Of a DNA stretch of 33,835 bases, positions 1 through 33,835 are shown piece after piece. The stretch comes from Candidatus Zambryskibacteria bacterium RIFCSPHIGHO2_01_FULL_43_25 (lineage in GTDB: Bacteria > Patescibacteriota > Minisyncoccia > Phycocordibacterales > Zambryskibacteraceae). Under the pieces are notes generated by a model. It did not search any database, was not told where the DNA came from, and saw only the letters and a program-made list of their open reading frames with translations. The stretch lies in contig MHVD01000009.1 in NCBI GenBank assembly GCA_001823695.1, positions 1 through 33,835 on the forward strand, in the 5' to 3' direction. The translations under genes were made by a program, and so were the position numbers. Within the stretch, counting starts at the first letter, position 1; each line of letters starts with the position of its first letter.

Positions 1-45
1 TCCAGTCGTTTACCACAACACACTACCACAATTAAATTTCATTTT

Positions 46-705
46 CTAATGCGCCAGTGTTATGGCTATTATTTTCTTGGTGCCGGCTTCTTTCAGCACC
101 CTTCGCGCTTCCTTAAGTGTCGCTCCGGTGGTTGTGACATCATCAATCAGTATTATATTTCTGCCTGCAATTTTCTGGCGGTTTTTTACGGCGAAACAAT
201 CCTTCAGGTTTTCCAGCCGTTTGCTTCGGCGAAGCGATGTCTGGGCGGGAGTGTCCTTTGTTTTTACAAGCGATTTTGTGTCTATTGAAAAATTATTGTT
301 TCCATCGGCTTTCAAAATTGCTTCTGCCAGCAACTGCGCCTGATTGAACCCGCGCTCGTGGTGTCTTTTGCCCGATTGTGGAATTGGCACAAGGATCGGC
401 GAATCAAACCTAGCCATCCCTTCAAATTCTCCCAAAATTCCAACAATTGCCTCCAGCATTACGCTTCCCGCCGCGCCGATAAGCTCCTCGTTCTTTCTGT
501 ATTTTATCTGCCATATAAGCTCGCGGGCAAAGGCGTTGCGGTAATTAAAAATCGGATAAATCCACCCGTCTTTCATTTCCGGCGATTCTTCCAAGCTGTG
601 GAGCTTGCCGGCTCGCGCCATTTCTTCCAATTCTTTCGCAAGTTTTCCCGGTGGAAACAGGAAGTCCCTGAAAGATTTGAAAACTAGAGCAATCCAGTTT
701 TTCAT
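46..705 (-). CDS. comF: ComF family phosphoribosyltransferase-domain competence protein
   Basis: ERGFNQA motif, PRPP-binding IILIDDVTTTGATL, RLENLKDCF; divergent from the pil cluster. Confidence 0.9.
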   Translation of the reverse strand: MKNWIALVFKSFRDFLFPPGKLAKELEEMARAGKLHSLEESPEMKDGWIYPIFNYRNAFARELIWQIKYRKNEELIGAAGSVMLEAIVGILGEFEGMARFDSPILVPIPQSGKRHHERGFNQAQLLAEAILKADGNNNFSIDTKSLVKTKDTPAQTSLRRSKRLENLKDCFAVKNRQKIAGRNIILIDDVTTTGATLKEARRVLKEAGTKKIIAITLAH

Positions 706-760
706 AGTGCTATTCTACAAGATAAAACGGGCGCCGTGATATACTAAATGGAACTTTCGC

Positions 761-1879
761 ATGGATAATCCATTTTCAAAACTCTTCAAAAAGCAGGAAG
801 GCAGTGTTCTTGGCGTTGACATTGGGTCATCAGCCATTAAAGTCATTCAGCTCAAAAAGAAGGGCAGTAAGGCGATTCTTGAGACCTACGGGGAGCTGGC
901 GCTCGGTCCTTACGCCGGAGTGGAGATCGGGCAGGCGACAAATCTTTCTACGGACAAAATAGTAGAGGCGCTGTACGACCTAATGAGGGAAAAAGAGGTT
1001 AACCTGACCACCAACAAGTGCGGGATTTCAATTCCTTTTTCCTCAAGTCTGATGACCCTCATAGAAATGCCCAAGCTTTCATACAAACAGCTTGGGGCGA
1101 TGGTTCCGCTTGAAGCCAGAAAATATATTCCGGTTCCAATCTCGGAGGTTACGCTTGATTGGACAATAATTCCAAGAGACGAAAGGGAGGAGGAAGATCT
1201 TGAAGAAGACGAAGGTACAAAAATTACAAAGATTAAGAAGACCGACGTGCTCTTGGTTGCGATTCACAACGAGACCATTGCCAAGTATCAGGAAATTGTC
1301 AACAAAACCGGACTTGAAGCCAGTTTCTACGAAATAGAAATTTTCAGCACCATAAGGGCCCTGCTTGAGCAGGAGAAAACCCCGGTGATGATTTTTGATA
1401 TGGGCGCGGCCACGACCAAAATTTATATAGTAGAGAGGGGGGTGGTTAAGACATCGCACACAATAAACAGGGGCTCGCAGGATATCACAAGCATGATTTC
1501 CAAGTCTTTGGGTATTACTATGGCGGAGGCTGAAATTATGAAGAGAAGCGTCGGTGTCACCGAGTCAAACAGCGTAAATATAAAAGACGTAGTGCACTTG
1601 AGTCTTGATTATATTTTTTCGGAGGCCAACCAAGTGATACTCAACTTTGAGAGACGCTACCGCAAAACCATAGGAAAGATTCTTCTGGTCGGTGGCGGCT
1701 CAGCTCTCAAGGGTATTGCGCAGATTGCACAGGCGAGTTTCCAGACGGACGTTATTGCCGGCAATCCATTCACAAAGACGGAAGCCCCGGCGTTTCTGGA
1801 AGATATTTTGCGGGATACTGGTCCGGAGTTTGCCGTCTCTGTCGGCTTGGCTCTAAGGAGACTTCAGGAATTCGCCTGA
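761..1879 (+). CDS. pilM: Type IV pilus assembly protein PilM (FtsA/actin-like)
   Basis: GVDIGSSAIK, EARKYIP, DMGAATT, LVGGGS, AVSVGLALR motifs. Confidence 0.93.
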   Translation: MDNPFSKLFKKQEGSVLGVDIGSSAIKVIQLKKKGSKAILETYGELALGPYAGVEIGQATNLSTDKIVEALYDLMREKEVNLTTNKCGISIPFSSSLMTLIEMPKLSYKQLGAMVPLEARKYIPVPISEVTLDWTIIPRDEREEEDLEEDEGTKITKIKKTDVLLVAIHNETIAKYQEIVNKTGLEASFYEIEIFSTIRALLEQEKTPVMIFDMGAATTKIYIVERGVVKTSHTINRGSQDITSMISKSLGITMAEAEIMKRSVGVTESNSVNIKDVVHLSLDYIFSEANQVILNFERRYRKTIGKILLVGGGSALKGIAQIAQASFQTDVIAGNPFTKTEAPAFLEDILRDTGPEFAVSVGLALRRLQEFA

Positions 1880-1971
1880 CCTGTGGATTAGAAAGCGATT
1901 GTCTTGCGCTTTGTAGTATAATTACCGCAGTGCAGAGAGTGTTAGTTTAGAGAAATTTATTGCATTTTTAA

Positions 1972-2640
1972 ATGGACCCAAAATTTCAATCTTCTTTCAT
2001 TCCCAGTAGATCAATGGTTGGCGGTAATTCTTCCGTGAATTATCCCAAACACTCCTCCGGACTGCTGTCTCTTATCGGAACAGCGATCTTTGTTCTTGCA
2101 GTCATTGCCTCGGTCGGCGTCTTTGTTTATGAAAAATATTTGGAGAGGAGAGTTACTGGCATGGAGTCGTCCCTCTCTGCCGCCAGAGAATCGCTCCAGC
2201 CCGACCTTATCAAAGAGCTGGTCAAAGAGGATTCAAGAATAGACTCGGCTTCGGAAATTGTTGACGGCCATGTTTCGCTGTCGGCCCTCTTTGCCCTTCT
2301 TGAGAAGTTGACTCTTCAATCAGTCAGATTTTCAAGTTTTTCTTTTGACACCTCGGACGTAAATAGCAAACTTGTTGACATCAACATGAAAGGGGAGGCG
2401 CTGACATACAAAAGCGTTGCTCTCCAGGAAAGCATATTCTCCGAAAACCCGAATATCATAAGCCCGCTGTTCTATGACTTGGATTTGAATGACGATGGGG
2501 ATGTTACTTTCAGCTTCAAGGCAAAAATTGACCCCGAGGCAATATCTTTTGTTAATCAGATTGAAGAAAGTAATCTGGAGCCAGCCGTGATAACCGGCGC
2601 TACAGCTAGCGGACCGGCGGCAAGCGAACCAAATCAATAA
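1972..2640 (+). CDS. pilN: PilN-like pilus assembly membrane protein
   Basis: Single N-terminal TM helix plus coiled coil; position after pilM. Confidence 0.65.
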   Translation: MDPKFQSSFIPSRSMVGGNSSVNYPKHSSGLLSLIGTAIFVLAVIASVGVFVYEKYLERRVTGMESSLSAARESLQPDLIKELVKEDSRIDSASEIVDGHVSLSALFALLEKLTLQSVRFSSFSFDTSDVNSKLVDINMKGEALTYKSVALQESIFSENPNIISPLFYDLDLNDDGDVTFSFKAKIDPEAISFVNQIEESNLEPAVITGATASGPAASEPNQ

Positions 2641-2642
2641 TT

Positions 2643-3206
2643 ATGAAACTACTTTCACCACTGCTACTAATAGTAATCTCAATAGGGTTGTTTTATATGC
2701 ATATTGACCCTAGATACCAGAACGTTAAGTTGCTACAAGCCCAGGAGAATCAATATCAGGAAGCCCTAGACAAAGCGCGAGAGCTTTTAGTTGTTAGAGA
2801 CGAGTTGCTTACGAAATACAACAACCTGCCGCAAAGCGATCTGGAAAGACTAAATCGGGTTGTTCCCGATAAAGTAAACGGGGTTAAACTGGTTACCGAT
2901 ATAAACGAAATCGCTGGGAAATACAATATACCTATAAAATCCATCAAAGTCAGCGAGGAATTGATTGACAACAGCAATCAGATCGTGGACCCGGTAGCAG
3001 CTAAGCCGTTTCTGACAACCTCAATTGACTTTAAATTTTCCGCAGAATATGCCGACTTGGTAAGTTTCCTCAAAGACCTTGAGAAGAGTCTTCAGGTAGT
3101 TGACGTCAGGTCAGTCAGTTTTGGTGCTTTGACCGAGAAAAGCGGGCAGTATGACTACGATATTGCCATTCATACCTATTGGCTAAAGCCCATCGCGGCA
3201 AACTAA
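2643..3206 (+). CDS. pilO: PilO-like pilus assembly protein
   Basis: N-terminal TM, coiled coil, 'Y..L..FLKDLEKSLQVVDV' PilO-like C-terminus; synteny. Confidence 0.75.
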   Translation: MKLLSPLLLIVISIGLFYMHIDPRYQNVKLLQAQENQYQEALDKARELLVVRDELLTKYNNLPQSDLERLNRVVPDKVNGVKLVTDINEIAGKYNIPIKSIKVSEELIDNSNQIVDPVAAKPFLTTSIDFKFSAEYADLVSFLKDLEKSLQVVDVRSVSFGALTEKSGQYDYDIAIHTYWLKPIAAN

Positions 3207-3210
3207 AAAT

Positions 3211-3528
3211 ATGGAAAAAGGAGGAAAAAACAGAAAAGCTTTCACCTTGATAATCGTCATTATCGCCCTTTTGGCTTTTGCCTACTTTTATTTCTTCAAC
3301 TCGGAAGAAATCGTAGTGCCTTCGTTTGATGAATTTGGCAATCCGGTTGAGACGGCTGTGGTCGGTCAAGACCTCATCCAACTGCTAGACCAGATTCAGG
3401 GAGTTCAATTCGACGAAAGCTTATTCTCTTCGGCTGCGTTTAGAGTTCTCACTGATTATGCGATTGTTCTGACTCCGGAACCTGTTGGTCGGAACAACCC
3501 ATTCGCGGAAATCGGGCGGTCGCAATAA
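3211..3528 (+). CDS. Small membrane-anchored pilus assembly protein (PilP-position, ends GRNNPF)
   Basis: TM helix, R-x-N-P-F motif, position after pilO. Confidence 0.55.
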   Translation: MEKGGKNRKAFTLIIVIIALLAFAYFYFFNSEEIVVPSFDEFGNPVETAVVGQDLIQLLDQIQGVQFDESLFSSAAFRVLTDYAIVLTPEPVGRNNPFAEIGRSQ

Positions 3529-3571
3529 ACCTCCGGACTATTCTCTGACTCTCGGGTAACATATTTAATGT

Positions 3572-5353
3572 ATGAGCATTCTTGATATCCTTGTAGAAAA
3601 AAAGATAATTGCTCGTGAAGATGTTGATGAAATCATAGAAGAAGCTGACTCCGCGGGGGTTACCGAGGAGCAGGTGCTTCTGCGTCGCGGCATTGATCCG
3701 AAAGAAATCCTGAAAAGCAAAGGAGAGTATCTTGATATACCCACAAGGGAGCTTAAGGGCAAAGAAATACCCGGCAAAATTCTTGAGTATATTCCGGAAG
3801 AATCCGCCGCGCATTACCGTTTTGTGCCGATAGGGGTGAAGGACGGCGTTTTGGAAGTTGGTGTGGTTGAGCCGGACAACATTGAAGGGCGCGACGCACT
3901 CAATTTCATTTCTTCAAAAATCAATATGCCGTTCAAGATATTCCTGATATCTGAACAGGATTTTGAATCTGTTATTGCAATGTACAAGGGCCTCTCCGGA
4001 GAGGTGACCAAGGCGCTGTCGGAGCTTGAGGTTGAGCTAAAAGGCTCAAGGGACGAAGCCGCAGAAGGCGCCGAAGAAGAGGAAGATACGGCTGATTCGT
4101 CTCAAGCTGCGGCCGAGCTTGAAGCAGCCAGCGCTTCGGAAAAAGGAGGCAAAGAAGATGAGACCAAGATAATTGAAGATGCTCCAGTCACAAAAATCGT
4201 GGCGACAATTCTGCGCTATGCGACTGACGGCGATGCTTCAGACATTCACATAGAGCGGACGAGGGAGAACGTGAAAGTCAGGTTCAGAGTAGACGGTGTT
4301 TTGAACACCAGTCTTGTCCTGCCCGCCAAGATTCATTCGGCGGTTGTGGCTCGTATAAAAATTCTTTCAAATATGCGCTTGGACGAGAAACGCAAACCTC
4401 AAGACGGCCGATTCAGTGCCAAAATTGCAAACCACAAAATAGATTTTCGTGTCTCTAGCTTTCCGACGTACTTTGGAGAAAAGATTGCTATGCGTATTCT
4501 AGATCAGGAAAAAGGCCTAAAAAACCTAGACGATCTCGGCATATCGGAAAAAAATCTGAAATCCATAAGAAACGCGATAAAACATCCCTATGGCTTGATT
4601 CTAATCTCTGGTCCTACCGGCTCAGGCAAATCAACCACTCTCTATTCCATGCTAAACGAAGTTGATAGGGAGCATAAGAATGTGCTTTCTCTTGAAGACC
4701 CTATTGAATACAACATTGAAGGCATGAGTCAGTCACAGGTCCGTCCGGAGATTGGCTACACATTTGCCAACGGTTTGCGCACTACCTTAAGGCAGGACCC
4801 TGATATCATAATGGTCGGCGAGATCAGAGACAAAGAAACGGCCCAGCTTGCCATCCAGGCGGCGTTGACAGGCCACCTGGTGCTCTCTACTGTTCACACC
4901 AATGATGCCATTGGTGTAATTCCTCGTCTTATAGACATGGGTGTTGACCCGTATCTAATTGCGCCCACTCTTATACTGGCCATTGCTCAAAGACTGGTAA
5001 GAAAGTTATGTCCCGATGGCGGCAAACCGATACCGGTTGATGGAAGCATAGAGCTGATGATCCAGAGACAATTCGCGGATTTGCCCGAGAAATTCAGGAA
5101 AGAGATAAAATTCGGCAAAGAAGTGTACGAAATTTCTCCCACTGAAGATTGTCCCAACGGTACGAGAGGAAGAATGGCGGTGATGGAGGTTCTTGAGATG
5201 GACAGAGATATAGAACAGGTAATCCTTCGCGGCGGTACTGAAATGGAGCTTGCAAAAATGGCCAGAGAGAAGGGAATGATCAGCATGAAAGAAGACGCCA
5301 TTCTCAAGGTCTTCCAGAGGGTAATTCCTTTTGAAGAAATTGCCACATTATAA
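3572..5353 (+). CDS. pilB: Type IV pilus extension ATPase PilB/GspE
   Basis: ASDIHIE, RFRVDG, Walker A GPTGSGKST, RQDPDIIMVGEIRD, TGHLVLSTVHTN. Confidence 0.95.
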   Translation: MSILDILVEKKIIAREDVDEIIEEADSAGVTEEQVLLRRGIDPKEILKSKGEYLDIPTRELKGKEIPGKILEYIPEESAAHYRFVPIGVKDGVLEVGVVEPDNIEGRDALNFISSKINMPFKIFLISEQDFESVIAMYKGLSGEVTKALSELEVELKGSRDEAAEGAEEEEDTADSSQAAAELEAASASEKGGKEDETKIIEDAPVTKIVATILRYATDGDASDIHIERTRENVKVRFRVDGVLNTSLVLPAKIHSAVVARIKILSNMRLDEKRKPQDGRFSAKIANHKIDFRVSSFPTYFGEKIAMRILDQEKGLKNLDDLGISEKNLKSIRNAIKHPYGLILISGPTGSGKSTTLYSMLNEVDREHKNVLSLEDPIEYNIEGMSQSQVRPEIGYTFANGLRTTLRQDPDIIMVGEIRDKETAQLAIQAALTGHLVLSTVHTNDAIGVIPRLIDMGVDPYLIAPTLILAIAQRLVRKLCPDGGKPIPVDGSIELMIQRQFADLPEKFRKEIKFGKEVYEISPTEDCPNGTRGRMAVMEVLEMDRDIEQVILRGGTEMELAKMAREKGMISMKEDAILKVFQRVIPFEEIATL

Positions 5354-5399
5354 AGAAATGCTTTGTGGTTATGGGGTTTAATTTTGTATAATACTCAAT

Positions 5400-5795
5400 A
5401 TGAATAAAGAAGGTAAACCGACGGTTCTTATAGTTGATGACGATAAATTCTTGCTGGAGATGTATTCCACAAAATTTAAGAATCTCGGTTATGAAGTTTG
5501 CGCCATAACAAACGCTCAAGAAGCTCTTGTCAAAATTCGCGAGGGCATTTCTCTGGACGCCATACTGCTTGACATAATAATGCCCAACATGGACGGCATG
5601 GAATTTTTGGAAACTTTGCGCAAGGAAAAATTGGCTGATTCAAGCGCTATAATAATGCTGACTAACGAGACCGACCCGAACAAGATTGATAGAGCGAAGA
5701 GCTTGGGCGTAGCTGGCTATATTGTTAAGGCGACAACAATTCCTTCTCAGGTTGTGGAGGAGGTTGAAAAAATTTTGAAAAGCAAAAAAATATAA
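5400..5795 (+). CDS. Stand-alone response regulator receiver (CheY-like)
   Basis: LIVDDD, LLDIIMPNMDG (phospho-Asp), IIMLT, YIVK. Confidence 0.9.
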   Translation: MNKEGKPTVLIVDDDKFLLEMYSTKFKNLGYEVCAITNAQEALVKIREGISLDAILLDIIMPNMDGMEFLETLRKEKLADSSAIIMLTNETDPNKIDRAKSLGVAGYIVKATTIPSQVVEEVEKILKSKKI

Positions 5796-5797
5796 AT

Positions 5798-6859
5798 ATG
5801 GATAATGCAAAAGAATTACTTGCCGATTTAGTTGGAACCGTGGTCAAAGAGGGAGGATCAGATATTCACTTGTCTGAAGACAGAATCCCGACGATAAGAG
5901 TATCAAGTTTTCTGATACCTCTGGTGAAGAAACAACCCCTGACGAAGGGACAGGTTGATAATATTATATCAATACTTATTCCGCCCAAAATCAAAGAAGA
6001 GCTTGAAATCAAGAAGGAAGTTGACTTTGGCTACGCTTACGGTGATGTTAGGTTTAGGGGCAGTATTTATCACCGAATGAGTAAAAAGGCGATTGCCCTG
6101 CGTCTAATTCCAAAGCGGATAAGAACTCTGGAAGAACTTAATCTGCCCGATATTTTGGCTTCATTTGCCAGAAGACAGCAGGGCTTTTTCCTCTGTGTCG
6201 GACCGGTTGGCCAAGGCAAAAGCACAACCCTCGCCAGTCTGATAGAACTTATAAATCAGGAGAGACTTGAGCATATTGTGACTATTGAAGAGCCGATTGA
6301 ATATGTTTTTGAGCCGAAGAAGTCAATTATTGACCAAAGGGAGGTGAAAATTGATACCCGAGGTTTTCATTCTGGGCTCTGGAGCGTTTTCCGCCAGGAC
6401 GTGGATGTTCTGATGATAGGTGAAATGCGCGACCCGGAAACCATTTCAACTGCGGTAACGGCCGCAGAGACCGGACACTTGGTTTTCTCCACGCTTCATA
6501 CAAACAGCGCCGCGCAGACGATTGACAGAATAATAGACTCTTTCCCATCCGACCAGCAGGCACAAATCAGAATTCAGTTGGGCGGTAGTTTGGCGGCCAT
6601 ATTCTCCCAGAGACTTGTTCCGAGGATCTCCGGAGGCCTCATACCGGCTTACGAGCTGCTTATAAACAATAACGCGGTTGCCAACCTTATACGCGACAAG
6701 AGGACCCACGAAATAAATTCAGTCATCGAGACAAGCTCAAAGGACGGTATGATTGACTTAAACCAGTCGCTGGCGTCCCTAGTCAGAGCCGGAGAAATAA
6801 CCGTGGAAAACGCCTTCCTCTATTCGATTAATCCGAAAACTTTAGAAAAGTTAATTTAG
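5798..6859 (+). CDS. pilT: Type IV pilus retraction ATPase PilT
   Basis: SDIHL, GPVGQGKST, GEMRD, AAETGHLVFSTLHT, AVANLIRD (AIRNLIRE-like). Confidence 0.93.
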   Translation: MDNAKELLADLVGTVVKEGGSDIHLSEDRIPTIRVSSFLIPLVKKQPLTKGQVDNIISILIPPKIKEELEIKKEVDFGYAYGDVRFRGSIYHRMSKKAIALRLIPKRIRTLEELNLPDILASFARRQQGFFLCVGPVGQGKSTTLASLIELINQERLEHIVTIEEPIEYVFEPKKSIIDQREVKIDTRGFHSGLWSVFRQDVDVLMIGEMRDPETISTAVTAAETGHLVFSTLHTNSAAQTIDRIIDSFPSDQQAQIRIQLGGSLAAIFSQRLVPRISGGLIPAYELLINNNAVANLIRDKRTHEINSVIETSSKDGMIDLNQSLASLVRAGEITVENAFLYSINPKTLEKLI

Positions 6860-6865
6860 AAAAAA

Positions 6866-8074
6866 ATGCTTTTTGGGTACAAAGCGATAGATCAAAACGG
6901 GGAAAGCAAGGAGGGCTCTATAGAAGCCGTGAGTATTGACGTTGCCATTAACTCTCTTCAGAAAAGAGGCCTGATCCTCTCCTCAATAGATCCAATAGAG
7001 GATAAGAGCATAAGGAAACGGTTTTTCTTCGGGCGCAAAGTTCCTGGAAAGGATGTTGTTATTCTTTCGAGACAGCTTTCAACTCTGTTTGATGCTCAAG
7101 TCTCGGCACTGCGGATTTTTAAACTGATTTCTGCCGAAACTGAAAATCCGATACTGCGCAGAAGCCTTACTGAAGTAGCCGATGATATCCAAGGAGGAAG
7201 TTCAATATCAAAAGCTCTTTCAAAACACCCTAAAATATTCTCCGATTTTTATGTCAGCATGGTTAGGGCGGGCGAAGAAACCGGCAAACTCAACGACAGC
7301 TTCAATTTCCTGGCCGACTATCTTGACCGCAACTATGAAGTTATTTCTAAAACCAAAAATGCCTTAATTTATCCGGCTTTTGTCTTAACTGTTTTTATTG
7401 GTGTAATGGTATTGATGTTTACGATGATTGTGCCGAAAATTGCCGCCATTTTGGTTGATTCCGGACAGGAACTGCCGTTTTACACCAAAATAGTCATAGG
7501 CATAAGCAGTTTCTTGGTGGATTATGGAGTTTTTCTGGCCACCGCCCTGGTAATAGCCGTCTTTTTCCTCGTAAGATACAGCCGTACGGAAGAAGGCAAA
7601 TTCGCCTTAGATAATTTCAGAATGCAGATTCCGGTTGTCGGAAACCTCTACAGAAAACTCTACCTTTCCATTATCGCTGACAATATGCACACAATGGTGC
7701 TTTCGGGTATTCCGATGTTGCGGGCGATTGAAATAACCTCTTCTGTCGTCGGCAGTAGAATATACAAGCAGCTGTTAAACGAGAGTCTTATTGCTGTAAA
7801 AGGCGGGAGCTCGCTCTCCGCGTCGCTGTCCCAATATCCCGAAATCCCGGGAATTCTGGTGCAAATGATAAAAGTCGGAGAAGAGACCGGCGAATTGGGC
7901 AGTATTCTTGAAACCATGGCCAAATTCTACCAGCGGGAGGTTGTAAATGCGGTTGACACTCTAGTCGGCCTTATAGAGCCGATAATGATTGTGGCCTTGG
8001 GCTTGGGGGTAGGAATACTCTTGGCCTCGGTACTTTTGCCTATATACAATATCGCCTCAACGGCTGGAATTTAA
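6866..8074 (+). CDS. pilC: Type IV pilus platform protein PilC (GspF family)
   Basis: Two GspF repeats (RAGEETGKL, KVGEETGEL), ALIYP, LIEP. Confidence 0.95.
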   Translation: MLFGYKAIDQNGESKEGSIEAVSIDVAINSLQKRGLILSSIDPIEDKSIRKRFFFGRKVPGKDVVILSRQLSTLFDAQVSALRIFKLISAETENPILRRSLTEVADDIQGGSSISKALSKHPKIFSDFYVSMVRAGEETGKLNDSFNFLADYLDRNYEVISKTKNALIYPAFVLTVFIGVMVLMFTMIVPKIAAILVDSGQELPFYTKIVIGISSFLVDYGVFLATALVIAVFFLVRYSRTEEGKFALDNFRMQIPVVGNLYRKLYLSIIADNMHTMVLSGIPMLRAIEITSSVVGSRIYKQLLNESLIAVKGGSSLSASLSQYPEIPGILVQMIKVGEETGELGSILETMAKFYQREVVNAVDTLVGLIEPIMIVALGLGVGILLASVLLPIYNIASTAGI

Positions 8075-8089
8075 CCACAAATGCCTCCC

Positions 8090-8142
8090 TTATCCACAGC
8101 CGTGGCTCCTAGTGGTGTTTTTGCCTTATTTGGGGGTATAAT
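8090..8142 (+). promoter_or_regulatory. Perfect DnaA-box sequence TTATCCACA (8090-8098) and -10 hexamer TATAAT (8137-8142) upstream of the pilin genes
   Basis: Exact consensus matches in the intergenic region; near-match TTAACCACA at 8071-8079. Confidence 0.45.
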
Positions 8143-8210
8143 GTATGTACTCGTTTGAGAAAACGACTGCCCGAATGGGTAAGAAATTTAATAGTAATTT
8201 TAAGCTTAAA

Positions 8211-8636
8211 ATGAATCTTAGAAAAGGTTTTACGCTCATAGAGCTTTTGGTGGTTATAGCCATCATCGGCATCCTTTCTTCAGTTGTGTTGGCAAGTCTC
8301 AACAAAGCCAGAGAAAAGGGAGCTGATGCGGCGGTCAAATCTAACCTAGCCAATGTTCGAGCTCAAGCGGAGCTTGTTTATGACGACACGATACCGAATA
8401 CTTATTTGAATGTTTGTGCCAATCCGACTGTAATGAATGCCAAGGCGGCGGCTGAAGCCGCAGGCGGCGCTGTGGGAATTTGCAACAATACCGCAACTGG
8501 TTGGGCTCTGTCTGTTCAGATGAAATCGCAGGGCTTGTTTGGTGCAGGTTCTTTAACGGACTACTGGTGTGTTGATGGGGGTGGGAAGTCAGAGTTAAAC
8601 GACAATCAGCTGGGCGCTGGTGTGACTGCTTGTTAG
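8211..8636 (+). CDS. Type IV pilin (major-type); alternative start 8175
   Basis: Class III signal KG|[16 protein letters not shown]; C-terminal YWCVD...C; followed by a terminator. Confidence 0.9.
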   Translation: MNLRKGFTLIELLVVIAIIGILSSVVLASLNKAREKGADAAVKSNLANVRAQAELVYDDTIPNTYLNVCANPTVMNAKAAAEAAGGAVGICNNTATGWALSVQMKSQGLFGAGSLTDYWCVDGGGKSELNDNQLGAGVTAC

Positions 8637-8652
8637 TATCTCGCGAAGTTTA

Positions 8653-8685
8653 AAGAAAACCCCCTGTGCACAAGGGGGTTTTCTT
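8653..8685 (+). terminator. Intrinsic terminator hairpin
   Basis: AAGAAAACCCCCT-loop-AGGGGGTTTTCTT perfect 13-bp stem. Confidence 0.8.
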
Positions 8686-8755
8686 GTTTCAGCTGTTCTT
8701 ATATGCTTACTGTAGGCCTACCACTAAGCGCTACCGCATTTTGGGCCGTCCCTCA

Positions 8756-9217
8756 ATGATATTTACTCGTCTTAGCAATAGAGGCTTCACTCTGATAGAG
8801 CTTCTGGTTGTGATTGCCATTATCGGCATACTGTCGTCTATAGTTTTGTCCAGCCTGAACGACGCTAGGAATAAAGCAGGAAACGCCGCTGTCAAATCAA
8901 ATCTGGCAAACATCAGAGTCCAGGCCGCGCTCTATTATGACAGCAATAATACCTATGGGTCTTATGCCTTTAGTCCGTGCCCGATATCAGGCACGGGGTC
9001 GGTGTTCCACGACCCGAATATATTGGACGCAATAAGTTCTGCCAAGACTGCGGGCGGAGACACGACAAATCTAAACAGGTGCTTTGCAAACGCCTCTGGT
9101 TGGGCGGTGTCGGTTCCCTTGAAGAAGAAAGAGGGTCTTTTTGGGCACTGGTGTGTTGACGCCAACGGCGCTTCAATGGGAAGGGCAAGTGCGATTACTA
9201 TTGCATCCTGCCAGTAA
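8756..9217 (+). CDS. Type IV pilin (start corrected from ORF 8666)
   Basis: RG|[16 protein letters not shown]; HWCVD...CQ; the upstream ORF extension overlaps the terminator. Confidence 0.88.
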   Translation: MIFTRLSNRGFTLIELLVVIAIIGILSSIVLSSLNDARNKAGNAAVKSNLANIRVQAALYYDSNNTYGSYAFSPCPISGTGSVFHDPNILDAISSAKTAGGDTTNLNRCFANASGWAVSVPLKKKEGLFGHWCVDANGASMGRASAITIASCQ

Positions 9218-9235
9218 TAATTTATTATTAGTTTT

Positions 9236-9706
9236 ATGAAAAGAACAATGAAAATCAGAGGTTTCACTTTAATAGAGCTTTTGGTGGTTATAGCCATCAT
9301 CGGCATTCTTTCTTCCGTTGTATTGGCAAGTCTCAATACTGCCAGAGCGAAAGGCGCAGATGCGGCCATAAAGTCAAATTTGGCCAATATCAGGCCTCAA
9401 GCAGAAATATTGTTTGATAGTAACGGCAATTATGGCGCTGACGCAGACAATGATTGTGCCACTGTTGATAGTTTGTTTGTTGATTCGGTAGTTTCCAGTC
9501 AGATTGCTGGCGCTGTTAATGCAAGCGGTGGTAGTGCTACCTGCTATTCTGATGATGGTGTTGTTGGTGCCGGCTCGGCGGCAAGCTCTTGGGCGGTTTC
9601 CGTGCCGCTCAAAACCAACCCGGCCAACAGCTGGTGTGTGGATTCTTCGGGGATTTCGGCTTCCGGTACTGCCGCTGTTTCATCTAACGTTGTTTCTTGC
9701 CAGTAA
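9236..9706 (+). CDS. Type IV pilin (major-type)
   Basis: RG|[16 protein letters not shown]; SWCVDS...CQ. Confidence 0.9.
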
Positions 9707-9725
9707 AACAAAAAACATAAACTAC

Positions 9726-9766
9726 AACAAATTACTGCGTCCCGCTAAGAGACGCGGTAATTTGTT
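9726..9766 (+). terminator. Intrinsic terminator hairpin
   Basis: AACAAATTACTGCGTC / GACGCGGTAATTTGTT stem followed by T-run. Confidence 0.75.
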
Positions 9767-9871
9767 TTTGTGTGCCGCCTACTTGTTTTTAAGTTTTGTA
9801 AATCTAGGGTTATTTGGAGGGCTGTAAGTTATCAGTTAGATTACGAAGCAAACTTCCGTATAATTATATAG

Positions 9872-10714
9872 ATGAATATCAGTGGGGACCTTGCTGCAAT
9901 TTTCTCTTTCGTGCTTGGCGCTATAGTTGGCAGTTTTCTTAATGTCTTAATATTGCGCTACAACACCGGACTGGGTATTTATGGCAGATCTCGGTGTTTC
10001 TCATGCGGCAGCCCGTTGCGGTGGTATGACTTGATACCAATTGTGAGTTTTTTAGCGCTTCGTAGCCGTTGCCGATATTGTGGAGCAAAAATTTCGGTCC
10101 AATATCCAATAGTTGAACTTTTCAGCGGATTGCTATTTGCTTTGTTTTTCATTTTCGCTCGAAACAACACCTTTTCAATTTCTTTGTTTATTCCGTATCT
10201 TATCTGCCTGTGGTTCATCGCCTCTGTTTTGATTTTTACTCTTGTATACGATCTCAAACATAAAATAATTCCGGATAGCGCCTCAATTGCTTTGGCCGTG
10301 GTCGCCATAGTATTTAGTGTTCTCACAATTGGAGCGAGTCAGGCTTTATTTATAAACCTGATTACGGCCCTGATAATTTCTCTCATTTTTGCTTCATTCT
10401 GGTTCATATCTCGCGGCCGCGCAATGGGGTTGGGCGACGCAAAGCTTGTCTTTGGTTTAGCCGTTTTTTTGGGCTATCCGATGTCGATATCGGCAACTGT
10501 TGTCGCTTTTTGGATTGGCGCGGCTTATGCGTTGATAATAATTGCCATGGATAAGGCGAGCCGTATAGTGGCGACAGGTGGTGGGGATTTCCAATTGAGT
10601 TACTCTTCAAAACAGATTACAATGAAGAGTGAGTTGCCGTTCGGGCCATTCCTGATAATAGCAGCTCTCATCGTCTTCTTTTTTGAAATAAACGCGTTTG
10701 TTCTGTTTCTCTAA
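9872..10714 (+). CDS. pilD: Prepilin peptidase (A24)
   Basis: GSFLNV, RSRCFSC, CRYC, YDLKHKIIPD, MGLGDAKL, PFGPFL. Confidence 0.95.
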   Translation: MNISGDLAAIFSFVLGAIVGSFLNVLILRYNTGLGIYGRSRCFSCGSPLRWYDLIPIVSFLALRSRCRYCGAKISVQYPIVELFSGLLFALFFIFARNNTFSISLFIPYLICLWFIASVLIFTLVYDLKHKIIPDSASIALAVVAIVFSVLTIGASQALFINLITALIISLIFASFWFISRGRAMGLGDAKLVFGLAVFLGYPMSISATVVAFWIGAAYALIIIAMDKASRIVATGGGDFQLSYSSKQITMKSELPFGPFLIIAALIVFFFEINAFVLFL

Positions 10715-10716
10715 AA

Positions 10717-11376
10717 ATGCAACAAAAACCTAAAAGAGTTCTTTCTTCAAGAGGGTTTACGATACTAGAGCTTATAGTCTCGATTTCTATTATAGTGGTT
10801 ATCACAGCAGTGGTCGCTTTCAATCAAAAGGATTTTGACGACCAAATTTCTCTCGCCAATCTGGCAACCGATATTGAGGTTGAAATCAGACAAGCCCAAG
10901 TGTATGGAATAAGCGTCAGGGAGTTTGCTCCAAACACCAATGAATTTAATATCAGTTACGGAGTCAGCTTTAATTTGCTCACTAGTTTTGGTGGCGGCAA
11001 CAATTTTTATGTTTCTTTTGCCGACAGGCCGCTTCCTTCCCAGAATAATCAGTACGACGGCATTCATTCCGGCAGTAACTGCCAGATTGGCGGCAGTTCG
11101 GAGTGCCTTAACTTCAATAATATCTTGAGAGGCAACATTATAAGCGACCTGTGCGTTACTTTGAATAACAATACACAGCAATGCTTCCCGAATATTGGCA
11201 GGTTTGATGTCATGTTCCAGCGGCCCAATCCAGATGCGGTTTTCACCTTTTTCAACCCCTCGGGAACCGTTGTTCCTTTTCCCGGACATAAAGGAGCCAG
11301 AATTGTAATCACATCACCCAAGGGCAAGACGCAGAGTATCCACATTTACAAAACAGGGCAAATTTCCATTCAATAA
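10717..11376 (+). CDS. Minor pilin (FimT/GspH-like)
   Basis: RG|FTILEL prepilin motif; IRQAQ; C-terminal GQISIQ. Confidence 0.8.
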   Translation: MQQKPKRVLSSRGFTILELIVSISIIVVITAVVAFNQKDFDDQISLANLATDIEVEIRQAQVYGISVREFAPNTNEFNISYGVSFNLLTSFGGGNNFYVSFADRPLPSQNNQYDGIHSGSNCQIGGSSECLNFNNILRGNIISDLCVTLNNNTQQCFPNIGRFDVMFQRPNPDAVFTFFNPSGTVVPFPGHKGARIVITSPKGKTQSIHIYKTGQISIQ

Positions 11377-11383
11377 AAAACTT

Positions 11384-11953
11384 ATGGCGAAATTATCAAC
11401 GACTGGCTTGAATAGGCGGAAGGGGTTCACGTTAGTTGAACTGCTTGTCGCAGTCTCGGTCTTTATTGTGGTTATGGCCATAAGCTTAGGCTCGGTCGTG
11501 TCCATATTGGATGCCGGCAGGAAATCCAAAAGTCTAAAGTCAGTAATGACCAATCTCAACTTTGCTCTGGAAGTAATGTCTAGAGACATCAAGTTCGGCA
11601 AGACATATTATTGCGGCATTACCGGGATGAACCCGCCGCCGCCGCAAAACTGCACCGGGCTGACGGCTCCGAGCAATTCAGTAACTTTCGTTACTAGTAA
11701 TGACGTCCATACCATATACCGCCTTAATAACAACCAAATAGAGAAATCTATAGATAGAGGCACAACCTACATAGGGGTCACTGCGCCGGAAATTATTATC
11801 CAGGATTTAAGGTTTTATGTTTTCGGAACCGGCACGAATGGTCTTCAGCCGCGAGTGTTAGTTCTTATAAGGGGATATGTCGGTCCAAAACCGACATCGC
11901 AGTCCACCTTTATTCTTCAGACCACAGTTTCCCAAAGAGTGCTTGATTCATAA
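11384..11953 (+). CDS. Minor pilin (PilW/GspJ-like)
   Basis: KG|FTLVELLVA; ALEVMSRDIK; QTTVSQR. Confidence 0.8.
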   Translation: MAKLSTTGLNRRKGFTLVELLVAVSVFIVVMAISLGSVVSILDAGRKSKSLKSVMTNLNFALEVMSRDIKFGKTYYCGITGMNPPPPQNCTGLTAPSNSVTFVTSNDVHTIYRLNNNQIEKSIDRGTTYIGVTAPEIIIQDLRFYVFGTGTNGLQPRVLVLIRGYVGPKPTSQSTFILQTTVSQRVLDS

Positions 11954-11958
11954 TTTTT

Positions 11959-12513
11959 ATGAAAAGATACGATAAACAACATAAAACAAAAAACCTGGGT
12001 TTCACCCTGATTGAAACTCTGGTTGCCATAGTGATTTTAATCACGGCGATTACTGCTACGTTCACAGCCGTCCAGAGCGGCATATCAACATCCATTCAAT
12101 CAAAAAATGAAATAACCGCCTTTTACTTAGCTCAAGAGGCAATAGAGTACATCAGGAATATAAGAGACGAGAACAGCATAAATGGATTAAATTGGCTGGC
12201 TGGTTTTGCCCAATTGTCCACTGAACCGTGCTATCCCGGAAAAACTTGTAATATCGATGCGGTTTTTGATGTAATAAAAAATTGCTCCGGCACGTGTCCA
12301 AACTTAGCCCAAAATAACATTTCTACAAGTGCTTATTATGGGATGTTCAGTACAAATATTCCGCCCTGGGCAAGTAGCAATTTCAGAAGAGAAGTTCGGG
12401 TTTCTGTTTTCAGCGCCGACCAAGCGCAAATAAATGTGACTGTAACCTGGACAGCCGGCCTTATAACTCGGACATTTAAGGCGAATGAAATTATCACCGA
12501 TTGGCAATCCTGA
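11959..12513 (+). CDS. Minor pilin (PilV/GspI-like)
   Basis: LG|FTLIETLVA; AFYLAQEAIEYIRNIRD. Confidence 0.8.
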   Translation: MKRYDKQHKTKNLGFTLIETLVAIVILITAITATFTAVQSGISTSIQSKNEITAFYLAQEAIEYIRNIRDENSINGLNWLAGFAQLSTEPCYPGKTCNIDAVFDVIKNCSGTCPNLAQNNISTSAYYGMFSTNIPPWASSNFRREVRVSVFSADQAQINVTVTWTAGLITRTFKANEIITDWQS

Positions 12514-13004
12514 TGACAAATAAACTTAAAACAGCTAAAAATAAAAAAAGAGGAATTGCACTCTATGTAGCCGTGACTGTTACGGGAATTTTGGTTCTTG
12601 TAAGTTTTGCAGTTATTAGTTTGGCTATAAGGCAATTGTCCATTTCTTCTTCATCCAGAGATTCTCAAGCCGCATTCTATGCCGCTGACAGCGGCATAGA
12701 ATGCGCTCTGTATTGGGATGTTAAGGGGGTAGGCGGCCAGAGCGCGTTTGCCACCTCAACGGTCAATCAGATTTCCTGCGGCGACACGACGAATAATCCG
12801 GGCAATAGCAACATCTCAGTCGGCGGGAGTATGACATCAAGCTTTCACTTGGACTTTCTACCGGAGCCGTTTTGCGCTGATGTAAGCGTTACAAAAGATT
12901 ATGTTTCCGGCCTGCCGACTACTCATATTGAATCCAGGGGATACAACAACTGCGACCCAAATAATCTAAGGAGAGTAGAAAGGGCAATAAAGGCTGATTA
13001 CTAA
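12513..13004 (+). CDS. Minor pilin (PilX/GspK-like, no Glu5)
   Basis: RG|IALYVAV lacking E5; AFYAADSGIECALY; TGATG overlap with the previous gene. Confidence 0.8.
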   Translation: MTNKLKTAKNKKRGIALYVAVTVTGILVLVSFAVISLAIRQLSISSSSRDSQAAFYAADSGIECALYWDVKGVGGQSAFATSTVNQISCGDTTNNPGNSNISVGGSMTSSFHLDFLPEPFCADVSVTKDYVSGLPTTHIESRGYNNCDPNNLRRVERAIKADY

Positions 13005-13043
13005 GTTTTTCTTACTATGTGGGCGGCTATTTTTGCGGTATGA

Positions 13044-15092
<2,049 letters not shown>

Positions 15093-15135
15093 GGGCAAAT
15101 ATCGCTAATTTCGCAAAGGTGGTAGTATAACATTT

Positions 15136-15429
15136 ATGATTGAGAGGGAAGAAATCAAAAAACTCGCGTCTCTGTCCAGAATAAAATTGAATGATGACGA
15201 AGTTGGCCAATTCCAAAAGGAAATTGAGTCAATCCTCGCTTTTGTCGCCAAGGTAAGAGAAGCTGCGGGTTCTGCATCGAAGGCGGCCTCTGGCGAGCCG
15301 GATATAAATGTTTTGAGAGAGGACAAAATGCCGCACGAGGGCGGAATTTTCACCGAGTCTCTGTTATCTCAAGCGCCCAAAACGGAAAAAAATTACGTAA
15401 AAGTGAAAAAAATCCTGCAGAATGATTGA
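15136..15429 (+). CDS. gatC: Asp/Glu-tRNA amidotransferase subunit C
   Basis: IKKLASLSRI, NVLRED, YVKVKKIL; overlaps the gatA start. Confidence 0.9.
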   Translation: MIEREEIKKLASLSRIKLNDDEVGQFQKEIESILAFVAKVREAAGSASKAASGEPDINVLREDKMPHEGGIFTESLLSQAPKTEKNYVKVKKILQND

Positions 15430-16840
15430 TACAAAAAATCTGACAATTAAAAAAGCGCATGAATATCTCCAGGACGGAACTTTTTCCGCTGTGGAACTAG
15501 CGGAAACCTATCTTTCGGAAATTGAAAAAAATAAAGACCTCAATGCTTTCCTTGAGGTATATCCTGATGTCTTAGATCAAGCGCGCGACGCAGACAAAAG
15601 AAAATCTTCAGGAGAAAGCCATGTACTTCTAGGGATTCCTGTTGCTGTCAAGGATAACATCCTGATAAAAGGCAAAAAGGCGAGTGCCGCTTCCAAAGTG
15701 CTTTCTGGTTTTGTCGCTCCCTATGATGCTACCGTGATAGAAAAGCTCAAAAAGGCCGGGGTGGTGTTTTTGGGCCGCACCAATATGGACGAGTTCGCAA
15801 TGGGCACGTCCACGGAAAATTCCGCCTTTGGCCCGACCAAAAATCCATATGACAAGACGCGTGTTCCGGGCGGTTCATCGGGTGGTTCGGCGGTTGCGGT
15901 TTCCGCTGGTCTCGCTCTGGCGGCCTTGGGCTCAGACACGGGCGGTTCCATAAGACAGCCGGCGGCTCTGTCTGGTTGCGTGGGGCTCAAGCCGACTTAC
16001 GGAAGAGTGTCGCGTTTTGGCCTAGTAGCTTTAGGGTCATCACTGGACCAAATCGGCCCGCTTGCAAAAACTGTAGGCGACGCGGAAATTATTTTTGATT
16101 GTATAAAAGGCAGAGACCCCAAGGACAGCACTTCATTGTCGGCAGATTCAGAAAAAATGCCAAAGGAAGGCGGCCTTTCAGTAGGGGTGCCATGGCACTT
16201 GCTTGAAGTCGGTGGCATTCATAAGGATGTGAAGGACAACTTTTCTGCTTCGGTGGAGAAGCTTCGCGACTTAGGTTTTGAGATTCGCGATATTAAGCTC
16301 CCGAACGCTCATCTTTCTTTAGCTGCCTATTATGTCATTCTTCCGGCGGAAATATCCTCAAATCTTGCTCGCTATGATGGGATGAAATTCGGCTTATCAG
16401 TCGAAGGAAATAATTTATTAGAAGATTATCTGCTGACCCGAAGGGAAGGATTCGGGCCGGAACCAAGAAGAAGGATACTTCTTGGCACTTATGTCTTGTC
16501 GGCTGGATATTATGATGCTTATTATTCAAAGGCAAATGACGTCAAAGCTTTGGTGAAAGAGGATTTCAGAGGGGCTTATGAGGATGTGGATGTTATTGTT
16601 ATGCCGACTTCGCCGACTCCAGCTTTCAAAATAGGCGAGAAAGTCAACGACCCTCTGGAAATGTATTTGGCGGACATCTTTACTGTTTCGGCCAATATCG
16701 CCGGTATACCGGCACTGTCTGTTCCGTCAGGCTTCTCTTCAGTCGGTGGGAGCAAATTACCGCTCGGCATTCAGTTCCTTGGTCCTCATTTTCAAGAAAG
16801 TTTGCTGTTTAAGGTAGCAAAAAAGTTTTTAGGAGAGTAA
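15422..16840 (+). CDS. gatA: Asp/Glu-tRNA amidotransferase subunit A
   Basis: Amidase signature PGGSSGGSA, GSDTGGSIRQPA, SNLARYDG, RRILLGTYVLS. Confidence 0.97.
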   Translation: MIDTKNLTIKKAHEYLQDGTFSAVELAETYLSEIEKNKDLNAFLEVYPDVLDQARDADKRKSSGESHVLLGIPVAVKDNILIKGKKASAASKVLSGFVAPYDATVIEKLKKAGVVFLGRTNMDEFAMGTSTENSAFGPTKNPYDKTRVPGGSSGGSAVAVSAGLALAALGSDTGGSIRQPAALSGCVGLKPTYGRVSRFGLVALGSSLDQIGPLAKTVGDAEIIFDCIKGRDPKDSTSLSADSEKMPKEGGLSVGVPWHLLEVGGIHKDVKDNFSASVEKLRDLGFEIRDIKLPNAHLSLAAYYVILPAEISSNLARYDGMKFGLSVEGNNLLEDYLLTRREGFGPEPRRRILLGTYVLSAGYYDAYYSKANDVKALVKEDFRGAYEDVDVIVMPTSPTPAFKIGEKVNDPLEMYLADIFTVSANIAGIPALSVPSGFSSVGGSKLPLGIQFLGPHFQESLLFKVAKKFLGE

Positions 16841-16841
16841 T

Positions 16842-16971
16842 CCCGTAGTAGAAAATGACATGGTGAATAGTCACAAAAAGATAGACAAAACAATGAATAT
16901 AAAGTCGAAATTACCAGAAGTATTAGTAAGACAATTTACTCCAAAAGAGTAATGTCATTTTTCACTACGGG
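16842..16971. mobile_element. 130-bp MITE-like element with 20-bp terminal inverted repeats and a flanking AT duplication
   Basis: CCCGTAGTAGAAAATGACAT ... ATGTCATTTTTCACTACGGG; removing it restores a TAATG stop/start overlap. Confidence 0.75.
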
Positions 16972-17625
16972 ATGGCAGAAGAAAAAAAAACCGGGTTAAA
17001 ACTGGATGCTTTCGAAGAAATGGTAGTGATTTTTTTCGTGCTGGCCATTCTTGGTGTTATCTCCGAGCGCTTGCTTAACTTAATCGAAGGTCGGTCAGTC
17101 CTAAGCTCCATAATGAGTGGCGCTTTGTCTGATTTCTTTCACGCGCGCCTACTGCCGATACTCAAAATTATTGGTTTCCTAGTCTCTGGAGCGTCTTTTG
17201 TCGGAATTATATATGCTATTCGTAACTTAACCAGAATCAATACCGCCCTGAATGCGATATATAACCCGCCAATTCCCGCCGGTCTAAGCAAGGGCGATGA
17301 CTCTCCGCTCCGAAACATCAGGTGGGAGAAGATTTTGGTGCATCTTCGTTCGGATAATCCGAATGATTGGAAGTTTGCGATTATAGAAGCCGACATAGTA
17401 TTAAATGATATGTTAGATGCTATGGGCTATAGAGGAGAAACTATCGCGGACAAATTGAAGAATGTTGAAGAGAGTGATTTTCATACTGTGGATGCAGCTT
17501 GGGAAGCACACAAGGTGAGAAACATGATTGCCCACGAGGGAGCAAATTTTGCCGTTACGGAGCGCGAAGTGAGGCGCGTTATAGATTTGTACCGTCAAGT
17601 CTTTGAAGAGTTTAATTTTATATAG
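16972..17625 (+). CDS. Hypothetical membrane protein
   Basis: Two N-terminal TM segments; helical C-terminal domain (WKFAIIEAD, AWEAHKVRN.IAH). Confidence 0.75.
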   Translation: MAEEKKTGLKLDAFEEMVVIFFVLAILGVISERLLNLIEGRSVLSSIMSGALSDFFHARLLPILKIIGFLVSGASFVGIIYAIRNLTRINTALNAIYNPPIPAGLSKGDDSPLRNIRWEKILVHLRSDNPNDWKFAIIEADIVLNDMLDAMGYRGETIADKLKNVEESDFHTVDAAWEAHKVRNMIAHEGANFAVTEREVRRVIDLYRQVFEEFNFI

Positions 17626-17683
17626 TAAGCAAGTGGCTTGAACTGGTTTTCTATTTGCGTATAATGGGTGGTTGTTAGAAGAA

Positions 17684-17754
17684 AGCGGGGTGGAGGAGTA
17701 GTACCTCGTCAGGCTCATAACCTGGAGACATCAGTGCAAATCTGGTCCCCGCAA
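17684..17754 (+). tRNA. tRNA-fMet (CAT), initiator, divergent D and T loops
   Basis: A1:A72 mismatch, A11-U24, anticodon arm TCAGG-CTCATAA-CCTGG, acceptor GCGGGG/CCCCGC. Confidence 0.85.
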
Positions 17755-17761
17755 CAAGGAA

Positions 17762-17795
17762 AACAGAAAATGGCCCGATTGGGTCATTTTCTGTT
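17762..17795 (+). terminator. Bidirectional terminator-like hairpin after tRNA-fMet
   Basis: AACAGAAAATGGCCC-GATT-GGGTCATTTTCTGTT. Confidence 0.75.
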
Positions 17796-17843
17796 CCAAA
17801 ATCATTTTTTGTTATATAGTGTTTTTTGTTTGTCGGGGTAGCT

Positions 17844-17892
17844 CCCCAAACGAAATAACAGTCGACAAGCGACTTATTTCGTACGGGGCAAG
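17844..17892. mobile_element. 49-bp palindromic insertion in the D-stem of the outer tRNA-Met
   Basis: CCCCAAACGAAATA..TATTTCGTACGGGGCAAG; removing it restores GCTCAGTTGGT; homologous to 22624-22672. Confidence 0.75.
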
Positions 17893-17914
17893 CAGTTGGT
17901 TCTTTGGACTTTTA

Positions 17915-18025
17915 CCCCGTTACAGGTTAAATGACGGAGTAGCTCAGTCGGTAGAGCACGGGACTCATAAGCCCGGGGTCGTGGGTTCAATCCCCACCTC
18001 CGTCACATATAAACCTGTTTCGGGG
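17915..18025. mobile_element. 111-bp inverted-repeat-bounded element carrying tRNA-Met
   Basis: CCCCGTTACAGGTT (17915-17928) / AACCTGTTTCGGGG (18012-18025), 12 of 14 complementary. Confidence 0.7.
17933..18005 (+). tRNA. tRNA-Met (CAT), probably elongator (Ile2 not excluded); intact inner copy
   Basis: Full cloverleaf: GACGGAG/CTCCGTC, GCTC/GAGC, CTCATAA loop, GTGGG-TTCAATC-CCCAC. Confidence 0.92.
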
Positions 18026-18134
18026 CATAAGCCTCAGACAGTGGTTCGACTCCACTCATCGGCACAAAAATTATTATAATTTGAAATATGTAAACAGTAA
18101 TAGTAATGTGCTGTCACGTGGTATAATGTAATTA

Positions 18135-18821
18135 GTGCCGATATACAAAAAAGTAAACAGGAGCTTTTTTAAAAAATGGTCACCAAGAATGGCATATATT
18201 TTGGGTTTCTTTGCTGCTGATGGAACAATGATTGCAAACAACAGAGGGGCGTATTTTATTGAATTTCATGTCACTGATAAAGATATAATCTTGAAAATTA
18301 GGAAAGTACTGGGGTCAAATCATAAGATATCAATCCGTGACCGAGGAGTTAAAGAGTGGAAACTTGGGTATCGGTTACAAATTGGAAGTAAGGAAATGTT
18401 TAACGATTTATCGTTATTGGGTTTTAAACCTAACAAATCTAAAAAAATGGAAATGCCCGAAATTCCTACAGAATTAGTCAGAGATTTTGTTAGAGGATAT
18501 TTTGACGGCGACGGCTGCGTCTATTTTAAGAAACATTTTAGAAAAGATAGAAATAAATATAGTTGGGTTTTTACAACCAGGTTTACTTGTGGTACAAGAA
18601 GTTTTTTAGAGTCATTACATAATTTGTTGGATTCCTATGTAACTGGTGGTTATATTACTAACAAACAAAGGGGATATGAACTGGTATTTAGTAAACATGA
18701 CAGTCTTGCTTTATACAAGTTAATGTATCATACTGGTTGTCAAAGTTTATATCTAAATAGAAAATATAGACTTTTTAACAAGGCAATAAAAACCTTGTGC
18801 GGTTCGGATATGCGATCGTAG
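18135..18821 (+). CDS. Free-standing double-motif LAGLIDADG homing endonuclease-like protein
   Basis: YILGFFAADG and FVRGYFDGDG motifs, LGFKPNKS, L.RK; stop codon lies inside tRNA-Asp. Confidence 0.88.
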   Translation: MPIYKKVNRSFFKKWSPRMAYILGFFAADGTMIANNRGAYFIEFHVTDKDIILKIRKVLGSNHKISIRDRGVKEWKLGYRLQIGSKEMFNDLSLLGFKPNKSKKMEMPEIPTELVRDFVRGYFDGDGCVYFKKHFRKDRNKYSWVFTTRFTCGTRSFLESLHNLLDSYVTGGYITNKQRGYELVFSKHDSLALYKLMYHTGCQSLYLNRKYRLFNKAIKTLCGSDMRS

Positions 18822-19102
18822 CTCAACTTGGTTAGAGCACCCGCCTGTAGACGTGCAGCTTCTCCGCTAAAGCGGAGTTGAAACTCTCTGGGATAACGGT
18901 GAAGGCTAAATTCATCATATGATGAACATGCGAATACCGTGGGAACCCCGCTTCGTGGGCGGGGGCGCCGTAGAGACTAGATACCGGAGTACCTAAATTC
19001 GTTAACTGACGAGCACGGTAAAGATATAGTCCACGCCATTATGAAAATAATGGGTATAGTGCACGCGGGAGGTTGCCGGTTCAAGTCCGGTCGGTCGCGC
19101 CA
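18812..19102 (+). tRNA. tRNA-Asp (GTC) split by a group I intron: exons 18812-18848 and 19062-19102
   Basis: Joined exons give GCGATCG/CGGTCGC acceptor, CCCGC-CTGT^CAC-GCGGG anticodon arm, G73 and encoded CCA. Confidence 0.92.
18849..19061 (+). ncRNA. 213-nt group I intron at anticodon position 35/36, no internal ORF
   Basis: Exon ends in U, intron ends in G; P1 CTGT/GCAG with U-G pair; P10 CGTG/CACG; P7 GACTA (18975-18979)/TAGTC (19027-19031) in AAGATATAGTCC; P9 with GAAA loop. Confidence 0.9.
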
Positions 19103-19177
19103 TGAACCATACGGTTCATGGCTGTCCTGCATCGTATGGTGCAGGACGCCATGGTGTATATTGTATGGTATTACACC
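19099..19177. repeat. Three tandem short palindromes with GTAT/ATAC loops
   Basis: GCCATGAACC-ATAC-GGTTCATGGC; GTCCTGCATC-GTAT-GGTGCAGGAC; degenerate GGTGTA..GTAT..TACACC. Confidence 0.7.
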
Positions 19178-19201
19178 CACGAATTAGTATGATTAATGTA
19201 A

Positions 19202-19453
19202 ATGTATTACGTTTACATTCTTAAATCAGAGGCCGATAAAAAGTTATATATCGGCTATTCTGCAAATTTAAAGAAAAGATTTCAGGAACATCAAGATGGG
19301 AGGGTTAGGTCTACAAAGCCAAGAAGGCCTTTTGAGCTTATTTTCTATGAGGCATATAAAAGTAGACTAGATGCCAAAAGAAGAGAAAAGTATTTCAAAA
19401 CTGATAAAGGGAAAACGACCATAAAAACTATGTTAGAAAAATCTTTAGCTTAA
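19202..19453 (+). CDS. Small GIY-YIG nuclease family protein
   Basis: YYVYIL...LYIGYS.NLKKR...H, ST..RRP, AKRREKYFK. Confidence 0.9.
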   Translation: MYYVYILKSEADKKLYIGYSANLKKRFQEHQDGRVRSTKPRRPFELIFYEAYKSRLDAKRREKYFKTDKGKTTIKTMLEKSLA

Positions 19454-19500
19454 ACTCTACGATTAGGGATTTTTTGGTTCTAACTTGGTATACTCTTTTG

Positions 19501-19929
19501 ATGAGTTACAACGACAAAAGCCAAATAATCAGACACTATGACATGGTAAGTCCCTACTATTATTCTCTTTGGGGAGAACATCTTCACCACGGTTATTGGG
19601 AAACTGGAAAGGAGACAAAGGAAGAAGCCCAGCTGGCTCTGACAAAACATTTGGCTAAAGTAGCTGGTATAAAGCACAGCAGTAAAATTCTGGATGTAGG
19701 ATGTGGTTTTGGCGCGAGTAGTATTTATCTTGCTAAGTACCTAGATGCCAAATGTACAGGGGTCACTATTTCTCCAGTCCAAGTTAGTATGGCGCAAAAT
19801 GCGGCAAAAAAAGAAAATGCCCTGTGTGAATTTTTGCTTATGGATGCAGAAAAAATGGAATTTAATGAACCATTTGATGTAATCTGGTCAATAGAATCAA
19901 TTTCACATTACACAAATACTGAAAAGTAG
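19501..19929 (+). pseudogene. 3'-truncated class I SAM-dependent methyltransferase (tocopherol/sterol MT-like)
   Basis: WGEHLHHGYW, ILDVGCGFG, FDVIWSIES..H, then an abrupt stop at the start of a 68-bp repeat. Confidence 0.75.
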
Positions 19930-19997
19930 TTCTAACATTGCTCACCACAGTAGTGGGATATAAATCACTACGGGGCAGGCTAGTTCGCGCGTCGGTT
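19930..19997 (+). repeat. 68-bp direct repeat, copy 1
   Basis: 67/68 identical to 21160-21227; contains a GTAGTG/CACTAC hairpin ending CGGGGCAGG. Confidence 0.9.
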
Positions 19998-20120
19998 TTT
20001 CTCTAGTGTTTAAGCCATTAAAATCTATTGAAGAGGGGGTTAATTGTTCTCTTTTACACCATTAAGTGTTATGGTAAAATTAAAGTAGAGGGTGTTTTAT
20101 TATTAATAGGCTTATTTTTT

Positions 20121-21137
20121 ATGAAGAAAAAAATTGTTTTTTCGGCGATAATTTTATCGTTTTTCTTTTTTGTTTCTAGCCAAGTCTATGCTCAATCTTC
20201 CTACTCATCTCTTAATGAAATTGGTAAACAGTTAGAACAAGCTTACCAACAACTCCAAACACTAACACAAAACCTAACTGGCAAACTTACGGCAGCAACA
20301 GCAGGCTATAACACTCCAACAGTTGATTTAAAGGCAAATACTTTTGATGGCCCAATAACAGTTTCTTCTGGTTCAAATGTAATACTTTATTGGGTTGCTA
20401 CGAATACAGACTCTTGTACTATTTCTGGACCGAATTTGAGGACTTTTTTAGAAGGAGACAGTTCAATGCCTTTCAGCGGATCAGTAAATTCAGGGTTCTT
20501 AACAATGAATACAACGTTTACCATAACATGCACTGGTCCTGGGGGTACTGCTTCAGATAGCGTAACGATTAATGTGCTTACAATCAGCCCACCAATCATT
20601 TCAGACTTGAAAGTAAACTATTCTACTAGCCCCGTTACAGTTGCTTCCGGTTCAAGTGTTTCTATTAGCTATGTCGCAAGAAAAGCGGATTCATGTAATG
20701 TTTCTGGACCACTTGCGTGGAAATATTCCGTAAAAACTTCCGAACCATATCCGTCAACAGAAGTTTATATACAGGGTTGGGCAGGGTCAACAGCTCTGAC
20801 CGCAAACACAACATTTACTATTACTTGCACGGGTCCTGGAGGTACTTCTTCAGCCAGCGTAACTGTTTATGTGGCGAAGGGGGTCCCTTCAGTCACAATC
20901 TCAGCCAATCCAACGACTGTTATTACAGGTCAATCATCGATACTCTCTTGGTCTTCAACTAATGCAACTTCATGTACAGCAGGGGGAGGATGGAGTGGAT
21001 TAAAGTTAACAAGCGGATCTCAAGTAGTCGCACCGACTCAAAGAACAACTTATACTTTAACCTGTTGGGGTCCTGGAGGTAATATTTCAGGTAGTGTAAT
21101 AATTGATACTACACTCAATAAAACATTGATACGGTAA
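20121..21137 (+). CDS. Secreted Ser/Thr-rich surface protein with three Ig/PKD-like repeats
   Basis: Signal peptide (VYA|Q), three repeats ending T(F/Y)T(I/L)TCxGPGG. Confidence 0.8.
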   Translation: MKKKIVFSAIILSFFFFVSSQVYAQSSYSSLNEIGKQLEQAYQQLQTLTQNLTGKLTAATAGYNTPTVDLKANTFDGPITVSSGSNVILYWVATNTDSCTISGPNLRTFLEGDSSMPFSGSVNSGFLTMNTTFTITCTGPGGTASDSVTINVLTISPPIISDLKVNYSTSPVTVASGSSVSISYVARKADSCNVSGPLAWKYSVKTSEPYPSTEVYIQGWAGSTALTANTTFTITCTGPGGTSSASVTVYVAKGVPSVTISANPTTVITGQSSILSWSSTNATSCTAGGGWSGLKLTSGSQVVAPTQRTTYTLTCWGPGGNISGSVIIDTTLNKTLIR

Positions 21138-21159
21138 AATACAAGTAACAATCTCGCAA

Positions 21160-21227
21160 TTCTAACATTGCTCACCACAGTAGTGGGATATAAATCACTA
21201 CGGGGCAGGCTAGCTCGCGCGTCGGTT
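21160..21227 (+). repeat. 68-bp direct repeat, copy 2
   Basis: 67/68 identical to 19930-19997. Confidence 0.9.
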
Positions 21228-21238
21228 ATACTTAATAT

Positions 21239-21511
21239 ATGGAATTTAATTTTCTCACTGCGGGGCTTATATTTTTTGCGTATATATTAATTGATGGGAT
21301 GTATGCCTACTATACTCAGTCTATTGTAAAAAAGAGAGCTGTCATCTCTGCAACCACAGGTGCCCTAATGCATTTTCTAATTGCCTTCGGAGTTCTTAAC
21401 TATGTTCAAAATTTCTTGTATGTTGTCCCTCTAGCTCTAGGTTCTTGGGTCGGAACTTATCTTGTAGTAAAGAATGACCGCAGTTCTAACATCATCAAAC
21501 CTCGGACGTAG
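21239..21511 (+). CDS. Small hypothetical membrane protein (about 3 TM)
   Basis: Hydrophobic 90-aa ORF with an AT-rich ATG context. Confidence 0.65.
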   Translation: MEFNFLTAGLIFFAYILIDGMYAYYTQSIVKKRAVISATTGALMHFLIAFGVLNYVQNFLYVVPLALGSWVGTYLVVKNDRSSNIIKPRT

Positions 21512-21579
21512 CTTATGGGTTAAGCAGGGTTGTGTAGTAGAATGCTATAATTAAAATACTTATTAGTTTTTTGTTTATT

Positions 21580-21948
21580 ATGAACAACACACAAAAAGCA
21601 GTTTGGGCTCTTCGTATAGGTGTGGCAGGCGAATTTTTGGGACATGGAGTATTTGCTCTGCAAGGCAAACAGGATTGGATAAACTGGTTTTCAAATTTTG
21701 GCGTAAGCAACCCGAGCACCGCGTCAACGCTTCTGGTCTTGGTTGGAATATTGGACCTGCTGGTTGCGCTCGTTGTTTTATTCAAACCGCTCAAGCCAGT
21801 TTTGCTGTGGGCGGTGTTTTGGGGCTTCTGGACGGCTCTTGTGCGCCCGATTGTTGGTCAGCCGATTTGGGATTTTGTAGAACGGTTTGCAAACTGGGCC
21901 GCGCCTCTAGCTTTGTATTATTTGTTGAGCAACCAACCTAATAATTAA
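21580..21948 (+). CDS. DoxX-like membrane protein
   Basis: LRIGVAGEFLGHG, several TM helices, DFVERFANWAAPL; TGCTATAAT promoter upstream. Confidence 0.7.
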   Translation: MNNTQKAVWALRIGVAGEFLGHGVFALQGKQDWINWFSNFGVSNPSTASTLLVLVGILDLLVALVVLFKPLKPVLLWAVFWGFWTALVRPIVGQPIWDFVERFANWAAPLALYYLLSNQPNN

Positions 21949-22017
21949 TTCTACAATTTTTGTCGTAGTTACCCGATATCCTTTGGTAAAGGCAGAATTT
22001 TCTAATATCATATTAGA

Positions 22018-22503
22018 ATGCGTTTGAATGTTCCATATTTCAAACAGGATTTCATATATTCCTGCGGTCCTGCGGCTGTCCAAATGGTTTTGGCTTATTT
22101 CCACATAAGAGAGTCAGAAAGCAATCTGATTGAAGAACTAGGTGTTAGTGAAGAGATGTGGTCATCTAACAGTCTGATGATAGAAGTGTTTAGGAAAAGA
22201 GGTTTATACTGTTATGTGAATAAAGATGGCACCTTGGAACAGATAAAAAACTTTTTGGAAGAAGGAATTCCGGTCGTAGTAAATTACATAGAACCATCAG
22301 CCGAGGACGGTCACTTCGCGGTGGTTGTGAATCTGACGGATAGCGTGATTGTTTTGAATGACCCGTGGAATGGAGAAAATTTTGTGTTGAATAGGGAAGA
22401 GTTTCTGAATCGCTGGCATTCAAAATATGACGATGCTTCTAGGTGGTATTTGGCAGTTTCTGATAAAGATTTTGACCTGGGCAAAAGATACAGGCCAGTT
22501 TAA
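22018..22503 (+). CDS. Peptidase C39-like cysteine protease
   Basis: VPYFKQ...SCGPAA (Q, C), GHFAVV (H), LNDP (D). Confidence 0.85.
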   Translation: MRLNVPYFKQDFIYSCGPAAVQMVLAYFHIRESESNLIEELGVSEEMWSSNSLMIEVFRKRGLYCYVNKDGTLEQIKNFLEEGIPVVVNYIEPSAEDGHFAVVVNLTDSVIVLNDPWNGENFVLNREEFLNRWHSKYDDASRWYLAVSDKDFDLGKRYRPV

Positions 22504-22623
22504 ATGTTTCCCGTAATGGTATTATAAGTCCACGGTCGTGTATTTATTATACCGTCGTTGAAAATAGTGTTTCTGTATATTATGATTCGTCTGTTCTTTC
22601 TGATTTTTTATGCCGTTGTAGCT

Positions 22624-22672
22624 CCCCAAACAAAATATCGGTTAACAAGCAACCTATTTTGTACGGGGCAAG
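22624..22672. mobile_element. 49-bp palindromic insertion, homologue of 17844-17892 at the same tRNA position
   Basis: CCCCAAACAAAATA..TATTTTGTACGGGGCAAG. Confidence 0.75.
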
Positions 22673-22679
22673 CAGCTGG

Positions 22680-22719
22680 CCCGCCCGCAACGCATGAGCG
22701 GCTAGCAATGGCGAGCGGG
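22680..22719. mobile_element. 40-bp CCCGC...GCGGG palindromic insertion in the D-loop
   Basis: CCCGCCCGC...GCGAGCGGG directly before GAGC of the D-stem. Confidence 0.65.
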
Positions 22720-22727
22720 GAGCATGT

Positions 22728-22802
22728 GCCAGAGTAGTTCAGTGGTAGAACGCCTTCATGGTAAGAAGGAAGTCGGGAGTTCAATTCTCCCCTCTGGCTC
22801 CA
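22728..22802 (+). tRNA. tRNA-Thr (GGT), intact inner copy
   Basis: GCCAGAG/CTCTGGC, GTTC/GAAC, CCTTC-ATGGTAA-GAAGG, TTCAATT loop, encoded CCA. Confidence 0.93.
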
Positions 22803-22981
22803 GAATTAGACCTTCGGATTTTTGACCAGCCATTTCGTGGGCGGCGCACAGTGCCACCCATGCTTCGGACCCTTCTGTTTCTTTTTTTACAAAAAAACAA
22901 AAATGTCTTTTGTGTCGGTTTGTCAAGGTATTGGCTGATGGATATATATACTTATCAACATCCGTACGATATAATAAAATC

Positions 22982-25432
22982 ATGAAAAATAAAATTATTA
23001 GTTTGGCAATAGTGGGATTATTATTAGGAGGTTCATTAGGAGTACCATTAGTGCAGGCACAAACATCGAGTCAGCAGTCAACTCTTTTAGCGTCCTTTAG
23101 CCAAATTAATGAGGCTTTTATACAACTTTTAGCCTCGGTTATAAATGCCCTGGCAGGGCAAGAAGAAGAAAATATAGAAAATGACAATACTACTCTTCCC
23201 CCAGTTTTGAGTCTCTCGCAGTACACAGTTGATCTTCTCAATATCGCGAATGAGTTGAAACAGGCCCCAGCCGCAAAAAAGCAGGCAGCTACAGACCGTT
23301 TGTCAGAATTTGTTCAAATCAGAAAAGATGCCATGCTCCAAGAAATAAAAAATAACCCACAAGCGGTTATTAATAACGCTCTCCCCGCTTGGGCAGTCTC
23401 GCAATTACCACAGAATGTTATCAGCTTTGTAGAACAGCGGAAACAGATCCGCGGTAAATTTCAATATCTGGACGTTCATTACGGTGACTTTTATACCGGC
23501 ACAGCCGCTAATGAATTTTATGTAACCGAAAGTGGTACTGGCAAGCGCTATCGGGTTCATCTTACGGGAAGCCCGCAGGCCCTCACCGGCGATATGGTTG
23601 TCATTGACGGCATAATTCTTGACGATCAAATCGCGACCACAGAAAAATCAATCCAGGTTATTTCTTCTCCTAATAGGACAAGGTCTTCGACGTCGGCCGC
23701 TACCCCTTCTCTCTTGAGTAAAATTATAAACGCACTTGGTCGCAAGGTCGCCAATGCGCAAACAACTACCCCGATTCCCAAAAAAGTAGCGGTTATCATG
23801 TTTAATTGGCAGAACGATACGCGCACTCTGTCAGTGTCGGCCGCCAAGGGGACCGTTTTTACCAACTCGAACTCATCCAACAGCTTTTACAAAGAGAATT
23901 CATTCGGCAAAATTGAACTCGTCGGCAAATACCAATCAGATGGCGATGTTTTCGGTATGGTTACAGTGCCTTATGACAATTCAAACTGTAGCACTATGTA
24001 TAGCGTTTGGTCTGACGCCGCGGATGCCGAAGTGCAGAGATTGGGTTTTGATCTTTCAGGATACGATATAAAAACATATTTGTTTCCTTCAGTTGCTTGC
24101 GGATGGTCGGGTATAGCAGAAGTTGGTGGTTATCCAGCTCGGTCTTGGATCAGAAGTACCGATTTGGGCGTCATAACCCATGAATTGGGTCATAATCTAG
24201 GTTCCCATCATGCAAGCTCTTGGTCGTGCACAGAAAGCGGGGTTAGGGTGCCGATAGGCCAAGATATGAATTGTGTGATAGGGGAATATGGCGATCCGTA
24301 TGATGTTATGGGTTTAGGCGGCATGAGACATATAAATAATTCTCACAAAGATACGACCGTCTACTTCTCCTCACTGGATTGGCTAGATGATCAAAATATA
24401 TTTACAATAGATCGCAATATTGCACCTGATGCCACATACACCATTACTCCGATTGAATGGTCGTCTGCCGGCGTACAGGCGCTTCGCATTCCCAAAGATA
24501 TTTCCCCAACCGGATATCCTGAAACTTATTATTATCTTGAATTTCGCCAGCCTTTTGGATTTGATGACTTTGCCGCTTCCAGTCCTCCGGTAAATGGAGT
24601 AACTATTCGCATCGCAACTGATTACAATTTTATCGTGAAAAGCAGGCTGGTAGATACTACACCATCAACTTATGATTTTACTGACGCTCCCTTGGCAGTA
24701 GGCAAGACATTTACTGATCCATATAAACAGATTAACGTAACCACGCTCTCGGTTGCACCAGCAGAAGCTCAAGTGCGGGTATCTTTTGGGGCAGTGCCTT
24801 GTATACAAGCGAATCCTTCATTCTCGATAAATCCGACTAGTGCCTCGCTTTATGCCGGACAATCGACGTCATTTGCTTATACTCTTACCAATAATGATAC
24901 AACATCTTGTCCTTCCTCTAATTTCAGTATCACTCCGACTCTTCCAGCTGGTTTTAGTCAAAGTCCTTCACCTATAAATCATTCTCTGGCCGGCGGGACG
25001 GGAGTTTCGGGAACGCTTATCATAAGCTCTCCAACTGCCGCAACCGCAGGTTCTTACTCTATAACCGAGACGGCTCAAAATACTTCTGTCCCAGGCAACT
25101 ATCAATCAACGGCAACTCTTACCATGAATATCCTTTTGCCTGATACGATTCTGCCTATTGTCACGATCAATTCGCCCGCCAATGGAGCCACTGTGTCAAA
25201 AGGAAATGTTCAGATTGTCGTTTCGGCATCCGATGCAAGCGGAATAGCTCAAATACAAATCTTGGTTGATGGTGTATTGAAAAAAACCTGCTTTAACACT
25301 ACTTCTTGTTCAGGAACAGTGAAAGCGAATGGCCTGACAGTAGGAACGCACAATATCACCGCGCAGGCTACGGATAAAGGCGGGCCTGTCGCGAATACCG
25401 CAACCGCTTCGATTACTATTATCAAAAAGTAG
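22982..25432 (+). CDS. Secreted zinc metalloprotease (M11/gametolysin-like) with C-terminal Ig-like domains
   Basis: Signal peptide, HELGHNLGSHH zinc motif, EYGDPYDVMG Met-turn, YYLEFR, Ig-like tail (PIVTINSPANGATV, SDASGI). Confidence 0.85.
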   Translation: MKNKIISLAIVGLLLGGSLGVPLVQAQTSSQQSTLLASFSQINEAFIQLLASVINALAGQEEENIENDNTTLPPVLSLSQYTVDLLNIANELKQAPAAKKQAATDRLSEFVQIRKDAMLQEIKNNPQAVINNALPAWAVSQLPQNVISFVEQRKQIRGKFQYLDVHYGDFYTGTAANEFYVTESGTGKRYRVHLTGSPQALTGDMVVIDGIILDDQIATTEKSIQVISSPNRTRSSTSAATPSLLSKIINALGRKVANAQTTTPIPKKVAVIMFNWQNDTRTLSVSAAKGTVFTNSNSSNSFYKENSFGKIELVGKYQSDGDVFGMVTVPYDNSNCSTMYSVWSDAADAEVQRLGFDLSGYDIKTYLFPSVACGWSGIAEVGGYPARSWIRSTDLGVITHELGHNLGSHHASSWSCTESGVRVPIGQDMNCVIGEYGDPYDVMGLGGMRHINNSHKDTTVYFSSLDWLDDQNIFTIDRNIAPDATYTITPIEWSSAGVQALRIPKDISPTGYPETYYYLEFRQPFGFDDFAASSPPVNGVTIRIATDYNFIVKSRLVDTTPSTYDFTDAPLAVGKTFTDPYKQINVTTLSVAPAEAQVRVSFGAVPCIQANPSFSINPTSASLYAGQSTSFAYTLTNNDTTSCPSSNFSITPTLPAGFSQSPSPINHSLAGGTGVSGTLIISSPTAATAGSYSITETAQNTSVPGNYQSTATLTMNILLPDTILPIVTINSPANGATVSKGNVQIVVSASDASGIAQIQILVDGVLKKTCFNTTSCSGTVKANGLTVGTHNITAQATDKGGPVANTATASITIIKK

Positions 25433-25441
25433 ACACGTTCT

Positions 25442-25479
25442 TAAGCTAAAAATCGTTCCTCGGGGCGATTTTTAGCTTA
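25442..25479 (+). terminator. Terminator-like hairpin
   Basis: TAAGCTAAAAATCG...CGATTTTTAGCTTA perfect 14-bp arms. Confidence 0.8.
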
Positions 25480-25645
25480 TGGAGAAAGACCGCACAGTAC
25501 GAATGAAAAAGTCAGGATAAACTTTTACTCGCTGGCCGTCCAATACCCTACCATCCGTTCGAATACTTGGAAAACAAGTGACGGGGTTTCCTTAGTTCAG
25601 GAATTTTTGATAAAGTGAGTTCGAGCACAGTCGTAAAGATACTCA

Positions 25646-25706
25646 AGTATTGCCACCTTAGCTCAGTCTTGCCCGCCAAAATTTTGCCAGAGTAGCTCAG
25701 TTGGTA
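25646..25706 (+). repeat. 61-bp direct repeat, copy 1 (copy 2 at 25804-25864)
   Basis: AGTATTGCCACCTTAGCTCAGTCTTGCCCGCCAAAATTTTGCCAGAGTAGCTCAGTTGGTA identical in both places. Confidence 0.9.
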
Positions 25707-25797
25707 CCCGCCCGAACGACTGACATCGTTCAGTCGGGCGGGGAGCATTCCCATGGTAAGGGAAAGGTCATCGGTTCAATCCCGATCAACGGCTCCA
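25686..25797 (+). pseudogene. Chimeric tRNA-Thr(GGT): foreign 5' end, 36-bp D-loop hairpin (25707-25742) and the original 3' half (25743-25797)
   Basis: TTCCC-ATGGTAA-GGGAA anticodon arm and intact T arm; local 5' GCCAGAG has three mismatches against CAACGGC. Confidence 0.75.
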
Positions 25798-25825
25798 AGA
25801 TTTAGTATTGCCACCTTAGCTCAGT

Positions 25826-25948
25826 CTTGCCCGCCAAAATTTTGCCAGAGTAGCTCAGTTGGTAGAGCGACGCACTCGTAACGCGTAGGTCCCCGGTTCA
25901 ATCCCGGGCTCTGGCTCCAAAAACTAGCAAAAACTTAGGCGGGTGAAG
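25826..25948. mobile_element. Palindromic element carrying tRNA-Thr(CGT)
   Basis: CTTGCCCGCCAAAATTTTGC ... GCAAAAACTTAGGCGGGTGAAG imperfect inverted arms. Confidence 0.7.
25844..25919 (+). tRNA. tRNA-Thr (CGT), intact inner copy
   Basis: 76-nt cloverleaf GCCAGAG/CTCTGGC, CTCGTAA loop, encoded CCA. Confidence 0.93.
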
Positions 25949-26044
25949 CAGAGCGACGGTATCGTAAACCGTAGGTCCCCGGTTCAAGCCCGGGAGGTGG
26001 CTCTTGAAAAATATGTGGTTGTTAGTAATATAAGTAACGCACCT

Positions 26045-26275
26045 GGGTGAGAGCGGTGACTCGCAGTACCTAAGGGCTTGAGGAGCTATGATGGTGAGGG
26101 CACAGTCCAAACTCACTGGAGCTCGCGGGACTGCCGCCGGAGACTTGTTACTCCTTGGAGTAGATACCCAAGGTGATGGAGGGGGAAAGCCGACACTGTT
26201 GGCGAAGTCCCAAAAGCCAGGAACAGGTCGTTGTTCTGGCGCGAGGCGCCGCTCACCGCCGGCGCCTTTTTTTTG
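26045..26275 (+). ncRNA. Candidate structured non-coding RNA, family not recognised
   Basis: GC-rich intergenic block; closing stem GAGCGGTGACTCGC/GCGAGGCGCCGCTC, several internal stems, T8 tail. Confidence 0.5.
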
Positions 26276-26296
26276 AATTTTGTTAATATCAATTAC

Positions 26297-26374
26297 ATGA
26301 CCGATTCCAAGGAAGACGAGAAAAAGAAGATAGAAGAACTGGAAGCGCAGATGAGTTGTCCCGGAACGCTCTAA
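26297..26374 (+). pseudogene. 25-codon remnant of a prfB 5' end
   Basis: MTDSKEDEKKKIEELEAQMSCPG resembles the RF2 start MDKENIQKKIEELEERMGKPD. Confidence 0.55.
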
Positions 26375-26401
26375 AATAATTAAGAGTTTTGGTGTTAATT
26401 T

Positions 26402-27313
26402 ATGGATAAGGAAAATATACAAAAGAAGATAGAAGAGTTAGAAGAGCGAATGGGCAAGCCGGATTTTTGGTCTGACAAAACATTCGCCCAAGAAACTATA
26501 AAGAAAATTCAAGAGCTCAAAGATGAGATTGAGGGAGTAGGCAAATATGATAAGGGAGATGCTGTAATGACAATATTTTCAGGCGCCGGCGGAGATGATG
26601 CCGAGGATTTCTCGGCCATGCTTTTGACGATGTATTTCAAATACATTGCCAAGCAGGGCTGGTCGTACAGAGTTCTCCACGAAAATCGCAACGATCACGG
26701 CGGATACAGGAATATAACACTTGAGATTTCAAATCCTTCAACTCACTTTGCTCGCCCAGGATCTTTAGGGCCCTATGGGATCCTAAAGAACGAATCGGGG
26801 GTTCATCGCCTTGTCCGCATATCGCCATTTAACGCAAAGAAACTTCGTCACACCTCCTTTTCTTTGGTTGAAGTTATCCCCGAGTTTGAAAAAGTTTCAG
26901 AATCGGAAATAGAAATTCCAGAAACGGATTTGAAAATTGATTTTGCGAAGTCAAGCGGCCCGGGTGGACAAAATGTCAACAAGAGAGAAACTGCGGTAAG
27001 GGTCGTCCACACTCCGACGGGCATTTCTGTTCATGTTGACTCTGAGAGATCACAGGCGCAAAACCGAGAGGGAGCGATGGCCATACTTGCCGGCAAACTG
27101 TATAAGCGTCTTGAAGAAGAGAGGCAAGCGAAGGAAAAAGGCATGTATATCTCAAAGAGCACCCAGATAGAATGGGGCAACCAAATACGCTCCTACGTTC
27201 TCCATCCGTACAAAATGGTCAAGGACCACAGGACGGGAGTAGAAACAAGCGATATTGATGCTGTTCTCCAGGGCGGGATAGACGCGTTTGTTGAAGCTGA
27301 GAAGAATCTGTAA
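26402..27313 (+). CDS. prfB: Peptide chain release factor 2 (short form, no internal frameshift)
   Basis: SPF recognition motif (RISPFN), GPGGQNVNK, GVHRLVR, WGNQIRSY. Confidence 0.93.
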   Translation: MDKENIQKKIEELEERMGKPDFWSDKTFAQETIKKIQELKDEIEGVGKYDKGDAVMTIFSGAGGDDAEDFSAMLLTMYFKYIAKQGWSYRVLHENRNDHGGYRNITLEISNPSTHFARPGSLGPYGILKNESGVHRLVRISPFNAKKLRHTSFSLVEVIPEFEKVSESEIEIPETDLKIDFAKSSGPGGQNVNKRETAVRVVHTPTGISVHVDSERSQAQNREGAMAILAGKLYKRLEEERQAKEKGMYISKSTQIEWGNQIRSYVLHPYKMVKDHRTGVETSDIDAVLQGGIDAFVEAEKNL

Positions 27314-27374
27314 CTTGATTTGGCGTGGCTTTAGCTTGAGTAAACCCCTAAAAAATATTAGAATAACCGATAAC

Positions 27375-27522
27375 CCCGCCCCGTTTTTGCTTCTTGGTTA
27401 GGGCGTGGCGCTTCGCCGGGCGAGGAATGTCCTATTCGGACCCGCGCCACGCTTTTGCAAGACTGTGCAGAGGGCCATTTATTTTTTGAAAACTTGCAAG
27501 ACTATGGCAAAAATAGAGCGGG
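27375..27522. repeat. Nested inverted-repeat element between prfB and ftsE
   Basis: CCCGCCCCGTTTTTGC / GCAAAAATAGAGCGGG outer arms; GCGTGGCGC/GCGCCACGC inner arms; TTGCAAGACT twice. Confidence 0.55.
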
Positions 27523-27568
27523 ATGCGCAATTTTGTAGTTGCTCGCCCTGCTCGCAAATAAAATTGGC

Positions 27569-28249
27569 ATGATCTACTTCGACAAAGTTTCAAAGGTTTA
27601 TAACGAAGATTCTGTTGCACTGCGGGATGTTACTTTTTCTGTAGAACCGCAAGAATTTGTATCCATCGTGGGCCATTCGGGGGCTGGAAAGACAACTCTT
27701 ATAAAGCTTATTTTGGCAGAGGACAAGCCCACCGAGGGCAAGGTATTTTTCGGGTCCACGGACATCCACTCTCTTGCAAAATCGGATATTCATCTATATC
27801 GCAGAAAAATAGGTGTGGTTTTCCAGGATTTTCGTCTGCTTCCGGATAAAAACGTTTTTGAAAATATCGCCTTCAGTATGGAGGCGGCCGGCAGAACTGA
27901 TGAAGAAATAGAGTCAGACGTTCCTCACGTTCTTGAGCTGGTGGACCTGACAAGGAAGATTTGGAGTTTCCCGCACGAATTGTCAGGTGGAGAGAAGCAG
28001 AGGGTAGCCATCGCTCGCGCCATTGTTAACCAGCCGGACATTATAATTGCCGATGAACCGACGGGCAACCTGGACCCGATAAATACTTACGACATCGTTC
28101 AGATATTGAGAAAAATTAACGACCTCGGCACTACGGTGATACTTACCACCCACAACAAGGGCATAATAGACTCTCTGGGCAGAAGGGTGATAACAATGGA
28201 GGAAGGCAGGATAATTCGTGACGACAAAGAGGGGAGGTACGTTATATAA
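27569..28249 (+). CDS. ftsE: Cell division ATP-binding protein FtsE
   Basis: [40 protein letters not shown]; upstream of ftsX. Confidence 0.93.
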
Positions 28250-28360
28250 ATTTCTAATTAACCTAATTATTCTAATTTCTAAACAAATTCCAATGACTAA
28301 TGTGCAAAAATTCCAAATTGTTTCTATAATTGGCTATCGGGATTTGGTTATTGTTTAGGT
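28248..28360. repeat. Low-complexity ~7-bp-periodic imperfect inverted repeat
   Basis: AATTTCT/AATTCCA/ATGACTA units mirrored by TTGGCTA/TTGGTTA/TTGTTTAG. Confidence 0.45.
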
Positions 28361-28371
28361 CAATTATTCTC

Positions 28372-29298
28372 ATGCTCTGGGTAAATATAAAAAGAATATT
28401 AAGAACCGGTTTTTTCAGCTTTTCACGAAACGCTTTTGTTTCGCTGTCTTCGGTTTTGGTAATGATTATTACACTTTCAGTGATTTGCTCTTTGATTTTC
28501 CTGTCAGCGATTCTCAACAAATCGCTTGATGAAATACGCGACAAGGTTGATGTAAATGTTTACTTCTTAACCTCTGCGCCTGAAGAAGAGGTTTTGTCTT
28601 TGCAAGAAAAAATAGAAGGCTTGGCAGAAGTCTCGTCCGTAACATATACATCAAGAGAGCAAGCGCTCCAAGATTTCAAGGAGAGACACCAGAATGATGA
28701 ATTTACTCTGCAGGCGCTTGATGAATTGAGTGATAATCCGCTCGGAGCATCATTGAATATAAAGGCCAAAGACCCATCGCAATACGAGAGCATTGCCCAG
28801 TTTCTCAACCAAGAGCCAGCGCTGTCTTCGGACGGGTCGTCAATAATAGACAAAGTCAATTATTATCAGAACAAGGTAGCGATTGATAAGCTTACGGGCA
28901 TTATAGATGCCGCCGACCGACTGGGCACGGCAATAATTCTGGTTCTGGTTTTAATTTCTGTCCTTATAACGTTCAATACAATTCGCCTGACCATATACAT
29001 CTCCAGAGAAGAAATAGCGGTTATGAGACTGGTCGGCGCCAGCTCAACCTATATACGCGGACCGTTTATGATAGTGGGGATAATTTATGGTACAGTAGCC
29101 GGAATTCTTACTCTTCTTCTCTTTTACCCCGTAACCTACTGGCTTGGCGGGGTTACCCAGGATTTCTTTATAGGGCTTAACGTTTTTGACTACTACGCCT
29201 CCAACTTCGGACAGATTTTTCTCGTAGTTATTGGTTCGGGCATTGTGATAGGAGCTCTGTCAAGCTATCTTGCAGTCAGAAAATATCTTAAAATTTAA
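28372..29298 (+). CDS. ftsX: Cell division permease FtsX
   Basis: NPLGASL, FNTIRL..Y..REEIAVMRLVGA...YIRGPF. Confidence 0.93.
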   Translation: MLWVNIKRILRTGFFSFSRNAFVSLSSVLVMIITLSVICSLIFLSAILNKSLDEIRDKVDVNVYFLTSAPEEEVLSLQEKIEGLAEVSSVTYTSREQALQDFKERHQNDEFTLQALDELSDNPLGASLNIKAKDPSQYESIAQFLNQEPALSSDGSSIIDKVNYYQNKVAIDKLTGIIDAADRLGTAIILVLVLISVLITFNTIRLTIYISREEIAVMRLVGASSTYIRGPFMIVGIIYGTVAGILTLLLFYPVTYWLGGVTQDFFIGLNVFDYYASNFGQIFLVVIGSGIVIGALSSYLAVRKYLKI

Positions 29299-29346
29299 CT
29301 TGTTTTAGGATTATTCACTTTTTTCTGTTGAGACCAGAATGTACTA

Positions 29347-30996
29347 ATGGCCAGAATAAAGAAGTATATCTTTGTTGTGGGCGGAGTAATGTCCGGAGTA
29401 GGCAAAGGCATTGCCTCTTCTTCAATAGCCAAGATTTTACTGGCCAAGGGATACACAGTTACCGCTCTAAAGATTGATCCGTATATCAATGTTGATGCCG
29501 GCACGATGAGTCCGACGGTGCACGGAGAAGTTTTCGTGCTTGACGATGGCGACGAGACGGACCAGGACATGGGCAATTATGAGCGGTTTCTTGATGTCAG
29601 TCTGACTCGGATAAATTACATGACGACCGGCCGAGTGTATCAGGAAGTTATAAGAAAAGAACGCAATCTGGAATACGATGGCCGTTGTGTGGAAGTCGTT
29701 CCGGATATACCTCTGGAAGCTATCAGGCGCATTGAAAGGGCCGCCGACAATGCCCGGGCTGATTTTACCGTAGTTGAGATTGGCGGGACGATTGGAGAAT
29801 ATCAAAATCTGATTTTTCTTGAAGCGGCCCGCATGATGAAATCAAAAAATCCAAGCGATGTTGCATTCATAATGGTTTCCTATCTGCCCACTCCTTCCAA
29901 AATAGGGGAAATGAAAACAAAGCCGACTCAATATGCCTCTCGCACCCTAAACAGTGCCGGGATTCAAGCCGATATAATAATTGCCCGCGGCGACACCCCG
30001 CTTGACCGCAAGAGAAAAGAAAAAATTGCCATCTTCTGCAATATCGGGGCCGATCAAGTCATATCCGCTCCTGACATAGACAGTATCTACGATGTGCCGA
30101 TAAATTTTGAAAAGGACCGCTTAAGCGACATACTTCTCAAGGTTTTGAGAGTTCCCCCTAAAAGGAAAACCAATCTGACCGCTTGGAAAAATTTTGTAAA
30201 AAAGACAAAGAACGGTAAGAGGACAGTCAATCTGGCGGTAGTTGGGAAGTATTTTGATTCCGGAGACTTTGTTTTGTCGGATGTATATATTTCCGTACTA
30301 GAAGCGATAAAATTCTCCTCTTACAAATTCGGTGTCAGGCCGAAGCTGACTTATATAAACTCCAAAGATTTTGAACGCGGGAAACTAAAAGTCTCAATGC
30401 TGGCAAAGTTTGATGGGATGATAATTCCAGGCGGATTCGGCAATACCGGCGTTGAGGGAATGATCAAGGCGATCCAATATGTGCGAGAACACAAAATCCC
30501 GTATCTTGGGCTCTGCTACGGTATGCAGCTTGCCATCATAGAGTTTGCCAGAAACGTACTTGGGGCCAAAGGCGCGCACACTACGGAAGTTAATTCTCAC
30601 ACCAAATATCCGGTCATAGATATAATGCCCGACCAGAAAAAGCACATGGCAGAGAGCCGTTACGGAGCGACTATGCGGCTAGGGGCTTGTCCAGCGATAC
30701 TCAAGTCTGGCACGATTGCCAGGAAGGCCTATGGACAAAACAGAATATCCGAGAGGCACAGACACCGATACGAAGTTAATCCACGGTTTATTGCTAAGCT
30801 TAAAGAAGCAGGTCTTACGTTCTCTGGTGTATCGCCCGACGGTCAGCTTATGGAGATTGCCGAATTGCCGAAATCAAAACATCCATTCTTTTTGGGTAGT
30901 CAGTTTCATCCCGAATTTAAAGCCAGACCGCTCAAGCCGCATCCGCTCTTCAATGAGTTTATAAGAGTGGCATCCCTGAAAAAGAAAGCGGGGTAG
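29347..30996 (+). CDS. pyrG: CTP synthase
   Basis: GGVMSGVGKG, KIDPYINVDAGTM, GLCYGMQ, ERHRHRYE, QFHPEF. Confidence 0.97.
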   Translation: MARIKKYIFVVGGVMSGVGKGIASSSIAKILLAKGYTVTALKIDPYINVDAGTMSPTVHGEVFVLDDGDETDQDMGNYERFLDVSLTRINYMTTGRVYQEVIRKERNLEYDGRCVEVVPDIPLEAIRRIERAADNARADFTVVEIGGTIGEYQNLIFLEAARMMKSKNPSDVAFIMVSYLPTPSKIGEMKTKPTQYASRTLNSAGIQADIIIARGDTPLDRKRKEKIAIFCNIGADQVISAPDIDSIYDVPINFEKDRLSDILLKVLRVPPKRKTNLTAWKNFVKKTKNGKRTVNLAVVGKYFDSGDFVLSDVYISVLEAIKFSSYKFGVRPKLTYINSKDFERGKLKVSMLAKFDGMIIPGGFGNTGVEGMIKAIQYVREHKIPYLGLCYGMQLAIIEFARNVLGAKGAHTTEVNSHTKYPVIDIMPDQKKHMAESRYGATMRLGACPAILKSGTIARKAYGQNRISERHRHRYEVNPRFIAKLKEAGLTFSGVSPDGQLMEIAELPKSKHPFFLGSQFHPEFKARPLKPHPLFNEFIRVASLKKKAG

Positions 30997-31128
30997 TTTC
31001 TCTATTGCTTTTTTCTCCATTTTTTGTATTGTGAGAGGTAAGTAATACCTCCTTATTTTAACATTTTGGTCAAGCCTCTTTCCTAAGGAGGTAGTGGTCG
31101 CTTAACAGCCGGTTAGAAAAATGCTTCT

Positions 31129-31770
31129 ATGGCGGCGAAATTCAAAAATAGACAGGAAGCCGGACAGCTTCTAGCAGAGAAACTTATCCAATACAAAGAT
31201 ACAATGGCGATTATCTACACCCTGCCTCGGGGCGGTGTTATCTTGGCGGACGAAATCGCCAAAACTCTAAATCTTCCGCTCGATCTAGTAATAACCAGAA
31301 AGGTTGGTCATCCGGATAATCCAGAGTATGCTGTCGCTTCTGTCACGGAGCGCGGCGACGTGCTTCTCAATCCGGCGGAGCCGATTCGCGTCAATGATGC
31401 TTGGTTTGATATGGCAATGGAACGCGAGCAGATGGAAGCCAAGCGCAGAAGGGAAGTATATATGAATGGCAGAGAGCGCATAAACGCCAAAGGCAAAACC
31501 GCGATTATAGTTGACGATGGCGTGGCTACCGGTGCCTCAATCCTTCTGGCGATTCAAGATATAAGAAAGGATGTGCCATGGAAGATAGTCGTGTCCGTTC
31601 CGGTAATACCCTCCGAGGTTGCAGATAAGATAGATAGTGCTGCTGATGAGCTTGTAACCATTCTCATTGATGATAATTTCTTAGGTTCAGTCGGCGCTTA
31701 CTATGACGATTTCAGCGAAGTTTCCGACGATTTGGTTATAGAAATTCTAAAAAGAAGCGTCAGCAGTTAA
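31129..31770 (+). CDS. Phosphoribosyltransferase-family protein
   Basis: FKNRQEAG, LPRGGV, RKVGHP.NPE, IVDDGVATG. Confidence 0.88.
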   Translation: MAAKFKNRQEAGQLLAEKLIQYKDTMAIIYTLPRGGVILADEIAKTLNLPLDLVITRKVGHPDNPEYAVASVTERGDVLLNPAEPIRVNDAWFDMAMEREQMEAKRRREVYMNGRERINAKGKTAIIVDDGVATGASILLAIQDIRKDVPWKIVVSVPVIPSEVADKIDSAADELVTILIDDNFLGSVGAYYDDFSEVSDDLVIEILKRSVSS

Positions 31771-32260
31771 GACAGAAGCCCGGATAAGTGACGGGGTGGC
31801 TTATATGCGATCGGCAAGCGCCCGCTACGCAGTAATACGCGGCGCTATCAATATCAAAACCGGCCGCCCACGGTTCGTCGGGGAAGTTGCAAGCTGAAAT
31901 TGGTCCCGACGGAGGACAAAAACGTATGCTCACTTGGTGGATTTTTTGTCCGGGGACGCTGGGATCATTCCAGTTATCCCAGTCGTAGATGCTTCCCGGC
32001 CATGGTCCTTGCGGCCAACCGCTTGATAAATATGGGCCCAATCCCGGGTCGATGTTTCTTGGCGTATCAAGGGGATAAGCGTCGTTTTTATCAAAATAAA
32101 ATTCCAAAGCAACGGCGATATTTCTTGTTTCGGCCAAAGCTCTGCTGAAATACGCCCGTTTGCGCGATTCGTTCAAAGAGACCACCACAATGCTTGAGAG
32201 CACGCCTATAATAGCAATGGCGACTAGAAGCTCAATTAAAGTGAAACCTTTTGTTCTCAT
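31760..32260 (-). CDS. Type IV pilin-like protein (GspG/PilE-like, Cys/Pro-rich); start corrected
   Basis: MRTKG|[14 protein letters not shown]; ALEFYFD...YP. Confidence 0.85.
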   Translation of the reverse strand: MRTKGFTLIELLVAIAIIGVLSSIVVVSLNESRKRAYFSRALAETRNIAVALEFYFDKNDAYPLDTPRNIDPGLGPYLSSGWPQGPWPGSIYDWDNWNDPSVPGQKIHQVSIRFCPPSGPISACNFPDEPWAAGFDIDSAAYYCVAGACRSHISHPVTYPGFCLNC

Positions 32261-32288
32261 TGGTCTTAGATAAAAAGATAATTTTATT

Positions 32289-32729
32289 CTAGCAGGATGT
32301 TGAAATAATCGCGTCTGTTTTGCCCTTGAGCGAAGCTTTTGAATCAACGCACCAGTGATTGAAAGCTCCCTCACTCTTTTTTAGAGGAATTGATATCGCC
32401 CAGGCGAAGTCAATTATTGCGCACCTACTGCCGTTTGAATTCCCCGAGGCGTTGTTGGCCGAATTTATTGCCGCCAGGATAGTTGGATCGTGGAACATTG
32501 ATCCCGAGCCGCTCGAAGGGCACACGCCCAAGGGGTAGTTACCGTAGGAGGTGTTAGTGTCATAATAAAGCTCGGCATACACTCTGATGTTGCCTAGGTT
32601 GGACTTTATGGCAGAATTGGCGGCTTTGCTTCTAGAATCATTCAGACTGGTCAAAACTACCGAAGAGAGTATTCCCACAATAGCAATAACAACCAGAAGC
32701 TCAATTAAAGTGAAGCCGTTTCTCGCCAT
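32289..32729 (-). CDS. Type IV pilin, paralogue of 8756-9217
   Basis: NG|[14 protein letters not shown]; shares KSNL.NIRV, CP.SG.GS.FHDP, PLKK.EG.F.HWCVD. Confidence 0.9.
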   Translation of the reverse strand: MARNGFTLIELLVVIAIVGILSSVVLTSLNDSRSKAANSAIKSNLGNIRVYAELYYDTNTSYGNYPLGVCPSSGSGSMFHDPTILAAINSANNASGNSNGSRCAIIDFAWAISIPLKKSEGAFNHWCVDSKASLKGKTDAIISTSC

Positions 32730-32774
32730 TATATAAGTATAACTTAAATTGAAATTCTGTTGAAAATAAGGAAT

Positions 32775-33260
32775 TTAGAACTTTCTTGCGCCAAAGATTA
32801 GAGACAGCTCTAGAGACACTTCAGGATAGCCGTCTTGTATGTGCGTAATAAGAAGGTCTCTTATTTCTAGAGGGTAAAGCAGAATAGACGACAAATCTTT
32901 GATAGAATGCCAGTGTGGCTTATAGACCTGAAGGTCGTTTTTCATCTGATGAAACTCTTCGGAGGATTCTGGCAAAGTGGGTTCGCCCCCAATGTAGTTG
33001 CACAGAAAATAGTAATTTTCATTTCCAGTATCCCATCTGATTTTATATAAAAGTTTGTTGATGGAGGCCACCACTGTTGTCTCCTCTTTGACCTCCCGCA
33101 AGGCGGTTTCTTTCGAAGTCTCTCCCTCTTCTTGACCGCCTCCGGGGAGAGTGAAATACTCGTTTCCGTTATTAAGTCGGTACATTAAAAGTATATGATT
33201 GTCTTTGATCAATATTCCTGCCGCGTACTTTCTTGTCCTCATAAATTTACGTTGGTGCAT
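32775..33260 (-). CDS. NUDIX hydrolase
   Basis: Nudix box PGGGQEEGETSKETALREVKEET. Confidence 0.9.
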   Translation of the reverse strand: MHQRKFMRTRKYAAGILIKDNHILLMYRLNNGNEYFTLPGGGQEEGETSKETALREVKEETTVVASINKLLYKIRWDTGNENYYFLCNYIGGEPTLPESSEEFHQMKNDLQVYKPHWHSIKDLSSILLYPLEIRDLLITHIQDGYPEVSLELSLIFGARKF

Positions 33261-33264
33261 TTTT

Positions 33265-33669
33265 TCATGCCCTTATCTTGGTCAGATTTTCTTTCACCCG
33301 ATATTTAATGATTTTGCTTATGAGAGCTACAGGCAGCGGTTTGTCTAGTGGAAACTGAATGGCGCCTTTGGATGTTTTATATTTAGTTAGTTCTTTGCGG
33401 AATGATTTTATTGCCGAAGGAAGCGGGTAAAACCCAACATGCTTTTTAAAAGCTGCAAAATAAACCACAATGCCGTTTAGCTTAAACGCAGGCATATTGT
33501 AGCTAATAACTTCTGTCGCCTGCGGAGCGTTTTTGTTTGTTATCTTTCTTATGGTTCGGAGCTTCTGGGCCGTGTCTTCTGGAAAAGAGTTAATATACTC
33601 ACTGATTGTCTTAAATTTTTTGCTGTATCTGGTATTTTGTGATTTCATGTCATTAATCTTTTGATTCAT
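33265..33669 (-). CDS. DUF1801/YdhG-like protein
   Basis: EVISYNMPAF, YFAAFKKHVGFYP, SKGAIQFPLDKPLP. Confidence 0.85.
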   Translation of the reverse strand: MNQKINDMKSQNTRYSKKFKTISEYINSFPEDTAQKLRTIRKITNKNAPQATEVISYNMPAFKLNGIVVYFAAFKKHVGFYPLPSAIKSFRKELTKYKTSKGAIQFPLDKPLPVALISKIIKYRVKENLTKIRA

Positions 33670-33753
33670 TATAAAACATTTTTTGTGTTTCGATCGTCTT
33701 GAGCTATCTGTTTCGGCAATTCGGGATATAAAAAGACAGCTTTTTTGCGTCTT

Positions 33754-33835
33754 CTAATCAATAGCTTGGAAACACTTTTGCTTTAAAACTTGTAATGGCG
33801 TCTTTAATTTGAGACCAAAGTGTAGTCTTTCATTG
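33754..33835 (-). CDS. C-terminal fragment of an integrase-core (rve/DDE) transposase, cut by the window edge
   Basis: Hand translation NERLHFGLKLKTPLQVLKQKCFQAID* fits the N..R.H..L...TP tail of IS3/IS481-type integrase cores. Confidence 0.6.
   Translation of the reverse strand, partial: NERLHFGLKLKTPLQVLKQKCFQAID

What the first reader, a model, noticed from the sequence alone, without database searches (positions are those of the whole stretch)
17832..26002. Recurrent 'Matryoshka' tRNAs: each interrupted tRNA gene encloses an intact tRNA with the same anticodon
Seen: three cases within 8 kb - Met(CAT) 17933-18005 inside 17832-18064, Thr(GGT) 22728-22802 between halves at 22612-22725 and 25743-25797, and Thr(CGT) 25844-25919 inside 25810-26002. 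Inner and outer copies differ in acceptor stem, so they are not simple tandem duplications. Each case is tied to short CCC(C)G...CGGG palindromic insertions. Known: integrative elements normally restore a tRNA by supplying only a replacement end, not a whole iso-anticodon gene inside the old one. Inference: a tRNA-targeting mini-element system that inserts into D or anticodon arms and brings a complete compensating tRNA, sometimes with cargo. Alternatively, the palindromes are hotspots through which a replacement tRNA is recruited and selected. I do not recognise this as a described system.
Basis: partly seen in the sequence, partly recalled or inferred. Interest (0 to 1): 0.9.

Follow-up and report, generated by a model that had tools for sequence, protein, structure and literature searches.

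The report
tRNA genes nested inside broken tRNAs
In this tiny bacterial genome several old tRNA genes have been split open by short hairpin-bounded insertions that each carry a complete working tRNA of the same kind, a self-repairing type of gene disruption that recurs in related ultra-small bacteria and does not seem to have been described.

Summary
All three nests are there: intact tRNA-Met, Thr(GGT) and Thr(CGT) genes lie between the 5' and 3' parts of other tRNA genes with the same anticodon. The same genome holds two more, Pro(TGG) and Leu(CAA).

The outer copies are the resident genes of a conserved Met-Met-Asp-Thr-Thr cluster that is compact in relatives. The inner copies are replacements. 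Four are only 62-78% identical to their outer copy, and inner Thr(GGT) is of a type typical of other families. The Pro pair is 94% identical.

The insertions sit in the D-loop or at anticodon-loop position 33/34 and are bounded by GC-clamped inverted repeats. One repeat (CTTGCCCGCC...GGCGGGTGAAG) occurs at the same D-loop site in Saccharibacteria, Parcubacteria and Falkowbacteria records, either empty or holding a tRNA. Where both anticodons can be read, 8 of 9 nests match.

The genome has three Y1 (IS200/REP-type) transposase genes, and its GIY-YIG nuclease genes cluster beside tRNAs.

Best reading: tRNA-loop-targeting hairpin elements, where only disruptions that bring a compensating tRNA survive. 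The mechanism is inferred, not shown. The junction at 25646-25743 is unverified.

The parts
17684..17755 (+). Intact initiator-like tRNA-Met, first gene of the conserved cluster (context)
   Evidence: ARAGORN; Rfam 50.7 bits; same position in relatives L004, L008, L011
17832..17844 (+). Outer A (old elongator tRNA-Met): acceptor 5' strand GTCGGGG, TA, D-stem 5' strand GCTC
   Evidence: Sequence; matches GTCGGCG / GTCGGGG tRNA-Met of relatives G007 and G008
17845..17893 (+). hp1 hairpin insert in the D-loop of outer A (after C13)
   Evidence: Fold z = -5.0; 82-85% copy at the same tRNA position in outer B; copies in relatives G011, G002, G014, G010
17894..17914 (+). Rest of outer A 5' half: D-loop AGTTGGTT, decayed D-stem 3' strand, GGACT of the anticodon stem, up to U33
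   Evidence: Comparison with G007 tRNA-Met; not recognised by ARAGORN after in-silico removal of the inserts
17915..17932 (+). Left inverted repeat CCCCGTTACAGGTT plus 4-nt linker before inner Met
   Evidence: Pairs with 18012-18025 (fold, z = -5.8); not found with this pattern (up to 3 mismatches) in the other 85 of 86 family genomes
17933..18006 (+). Inner intact tRNA-Met(CAT), acceptor GACGGAG
   Evidence: ARAGORN; Rfam 68.8 bits
18007..18025 (+). Linker and right inverted repeat AACCTGTTTCGGGG
18026..18064 (+). Outer A 3' half, starting at the anticodon: CAT-AA, GCCTC, T-arm, acceptor CATCGGC, A
   Evidence: Sequence; orphan T-arm in genome scan; matches G007 tRNA-Met 3' half
18135..18821 (+). 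LAGLIDADG homing-endonuclease-like ORF between nest A and tRNA-Asp
   Evidence: Pfam LAGLIDADG_3 48.1 bits, LAGLIDADG_1 25.8 bits; the only such locus in the genome
18812..19108 (+). tRNA-Asp(GTC) with a 213-nt group I intron (18849-19061) between anticodon positions 35 and 36
   Evidence: Rfam Intron_gpI 42.3 bits, below the cut-off of 50; the same intron in G008 scores 52.1 bits; in-silico spliced form is called tRNA-Asp(gtc); a Logan contig joins 18848 to 19062
19202..19453 (+). GIY-YIG nuclease ORF (83 aa), 94 nt after tRNA-Asp
   Evidence: Pfam GIY-YIG 64 bits; genome-wide, 5 of 12 GIY-YIG loci lie within 100 nt of a tRNA
22612..22624 (+). Outer B (old tRNA-Thr GGT): acceptor GCCGTTG, TA, GCTC
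   Evidence: identical acceptor in G034 tRNA-Thr(GGT)
22625..22673 (+). hp1 hairpin, second copy, same D-loop position, with compensatory stem changes relative to 17845-17893
   Evidence: z = -2.5
22674..22725 (+). D-loop rest AGCTGG, hp2a hairpin (22680-22719), then D-stem 3' strand and position 26-27 (GAGCAT), where outer B is cut
   Evidence: hp2a folds weakly (z = -0.9)
22728..22802 (+). Inner intact tRNA-Thr(GGT), acceptor GCCAGAG, short D-loop type
   Evidence: ARAGORN; Rfam 67 bits; best matches lie in other families of the order (G167 90%, G277 85%; only 1 of 6 same-family genomes sampled has a match, at 82%)
22910..25432 (+). Cargo: 840-aa ORF with Peptidase_M11-like and Big_7 domains
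   Evidence: Pfam; patchy in the order: 23 of 201 genomes (G000 included), best 33% identity
25646..25706 (+). 61-nt perfect copy of 25804-25864 (spacer, outer C 5' part, left repeat, first 21 nt of inner C). Together with hp2b and outer B 3' it makes a chimeric, non-functional tRNA-like stretch
   Evidence: the repeat finder D6; ARAGORN does not recognise the chimera; the junction is not independently verified
25707..25742 (+). hp2b hairpin CCCGCCCG...CGGGCGGG between D-loop position 21 and the D-stem 3' strand
   Evidence: Fold z = -4.7; five other copies in the genome (C4, C2, C17, C15, C21) and copies in relatives
25743..25797 (+). Outer B 3' part: GAGC, anticodon arm with GGT, T-arm, CAACGGC, T, CCA
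   Evidence: Rfam partial tRNA 26.6 bits; 88-89% identical to tRNA-Thr(GGT) of G002, G003, G008
25810..25825 (+). Outer C (old tRNA-Thr CGT) 5' part: GCCACCT, TA, GCTC, AGT
   Evidence: GCCACCT is the acceptor of tRNA-Thr(CGT) in G034, G007, G031 and of the genome's own tRNA-Thr(TGT)
25826..25843 (+). Left terminal repeat CTTGCCCGCC plus AAAATTTT
   Evidence: same repeat at the same D-loop site in L093, L098, L100, L106, L109, L114, L123, L051, L053
25844..25919 (+). Inner intact tRNA-Thr(CGT), acceptor GCCAGAG
   Evidence: ARAGORN; Rfam 65.4 bits
25920..25948 (+). Linker and right terminal repeat ...AAAAACTTA-GGCGGGTGAAG
25949..26002 (+). Outer C 3' part: D-stem 3' strand, anticodon arm with CGT, T-arm, AGGTGGC, T
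   Evidence: 53 of 53 nt identical to tRNA-Thr(CGT) of G031; ARAGORN calls Thr(cgt) once the cassette is removed

Best explanation
The outer pieces are the original, vertically inherited tRNA genes of a conserved Met-Met-Asp-Thr(GGT)-Thr(CGT) cluster. Each was broken by DNA inserted into a loop-coding part of the gene: the D-loop, the D-loop/D-stem border, or anticodon-loop position 33/34. The inserted DNA is bounded by a GC-clamped inverted repeat and carries a complete tRNA gene of the same anticodon. That inner gene now does the work, and the outer halves are relics in various stages of decay.

The inverted repeats belong to REP/MITE-like hairpin families that are dispersed in this genome and that hit the same tRNA D-loop sites in distant Patescibacteria. 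I infer that they are moved as single-stranded hairpins by the Y1 (IS200/REP-type) transposases the genome encodes.

Inner and outer anticodons match mainly through survivorship. These genomes hold one gene per tRNA species, so an insertion into a live tRNA gene is tolerated only if a working copy of that same tRNA arrives with it or already lies beside it. Once a gene is dead, further empty hairpins and unrelated DNA can pile into it.

Shown: the anatomy, the ancestry of the outer copies, the recurrence, the shared target sites, and the presence of Y1 genes.

Inferred: that hairpin plus tRNA moves as a unit, the enzyme, and survivorship as the cause of the match.
For: 1. Relatives G034 (L004) and G007 (L008) have the compact cluster Met-Met-Asp-Thr(GGT)-Thr(CGT). 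Their acceptor stems equal our outer copies (GCCGTTG, GCCACCT, GTCGGCG). The spacer between Thr(GGT) and Thr(CGT) is 10-13 nt there and 12 nt here between outer B 3' and outer C. Outer C 3' is 53/53 identical to G031.

2. Inner copies are not local duplicates. Identity to the outer copy is 50/73, 54/73 and 57/73. The genome's own Thr(TGT) has the outer-type acceptor. The inner Thr(GGT) type is the resident gene in other families (G167 90%).

3. There are two further nests in the same genome. Pro(TGG) on C19 sits inside a 67/71-identical outer copy and has the same terminal repeat as inner Thr(CGT). Leu(CAA) on C20 sits inside an outer Leu(CAA), inserted between U33 and C34.

4. The same repeat, CTTGCCCGCC...GGCGGGTGAAG, lies after GCTCAGT of the D-loop in 7 loci of Patescibacteria-type records.
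- Three hold Val(CAC) inside Val(CAC): L093, L114, L123.
- The others are empty hairpins in 5' relics next to an intact tRNA. In L098 and L106 that tRNA matches the relic. In L109 the tRNA is Val(GAC) and the relic's identity was not called. L100 is the mismatch in point 5.

5. Both anticodons are readable in 9 nests, and 8 match. These are Met, ThrGGT, ThrCGT and LeuCAA here, L093, L114, L123, and L051 Val(TAC). The exception is L100. Two more (Pro here, Met in G007) match by sequence.

6. Empty copies of the hairpin exist (C8:18889-18932, C19:234-274).

7. Decay of the outer copies: outer A and the chimera are unrecognisable, outer Pro has lost its anticodon, and outer Leu has 2 acceptor mismatches.

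8. There are 3 Y1_Tnp hits in 603 kb. One is an IS200/IS605 equivalog at 119.6 bits. One has REP-associated tyrosine transposase as its best match (51.6 bits, below the cut-off of 80).

9. The exact cassette pattern is found in G000 alone among the 86 family genomes searched, so the events are recent in this lineage.
Against: - No copy of a hairpin-plus-tRNA cassette was seen outside a tRNA gene or in two places, so its mobility as a unit is not shown.
- The left and right arms form one hairpin, unlike the two separate end hairpins of IS200/IS605 elements. No 4-5 nt target motif or GTAG tag was established.
- The Pro pair is 94% identical. That fits copying from the target itself better than import.
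- Outer copies in L093, L123 and outer C have flawless stems. This means either the events are very recent or there is residual function.
- Nuclease genes (GIY-YIG, LAGLIDADG, HNH) are strongly associated with the same loci and could be the real drivers.
- Nest B has no enclosing inverted repeat. It is flanked instead by direct repeats of hairpin plus GAGCAT, which looks like recombination at the hairpin rather than transposition.
- The junction 25646-25743 may be mis-assembled.
Confidence: 0.55

Rival explanations
1. Homing-endonuclease-driven replacement. GIY-YIG, LAGLIDADG or HNH nucleases cut the resident tRNA genes. The break is repaired from a donor that carries the nuclease gene and its neighbouring tRNA genes, taken from another strain, a sister chromosome or a paralogue. 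Only short conserved tRNA segments are homologous, so repair ends inside the tRNA and leaves whole or partial duplicates. The hairpins are secondary settlers in the dead copies, or recombination sites.
For: - 5 of 12 GIY-YIG loci lie within 100 nt of a tRNA. The expectation is 0.34, and 0 of 20000 permutations reach the observed count.
- A LAGLIDADG ORF and a GIY-YIG ORF lie inside this cluster.
- A GIY-YIG pseudogene sits between a duplicated 5' half and the intact tRNA-Cys.
- In L100 a GIY-YIG ORF and Val(GAC) lie between 53-nt direct repeats. In L098 a GIY-YIG ORF abuts the relic.
- L052 has an HNH_3 ORF to the left of hp2b.
- Displaced 3' fragments of Ser (two genes), Lys, Gly, Leu and Ile start in the T-loop.
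- Phage T4/T6 SegB, a GIY-YIG enzyme, cuts tRNA genes at the T-loop motif, spreads the neighbouring tRNA genes and drives segmental amplification (PMC2330249 abstract; PMC13096335 abstract and sections 9-10).
- Nest B is flanked by direct repeats.
Against: - The GIY-YIG ORFs here are about 85 aa, the catalytic domain only, with no DNA-binding domain. Site-specific cutting is therefore unproven.
- Nests C, Pro, L093, L114 and L123 have the tRNA exactly at the apex of a conserved hairpin, with no nuclease gene inside. Break repair does not predict that.
- Nests A, C and Pro carry no nuclease gene within the insert.
Confidence: 0.28
2. The nest is functional as a whole. One transcript yields the inner tRNA, cut out by RNase P and 3' processing. 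The two outer halves stay together through the GC-clamped helix and the acceptor stem, and work as a split tRNA. Alternatively the helix is a processing stalk.
For: - Outer C, and the outer Val(CAC) of L093 and L123, keep perfect acceptor, anticodon and T stems. Between L093 and L123 the stems differ by paired changes.
- Outer C 3' is 53/53 identical to a relative's live gene.
- The helices around the inner tRNA differ between lineages but stay paired, for example 14 bp in L123.
Against: - Outer A, Pro, Leu and L114 are damaged, and outer B is split by 3 kb that includes a protein gene.
- The D-loop GG needed for the tRNA elbow is lost at the hairpin site.
- The outer copy would be redundant with the inner one.
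- Relatives manage with uninterrupted genes.
- The cassette pattern is confined to G000 among 86 family genomes, so intact stems can simply reflect recent events.
- No RNA data were available.
Confidence: 0.08
3. Assembly artefact. The nests are chimeras made by a metagenome assembler joining tRNA genes of different strains at shared words.
For: - The window comes from a 23-contig assembly.
- There is a 61-nt perfect repeat at 25646/25804 and a repeated 37-nt hairpin (hp2b).
- Contig L052 has different DNA to the left of hp2b.
Against: - Logan contigs from 4 runs of 4 studies bridge both junctions of nest A and the left junction of nest B with 0 differences.
- L052 reproduces the whole of nest C.
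- The same architecture is present in independent records of other organisms and on two other contigs of this genome.
Confidence: 0.04

Closest known systems
Genomic islands and prophages that integrate into tRNA genes (tyrosine-integrase type)
   Same: The target is a tRNA gene. The element restores the function it disrupts. A displaced tRNA fragment marks the end of the insert. This genome also shows that simple pattern at several tRNAs.
   Different: - A whole tRNA gene is supplied, not a replacement 3' end.
- Both a 5' and a 3' relic remain.
- Break points are in the D-loop or at 33/34.
- Inserts can be as short as about 110 nt.
- No integrase lies in or near the inserts. The genome has a single PF00589 hit, on another contig.
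REP / REPIN elements with RAYT, and IS200/IS605-derived palindromic mini-elements
   Same: These are short GC-rich palindromes dispersed in several copies, with no target duplication at the D-loop site. Y1 transposase genes are present in the genome, one of them RAYT-like.
   Different: - The hairpins here sit inside tRNA genes at fixed positions.
- Some carry a tRNA gene at the hairpin apex.
- The clamp sequence is shared across distant Patescibacteria classes.
- A GTAG/CGTC tag was not established.
- I know of no REP with a gene as passenger (recalled; searches found none).
Phage T4/T6 SegB, a free-standing GIY-YIG homing endonuclease in a tRNA gene cluster
   Same: GIY-YIG genes sit next to tRNA genes. 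The tRNA genes themselves are the target. The outcome is spread or duplication of whole tRNA genes (PMC2330249 abstract; PMC13096335 abstract and sections 9-10).
   Different: - This is a cellular genome, not a phage.
- The ORFs are catalytic-domain-only.
- The product is a nest inside the old gene, not a tandem amplification or an allele replacement.
- Hairpin repeats bound the inserts.
Group I introns in bacterial tRNA anticodon loops
   Same: These are also insertions in the anticodon loop of tRNA genes. One real example lies in this cluster (tRNA-Asp). Such introns are known in candidate-phyla-radiation (CPR) tRNAs (PMC8172020, passages read).
   Different: The hairpin inserts are 37-50 nt when empty and have no ribozyme core. 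Function is rescued at the DNA level by a second gene, not by splicing.
Archaeal split, permuted and multi-intron tRNAs (bulge-helix-bulge introns)
   Same: tRNA genes are interrupted at non-canonical positions, including the D-loop, by short helical inserts.
   Different: - The organism is bacterial.
- hp1 has a symmetric 2x2 internal loop, not a 3-4-3 bulge-helix-bulge.
- An intact duplicate gene is always present.
- No splicing endonuclease was looked for.

Membership tests
tRNA (Rfam RF00005), inner genes | Full cloverleaf scoring above the family cut-off | tested here: met
   65.4-68.8 bits against a cut-off of 29; ARAGORN
tRNA (relic), outer genes | Cloverleaf with the stated anticodon once the insertions are taken out | tested here: inconclusive
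   Outer B and C (and Leu) are called Thr(ggt), Thr(cgt) and Leu(caa). Outer A is not recognised. Outer Pro has a damaged anticodon loop
tRNA-integrating island (tyrosine integrase) | Integrase gene inside the insert | tested here: not met
   Pfam on ORFs of 15.4-28.2 kb shows none. The single PF00589 hit in the genome is at C19:21416-21931
tRNA-integrating island (tyrosine integrase) | The insert supplies only the replaced end, and one displaced fragment is left | tested here: not met
   A complete inner tRNA with both 5' and 3' relics
REP / RAYT system | Short palindromes in multiple dispersed copies | tested here: met
   hp2b: 6 copies. CTTGCCCGCC hairpin: 5 sites. hp1: 2 copies, plus copies in 4 relatives
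REP / RAYT system | RAYT (Y1) gene in the genome | tested here: inconclusive
   3 PF01797 hits. The best NCBIfam match of one is REP_Tyr_transpos, at 51.6 bits against a cut-off of 80. Another is an IS200/IS605 equivalog at 119.6 bits
REP / RAYT system | Conserved GTAG or CGTC tetranucleotide at one foot of the palindrome | not tested
   Feature taken from the abstract listing of PMC3733652. I did not align the copies for it
IS200/IS605 mini-elements | Insertion next to a fixed short target, without target duplication | tested here: inconclusive
   The same site (after GCTCAGT) is used in 9 loci, and no duplication is seen there. However, 3-4 nt of the D-loop are missing, and the arms form one hairpin, not two end hairpins
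SegB-like GIY-YIG homing endonuclease | GIY-YIG catalytic domain encoded beside tRNA genes | tested here: met
   Pfam 64 bits for 19202-19453; 5 of 12 loci within 100 nt of a tRNA
SegB-like GIY-YIG homing endonuclease | Site-specific cutting of tRNA gene DNA | not testable with these tools
   Needs the purified protein
Group I intron (tRNA-Asp only) | Ribozyme core scoring above the Rfam cut-off, with an insertion that restores a tRNA when removed | tested here: inconclusive
   42.3 bits against a cut-off of 50 here; 52.1 bits for the homologous intron in G008; the spliced form is called Asp(gtc)
Archaeal bulge-helix-bulge tRNA intron | Two 3-nt bulges on opposite strands separated by 4 bp at the exon-intron borders | tested here: not met
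   The predicted hp1 structure has a symmetric 2x2 internal loop

The most novel reading that the evidence does not exclude
The nest is a two-in-one gene. The inner tRNA is cut out of the D-loop or anticodon loop of the outer precursor. The two outer halves, held together by the conserved GC-clamped helix, then act as a split tRNA. That would be the first bacterial split tRNA, made without splicing. The hairpin would be a conserved processing module rather than a parasite.
Probability: 0.08. Interest if true: 0.95.

Novelty: new variant of a known kind. Interest (0 to 1): 0.72.

Why it matters
tRNA genes are the classic landing sites of mobile DNA because elements can restore what they break. 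Here the restoration is done in an undescribed way: a whole tRNA gene of the same anticodon sits inside the broken one, often at the tip of a conserved hairpin.

If the hairpin-plus-tRNA unit is mobile, it is a new kind of self-compensating element. It would also be a route by which tRNA genes are exchanged between lineages of Patescibacteria, whose genomes have one gene per tRNA species.

There are practical consequences too. Standard tRNA finders miss the relics, the intron-bearing tRNA-Asp and the chimeras. tRNA counts, completeness estimates and codon-usage inferences for these genomes can therefore be wrong. Hairpin repeats at these loci are also places where assemblies can mis-join.

The fixed target sites (after D-loop position 16/17, at positions 21/22 and 33/34) and the conserved clamp give a direct handle for biochemical tests with the Y1 and GIY-YIG proteins.

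Tried and rejected
- **Archaeal-type intron reading.** Rejected. The hairpin borders are not bulge-helix-bulge, and every interrupted gene has an intact twin.
- **Classical integrase-mediated island.** Rejected for the nests. There is no integrase in the window and only one PF00589 hit in the genome, on C19.
- **Retro-copy of a tRNA.** There is no PF00078 hit in the genome, which is 93% complete. Only the two Thr inner genes carry CCA. Not pursued.
- **Phage vector.** Two scans of viral contigs with the left and right junction motifs gave 36 loci, none with a tRNA context.
- **Known RNA family for the spacers.** These are the 125-170 nt spacers between intact tRNAs and their displaced 3' fragments. 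No Rfam match was found beyond tRNA itself and chance-level hits.
- **Donor of the cargo.** The search for related loci found no relative of the 840-aa ORF in genome contigs. The genome search found only distant homologues. None of the 7 loci fetched has a tRNA-Thr nearby; one has a tRNA-Leu.
- **Which Leu(CAA) copy is ancestral.** Both types have matches in the family, so this stays unresolved.
- **Inverted repeat around inner Met.** Not found in the other 85 of 86 family genomes with up to 3 mismatches.
- **The exact CTTGCCCGCC...GGCGGG cassette.** Among 86 family genomes it occurs only in G000, plus one unrelated hit in G067.
- **Read laying.** The stretch 25626-25974 is not covered by any listed contig piece. 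Loose ends at 25707 and 25744 come from other copies of hp2b, so nothing can be said there.
- **Missing tRNA-Ala(TGC/GGC).** A relaxed scan for a hairpin-interrupted copy found none. It may lie in the unassembled part.
- **Mis-set coordinates.** The seventh sequence was given with wrong coordinates (it folded part of tRNA-Phe) and is disregarded.

Full report
**What is in the window**

ARAGORN and Rfam find four intact tRNA genes:
- an initiator-like tRNA-Met (17684-17755)
- tRNA-Met (17933-18006)
- tRNA-Thr(GGT) (22728-22802)
- tRNA-Thr(CGT) (25844-25919)

*Nest A.* It reads GTCGGGG-TA-GCTC, then a 49-nt hairpin (hp1), then AGTTGGTT and a decayed stretch ending in GGACT. Next comes the repeat CCCCGTTACAGGTT, the inner tRNA-Met, the repeat AACCTGTTTCGGGG, and then CAT-AA-GCCTC, a T-arm and CATCGGC-A at 18064. 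The inner gene therefore sits just 5' of the outer anticodon, at position 33/34.

*Nest B.* It reads GCCGTTG-TA-GCTC, a second copy of hp1 at the same position, AGCTGG, a second hairpin (hp2a) and GAGCAT. Then, after GT, comes inner tRNA-Thr(GGT), followed by 2.8 kb that includes an 840-aa ORF. The matching 3' part (GAGCAT-TCCC-ATGGTAA-GGGAA, T-arm, CAACGGC-T-CCA) follows at 25743-25797, directly after another hairpin (hp2b).

*Nest C.* It reads GCCACCT-TA-GCTC-AGT, then CTTGCCCGCC-AAAATTTT, inner tRNA-Thr(CGT), AAAACTAGCAAAAACTTA-GGCGGGTGAAG, and then C-AGAGC with a perfect anticodon arm (CGT), T-arm and AGGTGGC.

*Checks on the outer pieces.* With the insertions removed in silico, ARAGORN calls outer B Thr(ggt) and outer C Thr(cgt). 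Outer A is too decayed to be recognised.

*Hairpin folding.* The hairpins and the stems enclosing the inner genes fold far better than shuffles (z from -2.5 to -5.8). The exception is hp2a, at z = -0.9.

**Is it an assembly artefact?**

Logan contigs from 4 runs of 4 studies match with no differences across these stretches:
- 17695-17979 and 17978-18858, covering both junctions of nest A
- 21184/21675-22842, covering outer B 5' and inner B
- 22822-25626

A separate metagenome contig (L052) is 100% identical over 379 nt to 25707-26085. That covers hp2b, outer B 3', the spacer and all of nest C.

One part is not confirmed: the 61-nt perfect repeat (25646-25706 = 25804-25864) and its junction with hp2b. 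Together these make a chimeric tRNA-like stretch (GCCAGAG 5' part, hp2b, outer B 3' part) that ARAGORN does not accept. To the left of hp2b, L052 instead has an HNH_3 ORF and a resolvase fragment. hp2b is a repeat with five other copies in the genome. Either assembly could be mis-joined there, or the strains really differ.

**The outer copies are the residents**

The genome is 603 kb in 23 contigs and 93% complete. Its relatives are 0.4-1.1 Mb.

In G034 (L004) and G007 (L008) the same tRNAs form a compact cluster, Met-Met-Asp-Thr(GGT)-Thr(CGT). The acceptor stems there are GCCGTTG or GCCAATG for Thr(GGT), GCCACCT for Thr(CGT), and GTCGGCG or GCCGGGG for elongator Met. These are the stems of our outer copies.

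Further points agree:
- Outer C 3' is 53/53 identical to tRNA-Thr(CGT) of G031.
- Outer B 3' is 88-89% identical to Thr(GGT) of G002, G003 and G008.
- The 12-nt spacer between outer B 3' and outer C is similar in length to the 10-13 nt spacers of relatives.

So an ancestral cluster of a few hundred bases has been stretched to 8.3 kb by insertions.

**The inner copies are replacements**

Identity to the outer copy is 50/73, 54/73 and 57/73. The genome's own tRNA-Thr(TGT) has the outer-type acceptor GCCACCT, while both inner Thr genes share GCCAGAG.

Inner Thr(GGT) belongs to a short-D-loop type. In other families of the order that type is the resident gene at this cluster position: G167 90%, G277 and G441 85%. 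Of 6 same-family genomes in that sample, only one has a match, at 82%.

The cargo ORF (Peptidase_M11-like plus Big_7) is patchy. It is found in 23 of 201 genomes of the order (G000 included), with 33% identity at best.

**More nests in the same genome**

*Pro(TGG), contig C19.* The gene lies inside an almost identical outer tRNA-Pro (67/71). The outer anticodon is replaced by the insert. The insert has the same terminal repeat as nest C: CTTGCCCGCC-AAAATTTC...AAATTTA-GGCGGGTGAAG.

*Leu(CAA), contig C20.* The gene lies inside an outer tRNA-Leu(CAA) with a different acceptor (GCCGAAG). It is inserted between U33 and C34 and flanked by CCCGCCCG... and ...CGGGCAGG. ARAGORN calls the outer copy Leu(caa) once the insert is removed.

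*Empty hairpins.* Empty versions of the CTTGCCCGCC hairpin exist at C8:18889-18932 and C19:234-274.

*Simpler patterns.* Several other tRNAs show the simpler fragment pattern.
- A displaced 3' fragment starting in the T-loop lies 125-175 nt downstream of Ser(cga), Ser(gct), Lys(ttt), Gly(tcc), Leu(gag) and Ile(gat).
- Two 5' fragments lie upstream of Cys(gca).

**The same thing elsewhere**

Searching metagenome contigs and one genome per species for the left junction of nest C gave mostly chance hits. There were 82 hits for a 17-mer in 596 Gb, against roughly 70 expected, and most lie in GC-rich unrelated genomes.

Seven loci, from records titled Saccharibacteria, Falkowbacteria, Parcubacteria, 'Patescibacteria group' and one untitled MAG, have the hairpin at the same D-loop site of a tRNA gene:
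- In L093, L114 (= L053) and L123, the hairpin holds a complete tRNA-Val(CAC) inside an outer tRNA-Val(CAC).
- In L098 and L106, an empty hairpin sits in a 5' relic of tRNA(CAT) or Ile(GAT), which breaks off at about position 33-35 and is followed by the intact gene of the same kind.
- In L109, a hairpin-bearing 5' relic whose identity was not called is followed by an intact Val(GAC).
- In L051/L054, a Val(TAC) 5' half with an empty hairpin is followed by an intact Val(TAC). A third Val(TAC) copy carries an hp2-type hairpin between GGTTA and GAGC.
- L100 is the exception. A 53-nt direct repeat (GCTCAGT-hairpin-TTAGAGCGCC) flanks Val(GAC) plus a GIY-YIG ORF inside what looks like an Ala(TGC) relic.

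In G007 an intact tRNA-Met lies between a 14-nt 5' remnant and an 18-nt 3' remnant of the same gene.

Counting the nests where both anticodons can be read, 8 of 9 match. Two more (Pro here, Met in G007) match by sequence. The cases outside this genome were found through the hairpin, not through the anticodon.

**What moves or makes them**

The genome has the following:
- one tyrosine recombinase, on C19
- one serine recombinase, on C6
- no reverse transcriptase hit
- three Y1_Tnp hits: an IS200/IS605 equivalog (119.6 bits), a 229-aa protein whose best NCBIfam match is REP-associated tyrosine transposase (51.6 bits, below the cut-off of 80), and a weak third

Y1 enzymes act on single-stranded hairpins and insert without target duplication (general knowledge of the IS200/IS605 and REP/RAYT systems, recalled). 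Several features fit them:
- short GC-clamped palindromes in several copies
- fixed insertion points in the loop-coding parts of tRNA genes, which would be unpaired if the single strand folds as a cloverleaf
- no duplication at the D-loop site

The fit is not complete. The two arms around an inner tRNA form one hairpin, 3-4 nt of the D-loop are missing at the site, and no cassette was seen in two places.

Nuclease genes crowd the same loci:
- A LAGLIDADG ORF (18135-18821), a GIY-YIG ORF (19202-19453) and a group I intron in tRNA-Asp all lie in this cluster. The intron is at 18849-19061, scores 42.3 bits here and 52.1 bits in G008, and a Logan contig joins 18848 to 19062.
- Genome-wide, 5 of 12 GIY-YIG loci are within 100 nt of a tRNA, against 0.34 expected. 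None of 20000 permutations reaches that count.

The phage enzyme SegB is a precedent. It is a GIY-YIG endonuclease encoded among tRNA genes. It recognises the T-loop motif of tRNA genes, spreads the surrounding tRNA genes, and drives segmental amplification of a full tRNA gene (PMC2330249, abstract; PMC13096335, abstract and sections 9 and 10).

**How I think it works**

Hairpin elements land in tRNA gene loops. In a genome with one gene per tRNA species this is lethal unless a working copy of the same tRNA comes along or lies next door. What survives is therefore a broken resident gene with an intact twin inside or beside it.

After that the relic is free ground. It collects empty hairpins (hp1 twice at the same site, hp2a, hp2b) and unrelated DNA (L100), and it decays (outer A, Pro, Leu, L114).

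This explains several observations:
- the matching anticodons
- the one mismatch, which lies in a relic that already carries an empty hairpin in its D-loop and a further insert in its anticodon loop
- the restriction of the cassette to this genome among the 86 family genomes searched
- the range of decay states

It does not explain how a tRNA gene comes to sit at the tip of the hairpin. It also does not explain why the Pro pair is nearly identical. Nest B, flanked by direct repeats of hairpin plus GAGCAT, looks more like recombination at the hairpin. I give the relic-plus-compensation reading with hairpin elements as agents 0.55. Nuclease-driven break repair as the main generator gets 0.28, a functional two-in-one gene 0.08, and an assembly artefact 0.04.

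**Comparison with what is known**

The system works like a tRNA-integrating island in that it restores its target. It fails that family's tests, though: there is no integrase, a whole gene is supplied rather than an end, and two relics are left.

The hairpins resemble REP/RAYT or IS200/IS605 mini-elements, but membership is unproven.

Group I introns in candidate-phyla-radiation (CPR) tRNAs have been mentioned before (PMC8172020, passages read).

Full-text searches found no description of tRNA genes nested in tRNA genes or of tRNA-carrying hairpin elements. The searches combined RAYT, REPIN and tRNA, then tRNA pseudogene and replacement terms, then interrupted, nested or disrupted tRNA with Patescibacteria. 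These cover only the open-access library, and no supplements were read.

**Limits**

- All mechanism statements are inference from sequence.
- RNA data were not available.
- The survey outside this genome is small and was seeded with one hairpin family.

Noticed in passing
window 18812-19108: tRNA-Asp(GTC) is missed by ARAGORN because a 213-nt group I intron (18849-19061) splits the anticodon between positions 35 and 36. The same intron is in G008. G002 has a group-I-like intron in tRNA-Thr(GGT). One Logan contig joins 18848 directly to 19062, an intron-less form in the same samples.
   Followed up: partly
G000 contigs C8:7950-8299, C11:5191-5420, C17:58800-59165, C19:12050-12350, C22:1480-1824, C10:1870-2100: Six intact tRNAs (Ser cga, Lys ttt, Ser gct, Gly tcc, Leu gag, Ile gat) are followed 125-175 nt downstream by a second copy of their own last 17-25 nt, starting in the T-loop. 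The spacers are homologous between different tRNAs (Lys with Leu; Ser with Ser and with Met of G007/G008; Gly with Thr of G003). They contain an inverted T-loop-like motif and match no Rfam family.
   Followed up: partly
G000 C4:7620-8115: Two 5' fragments of tRNA-Cys (16 nt and 33 nt, the latter ending inside the anticodon) lie upstream of the intact gene. A GIY-YIG pseudogene with one in-frame stop sits between the longer fragment and the gene.
   Followed up: partly
whole genome G000: There are 13 GIY-YIG matches (12 loci) in 603 kb, and 5 loci lie within 100 nt of a tRNA gene (Asp, Cys, Ser tga, Gln ctg, Arg tcg). The ORFs are about 85 aa, catalytic domain only.
   Followed up: yes
window 19930-20002 and 21160-21232: A 73-nt direct repeat (96% identical) contains an hp1-like hairpin ending in ACGGGGCAGGC. 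It flanks a 369-aa ORF with internal repeats and follows a methyltransferase ORF that covers only the first half of its Pfam families (19474-19929).
   Followed up: no
L139 (G002:C2:40866-40914): An hp1-type hairpin plus 43 nt sits at the start of a gene that looks, by eye, like ribosomal protein S19. It is flanked by a 31-nt direct repeat of the gene start, so an intact gene follows. This is the same 'duplicate what you break' pattern in a protein gene.
   Followed up: no
G000 C8:18757-18830 (minus strand): An orphan 3' half of a tRNA-Arg(CCT)-like gene (anticodon arm, T-arm, CGGGGGC-A) has GC hairpins upstream and no detectable 5' half. No intact Arg(CCT) gene was found.
   Followed up: partly
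L052 (metagenome contig, 1613 nt): A strain variant is 100% identical to window 25707-26085. To the left of hp2b it carries an HNH_3 endonuclease ORF and a resolvase N-terminal fragment instead of the window's sequence. Only 27 nt of that left side occur in G000, next to the hp2b copy on C4.
   Followed up: partly
G000 C15:65829-66356, C19:1844-2533, C21:9687-10325: Three Y1 transposase-like genes lie in a 603-kb genome. GC-clamped hairpins lie nearby: directly upstream of the C15 gene, at C19:234, and at C21:12372.
   Followed up: partly
L025 (G167) about 700 nt downstream of the Thr genes; G000 C8:18954-18979: A nearly identical hairpin, CCCCGCCTGCGC(C/T)GAGGCTTCGGCGGGCAGG, occurs in genomes of different families of the order.
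   Followed up: no
whole genome G000: The tRNA set has Ile(TAT) and no detectable Ala(TGC) or Ala(GGC). Only Ala(CGC) was found. The missing gene may lie in the unassembled 7%.
   Followed up: partly
G000 C6:1371-4594: The genome's only serine recombinase (477-aa frame) lies 2.5 kb from tRNA-Gln(ctg), which has a GIY-YIG ORF 53 nt upstream. This may be another element at a tRNA.
   Followed up: no

Follow-up and report, generated by a model that had tools for sequence, protein, structure and literature searches.

A tRNA-Thr(GGU) gene broken around a replacement tRNA gene and a metalloprotease gene in a Candidatus Zambryskibacteria genome

Genomic islands that integrases insert into tRNA genes restore the gene and leave behind direct repeats made of partial tRNA copies; REP elements are palindromes dispersed through a genome and mobilised by HUH enzymes of the Y1 type. 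Phage T4 SegB is a free-standing GIY-YIG homing endonuclease of the T4 tRNA gene cluster. Its recognition sequence is a conserved tRNA motif, and it promotes the inheritance of the segB gene along with the tRNA genes beside it (PMC2330249). Ssn proteins (cd10448) are site-specific single-stranded DNA nucleases with hairpin repeats known as NTS/SRM (Chenal et al. 2025, PMC11893778). In Caldiarchaeum subterraneum a tRNA-Thr(GGU) fragment lies 1.8 kb 5′ of the complete gene (Sugahara et al. 2012, PMC3293823).

The window analysed here (the whole 33,835-nt stretch of contig MHVD01000009.1 of Candidatus Zambryskibacteria bacterium RIFCSPHIGHO2_01_FULL_43_25) holds a nested arrangement, in which a complete tRNA of the same anticodon stands between 5′ and 3′ remnants of an older tRNA-Thr(GGU) gene, the remnants matching an intact gene in a relative, G080. 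Its features are as follows.

22558..22586, + strand: promoter-like site (TTGAAA, 17 nt, TATGAT), a consensus match only, ~25 nt before the old tRNA start
22612..22624, + strand: 5′ remnant of the old tRNA-Thr(GGU) (GCCGTTG, TA, D-stem GCTC), 13/13 nt identical to the intact G080 gene
22624..22675, + strand: hairpin module of the hp1 family (CCCC...GGGGCAAGCAG) at old tRNA position 12/13 (covariance model R1, 78 bits; fold z = −2.2)
22676..22727, + strand: old D-loop residue CTGG, hairpin hp2 (22680-22719), GAGCAT (old positions 22-27) and GT, as read from the sequence (fold z = −0.6)
22728..22802, + strand: replacement tRNA-Thr(GGU), acceptor GCCAGAG/CTCTGGC, CCA encoded (ARAGORN; Rfam 67 bits)
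22982..25432, + strand: predicted secreted metalloprotease gene, with a signal-peptide-like N-terminus, a Peptidase_M11-like domain and a C-terminal Big_7
25442..25479, + strand: terminator-like inverted repeat of 14 bp, without mismatch, on the 3′ side of the protease gene (repeat search)
25578..25649, + strand: conserved non-coding module directly before the duplicated tRNA start (79-88% identity in 9/85 family genomes)
25646..25706, + strand: exact 61-nt duplicate of 25804-25864, 100% identical to the neighbouring Thr(CGU) locus
25707..25742, + strand: hp2′, a dispersed-palindrome copy in the D-loop between GGTA and GAGC (fold z = −4.15)
25743..25797, + strand: 3′ remnant of the old tRNA-Thr(GGU), positions 22-76 plus CCA (partial tRNA match, 26.6 bits; comparison with G080)
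25811..26003, + strand: neighbouring nest, an old tRNA-Thr(CGU) (GCCACCT...AGGTGGC) with its D-loop split by a stalked insert (sequence read; ARAGORN)

Unlike the integrase-driven islands, the locus has no integrase in or beside it, its break is in the D-arm and not the 3′ half, and what it gains is an entire replacement tRNA, not just a 3′ end. The absence of a recombinase gene from the insert, as the initial annotation had it, is borne out: no ORF of 22.6-25.8 kb is a tyrosine or serine recombinase, the flanking repeats differ inside, and the Phage_integrase and Resolvase matches of the genome are only on contigs C19 and C6. REP/RAYT and IS200/IS605 systems are resembled in the dispersed palindromes and in the three Y1_Tnp (HUH) genes of this genome; of the two junction hairpins the right is a member of the palindrome family, while the left has diverged. 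The cassettes of this genome and its relatives are like SegB in having a GIY-YIG nuclease gene among tRNA genes. However, they lie inside cellular tRNA genes, with nested remnants and hairpin repeats, whereas the SegB account, as far as available, concerns phage-to-phage homing and leaves old fragments and hairpins unmentioned (PMC2330249); the nuclease gene is, moreover, absent from this particular locus. With Ssn the cassettes share small single-domain GIY-YIG proteins and genes flanked by dispersed hairpin repeats, near which Ssn cuts, but the Ssn account, in the part available, reports no tie to tRNA genes or replacement gene copies (PMC11893778). As in C. subterraneum, a tRNA-Thr(GGU) 5′ fragment is parted from the complete gene by inserted DNA; that case is archaeal, with a 1.8-kb insert that has six repeats and codes for a recombinase (PMC3293823), whereas the present insert is in a bacterium, is single-copy, lacks a recombinase and has a protease as cargo.

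Remnants of the old gene and the empty site

Two observations of the initial annotation hold in the sequence. GCCGTTG (22612-22618) is the exact complement of CAACGGC (25787-25793), and the common junction CCCGCCCG...CGGG-GAGCAT is present at both 22680-22725 and 25707-25748. Taken alone, the 7-nt acceptor pairing counts for little (the window has 8 CAACGGC sites, where 3.0 would be expected by chance). The assignment of the pieces to one old gene lineage carries weight because the intact tRNA-Thr(GGT) of G080 has both ends, GCCGTTGTAGCTC at its start and CAACGGC at its finish. Judged by this match, the 13-nt 5′ piece and the 3′ piece derive from one old tRNA-Thr(GGU) lineage. They are not the complementary halves that had been supposed, since they overlap: both hold GAGCAT (tRNA positions 22-27) behind a hairpin. 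They also differ from one another, with hp1 in the left piece only, unlike hairpin interiors and a D-loop that reads CAGCTGG on the left as against CAGTTGGTA.

Comparison with relatives yields the empty site. In G080 the intact old Thr(GGU) is followed by 5 nt, an old-type Thr(CGU) and prfB. The old-type Thr(CGU) is also intact in G010, and at 11 of 29 family loci 5′ of prfB the two tRNA-Thr genes are at most 40 nt apart. The 3′ remnant is thus still at its ancestral place, directly before Thr(CGU). In at least five relatives (G058, G043, G003, G004 and G008) the gap between the GGU and CGU genes is filled with other, unrelated DNA, and several of the relatives with gap inserts keep a complete tRNA-Thr(GGU). 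The representative genome set included no second genome of the source's genus.

In base composition the insert matches its flanks (G+C 0.42-0.47), as it does in sequencing depth in three public runs. Between the pieces, the only ORF of at least 80 aa other than that of the protease is antisense and within the protease gene. No contig in four public runs joins 22624 to 25743, as an empty site would. Joints that skip ~3 kb do occur in run contigs, but their sides match over no more than 20-27 nt, at 90% likeness, and they probably stem from tRNA genes of other organisms.

Hairpin modules and the duplicated right end

The modules of the locus each recur. Eight aligned copies of hp1 have compensatory changes in the stem, and in this genome the hairpin is also within tRNA-Met, fusA and rpsS, as well as in many genes of relatives, always with a fresh gene start shortly downstream. 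Across the 33 copies examined, the stretch from the hairpin to the fresh start or new tRNA contains no gene or ORF and is no longer than ~110 nt, or up to ~165 nt at locus L139; where no fresh start is recognisable, that distance is likewise without an ORF. Nine of the 33 are followed, 30-75 nt on, by a repeat of the start of the upstream gene (score 18-40, against at most 14 in controls). Where the gene is a tRNA gene, the complete new tRNA follows hp1 by ~20-165 nt (mostly 60-110 nt; here 52 nt), and the old 3′ remnant comes 15-105 nt after it. It is on the 3′ side that the present locus departs from the compact form, in which the remnants are within ~100 nt of the new tRNA and the cargo is at most a small nuclease gene: 2.9 kb, including the protease gene, separates new tRNA from 3′ remnant, against 15-105 nt in five comparison loci.

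The left junction is matched with 0 differences by contigs of public runs. Its second hairpin, hp2, is diverged and folds no better than shuffled sequence; the layout of hairpin, GAGCAC, 3 nt and new tRNA recurs in G091 (locus L288). The promoter-like site 5′ of the old tRNA start, to go by its sequence, probably now drives the replacement tRNA. For the 179 nt 3′ of the new tRNA there is no convincing match in 85 family genomes, and the 3′ half of that tRNA was not found in viral contigs.

The right junction is of another character. The palindrome family of hp2′ has copies on contigs C2, C4, C15, C17 and C21 of this genome, with no fixed target visible in their flanks, and it occupies the same D-loop site, GGTA^GAGC, in three other broken tRNA copies (two in G091, one in G098). 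The 61-nt duplicate comprises spacer, the old Thr(CGU) 5′ end, stalk and the inner Thr(CGU) up to position 21. The final 14 nt of the duplicate (TAGCTCAGTTGGTA) are also positions 8-21 of the old Thr(GGU). In the neighbouring nest the stalked insert (GCCCGCC/GGCGGG) carries a working Thr(CGU) at 25844-25919. That the right end is identical over 61 nt to the adjacent locus points to local rearrangement. A simple tandem duplication by unequal crossing-over was considered and rejected, the sequence 5′ of the first 61-nt copy being unrelated to the remnant. The module at 25578..25649, which in some relatives is just 5′ of gene starts and in some shares a contig with prfB, may act as a promoter.

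The protease gene and the cargo of related cassettes

An intact Thr(GGT) and an M11-like gene were reported between the pieces, and both are there. The terminator also reported corresponds to the terminator-like 14-bp inverted repeat, though a terminator scan does not call it. Domain search of the 816-aa ORF at 22982-25432 gives Peptidase_M11 and Big_7. The assignment to Peptidase M11 (gametolysin), made from sequence, has 25.2 bits in Pfam against a cut-off of 21 and the zinc-binding HELGH motif. Of the motif HELGHNLGSHH, the residues H400, E401, H404 and H410 are the same in all 17 sequences aligned.

A search of 40 relatives did not find the protease, nor did a single-protein search of genome contigs find close relatives of it; viral contigs yield only relatives at 28-36%. 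The homologues P0002-P0007 stand at 57-60%, and the contig of P0003 is locus L152 (3.2 kb). An alignment search yielded 80 loci each from genome and metagenome contigs, of which 30 and 20 were scanned for tRNAs. A link of protease homologues with tRNA-Thr, which might have been expected of a travelling unit, did not emerge (0 of the 50 loci scanned). Four of the 50 are within ~700 nt of any tRNA (three within ~410 nt), roughly the chance rate, and an Rfam e-value scan of loci L157, L019 and L023 found no partial tRNAs.

Cargo of a different kind, and on the other side, is found in relatives, where a small GIY-YIG nuclease gene lies 5′ of the new tRNA, as against the protease 3′ of it here. In G098 and G091 the order is old positions 1-21, hairpin, old 22 to ~34, GIY-YIG ORF and complete tRNA, and the same layout is also found at tRNA-Cys and tRNA-Gln of the present genome. 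Here five of 12 GIY-YIG loci are at most 100 nt from a tRNA, against 3.4% expected at random. These genes have the Pfam GIY-YIG domain and weak matches to UPF0213 structures, and even the closest of them shares no more than 38% identity with the GIY-YIG genes that are linked to hairpins in G091 and G098. Within the nest and its flanks there is no GIY-YIG remnant (best match E = 0.028 over 16 aa).

Origin of the arrangement

The initial annotation saw in the locus a cargo-carrying form of a nested-tRNA element. The old tRNA-Thr(GGU) gene is indeed in pieces on either side of a replacement tRNA and a protease gene, and cargo forms do exist in the family. A single unit moving whole is not supported: the ends differ, the right one has a 61-nt local duplicate, and the cargo elsewhere is a GIY-YIG gene. 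We consider it probable that an ancestral cluster of tRNA-Thr(GGU), tRNA-Thr(CGU) and prfB has undergone several separate events. In the earliest, an incoming Thr(GGU) copy would have superseded the resident gene, arriving ~50 nt behind hp1 at old position 12/13 and leaving the old promoter and the first 13 nt 5′ of it, with the old promoter probably transcribing the new tRNA. This would be the standard design of small hairpin cassettes that deliver a fresh gene start, and the GIY-YIG nuclease encoded by such cassettes at related loci is the likely mobilising enzyme, acting in trans. The protease gene would then be a passenger in the gap 3′ of Thr(GGU), the gap that in relatives takes unrelated DNA; it has a start region and a terminator-like repeat of its own, and the conserved non-coding module comes after it. 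Finally, this arrangement may have been fused, by a recent recombination, with another copy or allele of the old gene, one that carried hp2′, the join being within the 14-nt D-arm identity of Thr(GGU) and the inner Thr(CGU), or at the hairpin. Such recombination would explain both the exact 61-nt duplicate and the overlap of the old pieces. Since an intermediate state (nest without protease, or protease without right remnant) is in none of the genomes examined, the order and number of events are inferred. Counting against this composite origin, the old pieces bracket the whole 3.1 kb, as expected of a single insertion, and junctions exactly 6 nt after the hairpin recur (GAGCAT|GT here, GAGCAC|TAA in G091), as they might if a nuclease guided by hairpins had moved a single long segment. 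The lack of a GIY-YIG remnant in the nest, the low identity of the GIY-YIG genes here to those of G091 and G098 and the want of a run contig across hp2′ also count against it.

That one long segment moved into the old gene at GGTA^ is, on balance, unlikely. It would have run from the D-loop site in a Thr(GGU) gene to the next such site, in Thr(CGU), taking with it hp2, the new tRNA, the protease gene and a tRNA 5′ end. The agent could be a hairpin-guided nuclease of GIY-YIG/Ssn type, one of the three Y1 HUH transposases, some of whose genes are near palindrome copies on C15 and C21, or one-sided-homology recombination. The order that results (old 1-21, hairpin, old 22 onward, cargo, tRNA 1-21, tRNA 22-76) is also that of the GIY-YIG cassettes in G098 and G091, and the break 6 nt past the hairpin recurs in the latter. 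However, the left junction, CAGCTGG|hairpin, lacks the TA that the putative target would contribute and has a diverged hairpin, while the right junction is pristine, so that the two ends differ in age; the identity of the right end to the adjacent locus means that any donor must be a sister chromosome, and no second copy of the block was found in searches. Misassembly at the right junction, with the 61-nt repeat and the multi-copy palindrome falsely joining the 3′ remnant to the protease segment, is improbable to a much greater degree. Though the 36-nt repeat hp2′ leaves many ends loose in contig graphs, and none of the public-run contigs shown bridges it, contigs of runs X1 and X3 lead from unique sequence at 25597 into the first 61-nt copy and a 66-nt contig in X1 and X2 connects the remnant with the second. 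The depth of the 61-mer is ~2.5-3.9× that of its flanks (40.9 vs 16.6 in X1, 50.1 vs 13 in X2), the remnant is at its ancestral distance from Thr(CGU), and reads of ordinary length span both repeats. It is hardly credible that the outer pieces are joined, or held by hairpins, to give a second working tRNA-Thr(GGU) of split or intron-bearing type. The acceptor strands pair perfectly and a D-stem can form across the left insert from GCTC and GAGC, but the pieces overlap instead of complementing one another, the right piece is fused to a 5′ end with which it does not pair (GCCAGAG against CAACGGC gives 4/7 pairs), a protein gene and terminator-like repeat lie between, and a complete Thr(GGU) is already present. 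To our knowledge, bacteria have no machinery for such tRNA splicing.

On the composite origin, the locus is what tRNA replacement leaves when it meets ordinary gene gain, the pieces of a broken essential gene standing around an accessory one, with the caution that a split tRNA around cargo need not equal one element. CPR bacterial tRNA genes seem to be replaced repeatedly by small selfish cassettes, of which no published description was found in the literature searched. It is a rather doubtful prospect that hairpin-guided nucleases of these ultra-small cells can mobilise everything between two tRNA D-loop sites, so that cassettes occasionally carry accessory genes, in this case a secreted protease, between genomes. 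If true, this would be an integrase-free route of gene transfer in organisms with very few conventional mobile elements, and such a cassette would be hard to lose, because the essential tRNA gene is broken and the spare is supplied by the cassette.

The remnants of the old Thr(GGT) gene

The source genome is 0.6 Mb in 23 contigs, of which the window is one, C9. By ARAGORN and Rfam the window contains four tRNA genes, one each for Thr(GGT) and Thr(CGT) and two for tRNA-Met. The features at the threonine genes are:

22612-22624, 5′ piece of the old Thr(GGT), GCCGTTG-TA-GCTC (sequence reading)
22728-22802, replacement tRNA-Thr(GGT) (ARAGORN and Rfam)
25743-25797, 3′ part of the old Thr(GGT), GAGCATTCCC-ATGGTAA-GGGAA...CAACGGC-T-CCA (sequence reading)
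25844-25919, complete tRNA-Thr(CGT) (ARAGORN and Rfam)

The acceptor pieces and the motif shared by both junctions, CCCGCCCG...CGGG-GAGCAT, are as the initial annotation described them. The 7-nt acceptor complement alone is not significant, since the window has 8 occurrences of CAACGGC where 3.0 would be expected. What settles the origin of the remnants is the empty-site comparison that the annotation proposed. The relative G080 has an intact Thr(GGT), with its first 13 nt and acceptor 3′ strand the same as in the remnants, followed after 5 nt by a Thr(CGT) whose acceptor is GCCACCT/AGGTGGC, with prfB next. The split, outer Thr(CGT) of the neighbouring nest (25811-26003; a nest is a complete tRNA inside remnants of an older gene for the same tRNA) has exactly that acceptor pair, and so the G080 arrangement is the empty site for both nests.

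The match to G080 means that both pieces come from the old Thr(GGT), as the description of a split gene had it, but they overlap and so are not halves. Beyond the hairpin module hp1 (22624-22675) the left piece runs on through CTGG, another GC-rich segment called hp2 (22680-22719) and GAGCAT, and thus holds old positions 1-27. The right piece, a palindrome hp2′ (25707-25742) with GAGCAT and the rest, holds positions 22-76; the TAGCTCAGTTGGTA in front of it equals positions 8-21 of the old gene as in G080. Against shuffled sequences hp2 has no folding advantage (z = -0.6); hp2′ has a clear one (z = -4.15). Near-identical copies of hp2′ are on contigs C2 and C4, with variants of it on C15, C17 and C21. 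Directly before hp2′ come 61 nt that recur at 100% identity in 25804-25864, where the neighbouring Thr(CGT) nest starts. Taken together, the overlap, the two folds, the copies of hp2′ and the 61-nt identity show that the left junction is old and diverged and the right junction fresh.

hp1 replacements and nuclease-carrying nests

Matches to a covariance model derived from 8 copies of hp1 are present in 26 of 86 family genomes. Sites in the source genome are at tRNA-Met (17844), tRNA-Thr (22624), fusA (C17:15935) and rpsS (C17:24784), with a fifth, weaker match (C17:12037, 34.6 bits) outside the set examined in detail; hosts in relatives include secA, uvrA, rpsS and several tRNAs. In 9 of the 33 copies examined, the start of the upstream gene is repeated 30-75 nt downstream (score 18-40; controls at most 14). 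In tRNAs, a complete new tRNA lies some 20-165 nt downstream of hp1 (mostly 60-110 nt), and at five loci (L137, L148, L136, L141 and L139) an old 3′ remnant follows 15-105 nt past that tRNA. All 33 lack an ORF in the interval from hp1 to the fresh gene start or the new tRNA. The new Thr(GGT) of the window starts 52 nt past hp1, a typical spacing, and its left junction is a standard hp1 module; the 2.9 kb separating the new gene from the old remnant is atypical.

The tRNA-Met nest of the window (17833-18050) consists of an old 5′ end, GTCGGGGTAGCT, hp1, a complete tRNA-Met (17933-18006) and an old 3′ part from the anticodon loop to CATCGGCA.

Three other broken tRNA copies in the family have a member of the hp2′ group at the same D-loop position (GGTA^GAGC); with the source counted, 3 of 86 genomes show it. 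In Thr(GGT) of G098 and Ala(TGC) of G091, old positions 1-21 are followed by the hairpin, old 22 to about 34, a GIY-YIG ORF of 79-81 aa and a complete tRNA, the ORF stopping at the tRNA's own TAG (positions 8-10). Thr(CGT) of G091, with hairpin, GAGCAC, TAA and new tRNA, mirrors the GAGCAT, GT and new tRNA of the window. In the source genome, a GIY-YIG gene separates an old 5′ part from a new tRNA at tRNA-Cys (C4) and tRNA-Gln (C6), and 5 of 12 GIY-YIG loci there are within 100 nt of a tRNA, against 3.4% of random placements. The genuine cargo forms of nested tRNAs carry a nuclease gene. Also present in the source genome are three Y1_Tnp genes, of which two are close to palindrome copies, and one integrase-type and one resolvase-type gene, both off the window contig.

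The gap between the threonine genes and its protease

At 11 of the 29 loci that lie upstream of prfB in the family, at most 40 nt separate Thr(GGT) from Thr(CGT). This gap is a hot spot, filled by other DNA in several relatives:

G058, 724 nt including an ORF
G043, 350 nt
G003, an ORF downstream of an 18-nt old remnant
G004, an ORF that is HNH-like as read from translation alone
G008, 4.7 kb with four genes, two with a Pfam match (Radical_SAM, DUF3105)

Thr(GGT) itself is complete in all five. In the window, the gene in the gap encodes an 816-aa protease with Peptidase_M11 (25.2 bits, cut-off 21) and Big_7 domains, its HELGH...H motif invariant in 17 homologues. Identity to the best homologues is 57-60%, and the family has a patchy spread across CPR, Nitrospirota, Omnitrophota and archaea. 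A search of 40 relatives with the full-length protein did not find it (3 gave Big_7-tail matches only and 37 nothing). The segment equals its flanks in G+C. The suggestion that homologues might adjoin tRNA-Thr found no support, with none in the 50 loci scanned (30 of 80 genomic, 20 of 80 metagenomic); four (L019, L023/L168, L157 and L032) are within about 700 nt of any tRNA, three of these within about 410 nt, which is roughly what tRNA density predicts.

Immediately 5′ of the 61-nt duplicate is a 72-nt module (25578-25649), 79-88% conserved in 9 of 85 family genomes. Some of these have it directly upstream of gene starts, and in G008, G068, G082 and G066 it shares a contig with prfB. It is a putative promoter that would restore Thr(CGT) transcription behind the protease terminator.

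In G008 (L238, 1640-1715 and 6390-6470) each Thr gene is preceded by a 12-nt copy of its own 5′ end and then GTCTTGGTAGGTC; the Thr(CGU) insert of the window starts with GTCTTG, as there. G076 (L273, about 1318-1385) has a tRNA-Thr(GGU)-like gene, acceptor GCCAGAG/CTCTGGC, which lacks a D-arm, GCCAGAGTAGC running straight into the anticodon stem, and is not called by ARAGORN. The tRNA-Thr(GGU) anticodon loops of G002 (L100) and G004 (L102), both at about 1270-1530, hold an insert of some 190 nt after ATGGT that resembles a group I intron in appearance. Since it contains CCCGAACGACTGACA, the same 15 nt as the hp2′ palindrome core, there is a hint of shared ancestry with the hp2′ family. Adjoining the best protease homologue of the genome collection (51% identity), in a Saccharibacteria MAG (L019, 8370-8790), a tRNA-Ser(GCU) is followed by two more copies of its last ~20 nt at ~150-nt spacing, which look like scars of repeated integration.

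Probable composite origin of the locus, and neighbouring elements

Logan contigs of four public sequencing runs (X1, X2, X3 and X5) were compared with the locus; the runs may include the source sample and so are not independent support. Contigs of X1 and X3 cover 22300-22842 with no differences, and a single contig in each of X1, X2 and X3 covers 22822-25626 at the depth of the flanks. A contig from 25597 enters the first 61-nt copy (reaching 25706 in X3), and 25768-25833 lies on a contig in X1 and X2. The 61-mer is a separate contig with a depth of 40.9-50.1 in X1 and X2, against 13-17 for its flanks. Among the contigs shown for the four runs none bridges hp2′, a repeat node, and none makes an empty-site joint.

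Explained in the simplest way, the parts require three events or more. One is an hp1/hairpin-type tRNA replacement, and another the acquisition of a passenger gene by the hot spot. A third, a recent recombination within the 14-nt D-arm identity or at the hairpin, would have linked the arrangement with a further copy or allele of the old Thr(GGT), duplicating the 61 nt. The same right junction would arise if one long stretch between two D-loop sites had been mobilised as a unit, and we give this a real, if clearly minor, chance beside the composite origin. A literature search gave no report of CPR bacteria with nested or replaced tRNA genes.

The region from 17.6 to 26 kb is dense with selfish nuclease cassettes. 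At 18808-19103 a group I intron (41.6 bits with Rfam Intron_gpI, under the cut-off of 50) interrupts the anticodon loop of a tRNA-Asp(GUC)-like gene. ARAGORN misses this gene, and the source genome has no other called tRNA-Asp. G003 has the intact form, and G008, at the same synteny position, an intron above the cut-off. A LAGLIDADG endonuclease ORF (18135-18821) terminates within the start of this gene, and downstream, behind two hairpins, is a small GIY-YIG ORF (19202-19453); on C19, tRNA-Arg is followed by the same hairpin pair and a broken GIY-YIG. Further on, a methyltransferase ORF (19474-1992) matches the first half of its Pfam model only (CMAS 6-140 of 273), and a candidate for the missing part, ORF 21239-21511, has no Pfam match. 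Between these two, direct repeats of 73 nt, 96% identical (19930-20002 and 21160-21232), flank an ORF at 20028-21137, and each holds a hairpin plus a ACGGGGCAGGC tail, as in hp1.

Follow-up and report, generated by a model that had tools for sequence, protein, structure and literature searches.

A tRNA-Thr(CGT) gene nested in the D-loop of a resident tRNA-Thr(CGT) gene, probably one case of a recurrent tRNA replacement process in CPR bacteria

A tRNA-Thr(CGT) gene in this DNA is interrupted in its D-loop by a second, complete tRNA-Thr(CGT), which raises the question of whether the outer gene still gives a tRNA or has been replaced by the inner one. tRNA genes are usually regarded as static. 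To our knowledge, interruption of bacterial tRNA genes is thought to be limited to self-splicing introns, and these genes otherwise serve as landing sites for islands; in the main articles of the literature open without subscription, no report was found of a tRNA-in-tRNA nest or of palindromes in bacterial tRNA D-loops. The stretch analysed, here called the window, was contig MHVD01000009.1, positions 1 to 33,835 of the forward strand, and all coordinates refer to it.

Anatomy of the nest and identity of its two genes

The nest is made up of the following parts.

25810..25825 (+): outer (native) tRNA-Thr(CGT), 5' part; 16/16 identical to the intact gene of relative G043 (L002:1481-1496)
25826..25835 (+): left arm of a type-A palindromic element, CTTGCCCGCC; the arm is also present in solo hairpins and other nests
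25836..25843 (+): AT-rich inner stem or spacer, AAAATTTT; kept in solo copies and in nests L030, L035 and C19
25844..25919 (+): inner complete tRNA-Thr(CGT), acceptor GCCAGAG, CCA encoded, 65.4 bits
25920..25937 (+): 3' spacer, the final part of which, AAAACTTA, is read from the sequence as the element's inner stem
25938..25949 (+): right arm of the type-A element, GGCGGGTGAAG plus C
25950..26002 (+): outer tRNA-Thr(CGT), 3' part; 53/53 identical to L002:1501-1553

The outer 5' part comprises the acceptor strand GCCACCT, positions 8-9, the 5' strand of the D-stem and the first three nucleotides of the D-loop. The 3' part, from which CCA is absent, comprises A21, the 3' strand of the D-stem, the anticodon arm, the variable loop, the T arm, the acceptor 3' strand and the discriminator. 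The D-loop TGGT of the outer gene was swapped for a 124-nt insert (25826-25949), and the conserved GG is gone; the initial annotation had placed the insert at about 25826-25948, of which the start was kept and the end moved to 25949. Its central claim, a tRNA-Thr(CGT) inside the D-loop of a tRNA-Thr(CGT), was confirmed by sequence reading, stem counts, the fold and the comparison with G043. The outer stems were fully paired, as it had stated (acceptor 7/7, D 4/4, anticodon 5/5 and T 5/5 by script count), and no substitution breaking them was present in this copy; the same count gave 7/7, 4/4, 4/5 and 5/5 for the inner tRNA. ARAGORN and Rfam called the inner gene as the sole full tRNA at the nest (65.4 bits), and a partial Rfam tRNA match fell on the outer 3' part (25933-25998, 20.4 bits, E 0.86). 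The MFE structure of 25810-26002 was a nested double cloverleaf (-77.5 kcal/mol, z -3.67; 0/200 shuffles folded as well), in which the arms paired with each other around the inner tRNA, as had been proposed, in a 9-pair helix joined to the D stem via single-nucleotide internal loops.

The outer halves were identical at 69/69 positions to the uninterrupted tRNA-Thr(CGT) of G043 (L002:1481-1553), with only TGGT missing, and because they match an intact gene the outer gene is real beyond chance. The G043 gene represents the empty site and the window the filled site, with identical flanks (16/16 and 53/53). The acceptor sequence GCCACCT was present in ten of the 13 tRNA-Thr(CGT) genes listed from relatives, and the 15-mer GCCACCTTAGCTCAG in 136 of 301 genomes of the order. 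The ancestral gene order was Met-Met-Asp-Thr(GGT)-Thr(CGT), as in L007 and L015. By these comparisons the outer gene is identified as the resident tRNA-Thr(CGT) of the lineage, at its ancestral place after tRNA-Thr(GGT) and before prfB. Since its halves are unchanged relative to the intact ortholog and an exact 61-nt duplicate adjoins the nest, the insertion can be read as very recent, in agreement with one of the two possibilities raised initially.

The inner tRNA-Thr(CGT), 61/73 identical to the native type, was the only intact CGT isoacceptor that ARAGORN found in the genome. Its allele is foreign to the genome's own GCCACCT family; other families of this order have the GCCAGAG type as their resident allele, and an exact 25-mer of it occurred in 15 of 400 other genomes of the order. 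No close donor was found: in 60 relatives the identity of tRNA-Thr genes to the inner gene stayed at or below about 86%, and the best match among 17 tRNA-Thr genes sampled at 14 loci, chosen for a similar acceptor stem, was 62/76. The inner gene begins 18 nt after the outer 5' part (arm plus spacer), and no promoter-like site was present in these 18 nt. This spacing suggests that the inner gene is probably read from the promoter of the outer shell, and co-transcription of the two tRNAs appears plausible. At most 0.06 of the sampled words were present in RNA runs, too small a share to be informative. Loss of a conserved D-loop element, together with the redundancy provided by an intact inner isoacceptor, is the pattern of a pseudogene, and we consider it likely, judging from sequence, that the inner tRNA-Thr(CGT) is the working gene and the outer one a recent pseudogene shell.

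Broken tRNA genes in the same genome

Other native tRNA genes of the same cluster, for Met and Thr(GGT), were also broken, each with an intact replacement beside it. The relevant features are as follows.

17832..18064 (+): decayed outer elongator tRNA-Met, GTCGGGG TA GCTC, then HP1, then AGTTGG
22612..22725 (+): native tRNA-Thr(GGT), 5' part, GCCGTTG TA GCTC; its D-loop holds hairpins HP1 and HP2
22728..22802 (+): intact replacement tRNA-Thr(GGT), acceptor GCCAGAG, as in the inner tRNA-Thr(CGT)
25646..25706 (+): exact 61-nt duplicate of 25804-25864 (family D2, 100%)
25707..25742 (+): HP2' palindrome, a dispersed REP-like repeat with copies at C4:14558, C2:77229, C17:47959 and C21:12372
25743..25797 (+): native tRNA-Thr(GGT), 3' part, from the D-stem 3' strand to CCA; partial tRNA match, 26.6 bits

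The decayed tRNA-Met encloses an intact inner tRNA-Met (17933-18006), itself bounded by a 14-nt imperfect inverted repeat, and in what remains of the outer 3' part the anticodon loop is shortened and the acceptor strand is not complementary. A 3.1-kb block (22726-25742) separates the halves of the native tRNA-Thr(GGT): the 5' part ends at a cut after GAGCAT, and the 3' part carries the acceptor strand CAACGGC, intact genes of the GCCGTTG type being present in L004, L007 and L016. The 61-nt duplicate contains 6 nt of flank, the outer 5' part, the left arm, the spacer and 21 nt from the start of the inner tRNA; a parallel duplicate of roughly 80 nt was seen in L102. HP2', copies of which in relatives were 90-97% identical, abuts GGTA in the D-loop of the duplicated 5' part of the inner tRNA. 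Including Pro-TGG, at least four resident tRNA genes (Thr-CGT, Thr-GGT, Met and Pro-TGG) are wrecked in this 0.6-Mb genome, with replacements inside or beside them.

Further tRNA features were noted. The tRNA-Asp of the window (18812-19102) carries a 213-nt group I intron, a tRNA-Asn-like fragment has its intact gene on another contig, and contig C8 bears a tRNA-like 3' end.

The type-A element, its recurrence and a proposed mechanism

The type-A element is roughly 44 nt long and consists of CTTGCCCGCC, an AT-rich inner stem, an apex and then GGCGGGTGAAG. In this genome it occurred on C8, at C19:215, at C19:14102 and in the window, the C8 and C19:215 copies being solo. The left arm plus spacer was found in 6 of 401 genomes of the order, the five others with solo hairpins only, and the exact junction 19-mer at eight loci in six CPR MAGs. 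The element is thus a dispersed repeat, present in multiple copies at unrelated positions, both inside single genomes and across genomes; at least one copy, in L163, appears to be inside a coding region. Its arm sequence was conserved across CPR lineages without covariation. A 17-mer searched in metagenomes lay in tRNA context in 9 of 82 occurrences, the others being chance matches in GC-rich DNA, and none of five loci in viral contigs was in hairpin or tRNA context. Solo copies showed neither a target duplication nor a consistent target motif around them. TTGG was considered as a target, as it fits the D-loop and the Pro anticodon loop, yet it was dropped because it fits only one of five solo copies.

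In every cargo case found, the anticodon of the cargo was that of the broken host: Thr(CGT) in the window, Pro(TGG) on C19 and Val(CAC) in L030, L035, L036 and L102, which belong to other CPR lineages. The pattern that recovered four of these six same-anticodon cases included a tRNA D-arm, which guaranteed a tRNA host but not the same anticodon, and the Val(CAC) cases may be partly non-independent, a downstream tRNA-Ala being common to L036 and L102. Two nested layers were present in both L102 and the window. Outer copies no longer had the conserved D-loop GG, and their state otherwise varied. In the Pro copy on C19 the element lies in place of the anticodon, in L035 the acceptor stem retains 3 Watson-Crick pairs and 1 GU of 7 and the anticodon stem 4/5, and in L036 the T-loop reads TCCAAGT. 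Outer stems were undecayed in three of the five D-loop nests (window, L030 and L102), with different sequences in each; their intactness is attributed to recency, and selection on them may also have contributed. All five solo-hairpin tRNA copies among the 19-mer loci were truncated 5' fragments adjoining an intact tRNA.

The presence of the same arrangement for other tRNAs in several CPR bacteria argues for recurrent gene replacement and not for a working two-piece tRNA. The Thr(CGT) locus is, on this reading of the sequences, probably one nest of a recurrent CPR process in which GC-rich palindromes break native tRNA genes at the D-loop or at the anticodon loop and an intact tRNA gene with the anticodon of the broken one comes to lie inside or beside it. 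In the order that we favour, a type-A palindrome would land first, replacing TGGT in the D-loop of the resident gene. Repair of a break at the palindrome centre would then capture or exchange an isoacceptor gene, and selection would retain only same-anticodon rescues. The promoterless inner gene would be read through from the promoter of the outer gene, ordinary tRNA end-processing enzymes would excise the inner tRNA, and the two outer pieces would be by-products without a demonstrated role. The palindromes may owe their mobility to the IS200-like Y1 transposases of the genome. The Y1 transposase profile PF01797 gave three matches, the best at C15:65955-66317, and this gene is flanked by CCCCGCCC/GGGCGGGG hairpins, tied to type A by similar stem sequence only.

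More tentatively, the cases could be the work of a tRNA replacement system of CPR bacteria, in which a palindrome of about 44 nt lodges in conserved loops and its apex is a dock for a same-anticodon, often foreign tRNA driven by the victim's promoter. Under such a system tRNA alleles may displace each other as nested layers and spread between lineages. A bolder form of this idea is that the outer halves and the arms, paired with each other, may be retained for a while because they guide the processing of the inner tRNA.

Other candidate origins were rejected. Neither integron attC sites nor a rolling-circle origin nor simple unequal crossing-over accounts for one left arm, then cargo, then one right arm, or for the sequence context that precedes 25646. 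A phage origin of the window was dropped as well, the Pfam content being type IV pilus ATPase, RF2, FtsE/X and CTP synthase and the matches in a phage collection being of tRNA length only.

Alternative explanations and known systems

The nest could instead be the scar of replacement driven by a homing endonuclease or integrase, in which a foreign-allele cassette enters after a site-specific cut with untidy repair and palindromes settle later in the dead DNA. Such genes do lie near broken tRNAs: a LAGLIDADG ORF (18135-18821) adjoins the Met nest, a GIY-YIG ORF follows the broken tRNA-Asn fragment on C15, and G033 groups a GIY-YIG ORF, a foreign Thr(TGT) and a native 3' part. An HNH-like ORF end was also read by eye upstream of Thr(CGT) in G043, a serine recombinase and HNH/AP2-like ORFs were named by eye upstream of HP2' on metagenome contig L100, and fold-back palindromes mark the breakpoints of tRNA-Thr fragments in the order. 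However, no endonuclease or integrase ORF was found within or beside the Thr(CGT) nest. The 124-nt insert holds no ORF and so no recombinase, the ORFs around the nest are an 840-aa peptidase-like protein and prfB (RF2), and the sole tyrosine integrase (PF00589) match of the genome is on C19. The cargo occupies precisely the apex of a conserved palindrome, a position unexpected for a cut-and-repair scar, and the inner genes retain the same D-arm sequence, so that they would have no immunity to a D-loop cutter. We regard this explanation as unlikely.

An equally unlikely explanation is that palindrome and tRNA jumped together into the resident gene, as a miniature inverted-repeat transposon with a tRNA passenger. 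The insert has terminal inverted repeats (CTTGCCCGCC and the reverse complement of GGCGGGTGAAG), its allele is foreign to the genome, and Y1 transposases are present. Against this, each cargo is different and always has the anticodon of the host, which a transposase cannot read. No copy of the cargo was found outside a same-anticodon gene, the other five genomes have solo hairpins only, and target duplication was not seen.

Still less probable is that the outer gene works, either with its insert removed or tolerated or as a split tRNA held together by 7 acceptor, 4 D-stem and 9 arm pairs, or, as a variant, that it is a scaffold for the inner tRNA. The four intact stems in the window, L030 and L102, the clean nested fold and the conservation of the arms across CPR lineages would fit this view. 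The initial annotation's proposal of a working two-piece or intron-like tRNA nevertheless found no support. The D-loop TGGT with its conserved GG is replaced, and the inner gene already supplies the same anticodon. No match to EndA (PF01974) or RtcB (PF01139) was obtained in this 93%-complete genome, in which controls matched, a negative that at this completeness stops short of proof, and the MFE fold had no bulge-helix-bulge motif, that is, no 3-nt bulges spaced by 4 bp. An Rfam scan of 22500-26450 at E up to 1 gave no intron family or ribozyme core, only tRNA and chance matches; the same method detected the group I intron of tRNA-Asp. The truncated solo-hairpin copies and the lack of covariation in the arms also speak against function. 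Decay of the outer stems in relatives, which the initial annotation had expected of a pseudogene, was matched by the decayed or anticodon-less copies of L035 and L036 and, in this genome, of the C19 Pro and the window's Met nest, although these are parallel events and not orthologs.

That the nest is an artefact of misjoined tRNA-derived repeats in a metagenome assembly is scarcely credible, since a separately deposited metagenome contig, L100, possibly assembled from the same reads, reproduces 25707-26085 exactly (100% over 379 nt, the whole nest included), the architecture recurs in the unrelated assemblies L030, L035, L036 and L102 and on C19, and the runs shared by inner and native tRNA reach at most 15-19 nt, which would be too short to mislead usual k-mer sizes. 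The points in favour of an artefact are the MAG source of the contig, the exact 61-nt repeat and the junction at 25706/25707, between the duplicated inner 5' part and HP2', where L100 has different DNA upstream of HP2'. Logan contigs from four runs (X1, X2, X3 and X6) were compared with 17500-26500 and covered 21184-22842, 22822-25626 and 25974-26500 without differences. None of the Logan contigs listed bridged 25627-25973 and thus spanned the nest, a further point for an artefact; the joints listed there were short-sided and probably came from tRNAs of other organisms and HP2 copies. This gap leaves the nest neither supported nor refuted by Logan.

Replacement of a palindrome-broken resident gene by an isoacceptor, the reading that we prefer, has partial parallels elsewhere. 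The archaeal disrupted tRNA genes described in PMC4033280, PMC3218864, PMC3978253 and PMC10714607 include non-canonical introns, some in the D-loop, and split and permuted tRNAs. As in these genes, the nest has a helix-closed intervening sequence in the D-loop and halves that still pair into a cloverleaf. Unlike them, it is bacterial and has no bulge-helix-bulge, with EndA and RtcB not found; its insert contains a whole same-anticodon tRNA and has replaced TGGT outright instead of just interrupting it.

Small dispersed palindromic repeats are moved by HUH/Y1 transposases (REP with RAYT, miniature derivatives of IS200/IS605), and GC-rich palindromes insert into genes in organelles and Rickettsia. 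Type A resembles the REP and IS200-type repeats in being short, GC-rich and multi-copy, with Y1 genes with similar flanking hairpins in the genome. It differs in that its nests bear a complete tRNA at the apex, the host is always a same-anticodon tRNA gene, and the D-loop insertion points are precise and repeated. Genomic islands and prophages integrate in tRNA genes, rebuild them and leave a partial tRNA duplicate. Here too tRNA fragments flank the insert and the supplied copy keeps the function, and the Thr(GGT) block 22726-25742 fits this pattern. The Thr(CGT) insert, in contrast, is 124 nt long, has no recombinase and supplies a whole tRNA and not a 3' end; its junction is in the D-loop, and the halves are not direct repeats.

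SegB is described as a free-standing homing endonuclease in the tRNA gene cluster of phage T4 (PMC2330249). The likeness lies in endonuclease genes among tRNA genes and in replaced alleles, LAGLIDADG and GIY-YIG ORFs being found here beside broken tRNAs; the difference is that the Thr(CGT) nest has no endonuclease gene and that the endonucleases here are candidates predicted from ORFs. Group I introns lie in the anticodon loops of bacterial tRNAs, as in the tRNA-Asp of the same window, whereas the Thr(CGT) insert gave no ribozyme match and sits in the D-loop.

The nest provides a natural test of the extent of D-loop disruption that a tRNA precursor can bear. If the process is general, it would explain the patchy tRNA-Thr acceptor-stem alleles within single genera of the family, and it would be a warning to annotators, as tRNA finders miss or miscall such loci. 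It would also make the selfish turnover of an essential RNA gene tractable to study.

Anatomy of the nest and identity of the native gene

The initial annotation had described a tRNA-Thr(CGT) inside a well-paired tRNA-Thr(CGT), an arrangement confirmed here. The parts of the nest are:

25810-25825, outer tRNA-Thr(CGT) 5' part: first 16 nt, acceptor GCCACCT
25826-25949, insert in the outer tRNA-Thr(CGT): 124 nt
25844-25919, complete inner tRNA-Thr(CGT): acceptor GCCAGAG, CCA encoded
25950-26002, outer tRNA-Thr(CGT) 3' part: last 53 nt

The insert runs from arm CTTGCCCGCC through spacer AAAATTTT, the inner tRNA and an 18-nt spacer ending in AAAACTTA to arm GGCGGGTGAAG plus one C. Only the inner gene was called by ARAGORN and Rfam; counting by script found every outer stem fully paired (7/7, 4/4, 5/5, 5/5). 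The minimum free energy (MFE) fold of the 193-nt nest was a nested double cloverleaf (z = -3.67; none of 200 shuffles equally stable) closed by a 9-pair arm helix, in agreement with the pairing proposed for the insert arms around the inner tRNA.

Comparison of the outer halves with the uninterrupted tRNA-Thr(CGT) of a relative (genome G043) revealed 16/16 and 53/53 identical positions, the D-loop TGGT being the sole loss, whereas the inner gene matched the native tRNA-Thr(CGT) type at 61 of 73 positions. Among 13 listed tRNA-Thr(CGT) genes of relatives the acceptor was GCCACCT in 10, GCCGAAG in 2 and GCCAGAG in 1. The 15-mer GCCACCTTAGCTCAG was present in 136/301 genomes of the order, and also in tRNA-Thr(TGT) of the window's genome. 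Relatives (loci L007 and L015) retain Met(initiator)-Met-Asp-Thr(GGT)-Thr(CGT), the ancestral order of the cluster. In the window, 12 nt lie between the native Thr(GGT) 3' end and the outer 5' part, and prfB lies downstream of the outer 3' part. Judged by sequence and position, the outer gene is thus native and still in its ancestral slot, and the inner gene is the later arrival. Genes of the inner allele type reside elsewhere in the order (exact 25-mer in 15/400 other genomes); a close donor was sought and not found, the highest identity being 62/76 among 17 tRNA-Thr genes sampled.

The nest sequence comes from a metagenome-assembled genome (MAG) of 603 kb in 23 contigs, the window being contig C9. 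Phage origin of the window was ruled out by its gene content, which includes type IV pilus ATPase, RF2, FtsE/X and CTP synthase. Genome size, gene content and the records in which its elements recur point to a CPR-type bacterium.

Other broken tRNA genes of the cluster

The whole tRNA cluster of the window is a wreck with replacement genes. In the elongator tRNA-Met, hairpin HP1 stands behind the D-stem of the 5' part (from 17832), and an intact inner tRNA-Met (17933-18006) is surrounded by a 14-nt imperfect inverted repeat; in the outer 3' remnant the anticodon loop is shortened and the pairing of the acceptor strand is lost. Downstream of tRNA-Leu(CAA), a Met-like 3' fragment (C20:15890-15950) with a hairpin in the anticodon loop region was observed, whose acceptor strand CTCCGAC would match GTCGGGG, the outer-Met 5' strand at 17832, in a helix that includes one G-U. 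The Thr(GGT) region reads:

22612-22725, native tRNA-Thr(GGT) 5' part: acceptor GCCGTTG; D-loop holding HP1 and another palindrome, HP2
22728-22802, intact tRNA-Thr(GGT): acceptor GCCAGAG; then an 840-aa peptidase-like ORF
25743-25797, native tRNA-Thr(GGT) 3' part: ~3 kb downstream of its 5' part; palindrome HP2' just before

HP1 (~50 nt) occupies the identical point, directly behind the D-stem 5' strand, in the dead Met (17845-17895) and Thr(GGT) (22625-22675) genes, and no further copies were found in the window's genome. HP2' is dispersed, with copies on four other contigs and copies 90-97% identical in relatives. The native Thr(GGT) 3' part is also preceded by a perfect 61-nt duplicate that spans flank, outer Thr(CGT) 5' part, arm, spacer and the initial 21 nt of the inner tRNA.

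The tRNA-Asp(GTC) (18812-19102) contains a 213-nt group I intron in the anticodon loop (ARAGORN intron mode) which scored 41.6 bits against Rfam Intron_gpI (E 9e-9), under the gathering score; a free-standing double-LAGLIDADG ORF (18135-18821) overlaps its 5' end by 10 nt. On contig C15 (230-330, minus) a tRNA-Asn-like 5' fragment with a CCTGCC...GGCAGG hairpin in the D-loop is cut directly behind anticodon GTT and is followed by a GIY-YIG ORF reaching the contig end; since an intact tRNA-Asn starts C18 (C18:3-75), the two contig ends may abut.

Partial copies also flank intact tRNA-Thr genes across the order (L021-L028 in G157, G221, G295, G312, G228, G109, G206 and G254; L008 in G053). The upstream ones are 5' copies up to the anticodon loop followed by a reverse complement turning back, and the downstream ones are 3' copies; many have a hairpin between D arm and anticodon loop, and some units are in tandem. 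At L176 (G044:C1, 1233-1500) a native-type tRNA-Thr(GGT) is broken behind the anticodon by ~190 nt before its 3' half resumes.

Distribution and cargo of the type-A palindrome

The arms flanking the inner tRNA belong to a dispersed palindromic element, type A, whose left arm and spacer were present in 6/401 genomes of the order, the five others than the window's having solo palindromes of ~44 nt. One of these (L163, G139:C7, near 11087) lies apparently within an ORF (frame by eye), which suggests in-frame tolerance. A second nest in the window's genome (C19:14102-14211, minus) holds tRNA-Pro(TGG) between the same arms; its host is a second copy of the same tRNA-Pro allele with the anticodon TGG displaced by the element. 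In a flanking inverted-repeat scan of 38 tRNAs, Pro(TGG) ranked top (13/14 positions matched), with 8/9 for both Thr(CGT) and the inner Met. On C8 (18700-18930, minus) a solo copy is followed ~150 nt on by an orphan T-arm and acceptor-like 3' end; it reads GACTG TTCGATT CAGTC CGGGGGC A, and no tRNA was called there.

The exact junction 19-mer occurred at 8 loci in 6 CPR MAGs, whose records are labelled Saccharibacteria, Falkowbacteria, Patescibacteria, Parcubacteria (two MAGs) and 'bacterium'. Three loci (L030, L035 and L036) are tRNA-Val(CAC) nested in tRNA-Val(CAC), sharing these arms and almost identical spacers; the other five are tRNA 5' fragments that bear the palindrome, either alone or together with another piece of tRNA. 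An intact tRNA comes after every one of the five fragments, of the same kind as the fragment where readable (Met, Ile, Val-TAC). A metagenome scan returned 80 loci, with 9 of 82 occurrences of the 17-mer in tRNA context. In one of them, L102, a Val(CAC) nest comes after an ~80-nt duplicate of outer 5' part, arm and inner 5' part that terminates in another D-loop palindrome, the two-layer architecture of window 25646-25803. The Val(CAC) cases may share common ancestry.

Metagenome contig L100 (1-1234, reverse complement) is identical to window 25707-26085, nest included, and differs in AT-rich DNA upstream of HP2'. By eye, its upstream ORFs resemble a serine recombinase and an HNH/AP2 endonuclease, the latter extending into the repeat; L100 represents either a variant strain in which a mobile element occupies the native Thr(GGT), or a chimera formed across the repeat.

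Function of the outer gene and origin of the nest

The initial annotation offered a very recent insertion, or both tRNAs made from one transcript with a two-piece outer tRNA paired after processing. Against a working outer tRNA, the element takes out the D-loop TGGT, and with it the GG that in tRNAs normally contacts the T-loop, and the inner gene already provides the outer anticodon. Neither EndA nor RtcB was found in the window's genome, the MFE fold of the nest contains no bulge-helix-bulge motif, and Rfam revealed no intron family there. Parallel outer copies are also damaged: L035 retains 3 Watson-Crick and 1 GU of 7 acceptor pairs and 4/5 anticodon-stem pairs, L036 has the T-loop TCCAAGT, the Pro copy lacks an anticodon and the Met copy is decayed. 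On the other hand, every outer stem is kept in three of five D-loop nests (window, L030 and L102) with differing sequences, which counts for function. Decay of outer stems, the sign against function named in the initial annotation, was seen in some copies and not in others, the copies compared being parallel events and not orthologs of this insertion. We read the intact outer stems as recency, which agrees with the identity of all 69 outer positions (69/69) to those of an intact ortholog and with the exact 61-nt duplicate, both of which support the very recent insertion.

Among known systems, the closest are archaeal disrupted tRNAs, REP/IS200-type palindromes, islands integrating at tRNA genes and SegB-type homing in tRNA clusters. 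The nest lacks the defining features tested for spliced or split tRNAs and for self-splicing introns. It is consistent with insertion of a dispersed palindromic element into a gene. What it adds is a whole tRNA at the apex and a same-anticodon host, features that are, as far as the literature searches show, unreported.

Two hairpins with CCCCGCCC/GGGCGGGG stems, a sequence shared with the stems of the palindromes, flank an IS200-like Y1 transposase gene (C15:65829-66397; 107.7 bits). Two more Y1-family ORFs (C19 and C21) have their own palindromes at both ends, the C19 ORF one inside too. Single-strand transposition would thus be a reasonable vehicle for the solo elements, and the same-anticodon rule cannot be a transposase's doing. 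Homing endonucleases may contribute, as LAGLIDADG and GIY-YIG ORFs adjoin other broken tRNA genes, but no such ORF is present at the Thr(CGT) nest.

The outer 5' part ends only 18 nt before the inner gene, and these 18 nt contain no promoter-like site (a weak test); the inner tRNA is therefore probably made on the outer gene's transcript and freed by ordinary 5' and 3' processing. Arms and spacers are constant across nests while the cargo varies, and no cargo copy was found outside a same-anticodon host, four of the six same-anticodon cases having been found by a pattern containing the tRNA D-arm. These observations favour an order in which a palindrome would enter a tRNA gene, an isoacceptor gene would then be put in at the palindrome centre, and selection would retain the rescues only.
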